A DNA stretch of 64,000 nt from the NCBI GenBank assembly GCA_963744145.1, contig CAVUSO010000001.1, forward strand, positions 1,568,001 through 1,632,000. Reading direction: 5' to 3'. The notes under the pieces were generated by a model, which worked only from the letters and a program-made list of their open reading frames with translations, made no database searches and had not been told where the DNA came from. Shown piece by piece: positions 1-64,000 of the stretch. This DNA is from an uncultured cyanobacterium. GTDB lineage: Bacteria; Cyanobacteriota; Cyanobacteriia; Cyanobacteriales; CAWUOF01. Position numbers and translations under genes: made by a program. Within the stretch, counting starts at the first letter, position 1. The number at the start of each line of letters is the position of its first letter.

Positions 1-1
1 A

Positions 2-1156
2 TATAAAGGAGTAACTATTACTCAGCAAGATCAGCAAAATTATGCGTTGTTGAATAATAGTTATTTAGTGATATCTTCTGATCAAGAAACTCTCCAATTG
101 GCGATTGATACTTTTCAAGGCACTACCGCTTCTTTAGCCAGTAAATCAGATGCGATGATGACTAAAGATGTGAATGTAAAAAATTCGATCGCGATGGTTT
201 TTATGCCTGATTATGGAGCTTTAGTTGAACATTGGATTAGTCAGGCTAAAAATGACTCGAAACTATCTGCACTCAATATGAATCAGCTCAAGTCCGTTAA
301 ATCGGTAGTAATGAACTTGGGAGTAGAGGAGCAAGGATTGCGTTTGCAAGCGATCGCGAAAGTTGACCCAGCCGGATTTAAAACTGTTTATAAACAACCC
401 AACCCTGGCAAATTATTAGGTCTATTTCCCTCCCAAACTTTTGCCCTGATCAGCGGTTCAGGAATTAACCAGATTTGGAGTAATTTACAGATCCAAAGTC
501 AAGAAAATCCCGACCTAAAACAACAAGTTAATAAAATTAAAGAAGGTCTAAAACTTGTGAATTTAGATGCGGATAAAGATGTATTTAATTGGATGAATGG
601 TGAATTTGCCCTGGGCACAATTGGGACGGATCAAGGGATGCTCAAAGCCCTCGGATTTGGAGGGTCTTTAGTGCTAGAAACTAGCGATCGCCCCACGGCA
701 ACAGCAACTTTACAAAAATTAGATAATTTCGTTAAAAATAACCCGATCAGTTCGGTTACGATCGAGCCGAGAGATATCCAAGGAGTTACCGTAACAGAAT
801 GGAAAATTCCTTTACAAGGAGCGATCTTAGGATATGGTTGGTTAAATCAAAATTCAGTTTTTTTAGCTTTTGGCGGTCCGATCGTTGATCTGATGGCTCC
901 TAAACCTAGTAATCCTCTCAATGTGAGTGATAACTTTAAAACTATTGCTGGATTTCTACCTAATCCCAATTTAGGTTATTTTTATGTAGATATGGACCAA
1001 GCTATGTCCATACTTGGTCGTCAATTCCAAGTTTCTCCTGATTTAAGTGCTGTCCTCAATTCCATTCGGGGGATCGGTCTCACCGCTAATTGGCCCGATG
1101 AAGCTACTGGTAAATTAGAGTTAGGGTTAGCTCTAAAACCTCATCAGCAAAAATAA
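2..1156 (+). CDS. DUF3352-like protein, 5' end outside window
   Basis: Frame is open from base 2 (YKGVTI...). Motifs DVFNWMNGEFAL, LGYGWL and PNPNLGYFYVDM resemble cyanobacterial DUF3352 proteins. Confidence 0.7.
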   Translation, partial: YKGVTITQQDQQNYALLNNSYLVISSDQETLQLAIDTFQGTTASLASKSDAMMTKDVNVKNSIAMVFMPDYGALVEHWISQAKNDSKLSALNMNQLKSVKSVVMNLGVEEQGLRLQAIAKVDPAGFKTVYKQPNPGKLLGLFPSQTFALISGSGINQIWSNLQIQSQENPDLKQQVNKIKEGLKLVNLDADKDVFNWMNGEFALGTIGTDQGMLKALGFGGSLVLETSDRPTATATLQKLDNFVKNNPISSVTIEPRDIQGVTVTEWKIPLQGAILGYGWLNQNSVFLAFGGPIVDLMAPKPSNPLNVSDNFKTIAGFLPNPNLGYFYVDMDQAMSILGRQFQVSPDLSAVLNSIRGIGLTANWPDEATGKLELGLALKPHQQK

Positions 1157-1172
1157 CTAACCAGTAGGGGCG

Positions 1173-1307
1173 CAATACGGTTCGTTTAAGGATATTTTGG
1201 GAGATATCGACGGAAGTTGGGCGAAGCATTCGGGCATAATATTAACAGATTTAAGCAATAAATTGTCGCCCGAATGCTTCGCCCCTACAATTAACCAAAC
1301 CGTATTG
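1173..1307. mobile_element. 135-bp MITE with ~17-bp imperfect TIRs and 10-bp target-site duplication
   Basis: Ends CAATACGGTTCGTTTAA / TTAACCAAACCGTATTG, with AGTAGGGGCG duplicated at 1163-1172 and 1308-1317. Contains an internal 17-bp inverted repeat (1219-1235/1268-1284). Confidence 0.85.
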
Positions 1308-1308
1308 A

Positions 1309-1337
1309 GTAGGGGCGCAAAAGCAATACGCCCCTAC
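1309..1337. repeat. GTAG-type REP-like palindrome (target of the MITE)
   Basis: GTAGGGGCG...CGCCCCTAC, same family as 58249-58276. Confidence 0.75.
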
Positions 1338-1399
1338 TGTGGTTGATTGTTTAAGCAATCAGAGAAAATAGTTAAGATCACCATTACCCTCAATCTAAT

Positions 1400-2317
1400 A
1401 TGACTGCGACTGTCACAACTACACCTGGATTAGCTTCCCGTTTAGTAAATGGGTTATTATCGATCAAACCCTTAGCCAATTTAGCCAGACACCAAGCGCG
1501 AACCATGATGATTAAACGCGCTGAAAAAATTGGTGTATATTGGCATGATGAAGTAAAGAAATTGCGATCGCAAGATTTAGAAGCCGAACTTAAGGCGATC
1601 CAAAATCCCCATCTCACCTATCCGGATTATTATCTTCGTTCTTTCCATGCTTATGATGATGGGAATTTAGGTTGGGAACCAGCAACGGAAGTAGAAGTTG
1701 CTGCTTATGCAGTCCATGCGGGCATTTGGCCCGAAGCTGGTGCTAAAGGTGATGGGAGACTACGCCAAACTTATCACGATGTTCTAAAATCTAAGTTGTC
1801 GATTCAGCCTCAAGATATCCTTGATTTAGCCTGTAGTGTAGGGATGAGTACCTTGGCACTGCAAAAAACTTATCCCCAAGCTAAGTTAACTGGTGTAGAT
1901 TTATCCCCTTATTTTTTAGCGATCGCCCAGTTGCGATCGCGTCAGCAGCAACTTGCGATCAATTGGATACACTCAAGCGCAGAATCAATCAATTTACCGA
2001 CAGCTTCATTTGATTTAGTATCTGCCTTTCTGCTGTTTCATGAACTACCACAATCTGCGGCAAGAGAGATTTTAACAGAAATTAGACGTTTGTTGCGTCC
2101 CAATGGTTATTTAACGATCATGGATATGAATCCTCAGTCCGAGGTGTATCGGAAAATGCCACCTTACATTTTGACATTGTTAAAAAGTACCGAACCTTAT
2201 CTCGACGAATATTTTACTTTTGATTTAGAGCAAGAATTGCCAGCTGCTGGTTTTCAAGCACCAACTATTAGTTATAATAGTCATCGTCATCGAACTATTA
2301 TTGCTCAAGTTAACTAG
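1400..2317 (+). CDS. class I SAM-dependent methyltransferase
   Basis: ILDLACSVGMST motif I, GVDLSPYFL, FDLVSAFLLFHELP. Confidence 0.85.
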   Translation: MTATVTTTPGLASRLVNGLLSIKPLANLARHQARTMMIKRAEKIGVYWHDEVKKLRSQDLEAELKAIQNPHLTYPDYYLRSFHAYDDGNLGWEPATEVEVAAYAVHAGIWPEAGAKGDGRLRQTYHDVLKSKLSIQPQDILDLACSVGMSTLALQKTYPQAKLTGVDLSPYFLAIAQLRSRQQQLAINWIHSSAESINLPTASFDLVSAFLLFHELPQSAAREILTEIRRLLRPNGYLTIMDMNPQSEVYRKMPPYILTLLKSTEPYLDEYFTFDLEQELPAAGFQAPTISYNSHRHRTIIAQVN

Positions 2318-2335
2318 ATTTCTGGCACAAGTAAC

Positions 2336-2360
2336 TAGGACAGGCAAGATGCCTGTCCTA
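2336..2360. repeat. REP-like hairpin
   Basis: TAGGACAGGCAAGATGCCTGTCCTA; the same core occurs twice more inside the adjacent element. Confidence 0.65.
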
Positions 2361-2363
2361 CAG

Positions 2364-2488
2364 TAGACCTCTTGCAAAAGTCCTTATTGATCTATTTATT
2401 GACAGGCAAGATGCCTGTCCCACTAGAAAAAATCACTTTTGTGGGACAGGCATCTTGCCTGTCCTATTTATTTTTTGCAAGAGGTCTA
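2364..2488. mobile_element. ~125-bp MITE-like element
   Basis: Perfect 16-bp inverted ends TAGACCTCTTGCAAAA / TTTTGCAAGAGGTCTA enclosing an inverted pair of GACAGGCAAGATGCCTGTCC REP units. Confidence 0.7.
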
Positions 2489-2542
2489 GTAATTGTGGTG
2501 ACATTAAATCAGCAAACATTCCTGGTTGAGCCATCAATTCCT

Positions 2543-3979
2543 CTAATCAGAAGTTAATTTTTCTAGGGCTATTTGCAAATCTTTAGTCAAATCATTAACA
2601 GCTTGACGACGACTGGATTGATACTGATCCCCACGTTCGGAAACGGAAATTGGTTCTCCCACAGTCATTTTGACCCGTTGCTTACCCAAAACAGGACGAG
2701 TGAAAGGACTACCACCTTTAATTCTAGTTAGCACATCCCATAGTAATAAACTTGTTTCTGCAAAACGTTCTGCTGTTGGTTTTTCCCGGATATGTTGACC
2801 TGTAACTGCGACAAAGCTTTCGACTAAACGCATATGCCACATCCGGAGACTAGACTCTTCTGCTATCCGATCGGCAAGTCCTCGTTCTAAGGGGGATAAG
2901 GTTTCTAAAGATTTCAAATCTTCCCGATAAATGCGCTCCCAACCTGCTTGTTCTAAACGACGACAACGATCAATAAATGTTCCTTTAGCGCCTAACCCAA
3001 AATACTCTTCTGCAACTTTTAAGGCTACATCTAATAGTAATGGTAATCTAGTTTCTAACCTGGTATTGACATCCGTTGTAATTGATGAAGCTGGTGGGAA
3101 AGATTGATGATAAAATTTAGTATAAAAATCCTCCATAATAGTTAGCAGGTGACTACCGATTTTGAGCAAACGTCGATAGAGTTCTGCTTCTCGATCGTTC
3201 ATCCCTGATGACACACTAATTGGTAAAGCTTCGGTGAGATTTTCTCGTTTTAGACCAGTTGTCATTTCTAATTCTGTTAATAACCCATCTAAGCTATTCC
3301 AAGGTGCTTCTATATACTGATATTTGATCCCGATCGGAACAATAAATACCTGTTCCGATCGCCCAGCTTTGGCTAAATCTTCCACACACCAAAATCCCAT
3401 TTGCGAAATTCCTGGCTCGATCGGACTAACTATTTCATTATGTCCATTAGTAGCACCTTCTGGAGCTGCGGCGATCGGCAACTTACCATTCACGAATAAA
3501 TCACGAGCCGATCGCAAACCTGTCCGATCTAATTTTCCTCTAATAATCGGTGTACCACCTAAATGAGAATATAGCCAACCTACCCATTTTCCAGCCCAGA
3601 GGGGAATACCTCGATCATAAATGAAATGAGCATGGAGGGGTGATGTTAAAGGAATATTGTGTTTTTTAGCAAATTTGGGCAATAAGTGCCAGATCGTATA
3701 TGCTAAACAGTAGGGATCATCAACACTAGGATGACGAAATGCTAGTAAAAAGCGGATTTTACCACTTTGAAATTGATGATAGAAATCGGCAAGAATTTCT
3801 AGGTGATCAGCGTTAATATCAGTGATCGAAGTCTGCGATCGCAACCAAAAAGGTAAACCTAATTGTACTCCCCGTAAAACTAAAGGGTGAAGCTGGGGGG
3901 GAATAAATTCTAGTGGTGGTTGAGCGTGGGTGATTAAGTATGACATAGGATCACAGGTATTTTTACTTAAAACAAACAA
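2543..3979 (-). CDS. phospholipid/glycerol acyltransferase (PlsC-like) family protein
   Basis: AFRHPSVDDP (HX4D-like) and AAPEGATNG motifs. The true start may be the MSY ATG slightly downstream. Confidence 0.8.
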   Translation of the reverse strand: MFVLSKNTCDPMSYLITHAQPPLEFIPPQLHPLVLRGVQLGLPFWLRSQTSITDINADHLEILADFYHQFQSGKIRFLLAFRHPSVDDPYCLAYTIWHLLPKFAKKHNIPLTSPLHAHFIYDRGIPLWAGKWVGWLYSHLGGTPIIRGKLDRTGLRSARDLFVNGKLPIAAAPEGATNGHNEIVSPIEPGISQMGFWCVEDLAKAGRSEQVFIVPIGIKYQYIEAPWNSLDGLLTELEMTTGLKRENLTEALPISVSSGMNDREAELYRRLLKIGSHLLTIMEDFYTKFYHQSFPPASSITTDVNTRLETRLPLLLDVALKVAEEYFGLGAKGTFIDRCRRLEQAGWERIYREDLKSLETLSPLERGLADRIAEESSLRMWHMRLVESFVAVTGQHIREKPTAERFAETSLLLWDVLTRIKGGSPFTRPVLGKQRVKMTVGEPISVSERGDQYQSSRRQAVNDLTKDLQIALEKLTSD

Positions 3980-3997
3980 AATATAACTAGCAAAATT

Positions 3998-6900
3998 TTA
4001 CTCCCATAGTGTTAATTCATTTAACCAGTTACGGACGAGAGAGACAATTTGCTCACGACGAGTTTCAAAGTTAGCAGCAATCCAGATGAAAATAATTCCC
4101 AGGGTTAAACCAATCAGCCATTTCAAGAAAGAATAGTAGGAATTTAGGATTACTAACTGATTTAGCACATTTAGTAAAAATGTGATAGTCCCAATATACA
4201 AAAAAGCCCTAGTTCTCAAAGCTAATCCGGTCAAAAGAGTAACAATACTTAAAATTCCTGAGAAAAACCAGGTTTGGGTAGATAAAGCAACGAAATCAAT
4301 TATTCCTATACCTAAGAGTCGGAGAATATGACGTACTTCTTTTTTGGTTGACTGTTGGAGATTAGGCTCAATTTGCACTAGATAAAGTAGTGTTAATGCT
4401 GGGGGAGTACAGGACCATAAATAATTAGTTAATCCCCATGTCCCCAACCAAAGCATAATTGCCCTAATTGCCCAATTAATTAAAATCGCACTAAGATAAG
4501 TTACTCGAATTTGTTGCTCAATTTTTGCCAATAAGATATAAAATGCAGCGACAATTAACAAAGTTAGAGGAGCAATAACTGTTTTGGTTTCCCAGATTAT
4601 CACTAAAGGACAGATTAAAGCACCAACCAGAAAAGGTCGCTTTGACCAACCCCAATTTTCCCAGGGTAAAAAATACATAAAATAGGCAAAAATTACAGCG
4701 ATCGCTGCACTCCAAGGTAATAAAGAGTCTGAAAACAGCAATTCTATTGGTGTACTTAACCAATAAAGTCTTAATCCAGCAATTTCTAACAATCCTAAAT
4801 AAACCCAAATTTCGGCAATACTGATTCTATCTCTTCCTCTGAAAGTAGACTGTAATCCAGATTCGGGAAGTTCTTCTAGATCCCAGTTAGCACGGTGTCC
4901 TTGAAAAATTGCATATCGAATTAAAAATATTCCAATTCCCAATCCTAAAAATTTATTCGCTCCAAGAGGATAAAAAACAGTAGACATTAATAAACAACTA
5001 CTCCAAATCCAATGCAGATGGGCAAATATTTTTAATTCCTGGGCTGAAAGTGTTAAATAATTGACTAACCAAGGAGTTAATATGCGGTAGCTATACATAA
5101 TACTAACACCCAATGCTGCCATGGCGATCAAATTATCACCGATCGATATTTCTGATATGGGGGAAAGGTGATAAAATAAAATTTCATAGGCAGAAATTGA
5201 TATCCCAATTGTGGCTAGATAAACTAAAGGTTTAAATGCTGAATTTCTCCGACCGACCCCAATTGCAATTAAAGCTAAACTTAAAGAAGTTAAACCAGTC
5301 CAATTAGTCACCATACCCCAACGTAATATAGCTCCCAATATGCCATAAACTAAGGGGATAATGTGCCAACTACGAGGAAATTCCCTCTGAGTATGACGGT
5401 GCAACCAATCTCCCATAATTTGGGTAATTAGTCCGATCGCGAAATTAGCGATCGCTAAGTTTAGTCTTGATGGATCGAAAAATCCCAAGGTTTCCGCTGT
5501 CAGTATTTCTATACTCCAACTTAAACCATAAATTAGCCAAATATTCGGTTGTCTAAATAGACGATAAGTAATGGCAATTACAGTTAAGCTACTAGCAATT
5601 AATATTGAGATCGAAGTGGGAGTAATTCTTTCATAAACAGTCCAAGAGTGGAGAGTCAAGAAAATTAATTCGCAGGTAGATATAGCGATCGCCCACTCAT
5701 TAATCGCGGTGCTATAAATAGTTGCTAATCGAGTAGAATGACGAATAATTAACCCCCAGATCAACCAGAGTACATTAATAATAATCGCGATCGCTACCAA
5801 CCATCCTACTAGAGATAATTCGGGTAATCCCGGTACTCCTTCCCACAACATGATTCCGACAAAAACTAAACCAAATCCGACGGTAATTGTAGCGGAGAAT
5901 TTCTCCTGTAAATAGCTAGTATTTGCTAACATCAAACAGGTAGCAATCCCTAAACCAATTAATCTTCCTCCAGGTATTCCCCAGGTTAATAATTGTGCCA
6001 TCGCGATCGCAATTATACTAATCCGACAGACTAATTGTCTCTGGACTACTTCGGTCCGACTAGCAACACCAATCAGAACTAAGGGTACAATTAACCATAA
6101 AATTCCCCATTCGGGACGGTTGATGAGAGGATTAAGGAGAGATTTTTGATAATTTTGGTAAAGTAACCAATAGCTTAATCCTGCTAAACCTAATCCTATA
6201 TACCAGGAACTACGACTAATGGTCGCAATAAATAAATGATTAATCGATAAGTTACTAGAGCTACTATTATTGTTTAATGCGACTATAATCCATTCTCCGA
6301 CCATAATCGTTAACCAAATTACTGCCCAAGTTGCTATATTTAGTTTTCCCATCCAGTCAATTGTACTTGCAATAGTTAGCAGAGCGATCAGATGGGTTAG
6401 GTAAATTAAAAAAGTTGGCATATTAACGGTAAAATCGCTAGAATTTTGCCGTTGATTTTCCCAATCTAAATTTCTTTTGGTGATTACTGCTGTGGTGATC
6501 GTCGAAAAACCGAGATTGAGCGATCGCAAAATTGGACTCACTAAACTAATCATTGTGAAAAAGCTACCTAATAATAAGGCAATTTTTTCGGCAAATTTAG
6601 CTAACTGATCATGTTCATGTCTATAGAGCCAATCTCTCCCCCAGAGCAGTAGAATTAAATAGGGAAATAGTGCAATACTCAAAAGTGCAAAGGGAGTTTT
6701 TTCAGTATCAGTTACAGCAGTAGAAATTGCGATCATCCATGTTTGTAGCTCAAATGGAATGAGTCTCCAACCTAACCAAATTGTCTGTAACCCAATTACG
6801 CAAATAGCTAGGAAATCAAGATGTTGCCAAAATCTAAATAAACGACTAGCAAAGACCCATAAACCTAATCCACTAATTGCGATCGCTTGTCCAGGTTCGG

Positions 6901-7981
6901 TGGAAACGGAAATTAACCATCCTAAACCTAATAATATCCCACCCATTAATTCCCAAGTCGAATTTTTTTTAGATGAATTAACCGCTCTATTTTGTTGAGA
7001 TAACCAGCACAATAACCAACCACTAATTCCGAGGGCTAATCCGAGTTGGGTGATCTGGATATGAGCGCCAAAGATTCCTCTTAATATTAATAAGATTAGG
7101 CTATAAATAATTATAGCAATCGTCTGAAAATTGTTATTTACATGGGGAGTTTTAGGGTTACGATATTGAGAGAAAATAGCGATCGCAGTTTCTAAGGTGC
7201 CGACATAAATAGCTACTAGGGGAAATAGGGATAATTGCCAACCCCAATGTAGATAACTTAACCCTAAAATATTAAATAGATTCCATCCGGAAATATTTAG
7301 TTGAAATTGGATCAGAAAAATAGTGGCACCAGTTAGAGTAATTCCAGCACCGATCGCGGTAAAATATTCTAGAGGATTATGCCATAATTGAAAACTATCT
7401 ATTGCCCAAAAATTAACTGGAATTAAACCCAGGGTAACTAGTTGTAACGTTTGAGCAGTTAAACGTAAATTCTGCTGTGGAATAGTCCAGAAACTGACAA
7501 TCCAAAAAGTTAAGGTATATCCTAATAAAACTCCATATTGCCCAACGGGAGGAAATTTCTCCCAGTGACTAACAACTAGAACTCCAGAAGATACTATCAC
7601 CATAAATACGCCTAAAAAAAGTAGCCACCGGACGCTAATTTCCGCCATCAGTGACTGCAAGCTTTTGGTGATAAAATTGCTAGGTAAGACTGGTTTAACT
7701 TGAGGATTAACTAAAACAGGATCGGTCAAAGATTCAGAAATTGATTCGGATTGGTCTTGATTAACTAAAGGATGAGGTGGAACAGATGAGCGATCGCTAG
7801 AAATTGCTACCAAATCGGGTAAAGGACTGGAAAGATATTGTTGACACAACTGTTTTACCTGAGTTTGGGAAATTAAACCCAGTTTCAACCACATATCTAA
7901 CCCTGCTAATAACTGAGATTGTTCAGAGTTGATATTTAGTGTAATGGTAATTTTGCGGTCAAAGATCGATGACATTACCAA
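3998..7981 (-). CDS. large polytopic membrane protein (DUF2157-like N-terminus)
   Basis: 1327 aa with many hydrophobic segments. N-terminal LDMWLKLGLIS and WLLFLGVFMVIVSSG pattern. Confidence 0.6.
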   Translation of the reverse strand: MVMSSIFDRKITITLNINSEQSQLLAGLDMWLKLGLISQTQVKQLCQQYLSSPLPDLVAISSDRSSVPPHPLVNQDQSESISESLTDPVLVNPQVKPVLPSNFITKSLQSLMAEISVRWLLFLGVFMVIVSSGVLVVSHWEKFPPVGQYGVLLGYTLTFWIVSFWTIPQQNLRLTAQTLQLVTLGLIPVNFWAIDSFQLWHNPLEYFTAIGAGITLTGATIFLIQFQLNISGWNLFNILGLSYLHWGWQLSLFPLVAIYVGTLETAIAIFSQYRNPKTPHVNNNFQTIAIIIYSLILLILRGIFGAHIQITQLGLALGISGWLLCWLSQQNRAVNSSKKNSTWELMGGILLGLGWLISVSTEPGQAIAISGLGLWVFASRLFRFWQHLDFLAICVIGLQTIWLGWRLIPFELQTWMIAISTAVTDTEKTPFALLSIALFPYLILLLWGRDWLYRHEHDQLAKFAEKIALLLGSFFTMISLVSPILRSLNLGFSTITTAVITKRNLDWENQRQNSSDFTVNMPTFLIYLTHLIALLTIASTIDWMGKLNIATWAVIWLTIMVGEWIIVALNNNSSSSNLSINHLFIATISRSSWYIGLGLAGLSYWLLYQNYQKSLLNPLINRPEWGILWLIVPLVLIGVASRTEVVQRQLVCRISIIAIAMAQLLTWGIPGGRLIGLGIATCLMLANTSYLQEKFSATITVGFGLVFVGIMLWEGVPGLPELSLVGWLVAIAIIINVLWLIWGLIIRHSTRLATIYSTAINEWAIAISTCELIFLTLHSWTVYERITPTSISILIASSLTVIAITYRLFRQPNIWLIYGLSWSIEILTAETLGFFDPSRLNLAIANFAIGLITQIMGDWLHRHTQREFPRSWHIIPLVYGILGAILRWGMVTNWTGLTSLSLALIAIGVGRRNSAFKPLVYLATIGISISAYEILFYHLSPISEISIGDNLIAMAALGVSIMYSYRILTPWLVNYLTLSAQELKIFAHLHWIWSSCLLMSTVFYPLGANKFLGLGIGIFLIRYAIFQGHRANWDLEELPESGLQSTFRGRDRISIAEIWVYLGLLEIAGLRLYWLSTPIELLFSDSLLPWSAAIAVIFAYFMYFLPWENWGWSKRPFLVGALICPLVIIWETKTVIAPLTLLIVAAFYILLAKIEQQIRVTYLSAILINWAIRAIMLWLGTWGLTNYLWSCTPPALTLLYLVQIEPNLQQSTKKEVRHILRLLGIGIIDFVALSTQTWFFSGILSIVTLLTGLALRTRAFLYIGTITFLLNVLNQLVILNSYYSFLKWLIGLTLGIIFIWIAANFETRREQIVSLVRNWLNELTLWE

Positions 7982-8484
7982 TGACTCTCATAGAGCGCGA
8001 TGGGGCAAATTGATCCAATTGTTTGATGATTTGCTTTTGTCTAAAATTTAGACAAGAGTGAGATTCAACCAATAATTAGACCTGCAATCAAGCAGAAGAA
8101 TTTAATTTGACTATATAAAGATATATTGCCAAAATCCTGTGCTGACAGACAGAGGACGGTAAAGCCGAATTATGTATTCATGGCAGGCAATGTGCGATCA
8201 TTTTAATATGGTGTAATATCTGCTAAGATAGGTTTGCTTTTGCTGTAGTAAATTTGGTAAACTAAATCAATAGCTTCAATCATATCTTGAGAATTTGAGA
8301 TCCCACACCATCGATCTGAGCCAGTTTGCATACTGTCCAACTGATCGACTAAGCACGAATAGATGCTACCAAGGATACATAAAATTTTATCTGGGATGAG
8401 GGGTAATACCCCCTATTATTTACTGATTTTTAGGAAAAAAAAAGACTACTTGATATTTAAAATTTAAGTTCTAGAGTCAAATAA

Positions 8485-9084
8485 ATGATGATGATCGAAA
8501 TCCTAGCCGCACTCTCCGCTTCAGCTGCCGGGGGAATGCGGATCGCCTTACCCCTACTTTTAATTGGATTATTACGAAGTGATTTATGGTCTCGTGTACC
8601 ATTGCTATCTCAGATTAACCCGCAGGTTGTGATCGGTATTTTGGTCAGTTGGTCATTATTTGAACTATTTGCTTCCAAAAAGTTATTAGGACAGCGACTG
8701 CTGCAAATTTTTCAACTGGTTTGTAGTCCAATTGTAGGGGCTGTGCTAGGAATGGCTGTAGCTAAAGCTACCCAAGTACCAAATTGGTGGATTTGGATTA
8801 TTGGAATTGTCGGTGGTTTATTAGCTTTGGTGCTGCAATTAGTGTTAGCTGGTTGGTTCTATCGCTTACGTGGATTACCGATCTGGGCAATATTTATTCA
8901 AGATTTCCTTTGTGTCATCCTGGTTTTGTTTGCTTTTGATGCGCCCAAACAAGGAGGACTAATTGCCTTACTTTTACTATGGTTAGCGATTCGGAGTTCT
9001 AAAGAGTGGTATCTCTGGTATATGCAGCAAGCGTCTAGCCGTAAACAAGGAAATCCTCGACGCTATAAACAGGACCCAGATTGA
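8485..9084 (+). CDS. DUF4126-like membrane protein
   Basis: LSASAAGGMRIALPLLLIG N-terminus, multiple TM segments. Confidence 0.65.
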   Translation: MMMIEILAALSASAAGGMRIALPLLLIGLLRSDLWSRVPLLSQINPQVVIGILVSWSLFELFASKKLLGQRLLQIFQLVCSPIVGAVLGMAVAKATQVPNWWIWIIGIVGGLLALVLQLVLAGWFYRLRGLPIWAIFIQDFLCVILVLFAFDAPKQGGLIALLLLWLAIRSSKEWYLWYMQQASSRKQGNPRRYKQDPD

Positions 9085-9120
9085 TGGGTCAATGTGCGCT
9101 GATTGGCAAAAATGGACTAC

Positions 9121-10284
9121 TTATAGCAATCCGACAAAATGCAGAGGACCGTGACCGCTAATCAACTCAATCAACAAAGCCACAAAACCAAGCATTGCTA
9201 GACGACCATTCCACACTTCCGCTGTAGTTGTCAGTCCCCATTCCCAACGCTCTTGGGGATACATCTTGACTTTTTTCTTCGGGTGCATGATCTCAGACAG
9301 CTTTAAGGCTGGAGCGGTAAGAGATTCTAACACTAAATCAGCTAAGTCTTCGATAAATACAGGATGGGTATTGAGAGCGGGTACACGATGAAAGTGGTGA
9401 ATTCCAGCTTGTTCAGCTATTTCTCGATATTCCATGTCAATTTCTTGCAAGGTTTCGATATGTTCAGAGACAAAGCTAATTGGTACGATCACTAAATCTT
9501 TAACACCTTGAGCTGCTAGTTCGATAATGGCATCTTCAGTATAAGGTTGCAGCCATTCTACTGGACCAACTCGACTTTGATAAGCTAATATATATGGGTT
9601 AGGACGATTAAGCGTCTCCATGATTTTGACGGTGCAGTCCTCTATTTCTGCTTGATAGGGGTCTCCTGCTTCTTCAACGTAGCTAATCGGTACTCCATGA
9701 GCGCTAAAGAAAATATGTACTTGGTCGGGATGTTCAAATTGTTCCAGTTCTTGGGCAATAAGCTGGGCCATTGCTTGCAGATAGCCTGAACGTTGATACC
9801 AGGAGGGAATGGCGGTATGTTCGATGGCTAGTAAATCTGGATCTTGTGCCCATAATTGTTCAAGTAGACGGAAACTCGAACCGCTGGTGCTAATCGAGAA
9901 TTGGGGATACAAGGGAAGAATAACGAGTTTTTCAATCCGATCGCGTTTAATTTTCGCGATCGCTTCTTCGGTAAAAGGATACCAATAGCGCATTCCAATA
10001 TAAATTTGCGCTTCATGTCCTTTTTGCAATAAAGCTTGTTGCAAAGCATAAGCTTGTGATTCAGTTACTTTTCGTAATGGCGAACCACCACCAATTTGGC
10101 GATAATTTTCTTGGGATTTTTTCACCCGTAGACTAGAGATGAGCCAAGCTAAGGGTTTTTGCAACCAAGGAAAGGGTAACCTAATGATTTCTGGGTCAGA
10201 AAATAGATTAAACAGAAATGGACGAACGTCCTCCAGTTGCTCCGGCCCACCTAAATTTAATAATAAAACCCCAAAACGACCCAT
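9121..10284 (-). CDS. hemH: ferrochelatase with C-terminal CAB domain
   Basis: [38 protein letters not shown], and the C-terminal [15 protein letters not shown] motif. Confidence 0.97.
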
Positions 10285-10396
10285 AGCAGTTACACATTCC
10301 GTAATTTTTTAATTTTCGTTACTGATTTTAACAATAATATTTCTCAGTTGGATCTGCAAGAGTCAAGAATACACAACTTTCCCGAGAGGTTAAACA

Positions 10397-11026
10397 TTGG
10401 CAACAATTTTAAGGGACTGGAGTTATCAATATCAATGGCTGTATGATACTATTTCCCGTCTTGCAGCACTTAGTGTTGGTGGTGAAGATCGGTTTCGTCA
10501 CCTAGCGATCAAAGATTTAGAAATTAATAGTGAAACAAAAATATTGGATCTTTGTTGTGGTAGTGGTCAAGCGACCCAGGTCTTGGTGAAATATTCTGGT
10601 GATGTGACGGGATTAGATGCTTCACCCAAGTCCTTAACCAGAGCCAAACTCAATGTTCCGGAAGCTAAATATGTGGAAGCTTTCGCTGAGAATATGCCCT
10701 TTTTAGATGAGCAGTTTGATTTGGTACATACCAGTGTAGCGATGCACGAAATGGAGTCTGAACAATTGCGACAAATTTTTCAACAGGTAAAGCGAGTGTT
10801 AAAAAAAGGGGGAGTTTTTACCTTGATTGATTTGCATCGTCCCACAAATTTCTGGTTTTGGCCAGGAATGGCCATGTTTTTGTGGCTGTTTGAGACTCAA
10901 ACCGCTTGGCAGTTAATTGATACTGATTTAGAGGAATTATTATCTCAGGTAGGTTTTGCCAAGTTTAGGAGCAGCACTTATGCTGGTGGTAGTCTTCAGG
11001 TCATTCAGGCTTTTAAAGGTTTTTGA
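10397..11026 (+). CDS. class I SAM-dependent methyltransferase (UbiE-like)
   Basis: ILDLCCGSG motif, TTG start after GAGG. Confidence 0.85.
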   Translation: MATILRDWSYQYQWLYDTISRLAALSVGGEDRFRHLAIKDLEINSETKILDLCCGSGQATQVLVKYSGDVTGLDASPKSLTRAKLNVPEAKYVEAFAENMPFLDEQFDLVHTSVAMHEMESEQLRQIFQQVKRVLKKGGVFTLIDLHRPTNFWFWPGMAMFLWLFETQTAWQLIDTDLEELLSQVGFAKFRSSTYAGGSLQVIQAFKGF

Positions 11027-11051
11027 CATTTAAACTGCATAAAAAATATTT

Positions 11052-11100
11052 TCCTGAATCTGGAAATTTTCTTTACCTGCTTTTTATTCCGGATTCAGGA
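11052..11100. terminator. intergenic inverted repeat (possible terminator or operator)
   Basis: TCCTGAATCTGGAA ... TTCCGGATTCAGGA, 14-bp arms with one mismatch. Confidence 0.45.
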
Positions 11101-11185
11101 TTTGGCATTGAGAATAAATATGGAATTGTAAGTTATATGTATCATAATTTCTAGTTTACAACCCAAACTAAGTTCAAAATTTAAC

Positions 11186-12574
11186 ATGATGCCATCTGAA
11201 GTTAAAGCACCTGCACTAAAAAAGCAAGTCCTGTTGGCTGATGATCGACGGAGTATTATTCGCCAAGTGATGGCATTAGCAGTACCAGCAATTGGTCAAT
11301 CATTTTTGGAAACTCTAGTTTTTCTAGTTGACCGCGTAATGATTGGACGCTACGATGGAGATTCTTTAGCATCAATGCAAATTAGTGGCACACTGATTTG
11401 GGCGCTGGTGAGTTTTTTGTCTGCTTTTGGAGTTGGGGGAGCCGCGCTAGTTGGACGTGCGATCGGTGGTGGCGATCGCACTCTAGTTGGGGCTACAGTA
11501 CGTGGAAGTTTGCTATTTGCATTACTAGCAGGAACGATTGTCGCTTGGTTAAGTTTATTCAGTTTAGAGGATATTTTGGAGTTGTTTGCTCCTGCTGGTG
11601 CTGGTGTTCAAGGTGCTTCCCATGATTATTTAGAAATTTTACTTCCAGCCATACCGTTAATGGTATTAGGTAGTGTGGCTGCGGCTTTATGGAGAGCTGC
11701 GGGGAATACCAGAACTCCCTTTCTGATTGCTTTAGCAGCTAATAGTGTTAATGCTGTGATTAATTACTGTTTAATTTTTGGTAATTACGGTTTACCCGCA
11801 CTAGGAGTAAAAGGAGCAGCGATCGGTAGTGTAGTAGCTTTAAGTATTAACGCAATTGTGCTATTAGTGATGCTTGGTTCGAGGAAAAGGGTATTAACTT
11901 GGCGCGGTTTTGGTGGTGAAAAGATGGCGATCGCCCGGGTGTTAAAAATTTCCTGGCCCTCTTTTGGTGAACAATTAGTCCAGCATACGGGAGAATTAGC
12001 CTATCTGGGGATGATTGGGGCATTGGGTGGGATTGCGATGGCAGCAAATCAAGCTTTAATTAGTATCGAGTTAATTTGCTTTATGTCTGCTGAAGGATTT
12101 GGGATTGCTGCTGCGACGATTGTTTCCCAAAATTTAGGTCGGTCACGTCCAGATTGGGCAAATTTAGGGCTACGGGTTGCTACTTTTTTGGCGATCGCTT
12201 GGTTAGGAATATTTAGTTTTCTATTTTTGTTAATTCCGGATCAGTTAATGAGTAGTTTTTCTCCAGATATCCGCATTGTGACTGTGGGTATTCCTTGTCT
12301 TTATATTGCAGCGATCGCTCAACCTTTTATGGCAATTAGTCTAGTATTAGGACAAGCATTTCGGATTGCCGGTGATACTCGCACTGTTTTTTATATCACC
12401 CTGATTGGTTGGTTAATAGTTCGTCTCGGTACTACTTATATTTTTACTTTTGTATTTAACCTCGGACTGATGGGAATTTGGTTAGGGTCAACTTGTGACT
12501 GGATGATTCGTGCTGCTGTTTTAGTGATCATTTTTTTCTGGGGTCGGTGGAGTAAAGTTTTAGGATCGATTTAA
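11186..12574 (+). CDS. MATE family efflux transporter
   Basis: LAVPAI, VDRVMIGR, RAAGNTRTP, LGVKGAAIGS; two-fold internal repeat typical of MATE. Confidence 0.9.
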   Translation: MMPSEVKAPALKKQVLLADDRRSIIRQVMALAVPAIGQSFLETLVFLVDRVMIGRYDGDSLASMQISGTLIWALVSFLSAFGVGGAALVGRAIGGGDRTLVGATVRGSLLFALLAGTIVAWLSLFSLEDILELFAPAGAGVQGASHDYLEILLPAIPLMVLGSVAAALWRAAGNTRTPFLIALAANSVNAVINYCLIFGNYGLPALGVKGAAIGSVVALSINAIVLLVMLGSRKRVLTWRGFGGEKMAIARVLKISWPSFGEQLVQHTGELAYLGMIGALGGIAMAANQALISIELICFMSAEGFGIAAATIVSQNLGRSRPDWANLGLRVATFLAIAWLGIFSFLFLLIPDQLMSSFSPDIRIVTVGIPCLYIAAIAQPFMAISLVLGQAFRIAGDTRTVFYITLIGWLIVRLGTTYIFTFVFNLGLMGIWLGSTCDWMIRAAVLVIIFFWGRWSKVLGSI

Positions 12575-13750
12575 AGGTTCTAATTGATAGCGATCGCGAG
12601 TATAGATTGCCAAAACTAAGACTCCTAATGTCAGGACTCCTGCTAAATAAAGTGGATAGGAATAGGTCTGAGGATTAGTTTGATGAATGATCATACCAGC
12701 AATTATTGGTCCGAAAGCATTAGAAATACTTAGATAAGATGAATTTAATCCCAAAGCTACTCCCTGTTCTTCTGGTCGAGCATTTAAGGAAATTAGTGCA
12801 TTCATGATGGGTTGGACTAAAGAGTTAAATAGGGAAAACACCAAACTGACTCCGACAAAATAACCAATATTTGCCCATAATGGCATTAGGAAAAATGAGC
12901 TACCGCGAATAAATAGACCAACAAATAGAAGAAAGACCAAACTAAATCTTTTTGTTAAAATTGATATTCCCCAAGTCTGCATTAGTACACCTAATAACCC
13001 AAACATTAGAAACATCAAAGTTAAAGATTTACTATTTTGATGTAAAACTTGCAGAAAATAAGGTTGAAAAGCGTAGGTGAAAATTGTGAAAGTTGTACCA
13101 ATTAATAAATTGATAATTAACAAAATTCCGATTTTGGGAAATGCTAATCCTTTAATTAAATTTGCTAGACCTAAATCAAATAATTTATCAGTTGCATCTG
13201 GTTTACCATGATAACTTTCGGGCAGAAAAAAGATGGTAATTAACGTAGCTATAAGTGCGATCACTCCTGAAGTTAAAAATGCTGCACCGAGAGAGATTTG
13301 TTGAGCAATTAAACTGAGTGCAGGTCCTAAAACAAATCCTAATCCAAAAGCAGCTCCATTAATCCCAAAAGCTTTCGCTCGAGCTTCTGGGGTAGTCACA
13401 TCCGAAATTACTGCTTGAGCGACAGAAGCATTACCCCCGGTAATCCCATCCAGAAAACGAGCGAAAAAAAGAACCATTGCTGTTGATGCTGTTCCCGCGA
13501 TAAAATTAGCGATTACTGTTCCTAAAAGACTAATGATTAATAATGGTTTGCGTCCATAGCGATCGGATAGTTTACCAATCACCGGAGTTGCAAAAAATTG
13601 AGCCACGGAATAGATAGAGAATAATAAGCTAGTTTCAAAATCATTGAGATGAAATTCTTTCCCATAAGAGTAAATTACTGGAATTAGAATTGTTAAACTA
13701 AGAGAATTAATTAGAGAAATGAGCGCGATAATCCAAAAATGACGATTCAT
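12560..13750 (-). CDS. MFS transporter (TetA/DHA1-like)
   Basis: GKLSDRYGRKP motif A, ARFLDGITGG, GFVLGPAL. ATG at 13750 preferred over the upstream start in the ORF track. Confidence 0.9.
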   Translation of the reverse strand: MNRHFWIIALISLINSLSLTILIPVIYSYGKEFHLNDFETSLLFSIYSVAQFFATPVIGKLSDRYGRKPLLIISLLGTVIANFIAGTASTAMVLFFARFLDGITGGNASVAQAVISDVTTPEARAKAFGINGAAFGLGFVLGPALSLIAQQISLGAAFLTSGVIALIATLITIFFLPESYHGKPDATDKLFDLGLANLIKGLAFPKIGILLIINLLIGTTFTIFTYAFQPYFLQVLHQNSKSLTLMFLMFGLLGVLMQTWGISILTKRFSLVFLLFVGLFIRGSSFFLMPLWANIGYFVGVSLVFSLFNSLVQPIMNALISLNARPEEQGVALGLNSSYLSISNAFGPIIAGMIIHQTNPQTYSYPLYLAGVLTLGVLVLAIYTRDRYQLEPLNRS

Positions 13751-13908
13751 GTTTTTTTGGGGTGAAAAGATTATTATACCCCAATTTGCAGATTTTTGTA
13801 GGGGTGGGTTCACCGAGATGTTTGAGATTTACCTACTAATCATAAAAACCCACCCTCACCCACAGATCAATCTTATTAATGTATCTTAAGCGCGTGAATT
13901 GGTATCAA

Positions 13909-14007
13909 CATCTTCCAGGAGGAGCAGGTAGAAATCTAATGGGGTGGGATCATCGGAGCGCCATTTTGGCTCGGTTCAAGGTTTTTGCTAGTTATTTTTT
14001 CCCATAA
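13909..14007 (+). pseudogene. 3' remnant of the GUN4-domain gene (module copy A)
   Basis: Near-identical to 21655-21753. Confidence 0.8.
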
Positions 14008-14121
14008 CAATAATTTCTTTGAATAAGTGGAGAGCTTTTTTTGCATGAGGTGCTAAAATGATCATATTCACTTTTCCCATGCTCTTTTTAGGGATAGCGA
14101 TCGCGTTGCTCTTAACAAAAA

Positions 14122-14904
14122 ATGTACGATAACATTTGTAAATTTATCGCCGAAAACTTTAGTGATGATCTGGCGAGTTGGTTATTGGGAACTCCCGTAA
14201 AGTTAACCAAACTAAACCCAAGGGAGTTATCTTTAGAACCGATCCGGATGGACTCTCTGATTTTACAACAGTCAGAAGAGTTAGTTTTGCACACAGAATT
14301 TCAAACCGAGCCCGATCCAGCAATTCCCTTTCGGATGCTAGACTATCGTGTCCGAGGATATCGTTGCTTTCCTGACAAGGAAATGCGTCAGATCGTGGTG
14401 TACTTGCGACCCACCAATTCGGAATTAGTGAGACAAACCAGTTTTAGATTAAGTCGGACTCATCACGAGTTTGATGTAATTCGGCTCTGGGAACAACCAA
14501 CGGAGATATTTCTATCTGCACCAGGGTTATTACCATTTGCAGTGTTGAGTCGGACACCAGAACCAGAGTTAGTATTAAATCAGGTAGCGAGGAGCATTGA
14601 CCAAATTACCGATCGCAATGTTCAAAGTAATATCTGTGCATCCACAGCGATTTTAGCTGGATTAAGATTAAATGGAGAAGTAATTACTAGACTATTAAGG
14701 AGAGAGATTATGCGCGAATCAGTCATCTATCAAGAGATTTTGCAGGAAGGGTTACAGGGAGGAGTAGAGCAAGGGATAGAAATCGGCAAACAACAAGCAA
14801 AAGAGGGGATAGCTGTCAATTTGCTCAAAACTGGGATGACGGTGGAGCAAGTGGTTACTTTTACTGGGTTATCGGTAGAACAAGTACAGCATTTACAGCA
14901 GTAG
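14122..14904 (+). CDS. Rpn family PD-(D/E)XK nuclease/putative transposase, copy A
   Basis: YDNICKF, IRMDSLI, LHTEFQT, PFRMLDY, MRESVIYQEI, C-terminal HTH-like tail. Confidence 0.85.
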   Translation: MYDNICKFIAENFSDDLASWLLGTPVKLTKLNPRELSLEPIRMDSLILQQSEELVLHTEFQTEPDPAIPFRMLDYRVRGYRCFPDKEMRQIVVYLRPTNSELVRQTSFRLSRTHHEFDVIRLWEQPTEIFLSAPGLLPFAVLSRTPEPELVLNQVARSIDQITDRNVQSNICASTAILAGLRLNGEVITRLLRREIMRESVIYQEILQEGLQGGVEQGIEIGKQQAKEGIAVNLLKTGMTVEQVVTFTGLSVEQVQHLQQ

Positions 14905-15023
14905 CTGAGTCAGTAAAAGTGATCGCATGAGTGAGACTTAAGCATGACTGTAAAAATTATCCGGGCTGCGATCGGTATTGTAGATGAATCCAGTTAATTT
15001 ACTGAGCGATCGCATCTGAAAAT

Positions 15024-15089
15024 TTAGCCCGGATATCCTTCTTGGAGATATTTTTCATGAGGGAATTAAGCTGAAAATAAGTCGGTTTT
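15024..15089 (-). pseudogene. 3' remnant (~20 codons) of the HTH-NB-ARC gene (copy A)
   Basis: Matches 16778-16844 including the stop codon, then homology stops abruptly. Confidence 0.8.
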
Positions 15090-15189
15090 CCATCATGTCT
15101 AAATAGGTGGGATTTTCTTCAATAAAGTAAATTAGCGGTGCTGTATCTAATGCTACAAGTTGTCCTTCTAACTGACTTATCCATTCCAT
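15055..15189 (-). pseudogene. truncated PIN/VapC toxin
   Basis: Translates MEWISQLEGQLVALDTAPLIYFIEENPTYLDMM (PIN N-terminal D-T motif), then runs into the NB-ARC remnant and stops after 44 aa. It overlaps the upstream antitoxin stop. Confidence 0.75.
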
Positions 15190-15392
15190 GAAGCTCGTTC
15201 CTGATTAACATATTCTTGTGCATCAATCCCATTCCAAACTTCCTTACCCAATCCCCGCAATTCTGTAATACTATGTTGTGGCTTAGGCATAACCCTGTGA
15301 CGCACATCTGCTAACAGTTCAGCGATCAGTCGCAGTTGTTCATCCGGTGGGAGGCTGAGAGCTTGATTTAGGATCTCGTTATAATTAGACAT
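15177..15392 (-). CDS. putative antitoxin of a VapBC-type pair
   Basis: 71 aa, LPPDEQLRLIAEL...SITELRGLGKEVWNGIDAQEYVNQERASW. Translationally coupled to the PIN fragment. Confidence 0.7.
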   Translation of the reverse strand: MSNYNEILNQALSLPPDEQLRLIAELLADVRHRVMPKPQHSITELRGLGKEVWNGIDAQEYVNQERASWNG

Positions 15393-15465
15393 AGGTTCGC
15401 AAACGTGACTTTTTTAGTGATCATTTCTATTCTAGCAATAATTTTACCCTGATCTTATCCAAAAT

Positions 15466-15668
15466 GCGATCGCGTCGGTTGGAGAAGAAGGGGAGAAGGA
15501 TGGAATTGGTGGACAAAAGAATGGAGCAAAGACGATGACTTGATCTTCTCAGTCAATTCCCCTAAAGGTCATCTTCCAGGAGGAGCAGGTAGAAATCTAG
15601 TGGGATGGGATCATCGGAACGCCATTTTGGCTCGGATCAAGGTTTTTGCTAGTTATTTTTTCCCATAA
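15466..15668 (+). pseudogene. 3' remnant of the GUN4-domain gene starting at a HIP1 site
   Basis: Near-identical to 21551-21753; homology starts at GCGATCGC 15466-15473. Confidence 0.8.
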
Positions 15669-15782
15669 CAATAATTTCTTTGAATAAGTGGAGAGCTTTT
15701 TTTGCATGAGGTGCTAAAATGATCATATTGGCTTTTCTCATGATCTTTTTAGGGATGGCGATCGCGTTGCTCTTAACAAAAA

Positions 15783-16658
15783 ATGTACGATAACATTTGT
15801 AAATTTATCGCCGAAAACTTTAGTGATGATCTGGCGAGTTGGTTATTGGGAATTCCCGTAAAGTTAACCAAACTAAATCCAATGGAGTTATCTTTAGAAC
15901 CGATCCGGATGGACTCTCTGATTTTACAACAGTCAGAAGAGTTAGTTTTGCACACAGAATTTCAAACCGAGCCAGATCCAGCAATTCCCTTTCGGATGCT
16001 AGATTATCGTGTCCGAGGATATCGTTGCTTTCCTAACAAGGAAATGCGTCAGATCGTGGTGTACTTGCGACCCACCAATTCGGAATTAGTGAGACAAACC
16101 AGTTTTAGATTAAGTCGGACTCATCACGAGTTTGATGTAATTCGGCTCTGGGAACAACCAACAGAGATATTCCTATCTGCACCAGGGTTATTACCGTTTG
16201 CAGTGTTGAGTCGGACACCAGAACCAGAGTTAGTATTAAATCAGGTAGCGAGGAGCATTGACCAAATTACCGATCGCAATGTTCAAAGTAATATCTGTGC
16301 ATCCACAGCGATTTTAGCTGGATTAAGATTAAATGGAGAAGTAATTACCAGACTACTAAGGAGAGAGATTATGCGCGAATCAGTCATCTATCAAGAGATT
16401 TTGCATGAAGGGTTACAGGGAGGAGTAGAGCAAGGGATAGAAATCGGTAAACAACAAGGGATAGAAATCGGCAAACAACAAGGGATAGAAATCGGCAAAC
16501 AACAAGGGATAGAAATCGGCAAACAACAAGGGTTACAACAGTTACAGGAAGCAAAAGAGGGAATAGCTATCAATTTGCTCAAAACTGGGATGACGGTGGA
16601 GCAAGTGGTTACTTTTACTGGGTTATCTGTAGAACAAGTACAGCATTTACAGCAGTAG
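15783..16658 (+). CDS. Rpn family nuclease/putative transposase, copy B
   Basis: Nearly identical to copy A, with four GIEIGKQQ repeats. Confidence 0.85.
   Translation: MYDNICKFIAENFSDDLASWLLGIPVKLTKLNPMELSLEPIRMDSLILQQSEELVLHTEFQTEPDPAIPFRMLDYRVRGYRCFPNKEMRQIVVYLRPTNSELVRQTSFRLSRTHHEFDVIRLWEQPTEIFLSAPGLLPFAVLSRTPEPELVLNQVARSIDQITDRNVQSNICASTAILAGLRLNGEVITRLLRREIMRESVIYQEILHEGLQGGVEQGIEIGKQQGIEIGKQQGIEIGKQQGIEIGKQQGLQQLQEAKEGIAINLLKTGMTVEQVVTFTGLSVEQVQHLQQ
16431..16526 (+). repeat. 24-bp in-frame tandem repeat x4
   Basis: CAAGGGATAGAAATCGGYAAACAA; 1 copy in Rpn A, 4 in B, 3 in C. Confidence 0.9.
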
Positions 16659-16777
16659 CTGAGTCAGTAAAAGCGATCGCATAAGTGAGACCTAAGCATG
16701 ACTGTAAAAATTATCCGGGCTGCGATCGATATTGTAGATGAATCCAGTTAATTTATTGAGCGATCGCACCTGAAAAT

Positions 16778-18148
16778 TTAGCCCGGATACCCTTCTTGTA
16801 GATATTTTTTCATGAGGGGATTAAGCTGAAAATAAGTCGGTTTTACTTCAGATTTAGGATCGAGTAATAGCCGTCTTCCCAAAGATTGGATCGCATTTAA
16901 TAAGTCTGAAGTAGCTAACTTGTTTCTGCTGATAATTTGTGGTAATGTTATCGGTGTACTCTCCTGAGCTATATCGATTATAATTTCTTTTTCTGATGGT
17001 GATAATCTGTCAAATTGTCGTTTTAGTTGAACTTGTAAAGATTCACATAAAATTAAACTTTCACATTGGAGAAATTCAGAAACTTTACCTGCAAATAACT
17101 CTTGAATCATTAGAGCAGTAAACTCTAACCAGAGCGGATTTCCTTGGTAGATATTAATTAAAGTTTCCCAGGTTTCTTCATCTAATAAATTATGTTCCCT
17201 CAATATTTCTTTAGCTGCTATACCTAAATTACTTAATACTAAAGAGCGATCGGGACTATTTGATCGCTCTGATTTGGCAAAGTCTCTGATTTTTTCGGAA
17301 CTAATTAACATTAAGCAACTGTGATGAGAAGTTTTTGCTAATCGTCTAAAAAATAGAGGATAATTTTCTAAGGTTGGTTGATATTCTCCAGCAAATTTAC
17401 CGCTCCTAAAAAGCATCTGTACATCATCAAGAATAATCAAGCATCGATAGTTTCGCAGGTAATTGAGGAGTTGGGAAAGTTGCTTTTCAATATTGTGATT
17501 AATTTCTGGAGTTTCACAGAAGTTTTGGAGCAAGTTACTGAGGGTTGTTTCTAGGGTTGGAGAAAAACAAAGACTATAATAAATAATATAATCAAAATTA
17601 GTTTTTATTTGTTCAATTAAACGGAGACTCAGCGCGGTTTTACCAATTCCGCTCATTCCCAAAAGCTCGATCAGACGACAGCGATCGCTGATGATCCAAT
17701 GTTCTAGAGTAGCGAGTTCCGTGGTGCGATCGTAAAAGCTGAATATTTCTGGTGCATCACCTAAATTAATTTGGGGTTGTTTAGGGGTTTGTTGGGGATG
17801 TTGAGGAGATTTTGGCGATCGGGTCTTTTCTGAACAAATGTTAACATTATTAATTCCTCCAAAATTTTCACCAATAGATGAAATATGGTAAGTATTACCA
17901 TTTTCTACTATTGATCTAAAACTTGCTTTACTAACATCTTTTCCTAATCCATCCGATAGGATTTTCCACAATTGCGAACCGATATCCCTGACATAACTTT
18001 CGCTAGAATGGGTCATTTCAGCAATCTTTAGATAAGTCTCATCATGTAGAGTTCCTTGCAAAATAGCCTCTTGCAAATAGTCTAAGTGCTTACCTGTCTT
18101 AGTATAAACTAGCTCATCTGCCAATTTTAAGATTTCCTTAACATCCAT
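16778..18148 (-). CDS. HTH-NB-ARC (STAND) ATPase without a WD40/TPR sensor, copy B
   Basis: Walker A GMSGIGKT, Walker B LIILDD, FYDRTTEL, GNPLWL; N-terminal vWA-MoxR-associated-type HTH (TY.KIAE...YVR...LWK.LS); C-terminal winged helix. Confidence 0.85.
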   Translation of the reverse strand: MDVKEILKLADELVYTKTGKHLDYLQEAILQGTLHDETYLKIAEMTHSSESYVRDIGSQLWKILSDGLGKDVSKASFRSIVENGNTYHISSIGENFGGINNVNICSEKTRSPKSPQHPQQTPKQPQINLGDAPEIFSFYDRTTELATLEHWIISDRCRLIELLGMSGIGKTALSLRLIEQIKTNFDYIIYYSLCFSPTLETTLSNLLQNFCETPEINHNIEKQLSQLLNYLRNYRCLIILDDVQMLFRSGKFAGEYQPTLENYPLFFRRLAKTSHHSCLMLISSEKIRDFAKSERSNSPDRSLVLSNLGIAAKEILREHNLLDEETWETLINIYQGNPLWLEFTALMIQELFAGKVSEFLQCESLILCESLQVQLKRQFDRLSPSEKEIIIDIAQESTPITLPQIISRNKLATSDLLNAIQSLGRRLLLDPKSEVKPTYFQLNPLMKKYLQEGYPG

Positions 18149-18190
18149 AGGTCAACGATGGGATAAGCTTTCTGGCGTATTATATACGAT

Positions 18191-18262
18191 TTTTCCAACA
18201 TTTCCGACACTATTCTGACATTTCCAACTTGGTCACCCCAAAAAATACCCGATTTTTCCAAC
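18191..18262. promoter_or_regulatory. phased direct repeats (candidate operator) in the divergent promoter
   Basis: CCAAC/CCGAC/CTGAC/CCAAC at 18195, 18204, 18215, 18224 and CCAAC at 18258. Minus-strand TATAAT at 18179-18184. Confidence 0.55.
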
Positions 18263-18335
18263 TTGATCTCTAAAATTACCAATACTAAACTTGAGTAGTT
18301 GATAAATGCTAAGTAAATCAAAATAAGAATGTGAT

Positions 18336-18560
18336 ATGGGATACAAGTCAGATCACGATTTTAGAACAGGTTTGTTCAAGCAAGTGACAAAAGGTATGGA
18401 AGATGACCAACCTCAAGAATTCCATCAATTTTTGCATGATTACTATTCAGAGCAGAAAGATAGTATGACTTACCAAGAACTTCTGAAAGCTGCAAAAGAG
18501 TTTATGGAAAATTATCCAGAATATACATGGAATGGTGATAGATGGGTTTTTCAAGAATAA
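18336..18560 (+). CDS. small helical protein, toxin-tip-like (74 aa)
   Basis: Clean ORF. Shares LHD..Y.E(L/I)L..AK and NG..DRW with 24727-24954. Confidence 0.6.
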   Translation: MGYKSDHDFRTGLFKQVTKGMEDDQPQEFHQFLHDYYSEQKDSMTYQELLKAAKEFMENYPEYTWNGDRWVFQE

Positions 18561-18661
18561 GCATCTTGTTTGAATAAAATAGGTTGGCTTAACAAATTAG
18601 AGCAGCATATAATAGTCCACTAATTTTTTTGATAGTAACAATAGGAGATTAGAAGTAAACA

Positions 18662-18904
18662 ATGGCTAAACAAGCGGAAGCACTAATATCGAAATTTGGT
18701 GGCGATTACACTTATGAGGAGTTGCGCCTGATCAAAAAAGATTTTGAACTTTCTAAAATTCAATATGAATATCCAGGTAGTGTAAAAGGTAATAATTTTA
18801 CAGAACTAGAGGAACTGGCTAAAGATGGTGATCCAGATGCAAAAAAAGCAATTAAGCTTCTTCTCCAAACCAATAGACTAAATGAAAAATCAGGTCAAGA
18901 TTGA
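18662..18904 (+). CDS. small protein, toxin-tip-like (80 aa)
   Basis: AGGAG RBS; YPG....FTELEELAKDGDPDAKKAIKLL, reminiscent of polymorphic-toxin C-termini. Confidence 0.6.
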   Translation: MAKQAEALISKFGGDYTYEELRLIKKDFELSKIQYEYPGSVKGNNFTELEELAKDGDPDAKKAIKLLLQTNRLNEKSGQD

Positions 18905-19017
18905 ATAGCCCGAGTAGATTATAGATAGTTTAGATGTTGTCTAAAATTTATTCTTGCTATTTAGAGTTTAGTTCATACTGAGTGGAGTTTCATTCTACAA
19001 GAATCAAGAGACTAATT

Positions 19018-19200
19018 ATGGCTAAAAAACACATGGGTCAAGTTAAAACGCCAACAGGTTCTGCTTACGATTATTATTGGGATGAAAATACTGGTGAAGT
19101 CTATGTTGGTAGCGAATCGGCTGGTAAAGCTTCATCCTCTGATGAAGCTTGGCGTAAAGCTAACTACTACGCAACTACGCTTAAACAATGGAAGGATTGA
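19018..19200 (+). CDS. conserved 60-aa module protein, copy B
   Basis: Highly similar to 25057-25239 (KTPTGS.Y.YYWDE.TGEVYVG.ESAGKASS); homology starts at the ATG at 19018. Confidence 0.75.
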   Translation: MAKKHMGQVKTPTGSAYDYYWDENTGEVYVGSESAGKASSSDEAWRKANYYATTLKQWKD

Positions 19201-19213
19201 TTAAGAAAATTGT

Positions 19214-19431
19214 GATCGCTTCCTTCATAAGCTCTACTGTCTGGTGATATAAAAAATCAAGAAACGTTGAGTTTTTGTTGGGCGATCGCACTTGCTTTCC
19301 CAAAATCTCTACTAAATCTGACTGACAACGAACAATAATTCAAATCAAAATTGTGAATTGATCGCTCCATCAAATCTGATATCTAGTGATTGAAAAAATC
19401 AAAAGAGGTTGAGTTTTTGCTGGGCGATCGC
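19214..19431. repeat. two ~72-bp HIP1-bounded imperfect hairpin repeats
   Basis: 19214-19289 (diverged) and 19360-19431: GATCGC...AAAAATCAA.A.A.GTTGAGTTTTTG.TGGGCGATCGC. Confidence 0.75.
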
Positions 19432-19481
19432 TTCACTAAATCAACAAGTTCTAACAAATTTTAATCCAAACGGAGTTAATT

Positions 19482-20306
19482 ATGAGTAGTATACTCGAAA
19501 ATATAAAAGAATGTTTAGATGACTCTAACAAATACAGAGAACGGGGAGACTTCTATTCTGAGCAAAAAAAATATAAGCAAGCTCTTGAAGAATATGCTAG
19601 GTCTCTGGAAAGATTTGAAATATATCTGCGGCTTACCGAAACAACTGCGGGAAAAACATATTATGAAGGAAACATTTGGCCTAATGTACTTTTTTCGATG
19701 GCTAGGATATTTATGAAGATTAAAACTTGCTATTTTGAGCAGGAAGATTATGCTAAAGCTGCATTTTTTATCAAAATCTTAAAAGAAATTGCCAAAAATT
19801 TAGATGGATTTAAAACTAGTTTTAATATAGAAATGTTAAACTCTTACGAAACATTAATTGAAGGATTAAAATATAGTGAAGCTTTAGTTAGTGTAAAAAA
19901 AGATATAAGTGATTTAAAGAATCAATCTAACAAAGTAGATGATTCTGATGAAATTTTTAAGAAAATTTGTTTAGAATTAGATAGATGTTGTTCTTATCAT
20001 ATATGTCCTTTACCTGCTAGAGGAATTGATAAGAAAGCTCCTTATGGTAGTAGTAGTAATTCTTGCTTCATCGCAACAGCAGCCTTCTCAACTTCTGTAC
20101 ATCCAGACTTAGACACATTCCGTAGTTTTCGAGATGAAAAACTTTTAACCAATTTGATTGGTAAGCAGCTAGTTAATCTCTACTATAAAATCGGACCCAC
20201 TATAGCTCAATATGTGGAAAAACAGCCAGGAATCAAAACTTTTCTAAAACAGCAACTAGGGCATTTAGCAAAGTGGATGCGTAGCCGAGGAGTTACAAGT
20301 AGGTAA
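19482..20306 (+). CDS. TPR-like helical protein with C-terminal CFI-box-CTERM domain, copy B
   Basis: SCFIATAAFS...LDTFRSFRDEKL...YYKIGP C-terminus, GGAG RBS. Confidence 0.8.
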   Translation: MSSILENIKECLDDSNKYRERGDFYSEQKKYKQALEEYARSLERFEIYLRLTETTAGKTYYEGNIWPNVLFSMARIFMKIKTCYFEQEDYAKAAFFIKILKEIAKNLDGFKTSFNIEMLNSYETLIEGLKYSEALVSVKKDISDLKNQSNKVDDSDEIFKKICLELDRCCSYHICPLPARGIDKKAPYGSSSNSCFIATAAFSTSVHPDLDTFRSFRDEKLLTNLIGKQLVNLYYKIGPTIAQYVEKQPGIKTFLKQQLGHLAKWMRSRGVTSR

Positions 20307-20376
20307 TATAAATTTTTGCGATCGCCTATTTTTCAGACATGGTAATCAAAATAATTTAACTGAGGATGTAGCTAAT

Positions 20377-20560
20377 ATGGAAATTTTGGAAAATCGCCAA
20401 GAAATATGGTATGAAAAAGGTAAGGAGTTACGTTAGCAAGGTGAGTTTATAGGTGCGATCGCTGCATTCGATCAAGCTATAGCGATTAAAAACGACTTCC
20501 ATCAAGCTTGGTTTTTCAAGGGTATTGTGCTGAATTATTTAGAACGCTATGAGGATGCAA
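20377..20560 (+). pseudogene. truncated TPR gene (copy B)
   Basis: Matches the start of 26467-27840, with GAG->TAG at 20434-20436; homology ends at 20560. Confidence 0.85.
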
Positions 20561-20674
20561 CACACAAAGAGAGGCTTTCAAGAATCATCCTCAACCACCA
20601 CAATCAACTCAGTAGTGAAACATCAATCTGTCTATCAGTTTATAGGTAATTTCAACATATTGGAGATGTAAATA

Positions 20675-21753
20675 ATGCATTCTGTAAAAGGTGTAGATTA
20701 CACAAACTTACAACACTTGTTATCTGAAGGAAGATGGAAAGAAGCTGATTTAGAAACAGGTAAAAAAATGTGTGAAGTGATGGGGCGAGAAAAAGAAGGT
20801 AGTTTAACAGTCCAGGATATTAATAATTTTCCCAGTGAAGACTTACGCATAATTGATCAGCTTTGGGTAAAAGCTAGTAACGGTCATTTTGGTTTTTCAG
20901 TGCAGAAACGTATTTATGAAAGTCTGGGTGGAACCAAACGCTATTTAGGCGGAAATCAATATTATGATGAGAAAATCTGGAAAGCTTATGTTGCTCGCGT
21001 TGGCTGGTATTTAAGTGGACTTAATGGATGGATAGACTACAATGACCATACATTTCCAAGTAATGATTCATTCGACGGCCACCTACCAAGGGGAGGGTTT
21101 ACATTTACTTCCCAAGGGGGATACGCAGTCATTTCTTTAGGAGATTCTGGTTGGCACCAACTTCTTTTGCGAATGGACACAATTGATGGTAAGCAAACCA
21201 ATAAGCCTTTAGAAATAAAAGTTCTCGATTCAGTAAAAGGTGTAGATTACACAAATTTACAACGTTTATTGGCTGAAGTAAAATGGAAAGAAGCTGATAT
21301 AGAAACGCGCAAAAAAATGTTGGAAGTAATGGGGCGGCACAAAGTTTATAACGGTACTCTAAGACTCGAAGATATTAACAATTTTCCCTGCGAAATTTAC
21401 GCACAATTGATAAACTTTGGGTGAAATACAGTAACGGTCATTTTGGTTTTTCGGTGCAAAAGCATATCTATGAAGCTCTGGGTGGAACCTGGTCTTATAA
21501 TGAGAACACAGAACATCCAATATATAATGAGACTATCTGGACTACTTTTGGCGATCGCGTCGGTTGGAGAAGAAGGGGAGAAGGATGGAATTGGTGGACA
21601 AAAGAATGGATAAAAGACGATGACTTTATCTTCTCAGTCAATTCCCCTAAAGGTCATCTTCCAGGAGGAGCAGGTAGAAATATAGTGGGGTGGGATCATA
21701 GGATAGCCATTTTTGCTCGGATCAAGGTTTTTGCTAGTTATTTTTTCCCATAA
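20675..21753 (+). pseudogene. tandem two-GUN4-domain gene with 1-bp frameshift
   Basis: Two GVDYTNLQ..L...WKEAD.ET...FP..DL..ID.LWVK.SNGHFGFSVQK domains. Adding one G near 21395 restores FPCEDLRTIDKLWVK and joins the two ORFs. Confidence 0.8.
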
Positions 21754-21866
21754 CAATAATTTCTTTTAATAAGTGGAGAGCTTTTTTGCATGAGGTGCTA
21801 AAATGATCATATTGGCTTTTCTCATGATCTTTTTCAGAATGGCGATCGCGTTGCTCTTAACAAAAA

Positions 21867-22718
21867 ATGTACGATAACATTTGTAAATTTATCGCCGAAA
21901 ACTTTAGTGATGATCTGGCGAGTTGGTTATTGGGAACTCCCGTAAAGTTAACCAAACTAAACCCAAGGGAGTTATCTTTAGAACCGATCCGGATGGACTC
22001 TCTGATTTTACAACAGTCAGAAGAGTTAGTTTTGCACACAGAATTTCAAACCGAGCCAGATCCAACAATTCCCTTTCGGATGCTAGATTATCGTGTCCGA
22101 GGATATCGTTGCTTTCCTGACAAGGAAATGCGTCAGATCGTGGTGTACTTGCGACCCACCAATTCGGAATTAGTGAGACAAACCAGTTTTAGATTAAGTC
22201 GGACTCATCACGAGTTTGATGTAATTCGGCTCTGGGAACAACCAACAGAGATATTTCTATCTGCACCAGGGTTATTACCGTTTGCAGTGTTGAGTCGGAC
22301 ACCAGAACCAGAGTTAGTATTAAATCAGGTAGCGAGGAGCATTGACCAAATTACCGATCGCAATGTTCAAAGTAATATCTGTGCATCCACAGCGATTTTA
22401 GCTGGATTAAGATTAAATGGAGAAGTAATTACTAGACTATTAAGGAGAGAGATTATGCGTGAATCAGTCATCTATCAAGAGATTTTGCATGAAGGGTTAC
22501 AGGGAGGAGTAGAGCAAGGGATAGAAATCGGCAAACAACAAGGGATAGAAATCGGCAAACAACAAGGGATAGAAATCGGCAAACAACAAGGGTTACAACA
22601 GTTACAGGAAGCAAAAGAGGGAATAGCTATCAATTTGCTCAAAACTGGGATGACGGTGGAGCAAGTGGTTACTTTTACTGGGTTATCTGTAGAACAAGTA
22701 CAGCATTTACAGCAGTAG
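21867..22718 (+). CDS. Rpn family nuclease/putative transposase, copy C
   Basis: Nearly identical to copies A and B, with three GIEIGKQQ repeats. Confidence 0.85.
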   Translation: MYDNICKFIAENFSDDLASWLLGTPVKLTKLNPRELSLEPIRMDSLILQQSEELVLHTEFQTEPDPTIPFRMLDYRVRGYRCFPDKEMRQIVVYLRPTNSELVRQTSFRLSRTHHEFDVIRLWEQPTEIFLSAPGLLPFAVLSRTPEPELVLNQVARSIDQITDRNVQSNICASTAILAGLRLNGEVITRLLRREIMRESVIYQEILHEGLQGGVEQGIEIGKQQGIEIGKQQGIEIGKQQGLQQLQEAKEGIAINLLKTGMTVEQVVTFTGLSVEQVQHLQQ

Positions 22719-22838
22719 CTGAGTCAGTAAAAGCGATCGCATGAGTGAGACCTAAGCATGACTGTTAAAAATTATCCGGGCTGCGATCGATATTGTAGAT
22801 GAATCCAGTTAATTTATTAAGCGATCGCATCTAAAAAC

Positions 22839-24209
22839 TTAGCCCGGATATCCTTCTTGTAGATATTTTTTCATAAGATAATTAAGCTGAAAATAAGTCT
22901 GTTTTCCTTCAGATTTAGAATCTAGTAATAGCCGTCTTCCCAAAGATTGGATCGCATTTAATAAGTCTGAAGTAGCTAACTTGTTGCTGTTGATAATTTG
23001 TGATAATGTTATCGGTGCATCCTCCTGAGCCAGATCAATTATAATTTCTTTTTCTGAGGGTGCTAGTCGCTCATATTGTCCTTTTAGTTGCACTTGCAAA
23101 GATTCGCATAAAATCAAACTTTCACATTGGAGAAATTCAGAAACTTTACCTGCAAATAACTCTTGAATCATTAGAGCAGTAAACTCTAACCAGAGCGGAT
23201 TTCCTTGGTAAGTATTAATTAAAGTTTCCCAGGTTTCTTCATCTAATAAATTATGTTCTCTCAATATTTCTTTAGCTGCTATACCTAAATTACTTAATAC
23301 TAAAGAGCGATCGGGACTATTTGATCGCTCTGATTTGGCAAAGTCTCTGATTTTTTCGGAACTAATTAACATTAAGCAACTGTGATGAGAAGTTTTTGCT
23401 AATCGTCTAAAAAATAGAGGATAATTTTCTAAGGTTGGTTGATATTCTCCAGCAAATTTACCGCTCCTAAAAAGCATCTGTACATCATCAAGAATAATCA
23501 AGCATCGATAGTTTCGCAGGTAATTAAGGAGTTGGGAAAGTTGCTTTTCAATATTGTGATTAATTTCTGGAGTTTCACAGAAGTTTTGGAGCAAGTTACT
23601 GAGGGTTGTTTCTAGGGTTGGAGAAAAACAAAGACTGTAGTAAATAACATAATCAAAGTTAGTTTTTATTTGTTCAATTAAACGGAGAGTTAGTGCAGTT
23701 TTACCAATTCCGCTCATTCCCAAAAGCTCGATCAGACGACAGCGATCGCTGATAATCCAATGTTCTAGAGTAGCGAGTTCCGTGGTGCGATCGTAAAAGC
23801 TGAATATTTCTGGTGCATCACCTAAGTTAATTTGGGGTTGTTTAGGGGTTTGTTGGGGAGGTTGAGGAGATTTTGGCGATCGGGATTTTTCTTGACAAAA
23901 ATTGACGTTATTAACTGTTCCATAATTTTGACCAATAGCTGATGAATAACTAAACCTTGCTCTTTCTAGGATCGCTCTAACATTACCTTTACTAACCTCT
24001 TCGTCTAATACCTCTGAAAGTATTTTCCATAATTCAGAAGCAGCAACTCTAACATAACCCTCAGTACAATCACGGTCTTGGGCTATCTTGGCATATTTCC
24101 GACCTTGGAGAGCTTCTTTTAAAATAGCCTCTTGCAGATCATCTAAGTGTTGTCCAGTTTTGGCAAAAACTCTTTCATCGGCGAATCTTAAAACTTCCTT
24201 AAGCTCCAT
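22839..24209 (-). CDS. HTH-NB-ARC (STAND) ATPase, copy C
   Basis: Same length (456 aa) and near-identical ATPase core to copy B; N-terminal ~105 aa strongly diverged. Confidence 0.85.
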   Translation of the reverse strand: MELKEVLRFADERVFAKTGQHLDDLQEAILKEALQGRKYAKIAQDRDCTEGYVRVAASELWKILSEVLDEEVSKGNVRAILERARFSYSSAIGQNYGTVNNVNFCQEKSRSPKSPQPPQQTPKQPQINLGDAPEIFSFYDRTTELATLEHWIISDRCRLIELLGMSGIGKTALTLRLIEQIKTNFDYVIYYSLCFSPTLETTLSNLLQNFCETPEINHNIEKQLSQLLNYLRNYRCLIILDDVQMLFRSGKFAGEYQPTLENYPLFFRRLAKTSHHSCLMLISSEKIRDFAKSERSNSPDRSLVLSNLGIAAKEILREHNLLDEETWETLINTYQGNPLWLEFTALMIQELFAGKVSEFLQCESLILCESLQVQLKGQYERLAPSEKEIIIDLAQEDAPITLSQIINSNKLATSDLLNAIQSLGRRLLLDSKSEGKQTYFQLNYLMKKYLQEGYPG

Positions 24210-24250
24210 AAGTCATGCTTTGGATAATTTTTACTAATATTACCAAAGTT

Positions 24251-24300
24251 TTTATAACATTTTACATAACATTATGTAACTTTTTCTAACAGGCTCAAAC
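24251..24300. promoter_or_regulatory. phased direct repeats (candidate operator) in the divergent promoter
   Basis: ATAAC/ATAAC/GTAAC/CTAAC/CAAAC at 24254, 24266, 24276, 24286, 24296. Plus-strand TATGAT at 24326-24331. Confidence 0.55.
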
Positions 24301-24357
24301 AACTAATCGTCCAAAGCAGCCATTGTATGATATTTGAGTAACTTCGGAGAAGCAAAA

Positions 24358-24624
24358 ATGCCTAGCCCAAGTGGTTGGAAATCTATCGGTAAAATTGATG
24401 GAGTTGATTGGGAAATCAAAGAAAAAAAGCACGGTCGATTTTTTCTTATGCGGTCTGTTGGAACTCAATATGACCCTAACGATCCTGATTATCCTCACAC
24501 TCTAGTTGAACTTGAAAATGGCCAATTAACTGGCTTTCAGCACAATTCAGATGATAGACACGGGATGAAGTTCGGAACACGGGATGTAATTATGGCGGCA
24601 GCAAGGATTGTTTTGAGCATTTAG
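24358..24624 (+). CDS. small hypothetical protein (88 aa)
   Basis: ATG at 24358 after GGAG; contains YPHT and FQHN motifs; no counterpart in copy B. Confidence 0.6.
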   Translation: MPSPSGWKSIGKIDGVDWEIKEKKHGRFFLMRSVGTQYDPNDPDYPHTLVELENGQLTGFQHNSDDRHGMKFGTRDVIMAAARIVLSI

Positions 24625-24726
24625 AGTCGTTGCATGATACTTGATTAAGATTTGCTGTTCGACTTTGCAGTGTTATAGCCGCTCTTGTTGTATATAATCT
24701 ACTTAGGTAAATGAGGCAAATATTCA

Positions 24727-24954
24727 ATGTCTAATAAACCATTTAAGGACGAAAGAAAACAAAATCGTGAATCAGCACAAAAGGATGTTGATAATGTCGT
24801 GAAAGAATTACATTTAACACCAGATGAAAGAGATAAATTACATGATGAATTAGGTGAAGATTATCTCGGATACCATGAAATTCTTGATAGAGCTAAATCT
24901 CTGTTTTCTAAACGTCATGTTAATTATAAAAATGGAGAAAAAGATCGCTGGTAG
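24727..24954 (+). CDS. small helical protein, toxin-tip-like (75 aa)
   Basis: GAGG RBS; KELHLTPDERDKLHDEL...GYHEILDRAK. Confidence 0.6.
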   Translation: MSNKPFKDERKQNRESAQKDVDNVVKELHLTPDERDKLHDELGEDYLGYHEILDRAKSLFSKRHVNYKNGEKDRW

Positions 24955-25056
24955 TCAATGGTTATGCTGTAAAAATAAAGGGTTTATCAAACCGGCTAGT
25001 TAGAGTTTAGGTAATACAGAATTCAGTTGAATTTTATAAACATCAATGGAGTAGTT

Positions 25057-25239
25057 ATGGCTAGAAAAGCAATGGGTGAAGTTAAAACGCCAACAGGTTC
25101 AGTTTATACTTATTATTGGGACGAAGATACTGGTGAAGTCTATGTTGGTGGTGAATCGGCTGGTAAAGCCTCATCTGCTGATGAAGCTTTGCATAAAGCT
25201 AACTACTACGCAACTACGCTTAAACAATGGAAGGATTGA
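25057..25239 (+). CDS. conserved 60-aa module protein, copy C
   Basis: Paralog of 19018-19200, GGAG RBS. Confidence 0.75.
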   Translation: MARKAMGEVKTPTGSVYTYYWDEDTGEVYVGGESAGKASSADEALHKANYYATTLKQWKD

Positions 25240-25256
25240 TTAAGAAAATTGTGATT

Positions 25257-25470
25257 GATCGCTCTATCAAATCTGATATCTAGTGATTGAAAAAATCAAA
25301 AGAGGTTGAATTTTTGCTGGGCGATCGCACTTGCTTTCCCAAAATCCCTACTAAATCTGACTGACAACGAACAATAATTCAAATCAAAATTGTGAATTGA
25401 TCGCTCCATAAAATCTGATATCTAGTGATTGAAAAAATCAAAAGAGGTTGAGTTTTTGCTGGGCGATCGC
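25257..25470. repeat. two 72-bp HIP1-bounded imperfect hairpin repeats
   Basis: 25257-25328 and 25399-25470, nearly identical to 19360-19431. Confidence 0.8.
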
Positions 25471-25520
25471 TTTACTAAATCAACAAGTTCTAAGAAATTT
25501 TAATCCAAACGGAGTTAATT

Positions 25521-26396
25521 ATGGATGTTGCTACAGAAATACAACAATTATTGAACGCAAGTATCGGATGCAGAAACAGTGGAGACGTTTATTATGAGCA
25601 AAAAAAATATAAGCAATCTCTTGAAGAATATGCTAGAGCTCTGGAAAAATTTCAAGAATATCTAAACCTTTTTGGTGCTTTTGAAGAATCTGAGCGTCGA
25701 ATGTGTGGACATAGGACTGATTTCGATGTAGAAACCATAGGTAATGTAAAAATTAAAATTAATGTTCTTTTTCCAATGGCTGTTATATTTATTTCGATTG
25801 AAAATTGCTATATTCAACTGCGAGATTATGCTAAAGGTACGTTTTGTCTTAAAATTTTAAGACAAATTATCCAGGGGTTGGATAGAGTTAAAAATAGCCT
25901 ACATCCAGAGATATTAAAAGCCTACATAGAATATACTGAAATGTTAGATTCTTATGACCGATGTTTAAATTCAATGAAAATACTAACACTAACAGACAAA
26001 AGTGATTCTGATAATCAATCTAACGAAATTGACGATTCTGATGAGACTTTTAAAAAAATTTGTTTAGAATTAGACAAATGCTGTTCGTATCGTATATGTC
26101 CTTTGCCTGCTAGAGGAATTGATAAGAAAGCTCCTTATGATGGTAGTAATTCTTGCTTCATTGCAACAGCAGCTTACTCAACTTCTACACATCCAGACTT
26201 AGACACTTTCCGCAGTTTCCGAGATGAAAAACTTTTAACTAATTCTGTTGGTAAGCAGGTAGTTAATATCTACTATAAAATCGGTCCTACAATCGCTCAA
26301 TATGTGGACAAACAGCCAGAAATTAAAACTTTTCTAAAACAGCAACTAGGGTATTTAGCAAAGTGGATGCGTAGTCGAGGAGTTACAAGTAGGTAA
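25521..26396 (+). CDS. TPR-like helical protein with CFI-box-CTERM domain, copy C
   Basis: SCFIATAAYS C-terminal domain near-identical to copy B; N-terminal half divergent. Confidence 0.8.
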   Translation: MDVATEIQQLLNASIGCRNSGDVYYEQKKYKQSLEEYARALEKFQEYLNLFGAFEESERRMCGHRTDFDVETIGNVKIKINVLFPMAVIFISIENCYIQLRDYAKGTFCLKILRQIIQGLDRVKNSLHPEILKAYIEYTEMLDSYDRCLNSMKILTLTDKSDSDNQSNEIDDSDETFKKICLELDKCCSYRICPLPARGIDKKAPYDGSNSCFIATAAYSTSTHPDLDTFRSFRDEKLLTNSVGKQVVNIYYKIGPTIAQYVDKQPEIKTFLKQQLGYLAKWMRSRGVTSR

Positions 26397-26466
26397 TATA
26401 AATTTTGGCGATCGCCTATTTTTCAGACATGATAATCAAAATAATTTAACTTAGGATGGAGCCAAT

Positions 26467-27840
26467 ATGGAAAATTTGGAAAATAGCGAAGAAGTATGGT
26501 ATGAAAAAGGTAAGGAGTTACGTGAGCAAGGTGAGTTTATAGGTGCGATCGCTGCATTCGATCAAGCTATAGCGATTAAAAACGACTTCCATCAGGCTTG
26601 GTTTTTCAAGGGTGTTGTGCTGTATGATTTAGAACGCTATGAGGATGCAATTGCCGTATTCGATCAAGCTATAGCAATTAAAAACGACTTCGATAAGGCT
26701 TGGTTTTTCAAGGGTGTTGTGCTGAATGCTTTAGAACGCTATGAGGATGCAATTGCCGTATTCGATCACCTTATAGCAATTGAATATAACTTCTGCGATC
26801 TAGCTTGGAATAATAAGGGGCTTGCACTATGTGAATTAAAACGCTATATGGACGCAATCATAGCATTTGACCAAGCTATAGCAATTAAAAATAACTATCA
26901 TGAAGCTTGGGATTCCAAGGGTTATGCACTGTCTAAGTTAGAACGTTATGAAGATGCGATCGCTGCATTTAATCAAGCTATAGCGATTAAACACGATTTC
27001 TTCGTAGCTTGGTGGCACAAGGGTGTTGTACTGTATGATTTAGAACGCTATGAGGATGCGATCGCTGCATTCGATCAAGCTATAGCGATTGATAATGATC
27101 AATCTGCTTGGTCTCTCAAAGGTCATGCACTGACGAGTTTAGGAAATGAGCTGTGGAAATTAGAACGACATAAGGACGCGATAATTGCATTGGATCAAGC
27201 TATAGCCATTAACCATGATAACGGACTAGCTTGGTGCTACAAGGGCTGTGTTTTGAATAACTTAAAACGGTATGAAGATGCGATCATTGCATTTGACCAA
27301 GCTATAGCGATTGACCATAATTGCCACGGTGCTTGGTTATTCAAGGGCGCTACACTGAATAACTTAGAACGCTATGAGGATGCGATCACCGCATTTGATC
27401 AAGCTATAGCGATTAAACCTGACTTACATCAAGCTTGGTTTGACAAGGGTTTTACACTAAATGAATTAGAACGGTATAACGATGCGATCATAGCATTAGA
27501 CCAAGGTATAGCAATTAAATACGACGACGAAAACGCTTGGTTTAATAAAGGTTTTGCGCTGTATAACTTAAACCAGCATGAAGATGCGATCGTTGCACTA
27601 GACCAAGCTATAAAGATTAATCACAATAATGAAAGCGCTTGTTTTTATAAGGGTCGTGCACTGAGTGATTTAGGACGCGATGAGGATGCGATTATGGCAT
27701 TTGACCAGGCTATATCAATTAAGCACGACTGCCAACAAGCTTGGTTTCAGAAGAGTAAATCGTTGCGTAAATTAAAACGCGATGAGGATGCCAATGCAGC
27801 CCTTAGCAAGTTCTTTAATTTTGTTGTGGAGAAATCATAA
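26467..27840 (+). CDS. tetratricopeptide repeat protein
   Basis: About a dozen 34-aa AWxxKGxxLxxLERYEDAIxAFDQAIAI repeats. Confidence 0.92.
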   Translation: MENLENSEEVWYEKGKELREQGEFIGAIAAFDQAIAIKNDFHQAWFFKGVVLYDLERYEDAIAVFDQAIAIKNDFDKAWFFKGVVLNALERYEDAIAVFDHLIAIEYNFCDLAWNNKGLALCELKRYMDAIIAFDQAIAIKNNYHEAWDSKGYALSKLERYEDAIAAFNQAIAIKHDFFVAWWHKGVVLYDLERYEDAIAAFDQAIAIDNDQSAWSLKGHALTSLGNELWKLERHKDAIIALDQAIAINHDNGLAWCYKGCVLNNLKRYEDAIIAFDQAIAIDHNCHGAWLFKGATLNNLERYEDAITAFDQAIAIKPDLHQAWFDKGFTLNELERYNDAIIALDQGIAIKYDDENAWFNKGFALYNLNQHEDAIVALDQAIKINHNNESACFYKGRALSDLGRDEDAIMAFDQAISIKHDCQQAWFQKSKSLRKLKRDEDANAALSKFFNFVVEKS

Positions 27841-27890
27841 CTTCTAAATATGAATCTTATCCAAAATACGATCACTTCTCTTAGGATAGC

Positions 27891-27928
27891 TTCTTACAGA
27901 TTGTGTAAGTTCTTACAGATTGTCTAAG
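27891..27928. promoter_or_regulatory. 19-bp tandem duplication of a CTTACA-N5-TGTAAG palindrome
   Basis: TTCTTACAGATTGTGTAAG followed by TTCTTACAGATTGTCTAAG, just upstream of the GIY-YIG-like gene. Confidence 0.45.
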
Positions 27929-27966
27929 TGTTTCTCAGTTTGTATTCTGAAATGGAGGTTAAGCAA

Positions 27967-28413
27967 ATGGGATCTTGGAGTGATTGGCATAAATGTGAAT
28001 TTGATAGTGATGGAAATATAGATATGGGACCACTAAATGATGCACCTAATTGGCCTGGTCTTTATGCAATTGCTATGAAAGATCCAGATTACGGTGATTT
28101 TGTTGTTAATTATATTGGAATGTCAAAAAAAAGTATTTGGAAAAGGCTTGATACCCATTTTTCAGGAAGAGGTAGCAAAGTTATAGCAAGAAGATTAAAA
28201 GCTAAGAAAGATAAAGATACAACAATGTCTCGAGTGGATGCCCTTTATTTCATGTTTTTAGAGACTTCAGAATATGATGCTCCTTGGATGGAAGCTCTTT
28301 ACATAAGAGGAACAAAACCGATTGCAAATGTGCAACAGGAATTGAAGCTACCAACAGCACTAGAAAGAGCTTTACGGAATTCAGATGTTAATTTTGAACC
28401 AGAAGATGATTAA
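27967..28413 (+). CDS. GIY-YIG nuclease-like protein
   Basis: PGLYAI...NYIGMS..SIWKRLDTH...MEALYI...KPIAN fits the GIY-YIG motif order; GGAGG RBS before the ATG at 27967. Confidence 0.7.
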   Translation: MGSWSDWHKCEFDSDGNIDMGPLNDAPNWPGLYAIAMKDPDYGDFVVNYIGMSKKSIWKRLDTHFSGRGSKVIARRLKAKKDKDTTMSRVDALYFMFLETSEYDAPWMEALYIRGTKPIANVQQELKLPTALERALRNSDVNFEPEDD

Positions 28414-28555
28414 GACCTAACTATGCGATCGATCCACTAACTTATGATAGAAAAAATAAAGAAAGGTTGGGGTTTTGCTGGGCGATCTTCTTTAAGCTGC
28501 TGGGTAATTTACTTGGTTAAGCTAATGGAGAAGAAGGATAGTAGCTTTAGGAAAG

Positions 28556-28860
28556 TTTCCTAAAACAGCAACTAGGGCATTTAGCAAAGTGGATGCGTAG
28601 TCGAGGAATTACAAGTAGGTAATCTAGATTTTTGCGATCGCCCTAATCTTCTCTAAAATGCGATCGCTTCTCTTAGGAATTCCAAAAAATAAAAGCAGAA
28701 GAAGGGTGAAGCATTCGGATATAATGTTACTCCCCTTCGACTACGCTCAGGGTAAAGTTTGATCGCTTAATTGTCGCCCGAATGCTTCACCCCTACACTT
28801 AACTAAACCGTATTGCTAATTGGCATCTGGTCTTTATGCAATTGCTATAAAAGCTACAGA
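28556..28860 (+). pseudogene. decayed module tail: CFI-box gene 3' end and GIY-YIG fragment
   Basis: 28556-28622 matches the end of the CFI genes (LKQQLGHLAKWMRSRG.TSR*). 28816-28860 matches ~28046-28088. Confidence 0.7.
28704..28815. mobile_element. partial MITE/REP (right TIR only) carrying one 24-nt insert
   Basis: Same REP stem as 1219-1288 and right end CTTAACTAAACCGTATTG; insert at 28733-28756. Confidence 0.7.
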
Positions 28861-28971
28861 AAATCACGAACCTACTAGATCAGAATAGGAAATAGTTGAC
28901 GCTACAGACTCTTTTATCATCGTATTAGCAGCAAAATTACTAGCTAGTCATTGCGAAATTTATACCGATCA

Positions 28972-29940
28972 TTAATCCTGAAAATCCCCTAGATTAATTC
29001 CTAAAGCGATGAGTTGTTCAGGAGATAGAGTGCTGAATTTTTGGAATAACTCTTGTCGTTTTTGTCGTTCTTGTTGAGCCTCCGAGTTAGCTCGTTCAAT
29101 TTCAATTTTAGCTTGGTTTACCTCGATCCTAATTTGTTCAATCCGAATTTCAGCTTCGACTCCAGCTTGTTGAGCTTCAGCTCTAGCTGATTGAGTCTCT
29201 TGATGGATGACTAATTCTGCTGCTGTCGGTAACCAATTCCCAGTTTCATCATACCAGCGTAACCAGCGTCGATTTATTCCTTCATATTCCCCTAACCAGA
29301 TGCCGATCCCAATTTTTAAGTCTGTCAACCAAAATCCTAGTTCTTCTGGTGCTAATGCTTGTTCTTGATATTTACCTTTTTCTAGTTTAAATAGACGCAA
29401 GCGATCGCGACGACGACTATATACTAGATAATAAGGTACTTGTAAAATCTGTTCATAAACTTCCCACTTTGTCGGTTGTATTTCGGCTTTTAATGGTGGA
29501 TTTGCTTTAGATATTGCTTGACCATTTTCTCCATCTTCTTCCTCAATGTCTGCTCTTTCTCCTAAGTCTTCTTTTTCCGTTCCAGGAGATAGTAATTCGA
29601 TCACAACCACCGGATTGACTTTTTCTTGCCAGATTACATAACTATCACGTAAATCTCTACCTTCATAGAGTCTGGGCACATCAACCACTAGAAACCAGTC
29701 GGGGCGTTTGTGCCAAAGAGTGTGATTGACATCGTAATATATGTTTAAATTAGAGCAGGTAAAAATTCGCTCTTTGGGATAATCTTGTAAGCGAATCGTA
29801 TGTCTCAGTAATGAGGGTTGTAACCAATGAAATTCATCGGGCAAACCAGGTTCCTCTGGGTCCTCACTAGGGAGATCATACATGGTTGGTTGTGGTAGTT
29901 CAGTTGGGGAAATAATTGGAGGTTGTGGTTGGGTTGGCAT
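28972..29940 (-). CDS. Uma2 (DUF820) family endonuclease with coiled-coil tail
   Basis: MYDLPSEDPEEPGLPDEFH, RPDWFLV, VIELLSPGT. Confidence 0.88.
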   Translation of the reverse strand: MPTQPQPPIISPTELPQPTMYDLPSEDPEEPGLPDEFHWLQPSLLRHTIRLQDYPKERIFTCSNLNIYYDVNHTLWHKRPDWFLVVDVPRLYEGRDLRDSYVIWQEKVNPVVVIELLSPGTEKEDLGERADIEEEDGENGQAISKANPPLKAEIQPTKWEVYEQILQVPYYLVYSRRRDRLRLFKLEKGKYQEQALAPEELGFWLTDLKIGIGIWLGEYEGINRRWLRWYDETGNWLPTAAELVIHQETQSARAEAQQAGVEAEIRIEQIRIEVNQAKIEIERANSEAQQERQKRQELFQKFSTLSPEQLIALGINLGDFQD

Positions 29941-30083
29941 AGATTTTATTTAAGTTTAGTTTAATATCATCATTATGTTCCATTCTAACTTAATTCACTT
30001 AAGGTGACCAAATTCTGAATCTAAAAATCCGATCGCTCTAATTTGCTTAAACATCCGATCGCTCATTAAGGACGAACCCTGAC

Positions 30084-30785
30084 TTAGACTATAGCGTCAG
30101 CTAATTTCTGGACAAATGTGGTATGCTCAGAAGATTGCACACCCTCTTGTAAAACTGTTAATACAAGCTGCATATTTCCAGCCAATAATTCTGCTACCGC
30201 TAACCATAATCCCGGAAATACTTGACTGCGAATAATTCCATCAGGATCAATGGGTAAATTGACATACTCACCCTGCTCTAGATAAAACCAGCTAATTTTT
30301 TGATCTAGGACTTGCCAAACAATATATTCTTTTACCCCATTACGACGATAAGCTTGTTTTTTAGCGTGAAGGTCAATCGCAACACTGCTAGCTGCTATTT
30401 CGATCACCAACTCTGGAGCCCCTTCAATATAATCATCGTCATTTAGTCTGGTTTGACCTCCTGCTTTTTCATTGATCAACAGTACCGCATCTGGTTGTGG
30501 TTCGTTATCAATATCTAATAGCACTGTAGGAGCATCTCCTACAGAAATACCTGGTGTTGTAGCTGCGTAAGTTACTAACCATCCGATCATCCAACTATGC
30601 GGTTGTCCATGACTCTTAAAGCGCAGTGCAGCAGACGTATAGACAATCCCTTCAATTAATTCAGCTTTTTTCAGGTTGATCATAGCTTGATAGCGACGCT
30701 CAAATTCGTAACGGTTTAAGCGATCGCCATTTTCGAGAAAAGGAATTGTCAAATTCTGAGAGGGTGTTTTAACCATAACAGTCAC
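30084..30785 (-). CDS. Uma2 (DUF820) family endonuclease
   Basis: AELIEGIV, EPQPD, GAPELVIEIAASS, YRRNGVKEY. Confidence 0.9.
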   Translation of the reverse strand: MTVMVKTPSQNLTIPFLENGDRLNRYEFERRYQAMINLKKAELIEGIVYTSAALRFKSHGQPHSWMIGWLVTYAATTPGISVGDAPTVLLDIDNEPQPDAVLLINEKAGGQTRLNDDDYIEGAPELVIEIAASSVAIDLHAKKQAYRRNGVKEYIVWQVLDQKISWFYLEQGEYVNLPIDPDGIIRSQVFPGLWLAVAELLAGNMQLVLTVLQEGVQSSEHTTFVQKLADAIV

Positions 30786-30829
30786 AGTTTAAATGAACCT
30801 ATGTTTATTTTACAGGAATTATGATCGGT

Positions 30830-31753
30830 TTAGCGAGTTTGACCAAGGGCGATCGTCACCGAACCACTAATTACCATTAATCCTCCAAACAATGCTATAA
30901 TGCTATAATGTTCTGGAGCGAGTAGACTGGGTATTAGGGCTGTAGTCATCTTTCCTACTGTTAGGGTAATAATTGGTGTTGTTGCTACTAATGCACTTAT
31001 TTTTGATGCTTCCCAATGGGCTAAAGCTTCGGAAAAAGCACCATAAGCAAATAATGTATTTAAAGCGCAGAAAATTAATATTCCTCCCTGTAGTGGAGAT
31101 AATGATCCGATCGTTTGGGGATGAGTGGTAGGACTAAATAATAATGCTGCTCCTCCATAAATTATCAACATAATATTAGATGAAGGTAGTTGTTCTAATA
31201 GTTGCTTTTGTGCTAGAGCATAAACAGCGAATGCTAGAGCTGATAAGATGACTAAAATACAACCATATATATATTGACCCGATGTGGCAATTAAACTGAC
31301 TAATTGTTCATGGAAAAATAGAATAAATCCACAGATTAATATTCCTAACCCCATCCATTGACTTCGAGTATAACGTTCTTTAAAAATTATTAAACCACCT
31401 AATCCTATACAAACATGGGCGATTTGAAATAATAGTTGAGCATTAGCTGGAGAAGTTTGAGATAACCCTTGGATAAATAATAAATAGTTGCTCGCTAAGA
31501 AGATTGTCGCGATCGCTAATAATATGAATGAACTAGGACGTAATTTCTGAATCTTCGGTAATTGTTTCCTGATTCCTAAATAAATCCCTAAGATGATAAA
31601 GGATACTAAAAACCGAAACCATGTAACTGTATAAACATCTAGTTTTTGTAAGACTATTGTTAGTGCAATTGATAAAGTTCCCCAGAAAAATATTGCCACT
31701 AAAGCTAAAGATAATCCTAAACGCCATTTTCCCGAAGCAGAGTGAAGTTTCAT
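30830..31753 (-). CDS. DMT/EamA family transporter
   Basis: FWGTLSIA, VTWFRF, about 10 TM segments in two EamA repeats. Confidence 0.88.
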   Translation of the reverse strand: MKLHSASGKWRLGLSLALVAIFFWGTLSIALTIVLQKLDVYTVTWFRFLVSFIILGIYLGIRKQLPKIQKLRPSSFILLAIATIFLASNYLLFIQGLSQTSPANAQLLFQIAHVCIGLGGLIIFKERYTRSQWMGLGILICGFILFFHEQLVSLIATSGQYIYGCILVILSALAFAVYALAQKQLLEQLPSSNIMLIIYGGAALLFSPTTHPQTIGSLSPLQGGILIFCALNTLFAYGAFSEALAHWEASKISALVATTPIITLTVGKMTTALIPSLLAPEHYSIIALFGGLMVISGSVTIALGQTR

Positions 31754-31788
31754 TAAATTATTACCATGATAAAAATCCGATCGCGAAT

Positions 31789-33837
<2,049 letters not shown>

Positions 33838-34328
33838 CTATAATTACAAAATCAGGAAATATGACAATCAGCTCTGATCACATAGTGCCATACTTCTCTC
33901 GCTACTATTCAAAAATATTGAAACATTACTAAATCGTTAATATTCTATATATTCATTGATGAATCCATTAGCGATCAGCCCAACCCAGACCCAAATCCAA
34001 AGCGCAGTGGACTAAGTTTTTGGTGGTGCTTGGTGATATAAATCACCCAGAAAGTCAGAAATACTCACTGATGAACTCTCAATAGTGATGTAAGAGACAA
34101 GCTGCTAGAACTCGACGATATAGCAGCTTATTTTTGGCGATCGCATTCAACTAACAATTAATCACTAATAAAGCTAATCGTGGGACAAATCTATATATTA
34201 GGGGCATTGTGGGTAGTTAAAATTTAGAGAATTGGTATAACCTCCAATTTACTGGATTAACTTTACATTTTCTATGTTAAATATGCGATCGCGATCAGTA
34301 ATGAATTAGAGTTCTTGGATCTTATAAG

Positions 34329-34808
34329 TTACAAGTCTTTGTGCGAGTAAAGACTCCAGAAACTACAACCACCACACACTAATGAAACAAGGAATAAAAA
34401 ACCACCAGTTGGCAGATGTCCTGGAGGTGAACTGGTGTTAAATGTAAGGTCGTTATAATCCAACAATTCCCCTCTCTTGCTCCATCCTAATATATCAATA
34501 AATTTTCCATAAACCTCACCTCCTACATCAGGATGTCCCCCAAGACTTTCCCAGATTTGCTTTTGCACACTAAAGCCAAAATAGCTATAGGAATATTTAA
34601 CCCATAACTGATCTATAGTACAAAGGTCTTTACTGGGAATATTTAACCAATCATCACTCAATAGATATCCTTTTTTTTCACGATTAGAAGCCTTTAAGAT
34701 CAGATGGTAAGTTGTCTCATCAGCCTCTTTCCATTTACCACCAGCTAGTAACTTACGCAGAGGAGCGTAATCTATTCCTACTTCACTCTGAAGAATAATC
34801 TCGCTCAT
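34329..34808 (-). CDS. GUN4 domain protein (single domain)
   Basis: GIDYAPLRKLL..GKWKEAD, DLCTIDQLWVKYS..YFGFSVQK, PPGHLP. Confidence 0.85.
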   Translation of the reverse strand: MSEIILQSEVGIDYAPLRKLLAGGKWKEADETTYHLILKASNREKKGYLLSDDWLNIPSKDLCTIDQLWVKYSYSYFGFSVQKQIWESLGGHPDVGGEVYGKFIDILGWSKRGELLDYNDLTFNTSSPPGHLPTGGFLFLVSLVCGGCSFWSLYSHKDL

Positions 34809-34842
34809 AATTTCACCATACTAATTTAAAAATTGTCGCTAT

Positions 34843-35568
34843 TTAAACTAATCTGGCACCACCATCAACTGGCAAAACAATTCCAGTAACAAAACTATTG
34901 CCTGCTAGAAATAAAATAGCATCAGCAATATCTTCAACATGACCAATACGTTTGGTAGGAAGTTGCATAGCTTGCTGTTGAAAAAAGGCTAATCGCTCCG
35001 ATTCTGGTAAACGCTCCCAGTAGGGAGTCTCAATCAATCCAGCCGAGACCGCATTAACACGCACAGGAGCTAGTTCTAAAGCTAGAGGTCGAGTAAGAGC
35101 TTCAATCGCTCCATTAATTGCTGCTGTTGCGCCCATACCTCGAATTCCTTTGCTAGCAGCAATACCAGTTACAAAAGTAATTGACCCGGTTGACTTAACG
35201 TAGGAAGAACTATGACGCACTACATTTATATGAACCCAGAATTTCTGATCAACAGCACGATGTAACTCCGTACTATCTAAATTGGCAAATATTCCCAATG
35301 CGGTGCCACCTCCAGCAGCGATCACCAGATGGTCAAATTCGCCTACTTCTGTAAAAAATTTAGCTACTGATGCTTCATCGCTCCCTTCTAGGCAATAGCC
35401 TGTAATCAAATCAGGAAACTGCTGTTGTGCATTAGCTATTTTATCCTGCGATCGCCCAGTAATCACAACTGAAGCCCCAGTATGGATAAATGCTTGAGCT
35501 GTAGACCATCCAATTCCTGAACTACCACCTACGATAATAACCCGTTGTTTAGAAAACTTCATATTCAT
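34843..35568 (-). CDS. SDR family oxidoreductase
   Basis: GGSSGIG, RVNAVSAG, TGIVLPVDGG; canonical YxxxK absent (atypical). Confidence 0.85.
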   Translation of the reverse strand: MNMKFSKQRVIIVGGSSGIGWSTAQAFIHTGASVVITGRSQDKIANAQQQFPDLITGYCLEGSDEASVAKFFTEVGEFDHLVIAAGGGTALGIFANLDSTELHRAVDQKFWVHINVVRHSSSYVKSTGSITFVTGIAASKGIRGMGATAAINGAIEALTRPLALELAPVRVNAVSAGLIETPYWERLPESERLAFFQQQAMQLPTKRIGHVEDIADAILFLAGNSFVTGIVLPVDGGARLV

Positions 35569-35661
35569 ATTCTAAACTCCTAATGCTTCTTTTTTCGGTT
35601 TGTCTGGATTGAGAACACTAATTGTTGCACTCATAGAGCCTTTTTCCCTCACCCTAGATCA

Positions 35662-36705
35662 TTATTCATCAATTTGCCAGACATCCTTATTAAGTTCCTC
35701 ATCCAGAATTCGCTTGGGACGTACTATCGTTAAAACTTTCCCCAGTAATTCGATCGCTGGTTCTTCTTCAAACCATTGAAACTCTAAATTTTCACCTTCT
35801 TCAATGATAAAATAACTATTAGATTCCCATACTCTTATTGCTCGATCTACAATCACTAAAACATCTTCAACATAACCAGAAATTTTTCCAGGTAAGCGAT
35901 CGCTATTGGCAATAATTACGACTGGATCTTCAGCATTCAAAACTATTTGCCATCCTGGAATTGGCACCCATGCACCTGTACCCGAAAATTTTACCATCCC
36001 AAAAGCATTAGTTGCTTCAATGACTGGCACAACTTTTAAATCTGCTCGGGTAATGGGCATTTCCCCCACTACGGGTAAAATTCGCGGTAATTCTGCTTCT
36101 GATTCTAAACGATAAATTGGTAAAGTCGGAGCTGGACGTTTTGGTAATACAGTAAAATCAGTGAGGAGATTTTCAATTTGCTCCCGAGCTGATTCAGTTT
36201 GTACAAATCTTAATCCTTGGGCAATTAAACGCGATCGCTCCTGTAAATCAGATATTTGTTTAGCTCTTTTCCAATATAGATAAGCTAAACAATCTCCTGG
36301 ATGGTCTGAAAATCCGGCTGGGGTTGGTCGTAAATAGGAAAAATCTTTGATCGCTTTGGCTAATTCCCGAGCCTGATCAACATCCAACTTTTTAGTTAAC
36401 ACAAATTCAGCGGCGCTACTTCGTTCTGATCCAGACAGAATCCGCAACTCATATAAAACATCACTACCCTTATTAGTAAAATGCGATCGCGTTGACTCGG
36501 ATACACCATTATTGACGATGGTAGTATAAACCTGAAAACCGACAATAATCTGATTTTGTTGAATGGGTTCAAATCCTGTTTCTTCAAAAATACGCTGGGG
36601 ACTGTAACCGGATTTTTGCAAACTTTGACAAGCTTGTCCCCATTCCACCCAATTACCTTCTTTACGACGGAGACGTTGGATTAAATTTTCAATTTCAATA
36701 GTCAT
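35662..36705 (-). CDS. raf1: Rubisco accumulation factor 1
   Basis: LRRKEGNWVEWG...IFEETGFEPIQQNQ, RPKRILDE...WQIDE C-terminus. Confidence 0.92.
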   Translation of the reverse strand: MTIEIENLIQRLRRKEGNWVEWGQACQSLQKSGYSPQRIFEETGFEPIQQNQIIVGFQVYTTIVNNGVSESTRSHFTNKGSDVLYELRILSGSERSSAAEFVLTKKLDVDQARELAKAIKDFSYLRPTPAGFSDHPGDCLAYLYWKRAKQISDLQERSRLIAQGLRFVQTESAREQIENLLTDFTVLPKRPAPTLPIYRLESEAELPRILPVVGEMPITRADLKVVPVIEATNAFGMVKFSGTGAWVPIPGWQIVLNAEDPVVIIANSDRLPGKISGYVEDVLVIVDRAIRVWESNSYFIIEEGENLEFQWFEEEPAIELLGKVLTIVRPKRILDEELNKDVWQIDE

Positions 36706-36738
36706 GGATTATGATTAGTCATCAATGATGAAGTATAA

Positions 36739-37029
36739 TTAGTTTTGCTTATTAGTTTCTTGTTCTTGTTTAGCACCAGATTCTTTAACTGTAGTAGCGG
36801 CATCTTTTGCTCGATTAATCGGTACTAAAATTGGATTAGGAGAACTTGATGCAGTTCCCGCTGGACTAGCAGTAGGAGCTGTACTTGGATCGGTCGTCGT
36901 GGCCGAATTTTGGGCAGGTGGTGGGGCAGAAGATGAGCAAGCAACGACTAAGGGCAAGATCATAGTTGTCAGACAGACAGTGAGTTTGAGATTGAGCATT
37001 TTTTTTCCTGGAGATGGGGAGAGCGGCAT
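36739..37029 (-). CDS. small putative lipoprotein
   Basis: Hydrophobic signal with VVAC lipobox, followed by a Ser/Pro/Ala/Thr-rich region. Confidence 0.6.
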   Translation of the reverse strand: MPLSPSPGKKMLNLKLTVCLTTMILPLVVACSSSAPPPAQNSATTTDPSTAPTASPAGTASSSPNPILVPINRAKDAATTVKESGAKQEQETNKQN

Positions 37030-37140
37030 TTGGCCAGGTTGACTGGCGATCGAAATCCTGATCTTGAGCCTAACATACTCTGAGCCTAACTTAAATGCCA
37101 GATAACGCTAAAATAATACGGTTGTAATTTGTAGCGGACT

Positions 37141-38436
37141 GTGATCGAACGGTATACTCTGCCCGAAATGGGTGAATTGTGGACTGATAATTATAAATTT
37201 AAAACCTGGTTACAAGTAGAAATTGCGGTATGTGAGGCTCAAGCTGAATTGGGATATATCCCAGAGGATGCTGTCAAGGAAATTAAAGCCAAAGCTAACT
37301 TTGATGTGAACCGTGTCCTCGAAATAGAAGCTGAAGTCCGTCATGACATGATTGCGTTTCTCACTAATGTCAATGAATATGTAGGAGAAGCAGGACGTTA
37401 TATTCACTTAGGTCTAACCAGCTCAGATGTATTAGATACGGCTTTAGCATTACAATTGGTAGCCAGTCTAGACTTGATTTTGGAACGAATTGAGGATTTA
37501 AGTCAAGCAATTCGTTATCAAGCCCAACAACATCGCTCAACTGTAATGATTGGTCGCTCCCACGGAATTCATGCTGAACCGATTACCTTTGGGTTTAAAC
37601 TAGCTGGTTGGTTAGCAGAAGTATTTCGCGATCGCGATCGCTTAGTCAATTTACGTCGTAGTATTGCTGTTGGCAAAATTTCCGGTGCTGTGGGCACTTA
37701 TGCGAATATCGACCCACAGATTGAAGCGATCGCTTGTCAAAAACTAGGATTAAAACCTGATTGTGCTTCAACACAAGTAATATCACGCGATCGCCATGCT
37801 GAATATGTGCAACAATTAGCTCTAGTAGCTGCATCCATTGAACGTTTTGCTGTGGAAATTCGCAACTTACAGCGGACTGATGTGCTGGAAGTAGAAGAAT
37901 TCTTTGCTAAAGGTCAAAAAGGTTCTTCAGCTATGCCCCACAAGCGTAATCCCATCCGTTCCGAACGCTTAACTGGAATCGCCAGAGTGATCCGGGGTCA
38001 TGCGATCGCGGCTTTAGAAAATGTAGCACTTTGGCACGAACGAGATATTTCCCATAGTTCCGTCGAGCGGATCATTTTCCCGGATGCTTGTACTTTAACC
38101 CATTTTATGATCTATGAAATCACCGATTTAGTCAAAAATCTACTTGTTTATCCCCAAAATATGGCCCGAAATCTCAATGTTTACGGGGGAGTTGTCTTTA
38201 GTCAAGGAGTGCTATTAGCTTTAGTAGAAAAAGGATTAAGTCGGGAGCAAGCATATAGTATTGTTCAATCTTGCGCTCATCAAGCATGGAATCAACCAGA
38301 AGGTAATTTTCATGATTTAATTAGCCAAGATGAGCGCGTGACTACTAAGCTATCTTCTGAAGAGATCGAAGCTTGTTTTAATCCACAACATCATCTCCGA
38401 CATTTAGATCAAGTTTATCAACGGTTAGGAATTTAA
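37141..38436 (+). CDS. purB: adenylosuccinate lyase
   Basis: MIERY, HLGLTSSDV, GRSHGIHAEP, GSSAMPHKRNP signature. Confidence 0.98.
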   Translation: MIERYTLPEMGELWTDNYKFKTWLQVEIAVCEAQAELGYIPEDAVKEIKAKANFDVNRVLEIEAEVRHDMIAFLTNVNEYVGEAGRYIHLGLTSSDVLDTALALQLVASLDLILERIEDLSQAIRYQAQQHRSTVMIGRSHGIHAEPITFGFKLAGWLAEVFRDRDRLVNLRRSIAVGKISGAVGTYANIDPQIEAIACQKLGLKPDCASTQVISRDRHAEYVQQLALVAASIERFAVEIRNLQRTDVLEVEEFFAKGQKGSSAMPHKRNPIRSERLTGIARVIRGHAIAALENVALWHERDISHSSVERIIFPDACTLTHFMIYEITDLVKNLLVYPQNMARNLNVYGGVVFSQGVLLALVEKGLSREQAYSIVQSCAHQAWNQPEGNFHDLISQDERVTTKLSSEEIEACFNPQHHLRHLDQVYQRLGI

Positions 38437-38438
38437 TC

Positions 38439-38580
38439 GTAGGGGCGAAGCATTCGGGCGAAAATTAATAGCTTAAACTTTACCCTGAGTGCTCCCTGAG
38501 CCTTGCCCTGAGCGTAGTCGAAGGGGGAGTCGAAGGGCGTAGTCGAAGGGCTGTTAATATTATATCCGAATGCTTCGCCC
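38439..38580. repeat. REP-like hairpin containing three nested 24-nt elements
   Basis: GGGCGAAGCATTCGG...CCGAATGCTTCGCCC stem; nested CCCTGAGCG(T/G)AGTCGAAGGG units at 38479-38550. Confidence 0.85.
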
Positions 38581-38588
38581 TTCTTATT

Positions 38589-40364
38589 TTAATCTACTAA
38601 ATCATAAAATAAATCATTAATCTTTTTGAAAAAATTACTCGATGATCTTTCTCCAAAAATAGCACTATACCAAACTTGCCACATTAATAAAAGCCATAAA
38701 TTTCTCCCCACTCTTCCTCCTTTCATCAAACCTCCCACTTTACCACTAATTATTTGTTCACTGAAATCAGGATTCCAGATTCCTTGCTCGCGCAATCGAC
38801 TCCGACTTAACCATTTTCTCACATCTCTGCGTAATTCATTTAAGCATAATGTGGTTACAGGAACAGCCATTCCTTGTTTTTCTCTCCAAACTATTTCTGG
38901 AGGTAACCAAGATGCGACAGCTTTTTTCAGGATATACTTTTCACAAGCTCCCTGTAAACAAAATTCACCCGGTAATTGAAAACTCCACTCAGTTAAAGGA
39001 AAATCACAAAAAGGCGATCGCACTCGTAATCCTTGAGACATGGCTAAGTTATTGGCTCGAGGTTGAATATTTTGCGCTCCTTTTAACATTAAGGTTGCTC
39101 GTCGTAATTTGGCTAACCAATCGGTACAAAATTGTGGATCTAAAGCTTCTGCTAACCAGTCAATTGGGTTAATTGTTTGAATGTTTCTCAATACTTCCCT
39201 TTGAAAACAAATCGATTCATAACCAGATAAAGCGCCAAAAGTATCTAGATATTGACGGTTAAAGTCTTTAAATCCAGCGGGATTTTCCTGGTTATAAATT
39301 CCCGCAGCAATTAAGGGTTTATTTGTCCATCCAGCAAATAATTGATCACCATTTTCTCCATTAAAAATTAAAGCAGTTTCTTGACTAGCAACTTGGGTTA
39401 ATAAAAATAATGGTAAAGTTGCACCATCCCCAAAAGGTAAATCTAATGCTTGAACTGTGGGAATTAAAGCTTTTCTAAGTTTATCTGGGGTGACAGTAAC
39501 TTTGATTAAGGGAATTTTGAGAAAATCTGCTACTTGTTGAGCATAGGGTAATTCGGAAGTATTCTTATTCCTTAATATGGGCTCAAAATCTAAAGTATAA
39601 GCACGTATTTTTATCCCTGCTTGCACTAATAAAGCTGCGACGATCGAAGAATCAATTCCACCGGATAAAAATATGCCATAATCATCATTAGTTAAATCAG
39701 CTATTTGCCGATTAATTGCAGCTTTTAATAGATTTTGTAGTTGGAATATTGCCTCTTCTTCATGTTTAATTAACTCAGGTGCTTGTTGCCATTGATGTAG
39801 TTTAGTTGTTACTCTTTCCGTTGGATTATTAGCTACCCATTTAACTTCTGTTCCCGCAGCGATCGCCAAAATATTTTCGATGGGTGATAGAGGTGTTGGT
39901 ACATAAGAAAAACAACTATATCCATAAATAGCTGGGATACTAAGGTGGTAATTTTCTCTTAAGGGTAAAAGTAGTTGCAATCTAGAAGCAAACCAAATGC
40001 TGTGGGAAAGTTCCGTCCAATATAGGGGTAATCTTCCCAAAGGTTCTCTTCCTAAAATACAGGATATTCCCTGCAATTTTACCCAAATTTCTGGCTGATC
40101 CTCTAATCCTGTAGCTGATAAAGAAAAGGTAATTTCCTCTCCCTGGTCAAATAAGTTAGAGTTAAAATTGTCTCCACTAGAACCAATATAAGCAACACCC
40201 CAAATTAGTGAATTTCCCTCCGACCGGATATCTAATTTACCTTGGTAGCGTTTGATCTGATTTGGTTTTTGGGTAATTAAAACTTGACCTAATAAGTCTT
40301 CTGCTTCAGATTGGATAGCATTACCCCAATATCCAATAAATTGAGCTGGCTGAGTTATACCCAC
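38589..40364 (-). CDS. asparagine synthetase B-like protein (degenerate glutaminase domain)
   Basis: LSGGIDSS PP-loop, GENGDQLFAG, RSPFCD, EKYILK, REKQGM; no N-terminal catalytic Cys. Confidence 0.8.
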   Translation of the reverse strand: MGITQPAQFIGYWGNAIQSEAEDLLGQVLITQKPNQIKRYQGKLDIRSEGNSLIWGVAYIGSSGDNFNSNLFDQGEEITFSLSATGLEDQPEIWVKLQGISCILGREPLGRLPLYWTELSHSIWFASRLQLLLPLRENYHLSIPAIYGYSCFSYVPTPLSPIENILAIAAGTEVKWVANNPTERVTTKLHQWQQAPELIKHEEEAIFQLQNLLKAAINRQIADLTNDDYGIFLSGGIDSSIVAALLVQAGIKIRAYTLDFEPILRNKNTSELPYAQQVADFLKIPLIKVTVTPDKLRKALIPTVQALDLPFGDGATLPLFLLTQVASQETALIFNGENGDQLFAGWTNKPLIAAGIYNQENPAGFKDFNRQYLDTFGALSGYESICFQREVLRNIQTINPIDWLAEALDPQFCTDWLAKLRRATLMLKGAQNIQPRANNLAMSQGLRVRSPFCDFPLTEWSFQLPGEFCLQGACEKYILKKAVASWLPPEIVWREKQGMAVPVTTLCLNELRRDVRKWLSRSRLREQGIWNPDFSEQIISGKVGGLMKGGRVGRNLWLLLMWQVWYSAIFGERSSSNFFKKINDLFYDLVD

Positions 40365-40365
40365 T

Positions 40366-40989
40366 TTACTTAACCGTAAAAGTGTTTTTACTAATAATAT
40401 GATCTCCTAACCGCATTTCTACTTGCCAAGATCCAGTTTTTGCTGTGGAATTAAACTCATAATAGCAATAAGTCGGCCAGGGATTGCGATCGACTTGACG
40501 AGTTTGATATTGGCTTTGATGAGCAATTTGACCGCTTGGATCAATCCAATTACAGGTTAAGGAGAGTTTTTCTCCCAAGGGCGCATTAGTTAGGGTAACA
40601 CGGTAATAAGCAGTGGGATTGGTTTGACGATCGACAATGTTTACCGGAATCCCTTGATCTTGAGCTAAGGTGACGTTACTAGAATAAGCCGTAATCTGGG
40701 CAAAAGTTGTTTGACGAGTGACAGTATAAACTGTGGTTGCTGCGATCGCCATTATTAAAATCCCGATTACCCCCGCAATTACCCATTGACGTTGCTTGGT
40801 TTGGACTGCAAGCACTTCTCGACGTTGGACTTGAACTAAAGCATCATCAAGTAAATCTGGGGACAAATTTAATTCTTGCAAAATCTCCTGGACCTGTGTC
40901 CGATCTAGTTCCATTTCCCGTTTTCGCGATAGCTGCTCGATTTCTGCAATTACTTTCGCTAGTTCCTCTTGATTTAGTCTTTTGTCCAT
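40366..40989 (-). CDS. DUF3859-like membrane-anchored protein
   Basis: N-terminal helical region, one TM segment, C-terminal beta domain (CNWIDPSG...GSWQVEM). Confidence 0.65.
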   Translation of the reverse strand: MDKRLNQEELAKVIAEIEQLSRKREMELDRTQVQEILQELNLSPDLLDDALVQVQRREVLAVQTKQRQWVIAGVIGILIMAIAATTVYTVTRQTTFAQITAYSSNVTLAQDQGIPVNIVDRQTNPTAYYRVTLTNAPLGEKLSLTCNWIDPSGQIAHQSQYQTRQVDRNPWPTYCYYEFNSTAKTGSWQVEMRLGDHIISKNTFTVK

Positions 40990-41192
40990 TTCGTCCTCTT
41001 GACTAGATGTTAAATTTTGGCAGAAAAATTTTCTTGGACAATTAATTGATTAAAAATCAAACTCTCTGACAAACTATAATAATCGATCACAAATTTGCAA
41101 TTAATGGCTAACCGGTTGCGGAACTGGCTAGTTAGAGATTGTAGCTAACTTCAGTTTAGTTAGTCTAGTAGCGTATTCAGGGTAGCAGAATC

Positions 41193-41810
41193 ATGAACAA
41201 ATATTTAATTGAATCTAGTGACGATTCTCCCAGTCAGGAGGAGCTTGATTTGTTGCAAATAATCCTCGAACCAGAAGCTTCTTATCCTTGGAATCCAGCT
41301 CAACCAGAGTCAGAAGCTTTTTTTACTCAGTTAGAACATAAATTTACCTTCGCTGAGTTATCCCTTGATGACATCGAAATGCGATCGCAACAATTATTTA
41401 GTCAATTAGATCGACTGTGGGAAATTACTGATCCTTCAGTCATTGAGGAAAGTTCCCTTTTAAAAAAACTGTTGGCGCTTTTGTCTGAACAGTTTGCCCC
41501 CCTTGTCCCTCAATCTTGGTTAAATGCGATCGCACAGCAAGCAGAAATATTAACCGATGCTAATCACTCCCATCTATCTTTGGAAACAAAGCTAGTCGAA
41601 TGCGTGCAAGAGCTTTTACCGAATTGGTTAACAGAGGATTTACAAGTCTTAGCGCGACCCTACGCTTGGGCAATGCGGTCTTCTGAACCTCCTAATTTAC
41701 GAGCGGTAGATTGGACTGAGTTATCGGAAATTGAACAGGTTCGTTTCACTTTAGCGATCGCTCATTTTGCGCTCTCTCAGGTAAATATTTCTGACCATCC
41801 TTCATCGTAA
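41193..41810 (+). CDS. conserved cyanobacterial hypothetical protein
   Basis: 205-aa ORF with YPWNPAQPESE and DLQVLARPYAWAMRS motifs. Confidence 0.6.
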   Translation: MNKYLIESSDDSPSQEELDLLQIILEPEASYPWNPAQPESEAFFTQLEHKFTFAELSLDDIEMRSQQLFSQLDRLWEITDPSVIEESSLLKKLLALLSEQFAPLVPQSWLNAIAQQAEILTDANHSHLSLETKLVECVQELLPNWLTEDLQVLARPYAWAMRSSEPPNLRAVDWTELSEIEQVRFTLAIAHFALSQVNISDHPSS

Positions 41811-41908
41811 ATAGTGAACGGTTAAAAGTAAAGAGCAAGCCCTTCTTTCTCTTTTCTTTTTTCTCTTTCACTATTTTTTTTGCCTTTGATTAAAATAGTT
41901 TTTACGCA

Positions 41909-43204
41909 TCAATTAGAAATTCTCGTAGCGAAGTTTTGCGATCGCGTTGGTGATAGTACCCTTGCTTTCAAAATTGCTGCACCTAAAAACGCATAAGACA
42001 ATACTCCTACTAATGCCAATACTAACACATTATAATTGCCCGTGGCATTCCATAAAGCATGAAGTCCGGCAGCAGTTAAATACCCAATTACCAATATTTG
42101 CCATCGATGTTTAGGTTTAAGAACACTTAGACCAATAAAATATCCTAAATAACCACTATAAGCCATGTGACCTGCCACTGATCCTAAAATTCTGGGAATT
42201 AATAATTGTAATCCTAACAATTCTCCATTAATTATTCCTACACCTAATGTTCCCGTATGTATCGCTTGGGGAACATATTGTCCTAGAGTTTCCATCAGAG
42301 TAAAAGCTACCGCACTAGCTGTTCCTAATAAAATACCATCTAAAGGTTCCCACACCCCAATCTGTTCTCGTCCAGGTGATTTTAAGCATCTACCCAGAAA
42401 CCAAGCTCCTAAGACTGGTAAAGCTTTGAGCAATTCTTCCATTAATCCTGCCCCAAAAAACATTTTCACTAATAAATCTAAAAAGTCGGTTGGGGGAACC
42501 TCTACTTTGCCTGGTAAAAGCTTACGAAAAAAGAATATAAATATATTTAAAATTGGGCTGTGTAAAATTAACAGCATGGTACAACCACATCCCCCAATTA
42601 CCCACCAGGGTTTGTGTTTACCACAAAGTTGATAGACAAAATAGTAAGCTGCTCCAGCTAGATAAGCAGCAAGAACTAAGTTAAATAGACCTGCTTTCCC
42701 GATCGAAACAAACATCAAGACCACAAACAGCACCGTCAACATCCCAGGAATCAGATAAGCTTTGCGGCTTAATTCTCCTCCTGTTGCAAAAATTGGGAAT
42801 AATTGGGTGAGAGTGAGGGAATCTGAGGGAAACTGGGGTGCAGAACTGACTGTTTGACATTGAAAAATGAATTCAGGACCATTAACTGCGAGGGTAATGC
42901 GATCGCCAGTTTGCAAAGGTTCACATCCCTGAATGCGTTTGGCATTAATATAGGTGCCATTAGCACTATTCAGATCACAAATGAGCCAAATTGCTTGCTG
43001 ATTTCCCTGGTTGACCGTCGATCTGATCAGTGCGTGATGTCTAGATACACCAGTATAGATTTGAGAATCCAGAAAGATTTGGCAATCCCGATCGCGTCCC
43101 AAAGTAATTTCGGTGTCAGCAGACCAGGTAAATAATGGCTGATCTGATGTTTTACCTGCTTTTAACTCCCATAGTTCAGCTCGAGCAGGAATTTGACCTG
43201 TCAT
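41909..43204 (-). CDS. FHA domain + PrsW family intramembrane protease
   Basis: FHA (LGRD, VSRHHA, DLNSANGTYIN) followed by GLMEELLK, FTLMETL, GHMAYS, LHALWN. ATG at 43204 avoids overlap with def. Confidence 0.88.
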   Translation of the reverse strand: MTGQIPARAELWELKAGKTSDQPLFTWSADTEITLGRDRDCQIFLDSQIYTGVSRHHALIRSTVNQGNQQAIWLICDLNSANGTYINAKRIQGCEPLQTGDRITLAVNGPEFIFQCQTVSSAPQFPSDSLTLTQLFPIFATGGELSRKAYLIPGMLTVLFVVLMFVSIGKAGLFNLVLAAYLAGAAYYFVYQLCGKHKPWWVIGGCGCTMLLILHSPILNIFIFFFRKLLPGKVEVPPTDFLDLLVKMFFGAGLMEELLKALPVLGAWFLGRCLKSPGREQIGVWEPLDGILLGTASAVAFTLMETLGQYVPQAIHTGTLGVGIINGELLGLQLLIPRILGSVAGHMAYSGYLGYFIGLSVLKPKHRWQILVIGYLTAAGLHALWNATGNYNVLVLALVGVLSYAFLGAAILKARVLSPTRSQNFATRISN

Positions 43205-43220
43205 ATTGATTTTAGCAGTT

Positions 43221-43784
43221 TCACTGGACTGGTTTAACCGCATTATTGGCAAAACCATGTTTAGCCAGTTCCTGAGTTAGGGCTAATCGGTTGTCTACTC
43301 GATCGACAAATAGGACACCATAAAGATGATCCATTTCATGTTGAATCGCCCGAGATAATAGCCCAGAAGCCATCATCGCTTGGGGATGTCCATGTTCATC
43401 TTTATAGGATATTTCGATTAGTTCAGGACGTTTAACGTCTAAATAAACACCAGGAATGCTCAAACACCCTTCTTGAAAAACACAAATCTCTCCACCCAGT
43501 TCTTTAATAGTGGGATTAATTAAAACTAAGGGAGGTGTAGCCGAATTTTGGGGATCACAGTCAATCACAATCAGTTGTTTTTGAATACCAACTTGTGGAG
43601 CTGCTAAACCGATCCCATCAGCACTGTACATAGTTTGCAGCATTTCTTTGACCAGCTGCCGAATTTCTCGATTTACTTGAGCTACACGCTTGGACTTTTG
43701 ACGCAATGCCTGATCACCTAGATTATGAATCTCTAGGGGCGGTTTGGCCAATTTTTTCTTCTCAACCAGAATTTGTGAGGTCAT
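43221..43784 (-). CDS. def: peptide deformylase
   Basis: GIGLAAPQVG, EGCLS, QHEMDH. Confidence 0.97.
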   Translation of the reverse strand: MTSQILVEKKKLAKPPLEIHNLGDQALRQKSKRVAQVNREIRQLVKEMLQTMYSADGIGLAAPQVGIQKQLIVIDCDPQNSATPPLVLINPTIKELGGEICVFQEGCLSIPGVYLDVKRPELIEISYKDEHGHPQAMMASGLLSRAIQHEMDHLYGVLFVDRVDNRLALTQELAKHGFANNAVKPVQ

Positions 43785-43970
43785 GAGTTTAATTAATGAA
43801 AATGCTGCTAGGTTTTAAATATGAGAGTTCCTTTTAATCTTAGCCAAAACCGTTGTTTTCTGCTTCGATCGCAAGTTTAATTAGAAATTTTTTTAAATTG
43901 CCAAGTTTATCTAGGTGTCAGAAATCAGTTTGATGATGCTCTCAAATCTGACTCCTGACAACTGCTCCGT

Positions 43971-44288
43971 TTAGAGTTTGACCTCAATATCGACACCCGC
44001 AGGTAAATCCAGTTTCATTAGAGCATCAATGGTTTTCGCTGAGGGCTGGTAAATATCAATAATCCGACGGTGAGTCCGGGTTTCAAAGTGTTCCCGGGAG
44101 TCTTTATCAACGTGGGGAGAGCGTAATAAACAATAAATTCAACGTCTAGTGGGTAAGGGAATTGGACCAATAGCTGTAGCGTTAGTTCGATTAGCTGTAT
44201 CTACAATTTTTTCACAGGAAGTATCTAGAAGACGACGATCAAAAGCTTTGAGACGAATGCGAATTTTTTGCTGGGGGATAGTGGCCAT
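43971..44288 (-). CDS. rpsJ: 30S ribosomal protein S10, with in-frame TGA at codon 50 as sequenced
   Basis: [22 protein letters not shown]...[28 protein letters not shown]...GVDIEVKL. Follows tuf; missing from the ORF track because of the stop at 44139-44141. Confidence 0.93.
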
Positions 44289-44444
44289 TTCTTTAATTTT
44301 CGAGGTTCAGTTTGCTGTTTAATTTGGCGATCGCCAAGGTATTTAACCGAGCGATCGGCATGGAAATGAGAATTTTTTTGAGCAGAAAAGCTTAATACCC
44401 ATCGCATTAGCTCTTCTGCTCAATAATTAGTAGGTACTTAGAGC

Positions 44445-45674
44445 CTACTTCAAGATTTTGGAGACAACTCCAGCACCGACTGTGCGACCACCTTCCCGGA
44501 TGGCAAAGCGCATTCCTTGTTCAATGGCGATCGGGTTAATTAATTCTACGGTCATTTTGATGCGATCGCCCGGCATTACCATTTCTGGTTTGGCACCATC
44601 ATCAGAAGTAAACTCTTTAATTGTCCCAGTTACATCTGTAGTCCGAACATAGAACTGAGGACGATAACCAGAGAAGAAGGGAGTTTTACGACCACCTTCT
44701 TTTTCACTGAGAATGTAGACTTCACCTTCAAACTGAGTATGAGGAGTGATTGAACCAGGTTTAGCAATTACCATTCCGCGTTCAATATCAGTCTTTTGCA
44801 TCCCACGGAGCAACACCCCAGCGTTATCTCCAGCCATTCCTTCTTCTAGACTTTTCTTGAACATTTCGATCCCAGTTACCGTAGTATTCTTGGTATCTCT
44901 CAGACCGACCAATTGTACGTTATCACCGATTTTCACTTTCCCACGTTCAATCCGACCAGTAGCTACTGTACCACGACCAGTAATCGAGAATACGTCTTCT
45001 ACCGCCATCAAGAAAGGCTTATCAATATCACGCTCTGGGTCAGGAATATAAGAATCTACAGCATCCATCAGTTCATAGATTTTATCTACCCACGGATCCT
45101 CACCTCTCTGGGTTTTAGGACTTGCTGTCATTTTTTCTAAAGCTTTCAATCCAGAACCTTTGACAATGGGAATCTCATCGCCATCAAATCCGTACTCAGT
45201 TAAAAGTTCCCGTAGTTCTAAATCTACTAATTCTAGTAGTTCTTCATCCTCCATCATATCTTCCTTATTCAGGAAGACCACCAACTTAGGCACACCTACT
45301 TGACGTGCTAATAAGATATGTTCCCGGGTTTGGGGCATCGGACCATCAGTAGCGGCTACCACCAAAATCGCTCCATCCATTTGAGCGGCACCAGTGATCA
45401 TATTCTTCACATAGTCAGCATGACCAGGACAATCTACGTGAGCATAGTGACGTTTTTCGGTTTCATACTCAACGTGAGCAGTGTTAATCGTAATCCCCCG
45501 GGCTTTTTCTTCCGGAGCGTTATCAATTTGGTCATAAGCTTTAGCCACAGCCTGACCTAAAGCAGCTAAGGTCATTGTAATTGCTGCGGTCAAAGTTGTT
45601 TTGCCGTGGTCAACGTGACCAATGGTACCGATGTTAACGTGAGTTTTATTCCTTTCAAACTTTGCGCGTGCCAT
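44445..45674 (-). CDS. tuf: elongation factor Tu
   Basis: [36 protein letters not shown]. Confidence 0.99.
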
Positions 45675-45701
45675 GAATTTATCTGTTCCTTATTTCTTTT
45701 T

Positions 45702-45773
45702 TTTTAGATTTTAGAATCTTAGATTAGGGATCTTAGATTTAATCTAAAATCCCTGATTGTTTCATCTAAAATC
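45702..45773. repeat. short (T)TTAGA(T)/ATCTAAAAT STRR-like repeats between fusA and tuf
   Basis: Several TTAGAT units followed by inverted ATCTAAAAT units. Confidence 0.5.
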
Positions 45774-45774
45774 G

Positions 45775-47850
45775 TTAGGCGTTCCCTTTGCTTTTCGCAA
45801 TAATTGGTTCAGCCACGTTGCGAGGCACTTCATCATAATGGCTAAATTCCATTGAGAAGATCCCCCGACCTTGGGTTTTTGAACGGATATCGGTAGCATA
45901 TCCAAACATTTCTGCTAATGGCACCTTAGCGGTTACCTTCGCAAGTCCCTGTTCAGAACCCATCCCTTCGATTTGACCACGACGGGAATTGAGGTCTCCC
46001 ATCACATCTCCTAGGAAGTTTTCGGGAACTTCGACCTCAACTTTCATCATAGGTTCTAATAGGACTGGTTTAGCCCTCATCACGGCTTCTTTAATTGCCA
46101 TTGAGCCAGCAATTTTAAAGGCCATTTCTGAGGAGTCTACGTCGTGGTAAGAACCATCTACTAAGATGGCTTTGAGGTCAATTACTGGATAACCAGCGAG
46201 GATGCCTGATTCGCAAGCTTCTTTCATCCCTTGTTCAGACGGAGAGATATATTCTTTGGGAACAGTCCCACCGACGATTTTGGAGACGAATTCAAATCCA
46301 GTCCCAGGTTCTCCGGGTTCAAGCTGGATCACCACATGACCATATTGACCTTTACCACCACTTTGACGGATAAATTTGCCTTCAGCCGTCACTTTCTCGC
46401 GAATTGTTTCGCGATAGGCTACTTGTGGGGCACCCACATTAGCTTCAACTTTGAATTCCCGTAGCATCCGATCAACTAGAATTTCTAGGTGTAATTCACC
46501 CATCCCCGCGATCACGGTTTGATTAGTTTCGGGATCGATTCTGACTCTAAATGTGGGGTCTTCTTCCGACAAGGACTGGAGGGCTTTGGATAGCTTCTCC
46601 ATGTCCTGTTTGGTTTTGGGTTCGACTGCGACGGAGATCACTGGCTCGGGAATGAAGAGCGACTCCAGAATCACTGGGGCACTTTCTTCGCAGATGGTAT
46701 CGCCAGTAAAGGTGTCTTTCAGTCCTAGGGCTGCACCCAAATCTCCCGCACGGAGTTCTTCGACTTCGATCCGGTCATCGGCTTTGAGAACTACCAAACG
46801 GGAAATCCGTTCTTTTTTGTTTTTGGTGGAGTTTAGGGCATAGCTGCCTTTTTTGAGAACTCCTGAGTAAACCCGAACAAAGGTTAGCCTGCCATAGGGA
46901 TCGGCCATAATCTTGAAGGCTAGGGCAGATAGGGGTTGATTATCATCAGCATTGCGCTTGACGATACTACCATCAGGTAAAGTCCCCTCAATTGGTGGAA
47001 TATCGATGGGTGCTGGTAGGTAGTCGATCACTGCATCTAATAGTAGTTGCACACCTTTGTTTTTGAAGGCTGAACCACAGAGCATGGGCACCATTGTCCC
47101 CTGGATCGTTCCTTTGCGGATGGCTTGGTGGATCTCTGCTTCGGTTAGTTCTTCACCTTCGAGATATTTTTCGGTGAGGTGATCGTCGGTTTCGGCGGCT
47201 TTTTCGATCAGATTTTCCCGGAATTTTTTGGCATCTGCCATCACTTCTGCCGGAATATCGGTTTCGGTAATGTCTGTACCCTGGTCATTGGTGTAAATAT
47301 AAGCCCGCATTTTTACCAGGTCTACGATCCCTTTAAAATCACCTTCGCTCCCGATCGGCACTTGGATGGGAACGGCATTAGCTCTCATCCGATCCTTGAT
47401 CTGGTCATAAACTTTATAAAAGTTTGCGCCCGTCCGATCCATTTTGTTGACAAAAACGATCCGAGGCACTTTATACCGATCTGCTTGTCGCCACACGGTC
47501 TCTGATTGGGGTTGAACGCCGCCAACTGAGCAGAATACGGCAATCACTCCATCCAATACCCGCATGGAACGTTCTACTTCGATCGTGAAGTCTACGTGGC
47601 CCGGTGTATCAATAATGTTGATTTGATATTCTTTCCAACTGGTGGTGATGGCCGCAGCCGTGATGGTTATGCCCCGCTCCCGCTCTTGTTCCATCCAGTC
47701 GGTTACGGCTGTACCTTCGTGAACTTCGCCGATTTTATGCACCATGCCAGAATAGAACAGTATTCGCTCAGTTGTGGTGGTTTTGCCCGCATCTATGTGG
47801 GCGGCGATGCCTATGTTGCGTATTTTCTCAAGCGGGACGGTACGTGCCAC
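45775..47850 (-). CDS. fusA: elongation factor G
   Basis: [26 protein letters not shown] start after AGGAGG. Confidence 0.99.
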
Positions 47851-48208
47851 AGCTACCTCCTTAGTTTTTGTCGCATAATATATGCGTTGTTAAGATTTCA
47901 TGTTGCGAATGAGTGCGAGGGAGCAGCGTTTGGTTGAACCAAAATCTTGCTCAAGGTTCTGTCATGGCTGTTTTTAATCAATTGCCACTAGTCACCCTGT
48001 CTGCCACACCCAAGCATCCCTCGCGCTAATATTATGCTTGGAAATGGACATAATCAAAGATCTGTCCTGAGCGACTATCCACTATTCTCGATCAGATCAA
48101 AAAATGCTGTCTTGTGGATAGCGCTGTTCTGGTTACATTTTAATATTTTTTGCAAAATTTGTTCACATATTGAGATCTCGATCTGTGGAAGAGAATCCCT
48201 GGTAAACA

Positions 48209-48679
48209 TTAGTACCGATAGTGGGCGAAAGCTTTGTTCGCTTCTGCCATCCGGTGAGTTTCTTCTCGCTTGCGAATGGCATTACCTGTCTCATTCGCAG
48301 CATCCATTAATTCATTGGCTAGTTTGTTAGCCATGCTTCTTCCGGAACGCGATCGCGAATATTGAATTAGCCAGCGTAGGGCTAAAGTTGTGCCCCGATC
48401 TGAGCGTACTTCCATGGGCACTTGATAGGTCGCACCACCGACCCGACGTGCTTTTACTTCTACCAGTGGGGTCGCATTCCGCACTGCTTTTTCAAACATT
48501 TCTAACGGTTCAGCACCAGTTCTTTCTTGAATTGTTTTTAACGCATCATACACAATATGATTGGCAACTGATTTTTTGCCTTTTTTCATCACCCGTCGCA
48601 CCATCATGGTAACTAGGCAACTATTATATACGGGATCTGGAGGAATGGGACGTTTTTGAATAACACCGCGACGAGACAT
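48209..48679 (-). CDS. rpsG: 30S ribosomal protein S7
   Basis: [26 protein letters not shown]. Confidence 0.99.
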
Positions 48680-48801
48680 AATCAGCCTTTAACGAGATAA
48701 TTTTGCTAGTTGGGATTTGGTGATTGACCAGTTTTTTTATTGTCTATGGGCAACTACCGACAGGAGTTCAAATTACGCCAATCCTTTGGCGATCGCGATC
48801 A

Positions 48802-49182
48802 TTACTTGGCAGCTTTTGGACGTTTAGCTCCGTATTTGGAGCGACCTTGACGCCGATCTTTCACACCTGCGGTATCTAAAGTACCACGAATAATATGGTA
48901 TCTAACTCCGGGCAAATCTTTGACCCGACCACCACGGATCATCACGACCGAGTGTTCTTGGAGGTTGTGGCCAATTCCGGGGATGTAAGCTGTGACTTCA
49001 AATCCCGAGGTCAGTCGTACCCGGGCGACTTTACGCAGGGCGGAGTTCGGTTTTTTCGGAGTGGTCGTGTACACCCTGGTACAAACGCCACGACGCTGAG
49101 GGCAACTCTTGAGTGCTGGCGATTTGGTTTTCTTTTGCGCTGCGGCGCGTTCAGTCCGAATGAGTTGCTGGATAGTGGGCAT
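48802..49182 (-). CDS. rpsL: 30S ribosomal protein S12
   Basis: [22 protein letters not shown]. Confidence 0.99.
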
Positions 49183-49314
49183 GGGTTCGATGGCCTAAAA
49201 TTTTTGGCAGTGGCAACTTTCAACAAACTCTTACTATATCTTAATGGAGGTATCTGTGTCAATGGTTTTTTGCTTAATAAATTCTAAATTTCTGCGGTTA
49301 CTGACCTGGGGATA

Positions 49315-49689
49315 CTAGATTTTTTGATTTTGGCAATGATTGTGCGGATCTACTGATCTGGTTGTACCAACTGAAAATGAGTTCCCGCATCCACAAGTTT
49401 GAATTGCGATGGGGTTATGAAAACGGAAACCCCCTCCCATTAAGTCTTCTGAGTAATCGATGGTAAGACCATTAATATAGTTTAACGTCTGGCTATTGAT
49501 GACTATACTTATACCGTCACATTCATAAATTAGATCTTCAGCGGTTGCTTGTTCGGTAAAGCCCATAATATAGTATAGTTCAGCACAACCGCCTTGGTCT
49601 ACACTCAGCCGAAATAATAGGTTGGGATTTGATTGTTTAGATTTGAGACGTTTGATTTCGTTGGTGGCGGCTGGGTTAAGATGAATCAT
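49315..49689 (-). CDS. HesB/IscA family Fe-S assembly accessory protein
   Basis: GGC motif, GGGFRFHNP, CGCGNSF. Confidence 0.9.
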   Translation of the reverse strand: MIHLNPAATNEIKRLKSKQSNPNLLFRLSVDQGGCAELYYIMGFTEQATAEDLIYECDGISIVINSQTLNYINGLTIDYSEDLMGGGFRFHNPIAIQTCGCGNSFSVGTTRSVDPHNHCQNQKI

Positions 49690-49915
49690 TTTTAATTAGA
49701 GCTAGAAACGCGATCAAGAAATTATACCTCTCTTTCACACTTTTTAATTGGTCAGAGTAGAATGAGAGTTTTGGACTATAAACGCCTAGGCGATCGCGAT
49801 CGCTGCCAAGCTATCCCAAGGGGTTTTCAGAACCTAGTCTGGTGCATGGCTGGCTAGGATGTTTAAGCTTCTGAAAAGACGATTTCTAAGTTGACGGAAT
49901 TAACCATTACAAAAT

Positions 49916-51562
49916 ATGAACCGATTAAAACAATTAAAACAGTATTGGCATTGGGCTTGGAATATATCAAAACTCTACTGGGTTTCTAGTGAAAAATGGG
50001 GAGCTATTACCATAGCTTGTGCCCAGATAGGAGTTATTATCCTGGAAAATAAAGTCGCATTGATGTTGAACAGTTATCAAGGCGAAACAGCTACGGCACT
50101 ACAGGCAAAATCACCTACTTTTTATCAACTTATCTTAATTAGCACAGGTTTAGTAGCTTTATACATTTTCGGTTGGATTTTTAAATATTTTATTCAAAAA
50201 AAGCTAGAATTATACTGGCAAGAATGGCTGACTAAAGATTTTCTCAAGAGATATTTTCACAACCAAGCTTACCACAAAATTAATAGTTGTAAGGAAATTG
50301 ATAATCCTGACAATCGCCTCTCTGAAGACATCCAATCTTTTGTAGGAGACACGTTATCTTATTCTTTCAGCTTAGGCGATACAATACTGAGAGGTTTTCT
50401 ATTTTTTGGAGTCCTTTGGTCAATTAATCATTTTCTAGTTTATCTAACAATTATAGTAGCAGCTATCCGAACTTTAATTAACATTTTCATTGGCCAACCT
50501 TTAATCCCACTCAAAAATAAACTGCTCAAATTAAAACCCGATTTCCGCTATAGCTTAGTCTATGTTCGTAACAATAGTGAATCCATAGCTTTCTATAGAG
50601 GAGAAAAACAAGAATTAGACCAGATTCAAAGAAAATTTGGAAAATTTTTGGCAGTACAACATCAAATTATTTTACCTGAAAGTGCTTTATTTGCAGTTGA
50701 GATTGGTATTTCTATTGCTTTTACTTTAATGCTTCAGTTTATTTTAGCTCCTCAATATTTCAATGGCCAAATTTCCTTTGGTGACATCACTCGTTCTATC
50801 GGTGCTTGTGGGACTGTTTTGAGTGTACTTAGTTGGTTTGCCGATTCTTTTGATGGATTGATTTCCTACGCAGCAACTATTAAGCGTTTAGGCACATTTT
50901 CAGATTTTATTGAGTCACCCAATTTAGTTTCCTACAAAGCTCAAACTATTGAAACAGTAATCGATACTAGGCTAGCTCTGACTCATCTTTGCTTACAAAC
51001 TCCTGACTACAAAAGAACTTTAGTGCAGGATATCTCCTTAGAAGTTCCCACAGGAAAAGGAGTCTTATTGATGGGACCGTCCGGGAGTGGGAAGAGTTCG
51101 ATTTTGAGGGCGATAGCAGGTCTGTGGGATACTGGTTCAGGCTGTATTTTCCGTCCGCACATAGAAGAAATTTTTATCATCCCCCAACGTCCTTACATGA
51201 TTCTGGGTTCTCTCAGCGCTCAATTATTATACCCACACACAAAAAGAGATATCAGTAATGAACAACTTCAATCCTGTTTAGAAAAAGTCAATCTGGCTGA
51301 TTTAGCCACCAGAATGGGTGGTTTTGATGTGGAATTAAACTGGGCTGATATTTTATCCCTGGGTGAGCAGCAAAAACTGGCATTTGCTCGCCTATTTTTG
51401 GCAAATCCTCGTTATGTATTGTTGGATGAATCTACTAGTGCGTTAGATGTGGCTAATGAGAAGCATTTATATGAACTTATCAAAGGTTTAGATATCACGT
51501 TTATTAGCGTTGGACATAGACCAACGTTGCTTCAGTATCATGAGTATATTGTTCAAATTTGA
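49916..51562 (+). CDS. ABC transporter, fused TMD-NBD (ABCD/YddA-like)
   Basis: IDNPDNRLSED, NSESIAFYRG, GPSGSGKSS, LSLGEQQ, LLDESTSALD. Confidence 0.9.
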   Translation: MNRLKQLKQYWHWAWNISKLYWVSSEKWGAITIACAQIGVIILENKVALMLNSYQGETATALQAKSPTFYQLILISTGLVALYIFGWIFKYFIQKKLELYWQEWLTKDFLKRYFHNQAYHKINSCKEIDNPDNRLSEDIQSFVGDTLSYSFSLGDTILRGFLFFGVLWSINHFLVYLTIIVAAIRTLINIFIGQPLIPLKNKLLKLKPDFRYSLVYVRNNSESIAFYRGEKQELDQIQRKFGKFLAVQHQIILPESALFAVEIGISIAFTLMLQFILAPQYFNGQISFGDITRSIGACGTVLSVLSWFADSFDGLISYAATIKRLGTFSDFIESPNLVSYKAQTIETVIDTRLALTHLCLQTPDYKRTLVQDISLEVPTGKGVLLMGPSGSGKSSILRAIAGLWDTGSGCIFRPHIEEIFIIPQRPYMILGSLSAQLLYPHTKRDISNEQLQSCLEKVNLADLATRMGGFDVELNWADILSLGEQQKLAFARLFLANPRYVLLDESTSALDVANEKHLYELIKGLDITFISVGHRPTLLQYHEYIVQI

Positions 51563-52096
51563 GGGCGACTAAATGCTGATCTATTTGATCCTCGCTACTT
51601 GGCCTATTTTATTACTTAAATCAAACTAGCAATTGTTAAACAAATTTTAAGCTTTCATTAATATTACGTCAATCGGGTCAATGTGACTTATAATGCGAAA
51701 CCGTATTTTTGACAACAGTTAAATCGCGCCGATCGTCCATACCCGCTCAAAATTTAAGAAAAAGTTACGATCTGAAAAAAGCATAAAAGATATGATAGAG
51801 ATATAAATTAATAGTTAATGCTGCATCAGCATAACCAGAAGAGCAACCCTAATAAACCTCAACAAACAAGCAGCTAGGCTTAGTAATTTATCCTAGACTA
51901 AAACAAGAGAAAAACAACATTTTAGTTGTTTTAATTCATGGTAATTATCATTATGTAAGGATGCAATTTTCAACAGATAAACAGATAGGAAAGCGAAGTA
52001 ATTTTGGTTAACTAAACCAAAAACAATCAGGATTAAATTGCCCCAAGGAAATTTCTGGCAGCAATTGGCTAGAGTAATAGCACAATAAAGGCTTGA

Positions 52097-55703
<3,607 letters not shown>

Positions 55704-55716
55704 TTAGTTTTAGGTG

Positions 55717-55753
55717 AGTTTGGTCGGGGTGGAGTCTAACCCCGACTAACTCT
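55717..55753. other. stem-loop between nifJ and the DHOD-like gene
   Basis: GAGTTTGGTCGGGGT...ACCCCGACTAACTC inverted repeat. Confidence 0.5.
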
Positions 55754-55796
55754 GAATACTCATTTAGCAGGTTTTATTAGCAAAGGATTAAAGACC

Positions 55797-56807
55797 ATGG
55801 ATCTTACCACTAATTATTTAGGCTTAACCCTGCGATCGCCTTTAGTTCCTTCAGCCGCAGCTCCATTAACTGAAGACATTAGTAATATTAAACGCATGGA
55901 AGACGCGGGAGCTGCCGCAGTGGTTTTGCATTCTTTATTTGAAGAACAAATCAAACAAGAACGCTACGAACTTGAACATCATCTTACCTACGCTACTCAT
56001 AGCTTTGCTGAAGCTTTGACTTATTTTCCCGAACCCGAAGTTTTCCATGTCGGTCCCCATGAATATTTGAATCATATTCGGAAAGCTAAGGAAGCGGTCA
56101 AGATTCCGATTATTGCGAGTTTAAATGGTTCTTCTACTGGTGGTTGGACTGATTACGCTCAACTAATTCAGCAAGCTGGAGCTGATGCGTTGGAATTGAA
56201 TATTTATTATATTCCGACGGATATGGATTTGAGTGGAGCTCAGGTCGAACAAAATTATTTCGATATTGTTTCTGCTGTGAAAAGTGTAGTCACAATTCCG
56301 GTGGGACTGAAACTGAGTCCATTTTTTAGCAATTTTGCCTATATGGCAAAAAAATTTGATGAACTTGGTGCAGATAGTTTGATTTTGTTTAACCGTTTCT
56401 ATCAGCCTACCATTGATATTGATGAGTTGGAAATTAAACCCCTTGTCTTGTTAAGTACACCGCAAGCTATGCGTTTACCCATGCGGTGGATTGCGATTCT
56501 TTATGGTCGAATTAGTGCTGATTTAGCAGCTACTGGTGGGATTCATAAAGGAACTGAAGCTTTAAGTATGTTAATGGCTGGGGCTAAGATTACTCAATTA
56601 TGTTCTGTCTTGTTGCGTCATGGAATTGAGCATATTCGGGTAATTGAAACCGAGATGTTGCATTGGATGGAAGAACATGAATATCATTCGGTGAAGCAAA
56701 TGCAAGGTTCGATGTCACAAATTAATTGTGCTGATGAATCTGAATTTGAACGCGTCCAGTATATGCGTGCGATTCAGTCCTATACTCCGGAACGAGTTTT
56801 TAGGTAG
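55797..56807 (+). CDS. dihydroorotate dehydrogenase-like flavoprotein (nifJ-linked)
   Basis: MDLTTNYLGLTLRSPL, IPIIASLNG, ALELN, LKLSP, LFNRF, ATGG. Confidence 0.88.
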   Translation: MDLTTNYLGLTLRSPLVPSAAAPLTEDISNIKRMEDAGAAAVVLHSLFEEQIKQERYELEHHLTYATHSFAEALTYFPEPEVFHVGPHEYLNHIRKAKEAVKIPIIASLNGSSTGGWTDYAQLIQQAGADALELNIYYIPTDMDLSGAQVEQNYFDIVSAVKSVVTIPVGLKLSPFFSNFAYMAKKFDELGADSLILFNRFYQPTIDIDELEIKPLVLLSTPQAMRLPMRWIAILYGRISADLAATGGIHKGTEALSMLMAGAKITQLCSVLLRHGIEHIRVIETEMLHWMEEHEYHSVKQMQGSMSQINCADESEFERVQYMRAIQSYTPERVFR

Positions 56808-56818
56808 CACTTTCTCCC

Positions 56819-56849
56819 TAACCGTTACAAAAATGATCTGTAACGGTTA
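56819..56849. terminator. inverted repeat downstream of the DHOD-like gene
   Basis: TAACCGTTACA-N9-TGTAACGGTTA, perfect 11-bp arms. Confidence 0.5.
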
Positions 56850-56940
56850 ACTAAATCGGTGGTGGTTAATGAGAATTTAACCTTCACATTTTAGGCTGAA
56901 TAAGACATTAGGACATTTAGTTAGCTAAGTAAAAACTTTT

Positions 56941-58104
56941 ATGAACAAACAAAAACGGATTGGTATTCTGACCAGTGGGGGCGATTGTCCTGGTCTTAAT
57001 GCTGTGATCAGAGCTGTGGTTAAATGTTCTACAAGTAAAGGTTGGGATGTTTTTGGAATTCCCTATGGAACTGATGGCTTTATTCATGTAGCCACAGGTA
57101 AAGTTAATCCCGAAAGTCTGAAGTTAAAAGAACATGGCTATGATATACCTGGATTACTGCAAGGCTTAGATGTTTTACAGTTTCTGAGTGGTAGTGTGCT
57201 AGGTTCTCTGAGTAAAGGAGATACAGAAAAGAATGCTGACAAAATAATTGCTGGCTATCAGCAATTACAGCTAGATGCTTTAATTGCGATCGGTGGTGAT
57301 GGCAGTTTGGATATTATTTATAATTTAGCTAAACAAGGTAATTGGAATTTGATTGGTGTGCCAAAAACCATCGATAATGATGTTCCTTTTACGGAAAGAT
57401 CCGTTGGGTTTGATACTGCTGTTAGTACAGTCACACAAGCTCTATATGATCTGACCTTTACTGCTGCTAGTCATGAACGAGTGATGGTGGTTGAATTAAT
57501 GGGGAGGGATGCGGGTCATTTAGCTTTACACGCTGGAATTGCTGGGGGTGCTGATGTAATTTTAATTCCTGAACTTGCTCCCAAAATTGATGATACTGTC
57601 ATTGAAGAAGTTACTCACACCTTAACTGAATTACGTCAAAAAAGACGCAAATTTGCTTTAGTTGTAGTAGCAGAAGGGGTGAAAAATTCCGCCGGAAAAA
57701 CCGAAAAATGTATTGGTGATTATTTAGCTAAACATATTCAAGCATATAGTGAAAAACTTTGTCAAGTTGGTGAAACTGAGTTCTGTCAGATTGAAGATGT
57801 CATCGATACTCGAGTCACAGTTTTAGGTCATCTCCAACGAAGTGGTACTCCTTCCTCAGCCGATCGCTTATTAGCTACTGCTTTTGGAATTAAAGCGGTG
57901 GAATTAATTGATGAAGACCGTTGTAATCGATTGGTAATTTATCAAAATGGAGAAATTCACAGTAAATCTTTAGATGAAGTCATTGATGTAATTAAAAAAT
58001 GTCATGCTGAAAATCGTTGTGCTTCTCCAGTCAATCCGAATAGTTTTATGGTGAAAACTGCGCGATCGCTCGGGATTTATGTTGGACCGATACAGCCCAT
58101 TTAG
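56941..58104 (+). CDS. pfkA: 6-phosphofructokinase
   Basis: [39 protein letters not shown]. Confidence 0.93.
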
Positions 58105-58220
58105 TATAAATGTGCTAAACTTAATTGAGTAGGTATATGTTTGGCCAAAAATTAAACCTGATTTTCTGGTAGTCCCTGGAAAACAGTGGAGGGGATCAAA
58201 AATCGGGATGTTTCCCTGGC

Positions 58221-58276
58221 CATGTAGGGGCGTATTGCAATAGGTCATGTAGGGGCGTATTGCAATACGCCCCTAC
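58221..58276. repeat. GTAG REP palindrome with a partial tandem duplication
   Basis: GTAGGGGCGTATTGCAATACGCCCCTAC at 58249-58276, preceded by a duplicated left part. Confidence 0.75.
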
Positions 58277-58316
58277 CCTATCTGCCTGACAATCATTAAT
58301 TTTAAAAATTTAAAAA

Positions 58317-61300
58317 ATGAGCATTACCCTTGCTGGTTACAACCAGATTGAAGCTATTTACGAAGGTGCCAATACTATTATTTATCGGGCCGAAAAAGAG
58401 GATAAAACAGTAGTAATTATCAAAACGATCAGGTCTGAATATCCTACCATAGAAGAGATTACTCGATTAAGGCACGAACATAAAATCCTGGAACAATTGC
58501 CAATAGAAGGAATTGTCAAACCCTTAGCATTAGAAAACTTTCACAATGGTTTAGCTTTGATCTTTGAACATTTTCCAGGGGTATCTCTCAAAGATTTTAT
58601 CACTCACCGAAAGCTGAAAATAAATGAATTTATCCACCTGAGTATTCAGTTAACTAAAATCTTAGGAGAACTGCATCAAAACCAGATTATTCATAAAGAT
58701 ATTAAACCGGATAATATTCTGATCAACCCAGAAACCAGACAAGTCAAAATAATCGACTTTAGCATTGCCTCTGGTCTAGAGAGAGAAAATCAAATTCTCA
58801 GCACTCCCAATATGTTAGAAGGGACTCTTGCTTATATGTCACCGGAGCAAACTGGACGAATGAACCGCTCCCTTGACTATCGCACAGACTTTTATTCTTT
58901 AGGCGTAACTTTTTATGAAATGCTCACAGAGAAGCTACCATTTTCCGCAAGCGAACCACTAGAATTTGTCCACTGCCATATTGCCAAACAACCAGTACCA
59001 CCTTCAGAAATAAATCCCAAAATTCCCCAGGCAATTGCTGACATAGTAATGAAATTATTGTCCAAAACAGCCGAAGACAGATATCAAAGTGCCCAAGGAC
59101 TAAAAGCGGATTTAGAAATTTGTCAGAAAATGCTCGATCGCGGAGAAATTTCGCCATTTATCGTTGGTCAACTAGACTTATATAGCAAATTTTCCATCCC
59201 GCAAAAACTCTATGGTAGGGAAACAGAAGTTAAAACTTTGCTAAAAGCATTTGAACGAGTTAGTGCTGGGAACACCCAAATAATGATGGTTTCTGGTTAC
59301 TCAGGTATTGGGAAATCCTGCTTAGTTCAGGAAATTCACAAACCAATAGTGCGACAAAAAGGTTATTTTATATCTGGGAAATTTGACCAGTTTAAACGTA
59401 ATATTCCCTTTGCTTCTTTAATTCAAGCATTCCAAGAATTAATGCGACAATTGTTGACAGAAACCGACGCCCAAATAGCAGTTTGGCAAGCAAAAATATT
59501 AGCAGCGATCGGTGCTAATAGTCAAGTAATTATTGATGTAATTCCTGAAGTAGAAAAGATTATTGGTATCCAAGCAGCAGTTCCACAATTGGGACCATCG
59601 GAATCGCAAAACAGATTTAATCGGGTATTTCAACAATTTATTCATGTATTTAGTCAACCCCAACATCCGCTAGTTTTATTTTTAGATGATTTACAGTGGG
59701 CTGATCTACCTTCTTTGAAGCTAATTGAGTTAATTGTAACAGATCCAGAAAGTCAATATCTATTATTAATAGGGGCTTATCGAGACAATGAAGTTAATTC
59801 TACTCATCCTTTAATTCATACATTACAAAAGATTCAAAGCAATGGAAAAACCGTTAATAACATCATCCTCAGTCCTTTAAATATCAATCATGTAATCCAA
59901 TTATTATCTGATACCTTTCACCAAGAAACTTCCCAGGTTTTGCCCCTAGCTGAGTTAGTGTTTCAGAAAACCCAAGGTAACCCATTTTTCTTAACTCAAC
60001 TGCTGCAATCTCTCGTTCAAGACCACCAATTATGCTTTAACTTTGATCGAGGTTGTTGGGAATGGGACATTGAGGTGCTTCAAGGGATTAAGAACAGTGA
60101 TAATGTAATTGAATTAATGGTCAGCCAAATTCAAAAGCTATCAACTAAGACGCAAAATATTTTAAAGTTAGCCGCCTGTATAGGGGACAAATTTAATTTA
60201 GATATTTTGAGTATTGTCAATGAAAAATCTCAGTCAGAAACAGCATTAGACCTATGGGAAGCATTACAATCTGGTTTAGTTATACCTCTGAATCAGTCTT
60301 ATAAAATTCCGATTTTATTTAACCAAGAGACAGCCAAGAATTTTCCCGGTAAGAGCTTAAAAATTACTTACAAATTTTTACACGATCGGGTACAACAAGC
60401 CTCTTATTATCTAATTCCTCCAGAAGAAAAGAAAGCAATTCATTTAAAAATTGGTCGCCTAATGCTCCAGAATTTGAATGAATCTGAACTAGATGAAACA
60501 ACGTTTGATCTAGTAAATCATTTGAATCTAGGGATAGATTTAATTACTGATCAAAACCAGCAAGATGAATTAGCTAACTTAAATCTTAAAGCTGGTAAAA
60601 AAGCTAAACTTTCCACAGCTTATGCAGCAGCACTTCGGTATTTTCAGGTAGGTTTACAACTGTTAGACTCGCAAAGTTGGCATCATCAGTATGATTTAAC
60701 TCTGGCTTTGCATACAGAGGCAATGGAAGCTCAATATCTTAACACTAACTTCGAGGCTGCTGAAACCTTAGCTGAGGTAATTTTGCAACAAGCAACGAAT
60801 CAACTTGACCGAGTAAAAGTTTATGAGTTACAGATGCAGATGTATACGGCTCAACACCAGATCCTCAGAGCTGTTAATATCGGACTCCATGCTCTGGAAA
60901 ATATGGGTATTTTTCTATTAGATGCGTCTGTCGAAACTTTTGAAAGACAGAGGTTACCTCAGTTTGAAGATTTAGAAAATATGCCCAAAATGACCGATCC
61001 TGATAAACTGGCAGCTACCAGAATTTTAACCAATGTATTGCCAGCAGTTTTGCAAGCCAAACCCGAAATTTTACTTCAAGTTGTTTTAACTTTAGTTAAT
61101 CTTTCGATCGAACATGGTTTGTCAGAGTTAGCTGCTTTTGGCTATAGTTTTTATGGAGTGATACTGTGCGGATATTTGGGAGATATTGAATCAGGATATC
61201 ATGCCGGAGAAATTGCACTAAGACTTTTAGATTTATTTGATTCTAAATTGCATAGATGTAAGGTCTACAACATGGTTTATGTTTTTGTGAGACCTTGGAA

Positions 61301-64000
61301 ACATCACGTTAAAGAAAGCATGAATTCGCTAGTTGAAGGAGTACAAAGTGGTCTAGAAGTTGGCGATTTAGTATTTGCCAGCTATTGTGCTTTAAATTAT
61401 TGCACATTTTTGTTTTCGACTGAGGAAAGATTGGAAATCGTTCAACAAAAACAGGAAGTTTATATTAGTTTACTTCAGCAATTAAAAAACAACCTATCTA
61501 TATATTCTACTAATATTTGGAGACAGATGACCTTTAATTTACAAGGAGCAGTAAACGATAAATGTCAATTAATTGGTAATAGCTTTGATCAAGAAAGTGC
61601 CTTACCAAAATTACACGAAACTAATGATGGTTGGTCACTTTTCAACGCTTATTTAGCAAAAGCAATTCTTTTATATTCATTTAAAGATTTTAATCAAGCT
61701 ATTGCTAATGCTTTGAAAGCAGAAGAATATAGTGGTTCTGTAGTAGGAGTTATGTGTGTAACTGTTCACAAACTATATTACTCATTAATTCTACTTTCCT
61801 TGTATTCTCATGCTGAAACTACCGAAAGAGAACGTTATTTAAACCAAGTAGAATTAAACCAAGAAAAGCTAAAATTATGGGCGTTTCATGCGCCAATGAA
61901 CTATCAACATAAATATGATTTAGTGGAGGCAGAGAAAGCACGAGTATTAGGCCAAATTTTACCAGCCATGGAGCTTTATAACCGTGCCATTCAGGGAGCG
62001 AAAGAACAGGGATACATAAAGGAAGAAGCCCTGGGCAATGAACTGGCGGCAGAATTTTATTTCTCAATCAATAACCATAAAGTTGGTCAAATATATTTAA
62101 CTGAATCCTACTATAGCTACCTGCGTTGGGGAGCGACAGCAAAAGTCAGAGATTTAGAACTCAAATATCCCCAAATATTTGCGCGGATGGTCAAACGAGA
62201 AACCAGTCCTGCTCAAGAGACTAATAACATAAAAACCTCGATCGGCGCTGGGACTGTGCAGTTGGATTTAGCCACAGTAATTAAAGCATCCCAAGCACTT
62301 TCCGGCGAAATAGTTCTGGAGAAATTGCTATCTAAGTTAATAAAAATAGCCATCGAAAATGCCGGCGCACAAACTGGCTATCTCCTCTTAGAAAAATCAG
62401 GTAACCTAATGATAGAAGCACGAGGCGATGTAGCTCAAGAGAAAGTCAGCGTCATGCAAGCCATCCCCGCTGCAACTAGCCAAGAGTTACCCTCCTCACT
62501 GATTAATTATGTCGAGAGAACCCAAGAAGATGTAGTCTTGAGTAATGCCACTCGTGACGGGATATTTACCGCAGATCCCTATATTATTGAACACCAACCA
62601 AAATCAGTTTTATGTACCCCTCTCCTCCATCAAGGAAAACTTATCGGTCTGCTTTATTTAGAAAACAACCTAACTGAAAGTGCCTTTACACCTGATAGAT
62701 TAGAAATCTTAAAACTCCTAGCTTCTCAAGCAGCAATTTCCTTGGAAAATGCTCAACTTTATCACGATTTAGCCGCCGCCAATGCTAGTTTAGAAGCCAA
62801 AGTAGAAGATAGAACTCAACAGCTACAAGAAAAAAATATCCACCTACAAAAAGCCGAAGCCGCAGCCCAATCTGCCAGCCGGGCTAAAAGCGAATTTCTG
62901 GCTAATATGAGTCACGAACTTCGCACACCACTCAATGGCATTTTAGGTTATGCTCAAATTCTGAAAAGAGACAAAAATTTGAGCGATCAGCAACAATATG
63001 GTGTGCAAATTATTAACCAGTGTGGGGAACACTTGTTAACCCTGATCAACGATATCTTAGACCTCTCTAAAATCGAAGCCCGCAAAATGGAAATTCACCT
63101 CAATAATTTCCATTTTGCACAATTTATTGAAGGCATCTCAGAAATTTGTTATTTTCGAGCCGAAAAAAAAGGAATCTCCTTACTTTATCAGCCAATGACA
63201 CCCATACCAATAGCTGTTAATGGCGATGATAAACGGTTGCGTCAAGTATTAATTAACTTAATTGGTAATGCGATTAAGTTTACTGAAAAAGGTAGTGTGG
63301 TTTTTAAGGTATGGTATAATCAAGGAAAGATGAAGTTTCAAGTGGAAGATACTGGTATAGGGATGGCACCAGAGCAATTGTCAGAAATATTTTTGCCCTT
63401 CCACCAAGTAGGAGAACATCATCGTAAGATTGAAGGAACAGGATTAGGACTGGCAATTAGTCGCCAGTTAGTGCAGATGATGGGTGGTGAAATTCAAGTG
63501 GAAAGTACCTTGGGGAAAGGCAGTATTTTTTCCTTCGATTTAGATTTACCAGAAGGATCAGATTTGGCAGCAAAAGTTAATCAATATAATCCGGAATCGG
63601 TGGTCGGATTCAAGGGAAATAAACGTAAGATTATGATTACTGATGATCAATCAGAAAATCGCTTAATTTTGGTGAAGATGCTTGAGCCTTTGGGGTTTGA
63701 ATTACTGGAAGCTATTGATGGTCAGGATTGTTTAAATAAGGTATCTGCATTTAAGCCAGATTGTATTTTAATGGATTTGATGATGCCCGGAATTAATGGT
63801 TTAGAAGCGACTCGTCGTCTCCGTAAGTTGCCGGATTATCAAAATTTAATTATCTTGGCTATTTCCGCCAGCGTCTTTGATCTTGATCGGCAAAAAAGTC
63901 TGGAGGTAGGTTGTAACGATTTCTTACCTAAACCGATCAGGATTGAAGAACTTTTAGAAAAATTACAAGTTTATTTAATGTTAGAATGGGTAGATCAATC
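58317..64000 (+). CDS. hybrid Ser/Thr kinase-AAA ATPase-GAF-histidine kinase-receiver protein, 3' end outside window
   Basis: MSITLAGY start; IHKDIKPDN, GTLAYMSPEQTGR, SGYSGIGKS, FLANMSHELRTPL, NLIGNAIKFT, DTGIG, GTGLGL, MDLMMP. Frame at the window end matches the start. Confidence 0.9.
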   Translation, partial: MSITLAGYNQIEAIYEGANTIIYRAEKEDKTVVIIKTIRSEYPTIEEITRLRHEHKILEQLPIEGIVKPLALENFHNGLALIFEHFPGVSLKDFITHRKLKINEFIHLSIQLTKILGELHQNQIIHKDIKPDNILINPETRQVKIIDFSIASGLERENQILSTPNMLEGTLAYMSPEQTGRMNRSLDYRTDFYSLGVTFYEMLTEKLPFSASEPLEFVHCHIAKQPVPPSEINPKIPQAIADIVMKLLSKTAEDRYQSAQGLKADLEICQKMLDRGEISPFIVGQLDLYSKFSIPQKLYGRETEVKTLLKAFERVSAGNTQIMMVSGYSGIGKSCLVQEIHKPIVRQKGYFISGKFDQFKRNIPFASLIQAFQELMRQLLTETDAQIAVWQAKILAAIGANSQVIIDVIPEVEKIIGIQAAVPQLGPSESQNRFNRVFQQFIHVFSQPQHPLVLFLDDLQWADLPSLKLIELIVTDPESQYLLLIGAYRDNEVNSTHPLIHTLQKIQSNGKTVNNIILSPLNINHVIQLLSDTFHQETSQVLPLAELVFQKTQGNPFFLTQLLQSLVQDHQLCFNFDRGCWEWDIEVLQGIKNSDNVIELMVSQIQKLSTKTQNILKLAACIGDKFNLDILSIVNEKSQSETALDLWEALQSGLVIPLNQSYKIPILFNQETAKNFPGKSLKITYKFLHDRVQQASYYLIPPEEKKAIHLKIGRLMLQNLNESELDETTFDLVNHLNLGIDLITDQNQQDELANLNLKAGKKAKLSTAYAAALRYFQVGLQLLDSQSWHHQYDLTLALHTEAMEAQYLNTNFEAAETLAEVILQQATNQLDRVKVYELQMQMYTAQHQILRAVNIGLHALENMGIFLLDASVETFERQRLPQFEDLENMPKMTDPDKLAATRILTNVLPAVLQAKPEILLQVVLTLVNLSIEHGLSELAAFGYSFYGVILCGYLGDIESGYHAGEIALRLLDLFDSKLHRCKVYNMVYVFVRPWKHHVKESMNSLVEGVQSGLEVGDLVFASYCALNYCTFLFSTEERLEIVQQKQEVYISLLQQLKNNLSIYSTNIWRQMTFNLQGAVNDKCQLIGNSFDQESALPKLHETNDGWSLFNAYLAKAILLYSFKDFNQAIANALKAEEYSGSVVGVMCVTVHKLYYSLILLSLYSHAETTERERYLNQVELNQEKLKLWAFHAPMNYQHKYDLVEAEKARVLGQILPAMELYNRAIQGAKEQGYIKEEALGNELAAEFYFSINNHKVGQIYLTESYYSYLRWGATAKVRDLELKYPQIFARMVKRETSPAQETNNIKTSIGAGTVQLDLATVIKASQALSGEIVLEKLLSKLIKIAIENAGAQTGYLLLEKSGNLMIEARGDVAQEKVSVMQAIPAATSQELPSSLINYVERTQEDVVLSNATRDGIFTADPYIIEHQPKSVLCTPLLHQGKLIGLLYLENNLTESAFTPDRLEILKLLASQAAISLENAQLYHDLAAANASLEAKVEDRTQQLQEKNIHLQKAEAAAQSASRAKSEFLANMSHELRTPLNGILGYAQILKRDKNLSDQQQYGVQIINQCGEHLLTLINDILDLSKIEARKMEIHLNNFHFAQFIEGISEICYFRAEKKGISLLYQPMTPIPIAVNGDDKRLRQVLINLIGNAIKFTEKGSVVFKVWYNQGKMKFQVEDTGIGMAPEQLSEIFLPFHQVGEHHRKIEGTGLGLAISRQLVQMMGGEIQVESTLGKGSIFSFDLDLPEGSDLAAKVNQYNPESVVGFKGNKRKIMITDDQSENRLILVKMLEPLGFELLEAIDGQDCLNKVSAFKPDCILMDLMMPGINGLEATRRLRKLPDYQNLIILAISASVFDLDRQKSLEVGCNDFLPKPIRIEELLEKLQVYLMLEWVDQ

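Follow-up and report, generated by a model that had tools for sequence, protein, structure and literature searches.

Promoter repeats that follow recognition-helix residues point to self-recognising STAND regulators in cyanobacteria

Introduction

STAND (NLR-like) ATPases have mostly been studied as death or immunity switches. A 64,000-nt stretch of DNA from an uncultured cyanobacterium (the window) contains two paralogous STAND genes, here called copies B and C, each with an N-terminal helix-turn-helix (HTH) domain and a run of short phased repeats upstream. The locus raises the question of whether such a protein recognises the DNA in front of its own gene, and which residues would set the sequence it reads. 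An initial annotation, made from the letters alone, had proposed that an oligomerising STAND protein binds these repeats and that the two paralogs form orthogonal HTH-operator pairs. Here, the two copies are compared with each other, with their paralogs in the same genome and with homologous loci from other genomes.

Results

Organisation and duplication of copies B and C

Copies B (16778..18148, minus strand) and C (22839..24209, minus strand) each encode 456 amino acids and were assigned by NB-ARC profile matches (39.9 and 40.6 bits, respectively, versus a cut-off of 23.5), together with a predicted structure for B and an alignment with B for C. Copy B consists of the HTH (residues 1-84), a disordered linker (85-122), the NB-ARC ATPase, a helical domain and a C-terminal winged helix. 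The Walker A (G164-T171) and Walker B (D241-D242) motifs are conserved, and G164, G169, K170 and D241 do not vary among 61 homologs. The whole-protein model (pLDDT 83.9) has an alpha/beta region at 126-305, helices at 309-360 and three helices with a hairpin at 369-451, and thus predicts a nucleotide-binding domain, a helical domain and a winged helix in series. No sensor repeats (TPR, WD40 or LRR) were found in B or C, in which the protein stops at residue 456, past the winged helix; longer relatives of ~1200 aa exist. PADLOC returned a weak PDC-S27 match to the ATPase only (E 2.6e-4), named no system and found no match in the neighbouring genes.

The two genes lie in a tandem segmental duplication of ~6.06 kb. 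Its first unit (15570..20560) aligns to 21655-26650, except that 18236-18955 and 24298-24994 do not align. The proteins are identical at 384 of 456 positions, with 49% identity in residues 1-100 and 94.8% from residue 131 on. At the DNA level, identity is 96-100% until ~17823 and then falls abruptly to ~65%; a GGCGATCGGG site occupies the breakpoint (17814..17823). This sharp drop looks like a recombination or conversion boundary. Moreover, the N-terminal domain of copy C is 78% identical to that of one ortholog, while the ATPase part of the same ortholog reaches 56%. The near-identical ATPase had initially been read as a sign of selective co-variation, but in view of the breakpoint and the 78% versus 56% split it does not count as evidence for this. 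From these comparisons, the similarity is attributable to recent duplication or gene conversion, and the HTH with its operator would therefore be the older unit. The genome contains nine copies of the domain (genome search), dispersed except for the B/C duplicates.

The N-terminal domain resembles sigma region 4 and LuxR-type HTHs

The N-terminal domain of B was delimited by hhalign, modelling and fold searches (residues 1-107, 17828..18148, minus strand), with the HTH itself in about the first 85 residues. That of C (23889..24209, minus strand) was placed by a weak Sigma70_r4_2 match and by alignment. The predicted recognition helix comprises residues 50-68 of both proteins, at 17945..18001 in B (from the model) and 24006..24062 in C (from a gapless alignment with B), both on the minus strand; the residues initially listed for positions 47-58 of the two proteins were exact.

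Aligned by hhalign to the genome's own Sigma70_r4_2/LuxR segments, the domain scored 92.5% (E 5e-7); residues 21-57 fell on model columns 10-47, with residues 49-57 on the sigma recognition helix. In the predicted structure, residues 1-80 have pLDDT >90 and form helices at 24-34, 39-46, 50-68 and 74-82. The best Foldseek match was sigma-E region 4 on −35 DNA (2h27, probability 0.89, E 0.59), and no Foldseek match to the domain had E ≤1e-3. The VIA search retrieved the NarL C-terminal domain on DNA (Z 8.0, rmsd 3.0, 65 residues aligned), and LuxR/NarL/FixJ-type HTH proteins filled 10 of the first 12 rows; all these fold scores are middling, as is a Z of 8 for a small helical domain. Neither copy reached the gathering score of Pfam Sigma70_r4_2 or GerE; against Sigma70_r4_2, copy C scored 16.4 bits (E 0.0069), below the cut-off of 25.7, and copy B had no match at E up to 10. 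Solved structures, searched by sequence with both the single domain and its profile, gave no match. Overall, comparison of sequences and models supports assignment to the sigma-r4/LuxR-type HTHs. Neither copy matches Sigma70_r2 (region 2), and the model has no domain between the HTH and the ATPase; because region 2 is absent, the protein is not a sigma factor. The protein of copy B and all 120 homologs listed carry the Pfam label PF26355.1, for which no paper was found in the open-access literature. Some relatives have three or four tandem copies of the domain in one protein.

Both genes are preceded by phased direct repeats and a −10-like box

The initial annotation reported four pentamers upstream of each gene, starting about 45 bp from the start codon, and all of its coordinates proved exact. 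The first pentamer lies 47 nt from the start of B (18148) and 45 nt from that of C (24209). On the plus strand, copy B has CCAAC at 18195, CCGAC at 18204, CTGAC at 18215 and CCAAC at 18224 (spacing 9, 11 and 9), and copy C has ATAAC at 24254, ATAAC at 24266, GTAAC at 24276 and CTAAC at 24286 (spacing 12, 10 and 10). A fifth CCAAC, at 18258, had been overlooked. The repeats were therefore correctly noticed, but the 5-bp unit has to be replaced by one of ~10 bp, and the strand by that of the gene (minus). On this strand the cores read GTTGG, GTCGG or GTCAG in B and GTTAT, GTTAC or GTTAG in C, and each pentamer is the core of a 9-12-bp direct repeat (core plus A-tract) heading to a TATAAT-like −10 box.

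The array of copy B (18185..18228, minus strand; sequence and genome scan) has four units with the cores GTTGG, GTCAG, GTCGG and GTTGG, each followed by an A-tract, and an additional degenerate unit abuts the −10 box. The distal fifth unit (18250..18262, minus strand), a 13-nt exact copy of the proximal unit, sits closer to the divergent gene. The putative −10 box, TATAAT (18179..18184, minus strand), lies 30 nt before the ATG, and a sigma-70 scan detected no −35 match at 16-18 nt from it and no −35/−10 pair. In copy C, four units (GTTAG, GTTAC, GTTAT and GTTAT; 24248..24290, minus strand; sequence, genome scans and orthologs) precede the −10-like box TAATAT (24237..24242, minus strand), 27 nt before the ATG. 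Identification of these boxes as −10 elements rests on their consensus match and fixed position.

The degenerate patterns of the initial annotation were scanned on both strands of the whole 7.7-Mb genome. For C[CT][AG]AC spaced 9-11, chains of four or more are found at three places, namely copy B, a second array close to another paralog and one site in coding sequence. For TAAC spaced 10-12 there are likewise three, at copy C and in two coding tandem repeats, and in a scan with the core pattern of copy C its array was the sole chain of four genome-wide. Within the window, GTYGGAAA has 8 matches versus 5.7 expected, and 4 of the 8 fall within 18192-18262, all on the minus strand. The repeats are real and exceed chance. 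Tandem Repeats Finder did not call either array. An 8-2-8 palindrome within the copy C array is kept with a compensating change at four homologous loci (L056, L139, L144 and L200); it is not a general feature, since three others (L140, L141 and L145) lack it.

Phased arrays recur across the family

The family comprises 1124 cluster representatives at 50% identity, with up to 20 matches in one genome. Homologous loci were collected from other genomes, in part with the N-terminal domain of copy C alone as query, giving 169 loci (94 usable of 98 in a first set, and 75 new ones in a second). In the window's own genome, two to five repeats precede a TATAAT-like box in all nine paralogs. In the first set, a fixed-period repeat score of at least 8 was reached by 45/94 loci versus 135/3185 control upstream regions, a score of at least 10 by 31/94 versus 39/3185, and a perfect TATAAT was present in 31/94 versus 155/3185. 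The median start of the −10 box was −35 from the ATG, and the period was 10 bp in 37 of the 45 strong arrays. The second set gave similar arrays (repeat score ≥8 in 48/75, perfect TATAAT in 49/75). Thus, phased arrays, a consensus −10 box at a fixed distance and a lineage-specific core recur upstream of homologs, as the initial annotation had predicted for the repeats, and the comparison supports phased direct repeats as a family-wide feature. Roughly one in two loci of the first set and one in three of the second stayed below the repeat-score threshold, and the most distant members have no obvious array.

Arrays contain two to five units. Measured from the start of the −10 box, the repeat copy closest to the promoter is most frequent at −6, −16 and −26/−27 (108 of 169 loci usable). 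A fixed register of this kind is no less compatible with an activator than with a repressor. Tandem GTCGG pairs number 17 across five genomes, versus one for the reversed control, and 12 of them are located no more than ~650 bp upstream of a family gene. Short family members without the ATPase carry the same arrays; the ATPase is therefore dispensable for the pairing of helix and array.

Repeat cores follow residues in the N-terminal part of the recognition helix

Per-locus extraction of cores (exact 5-mers, a rigid pattern and a chain model) put many arrays in the wrong register, such as on GGAAA or GAAAA. Consequently, the extracted consensus cores were set aside, and alignment columns of the domain were related to repeat sequence by a register-free association test. 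In its first run (64 loci), the best columns were 55, 51, 54 and 52 (z 7.5, 7.2, 7.1 and 5.7; the next was 4.6). Of 82 columns in the second set, 52 ranked first and 51 second, and 54 and 58 failed to replicate (ranks 34 and 65). Many scaffold columns likewise scored high in the second set, which indicates that shared descent inflates the test.

When loci were grouped by alignment columns, those with G51/H52/D55 had at least two TCGGA copies in 13/21 cases, versus 0/73 of the others. This group covers two sub-lineages whose mutual identity is only 40-46%. Two paralogs of one genome, 64% identical and differing in the helix solely by D55N, have the cores GTCGG and GTCAT, respectively. C-type orthologs retain GTTA cores, except two in which residue 55 is altered. 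The correlation of upstream motifs with helix residues, suggested in the initial annotation, therefore supports its claim that helix and repeats co-vary, with positions 51, 52 and 55 tracking the core and 51 and 52 replicated. Comparison across loci supports the view that the core follows residues near the N-terminal end of this helix.

The accompanying idea of orthogonal B and C pairs survives in part. Their cores are distinct, and the C-type pair of helix and core is retained in at least eight orthologs from other genomes. Orthogonality is nevertheless incomplete within the genome itself, because the copy B array includes GTCGG, the core of the paralog at genome position 6931363.

Divergent neighbours vary between loci

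Copy B is flanked by divergent genes that are possible cargo (18336..20306, plus strand), encoding ORFs of 74, 80 and 72 aa and a 274-aa CFI-box-CTERM protein. Copy C is flanked divergently by three small ORFs and a 291-aa CFI-box-CTERM protein (24358..26396, plus strand), and its first two ORFs are unrelated to those of copy B. In 32 of 37 loci the upstream neighbour is transcribed divergently, which suggests control of own cargo as initially proposed, yet the identity of the neighbour is not conserved. Among 30 divergent neighbours scanned, 13 have no family and the others fall into many, none of them conserved, and two orthologs (L120 and L121) have neighbours unlike those in the window. 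The gene is monocistronic in all four loci inspected.

None of 25 loci had a second array within 1.5 kb, and therefore no regulon is visible past the own intergenic region. When the whole genome was scanned with six core patterns, a single additional intergenic array of at least three units came up. A second four-unit GTCGG array immediately precedes a TTGACA-N18-GATAAT promoter, ~300 nt ahead of a trypsin-TPR gene.

Discussion

A probable model of self-recognition

We consider it likely that these proteins are transcription regulators whose HTH reads repeats in their own promoter, with specificity set at residues 51, 52 and 55. Our confidence comes from the fold, from the arrangement of the repeats and its conservation, and from the association of helix residues with the core, to which we add DNA binding and cooperativity by inference. 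A sigma-region-4/LuxR-type HTH, tethered through a flexible linker of ~38 residues to a sensor-less NB-ARC STAND ATPase, would read direct repeats phased at 10 bp (a 5-bp variable core plus an A-tract) along one face of the DNA. The repeats would point to the −10 box of its own promoter, in the intergenic region common to the divergent neighbour. Recognition-helix residues 51, 52 and 55 would determine the core, and paralogs would therefore recognise different arrays. By analogy with known STAND proteins, head-to-tail ATPase multimers could align several HTHs with several repeats, resulting in cooperative binding of the array by an oligomer. The promoter being strong but of the −10-only type, occupation of the repeats over its −35 region and spacer would then repress the gene at rest, and signal-driven assembly would alter expression of the divergent neighbour, whose control by the protein is presumed. 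For the sign of regulation, autorepression at rest is our choice at barely better than even chances.

Alternative explanations

The opposite sign is possible, although we give it distinctly lower credence. Similar to MalT and AfsR, multimers on the repeats may replace the missing −35 element and recruit RNA polymerase, giving positive autoregulation and possibly activating the divergent gene too. The promoters indeed combine a −10 box with no −35 match, the fixed 10-bp register of the arrays with this box is what polymerase geometry would lead one to expect, and the GGAAA of one unit (counted by hand) falls where sigma region 4 would be. The array ahead of the trypsin-TPR gene also lies just upstream of a promoter. 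According to the extracts of the published accounts, AfsR activates although its direct repeats span −19 to −40 (PMC10936776), and MalT requires multimerisation for cooperative box binding (PMC4381067). However, the −10 boxes of the family are near consensus, and as a rule of thumb such boxes are unusual in activator-dependent promoters. A gene that is monocistronic would, by self-activation alone, yield no output. The proximal core, moreover, mostly ends 1-2 bp from the −10 box, within the region occupied by polymerase itself and nearer than the 8 bp given for SARP in the extract of PMC10936776. Another reading, which we rate as unlikely, dispenses with recognition by the protein. The repeats would be promoter architecture (A-tract curvature, UP-like elements, or sites for other sigma or other factors), and the match with the helix would stem from linked sequences descending together. 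The helically phased A-tract of every unit, the strong scaffold-column signals in the second association test and the similar GTCGG arrays adjoining genuine ECF sigma genes in one genome all fit this. Against it, the core varies while the A-tract does not, helix positions 51 and 52 rank among the top in two separate sets, the G51/H52/D55 rule holds between sub-lineages as distant as 40-46% identity, a lone D55N accompanies different cores in two paralogs from the same genome, and the ECF sigma next to the GTCGG arrays has an unrelated recognition helix.

The position of the N-terminal domain, which on STAND proteins is that of the effector-associated domains (EADs) of conflict systems, leads to a further proposal, namely that it is a protein-protein adaptor pairing with a second copy in an effector and does not bind DNA; Kaur et al. 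place an ECF-like HTH beside EADs at the same position (PMC8195603, in extract). We find this very unlikely, given that no gene adjacent to B or C has a second copy of the domain apart from the duplicate (nine copies in the genome), that the fold and profile matches are DNA-binding HTHs and that the link to upstream DNA would be left unexplained. Least credible is neutral replication slippage of a −10-like unit, leaving arrays of no function. The unit tail is like a −10 box, the last unit fuses with that box and unit number varies from 2 to 5; on the other hand, cores are conserved across genera despite diverged flanks, such arrays are rare in control upstream regions, and cores inside one array are often non-identical, unlike recent slippage. 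A more speculative idea, to which we attach little probability, is sigma region 4 supplied in trans. A signal-triggered STAND multimer would bring region-4-like heads to −10-only promoters, where they would replace or cooperate with region 4 of the resident sigma, or pair with the catalogued region-2-only 'sigma' proteins of cyanobacteria. If true, this would amount to a split sigma gated by a signal, and one genome would have dozens of orthogonal specificities.

Implications

Returning to the self-reading regulator, the data point to a large family of self-recognising gene regulators, which would form a sizeable cyanobacterial STAND branch with a transcriptional output and with targets readable from sequence. 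Its predictive rules would be that G51/H52/D55 goes with a CGG core, D55N with a change of the core from GG to AT, and G51/Y52/V55 with a GTTA core. If they hold, the family would be a natural collection of orthogonal regulator-operator pairs and a route to finding the genes that each switch controls, and recombination in the linker would shift whole HTH-operator cassettes among ATPase bodies. If binding fails, the finding shrinks to an unusual conserved promoter architecture.

Comparison with known systems

We found no description of operators of this family in the open-access literature. A fusion of r4_2, NB-ARC and TPR_MalT ('SigR', clan K) has been catalogued among region-4-only cyanobacterial 'sigma' proteins, whose common accessory domains are said to include NB-ARC and WD40 (PMC11119718, in extract), and Kaur et al. 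(2021) describe an ECF-like HTH on related conflict-system proteins (PMC8195603, in extract). The extracts of these two papers give no target sites, autoregulatory layout or specificity residues.

Among the closest known systems are MalT and other LALs, which also combine a STAND ATPase with a tetrahelical LuxR/sigma-r4-type HTH, and in which, according to the extract of PMC4381067, multimerisation permits cooperative binding to repeated boxes in target promoters. There, however, the HTH is C-terminal, after a MalT-type NOD and a SUPR sensor, whereas here it is N-terminal on a sensor-less protein, the ATPase matches the NB-ARC profile, no target other than the own promoter is conserved, and many paralogs of differing specificity share a genome. 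AfsR and other large SARPs likewise place an N-terminal DNA-binding domain on a NOD ATPase and use phased direct repeats over the −35 region and spacer, the afs box extending from −19 to −40 with 11-bp repeats (PMC10936776, in extract). In contrast, the SARP domain is an OmpR-type winged helix with BTAD (neither Trans_reg_C nor BTAD matched copies B and C at E up to 0.01), its lineage is actinobacterial and not cyanobacterial, and the repeats described here have a 10-bp period, number up to five and reach the −10 box. Region 4 of ECF sigma factors provides the best Foldseek match and the profile match, with its recognition helix falling on the positions linked to the core. The proteins described here differ from it in that they lack region 2 and putatively read several tandem sites instead of one −35 element.

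Duplicated STAND locus

Copies B and C, two neighbouring NB-ARC STAND genes of 456 aa each on the minus strand (16778–18148 and 22839–24209), lie in a tandem segmental duplication of ~6.06 kb, in which 15570–20560 aligns with 21655–26650. Each unit carries, in order, an Rpn nuclease gene (+), the NB-ARC gene (−), a short intergenic region, and three small ORFs with a CFI-box-CTERM protein gene (+). The flanks of the duplication are 92–100% identical. In the centre, which spans the N-terminal domain, the intergenic region and the first two small ORFs, the copies have diverged or cannot be aligned; no alignment could be obtained between 18236–18955 and 24298–24994.

DNA identity between the copies is 96–100% from 16701 to ~17823, then ~65% through the N-terminal domain and intergenic region, with a sharp breakpoint at the GGCGATCGGG site (17814–17823). 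At the protein level, the first 100 residues are 49% identical, compared with 94.8% beyond residue 130. Between copy C and its ortholog from another genus, the N-terminal domain is 78% identical and the remainder only 56%. The near-identical ATPase of B and C is thus a product of recent duplication or gene conversion. The HTH and operator cassette is the older, separately inherited unit, which in the window also takes in the first two small ORFs. The initial annotation had noted that the recognition helix changes while the ATPase core stays near-identical; this is accurate as a description, but such mosaic identity, shaped by recent duplication or conversion, is not by itself evidence of selection.

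A 145-bp remnant (14951–15095) preserves the 3′ end of a further, third copy of the STAND gene, without its N-terminal part or promoter; it matches the ends of B and C at 94–95% identity. It is adjoined by a 71-aa ORF (15177–15392, −) with a close relative (L120:20–235, +) that adjoins copy C's ortholog in another genus. Three paralogous Rpn-family nuclease/putative transposase genes (14122–14904, 15783–16658, 21867–22718; TIGR01784, E 1e-28) carry different numbers of copies of an in-frame 24-bp tandem repeat (TRF: 22515–22592, 3.2 copies). Two neighbouring GUN4-domain ORFs (249 and 110 aa, 20675–21753), with internal repeats and a 4-nt overlap, may be a single frameshifted gene. The counterpart position in copy C is occupied by a 457-aa TPR gene (26467–27840), and a TPR remnant of 107 nt is left in copy B at 20454–20560.

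N-terminal domain and protein architecture

The first 107 residues gave no Pfam call above threshold with a local Pfam library; copy C had a Sigma70_r4_2 match below threshold, and the precomputed label of the domain is PF26355.1. A profile of 43 domain sequences aligned over residues 21–57 with a profile of Sigma70_r4_2/LuxR segments from the 7.7-Mb source genome (92.5% probability). The AlphaFold model was confident at residues 1–80, with helices at 3–18, 24–34, 39–46, 50–68 (the predicted recognition helix) and 74–82. The top Foldseek row was sigma-E region 4 on −35 DNA, with a weak E-value. A VIA search, which does not depend on Foldseek, matched the DNA-bound NarL C-terminal domain at Z 8.0; LuxR/NarL/FixJ-type HTH proteins made up 10 of the first 12 VIA rows, sigma region 4 domains standing lower in the list. 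Taken together, profile comparison, model and structure searches identify the predicted fold as a sigma-region-4/LuxR-type HTH.

In the full-length model, the HTH is followed by a disordered linker (85–122), a nucleotide-binding domain, a helical domain and a winged helix, and sensor repeats are absent. In 61 homologs, the residues of Walker A and Walker B are invariant. The N-terminal domain is widespread, with 1124 cluster representatives (E up to 1e-3); among 41 genomes (the source genome and 40 related ones), 34 contain it, with at most 20 matches per genome. Tandem copies without an ATPase were found in two proteins of the public collection, four in P0127 (541 aa) and three in P0263 (391 aa), which would be covalent HTH arrays.

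Repeat arrays and promoter layout

The phased pentamers that the initial annotation had placed upstream of copy B (18195, 18204, 18215, 18224) and copy C (24254, 24266, 24276, 24286) are all exactly located, and copy B has a fifth at 18258. On the gene strand, they are the variable cores of ~10-bp units, each core followed by an A-tract: GTTGG, GTCAG, GTCGG and GTTGG in copy B, and GTTAG, GTTAC, GTTAT and GTTAT in copy C. Both arrays run towards a −10-like hexamer: in copy B it is TATAAT at 18179–18184, 30 nt upstream of the ATG, and in copy C it is TAATAT at 24237–24242, 27 nt upstream. A −35 match at the usual distance is lacking for copy B's TATAAT. An 8-2-8 inverted repeat inside copy C's array (24262–24279) is preserved in four orthologs by one pair of compensatory changes, and is absent in three.

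When the whole 7.7-Mb genome was scanned with the original loose patterns for chains of at least four pentamers at the given spacing, each pattern occurred three times; apart from B and C, the chains were an array near another paralog, one coding-region site and two coding tandem repeats. All nine paralogs in this genome have 2–5 tandem repeats followed by a TATAAT-like box ~27–30 nt from the ATG, and the core differs paralog by paralog.

A first set of 98 loci from related genomes yielded 94 usable ones; the other four were excluded because they had no start codon, a truncated frame or too short an upstream region. Fixed-period self-match scores of at least 8 were found in 45/94 loci versus 135/3185 control upstream regions of the source genome, and scores of at least 10 in 31/94 versus 39/3185. 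A perfect TATAAT within −50 to −18 was present in 31/94 versus 155/3185; the median −10 box start was −35 relative to the ATG, and 37 of the 45 strong arrays had a 10-bp period. In a second set, from a scan of named public genomes (80 loci, 75 non-duplicate), 48/75 scored at least 8 and 49/75 had a perfect TATAAT. The promoter-proximal repeat copy preferentially starts at −6, −16 or −26/−27 from the −10 box (108/169 loci usable), which puts the array in register with the promoter. In more distant family members, an array is mostly not visible. Short members without an ATPase have the same arrays, which assigns the pairing to the HTH.

At one such short member in the source genome (L007, 173 aa, ~529790–530045), four separate GACGG-type repeat modules lie within 260 nt upstream, each with a TATAAT-like box at its end. 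Two such clusters occur in several short relatives (L077, L096, L067, L086).

Co-variation of recognition helix and repeat core

Extraction of one registered core per locus proved unreliable and was dropped; a register-free test was therefore adopted, ranking protein alignment columns by how well they predict that a pair of loci has phased repeated 5-mers in common. In the first set (64 loci with phased 5-mers), the top columns were 55, 51, 54 and 52 (z 7.5, 7.2, 7.1 and 5.7; next 4.6), all four at the beginning of the predicted recognition helix. In the second set (69 loci), columns 52, 51 and 57 ranked first to third of 82, column 55 ranked 11th, and columns 54 and 58 dropped away. Several scaffold columns also scored high there, which shows that the association test is inflated by relatedness.

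Residue groups at 51/52/55 point to specific cores. With G/H/D, at least two TCGGA copies were present in 13/21 loci versus 0/73 others, and this group spans two sub-lineages with only 40–46% identity. With G/Y/V (copy C and its ortholog), GTTAT was present in 2/2 versus 1/92; with S/Y/D, GTTGG was present at 2/4 loci, those of copy B and the relative nearest to it, and absent from the other two members, versus 1/90. Two paralogs in one genome (64% identical) differ in the helix by D55N only; one has the core GTCGG, the other GTCAT. At least eight further C-type orthologs have kept GTTA cores spaced 10 bp apart, and two relatives with a different residue 55 have other cores. The proposed co-variation of helix and repeats is supported by these comparisons, through columns 51/52 leading in the second set, the residue-group rules and the D55N core change.

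Candidate target sites and divergent neighbours

Tandem GTCGG pairs occurred 17 times in five genomes versus once for the reversed control, and 12 of the 17 are upstream of a gene encoding the N-terminal domain, at a distance of no more than ~650 bp. A second array within 1.5 kb was found in none of 25 loci, and support for targets other than the own promoter is thin.

Four perfect GTCGGAAAT units (L099:5186–5222; source genome 6926186–6926222) lie 5 kb from the same-core paralog at 6931363; a TTGACA-N18-GATAAT promoter follows and, ~300 nt on, a Trypsin_2 plus TPR gene (L099:5551–7050). Another distant second array precedes a SocA/Panacea gene. Arrays of GTCGGAAAAGTCGGA in two other genomes (L128:1501–1690, L137:1501–1540, L126, L129) stand beside, and divergent to, genuine ECF sigma genes (Sigma70_r2 and r4_2), whose recognition helix is unlike that of the STAND HTH family. 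A gene with the N-terminal domain lies ~400–600 nt downstream of the arrays in L128; none was found within 1.5 kb of that in L137.

In 32/37 loci, the upstream neighbour is encoded on the other strand (~4 in a million at even odds, a figure weakened by the non-independence of kin and by crude ORF calls). These neighbours are varied, with SLOG, double-GTPase, DUF4917, tubulin-like, radical SAM and RTX proteins among them, and 13 of the 30 scanned had no Pfam family. As for the suggestion that each paralog controls its own cargo, this pattern fits a regulator paired with variable divergent cargo under its putative control.

In the window, three small ORFs (+) are divergent to each STAND gene (18336–19200 on the B side, 24358–25239 on the C side), none with a family match above threshold. 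The first two are unrelated between sides; the third, of 72 aa on the B side and 70 aa on the C side, is conserved at ~83% DNA identity. Beyond them lie paralogous CFI-box-CTERM proteins with an N-terminal TPR-like stretch (19482–20306 and 25521–26396, +; NF041770, E 6e-21 and 5e-22). Between small ORFs and CFI-box genes is a 75-nt repeat family ending in GGCGATCGC (five copies, 65–99% identical; 19215–19431, 25254–25470, 28415–28489).

Proposed regulation and relation to known systems

The HTH probably binds its own array sequence-specifically, and the regulation could be of either sign. Autorepression is suggested by the placement of the repeats between −35 and −10, with the core ending 1–2 bp from a near-consensus −10 box, and by a monocistronic regulator gene. 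The missing −35 element and the fixed array-to-promoter register point instead to a MalT- or AfsR-like activator, for which AfsR, an activator with its site at −19 to −40, is a precedent.

A region-4-only domain fused to NB-ARC is already catalogued as a 'sigma' class (PMC11119718), and PMC8195603 reads an ECF-like HTH on related conflict-system proteins as a sign of transcriptional response. No description of the operators, promoter layout or specificity residues was found in the open-access literature searched. Multimerisation-based cooperativity is a feature of MalT and other STANDs; by analogy with them, multimerisation of the ATPase would make binding by B/C-type proteins cooperative. We file these proteins as STAND transcription regulators outside the MalT/LAL and SARP families, and not as a sigma factor.
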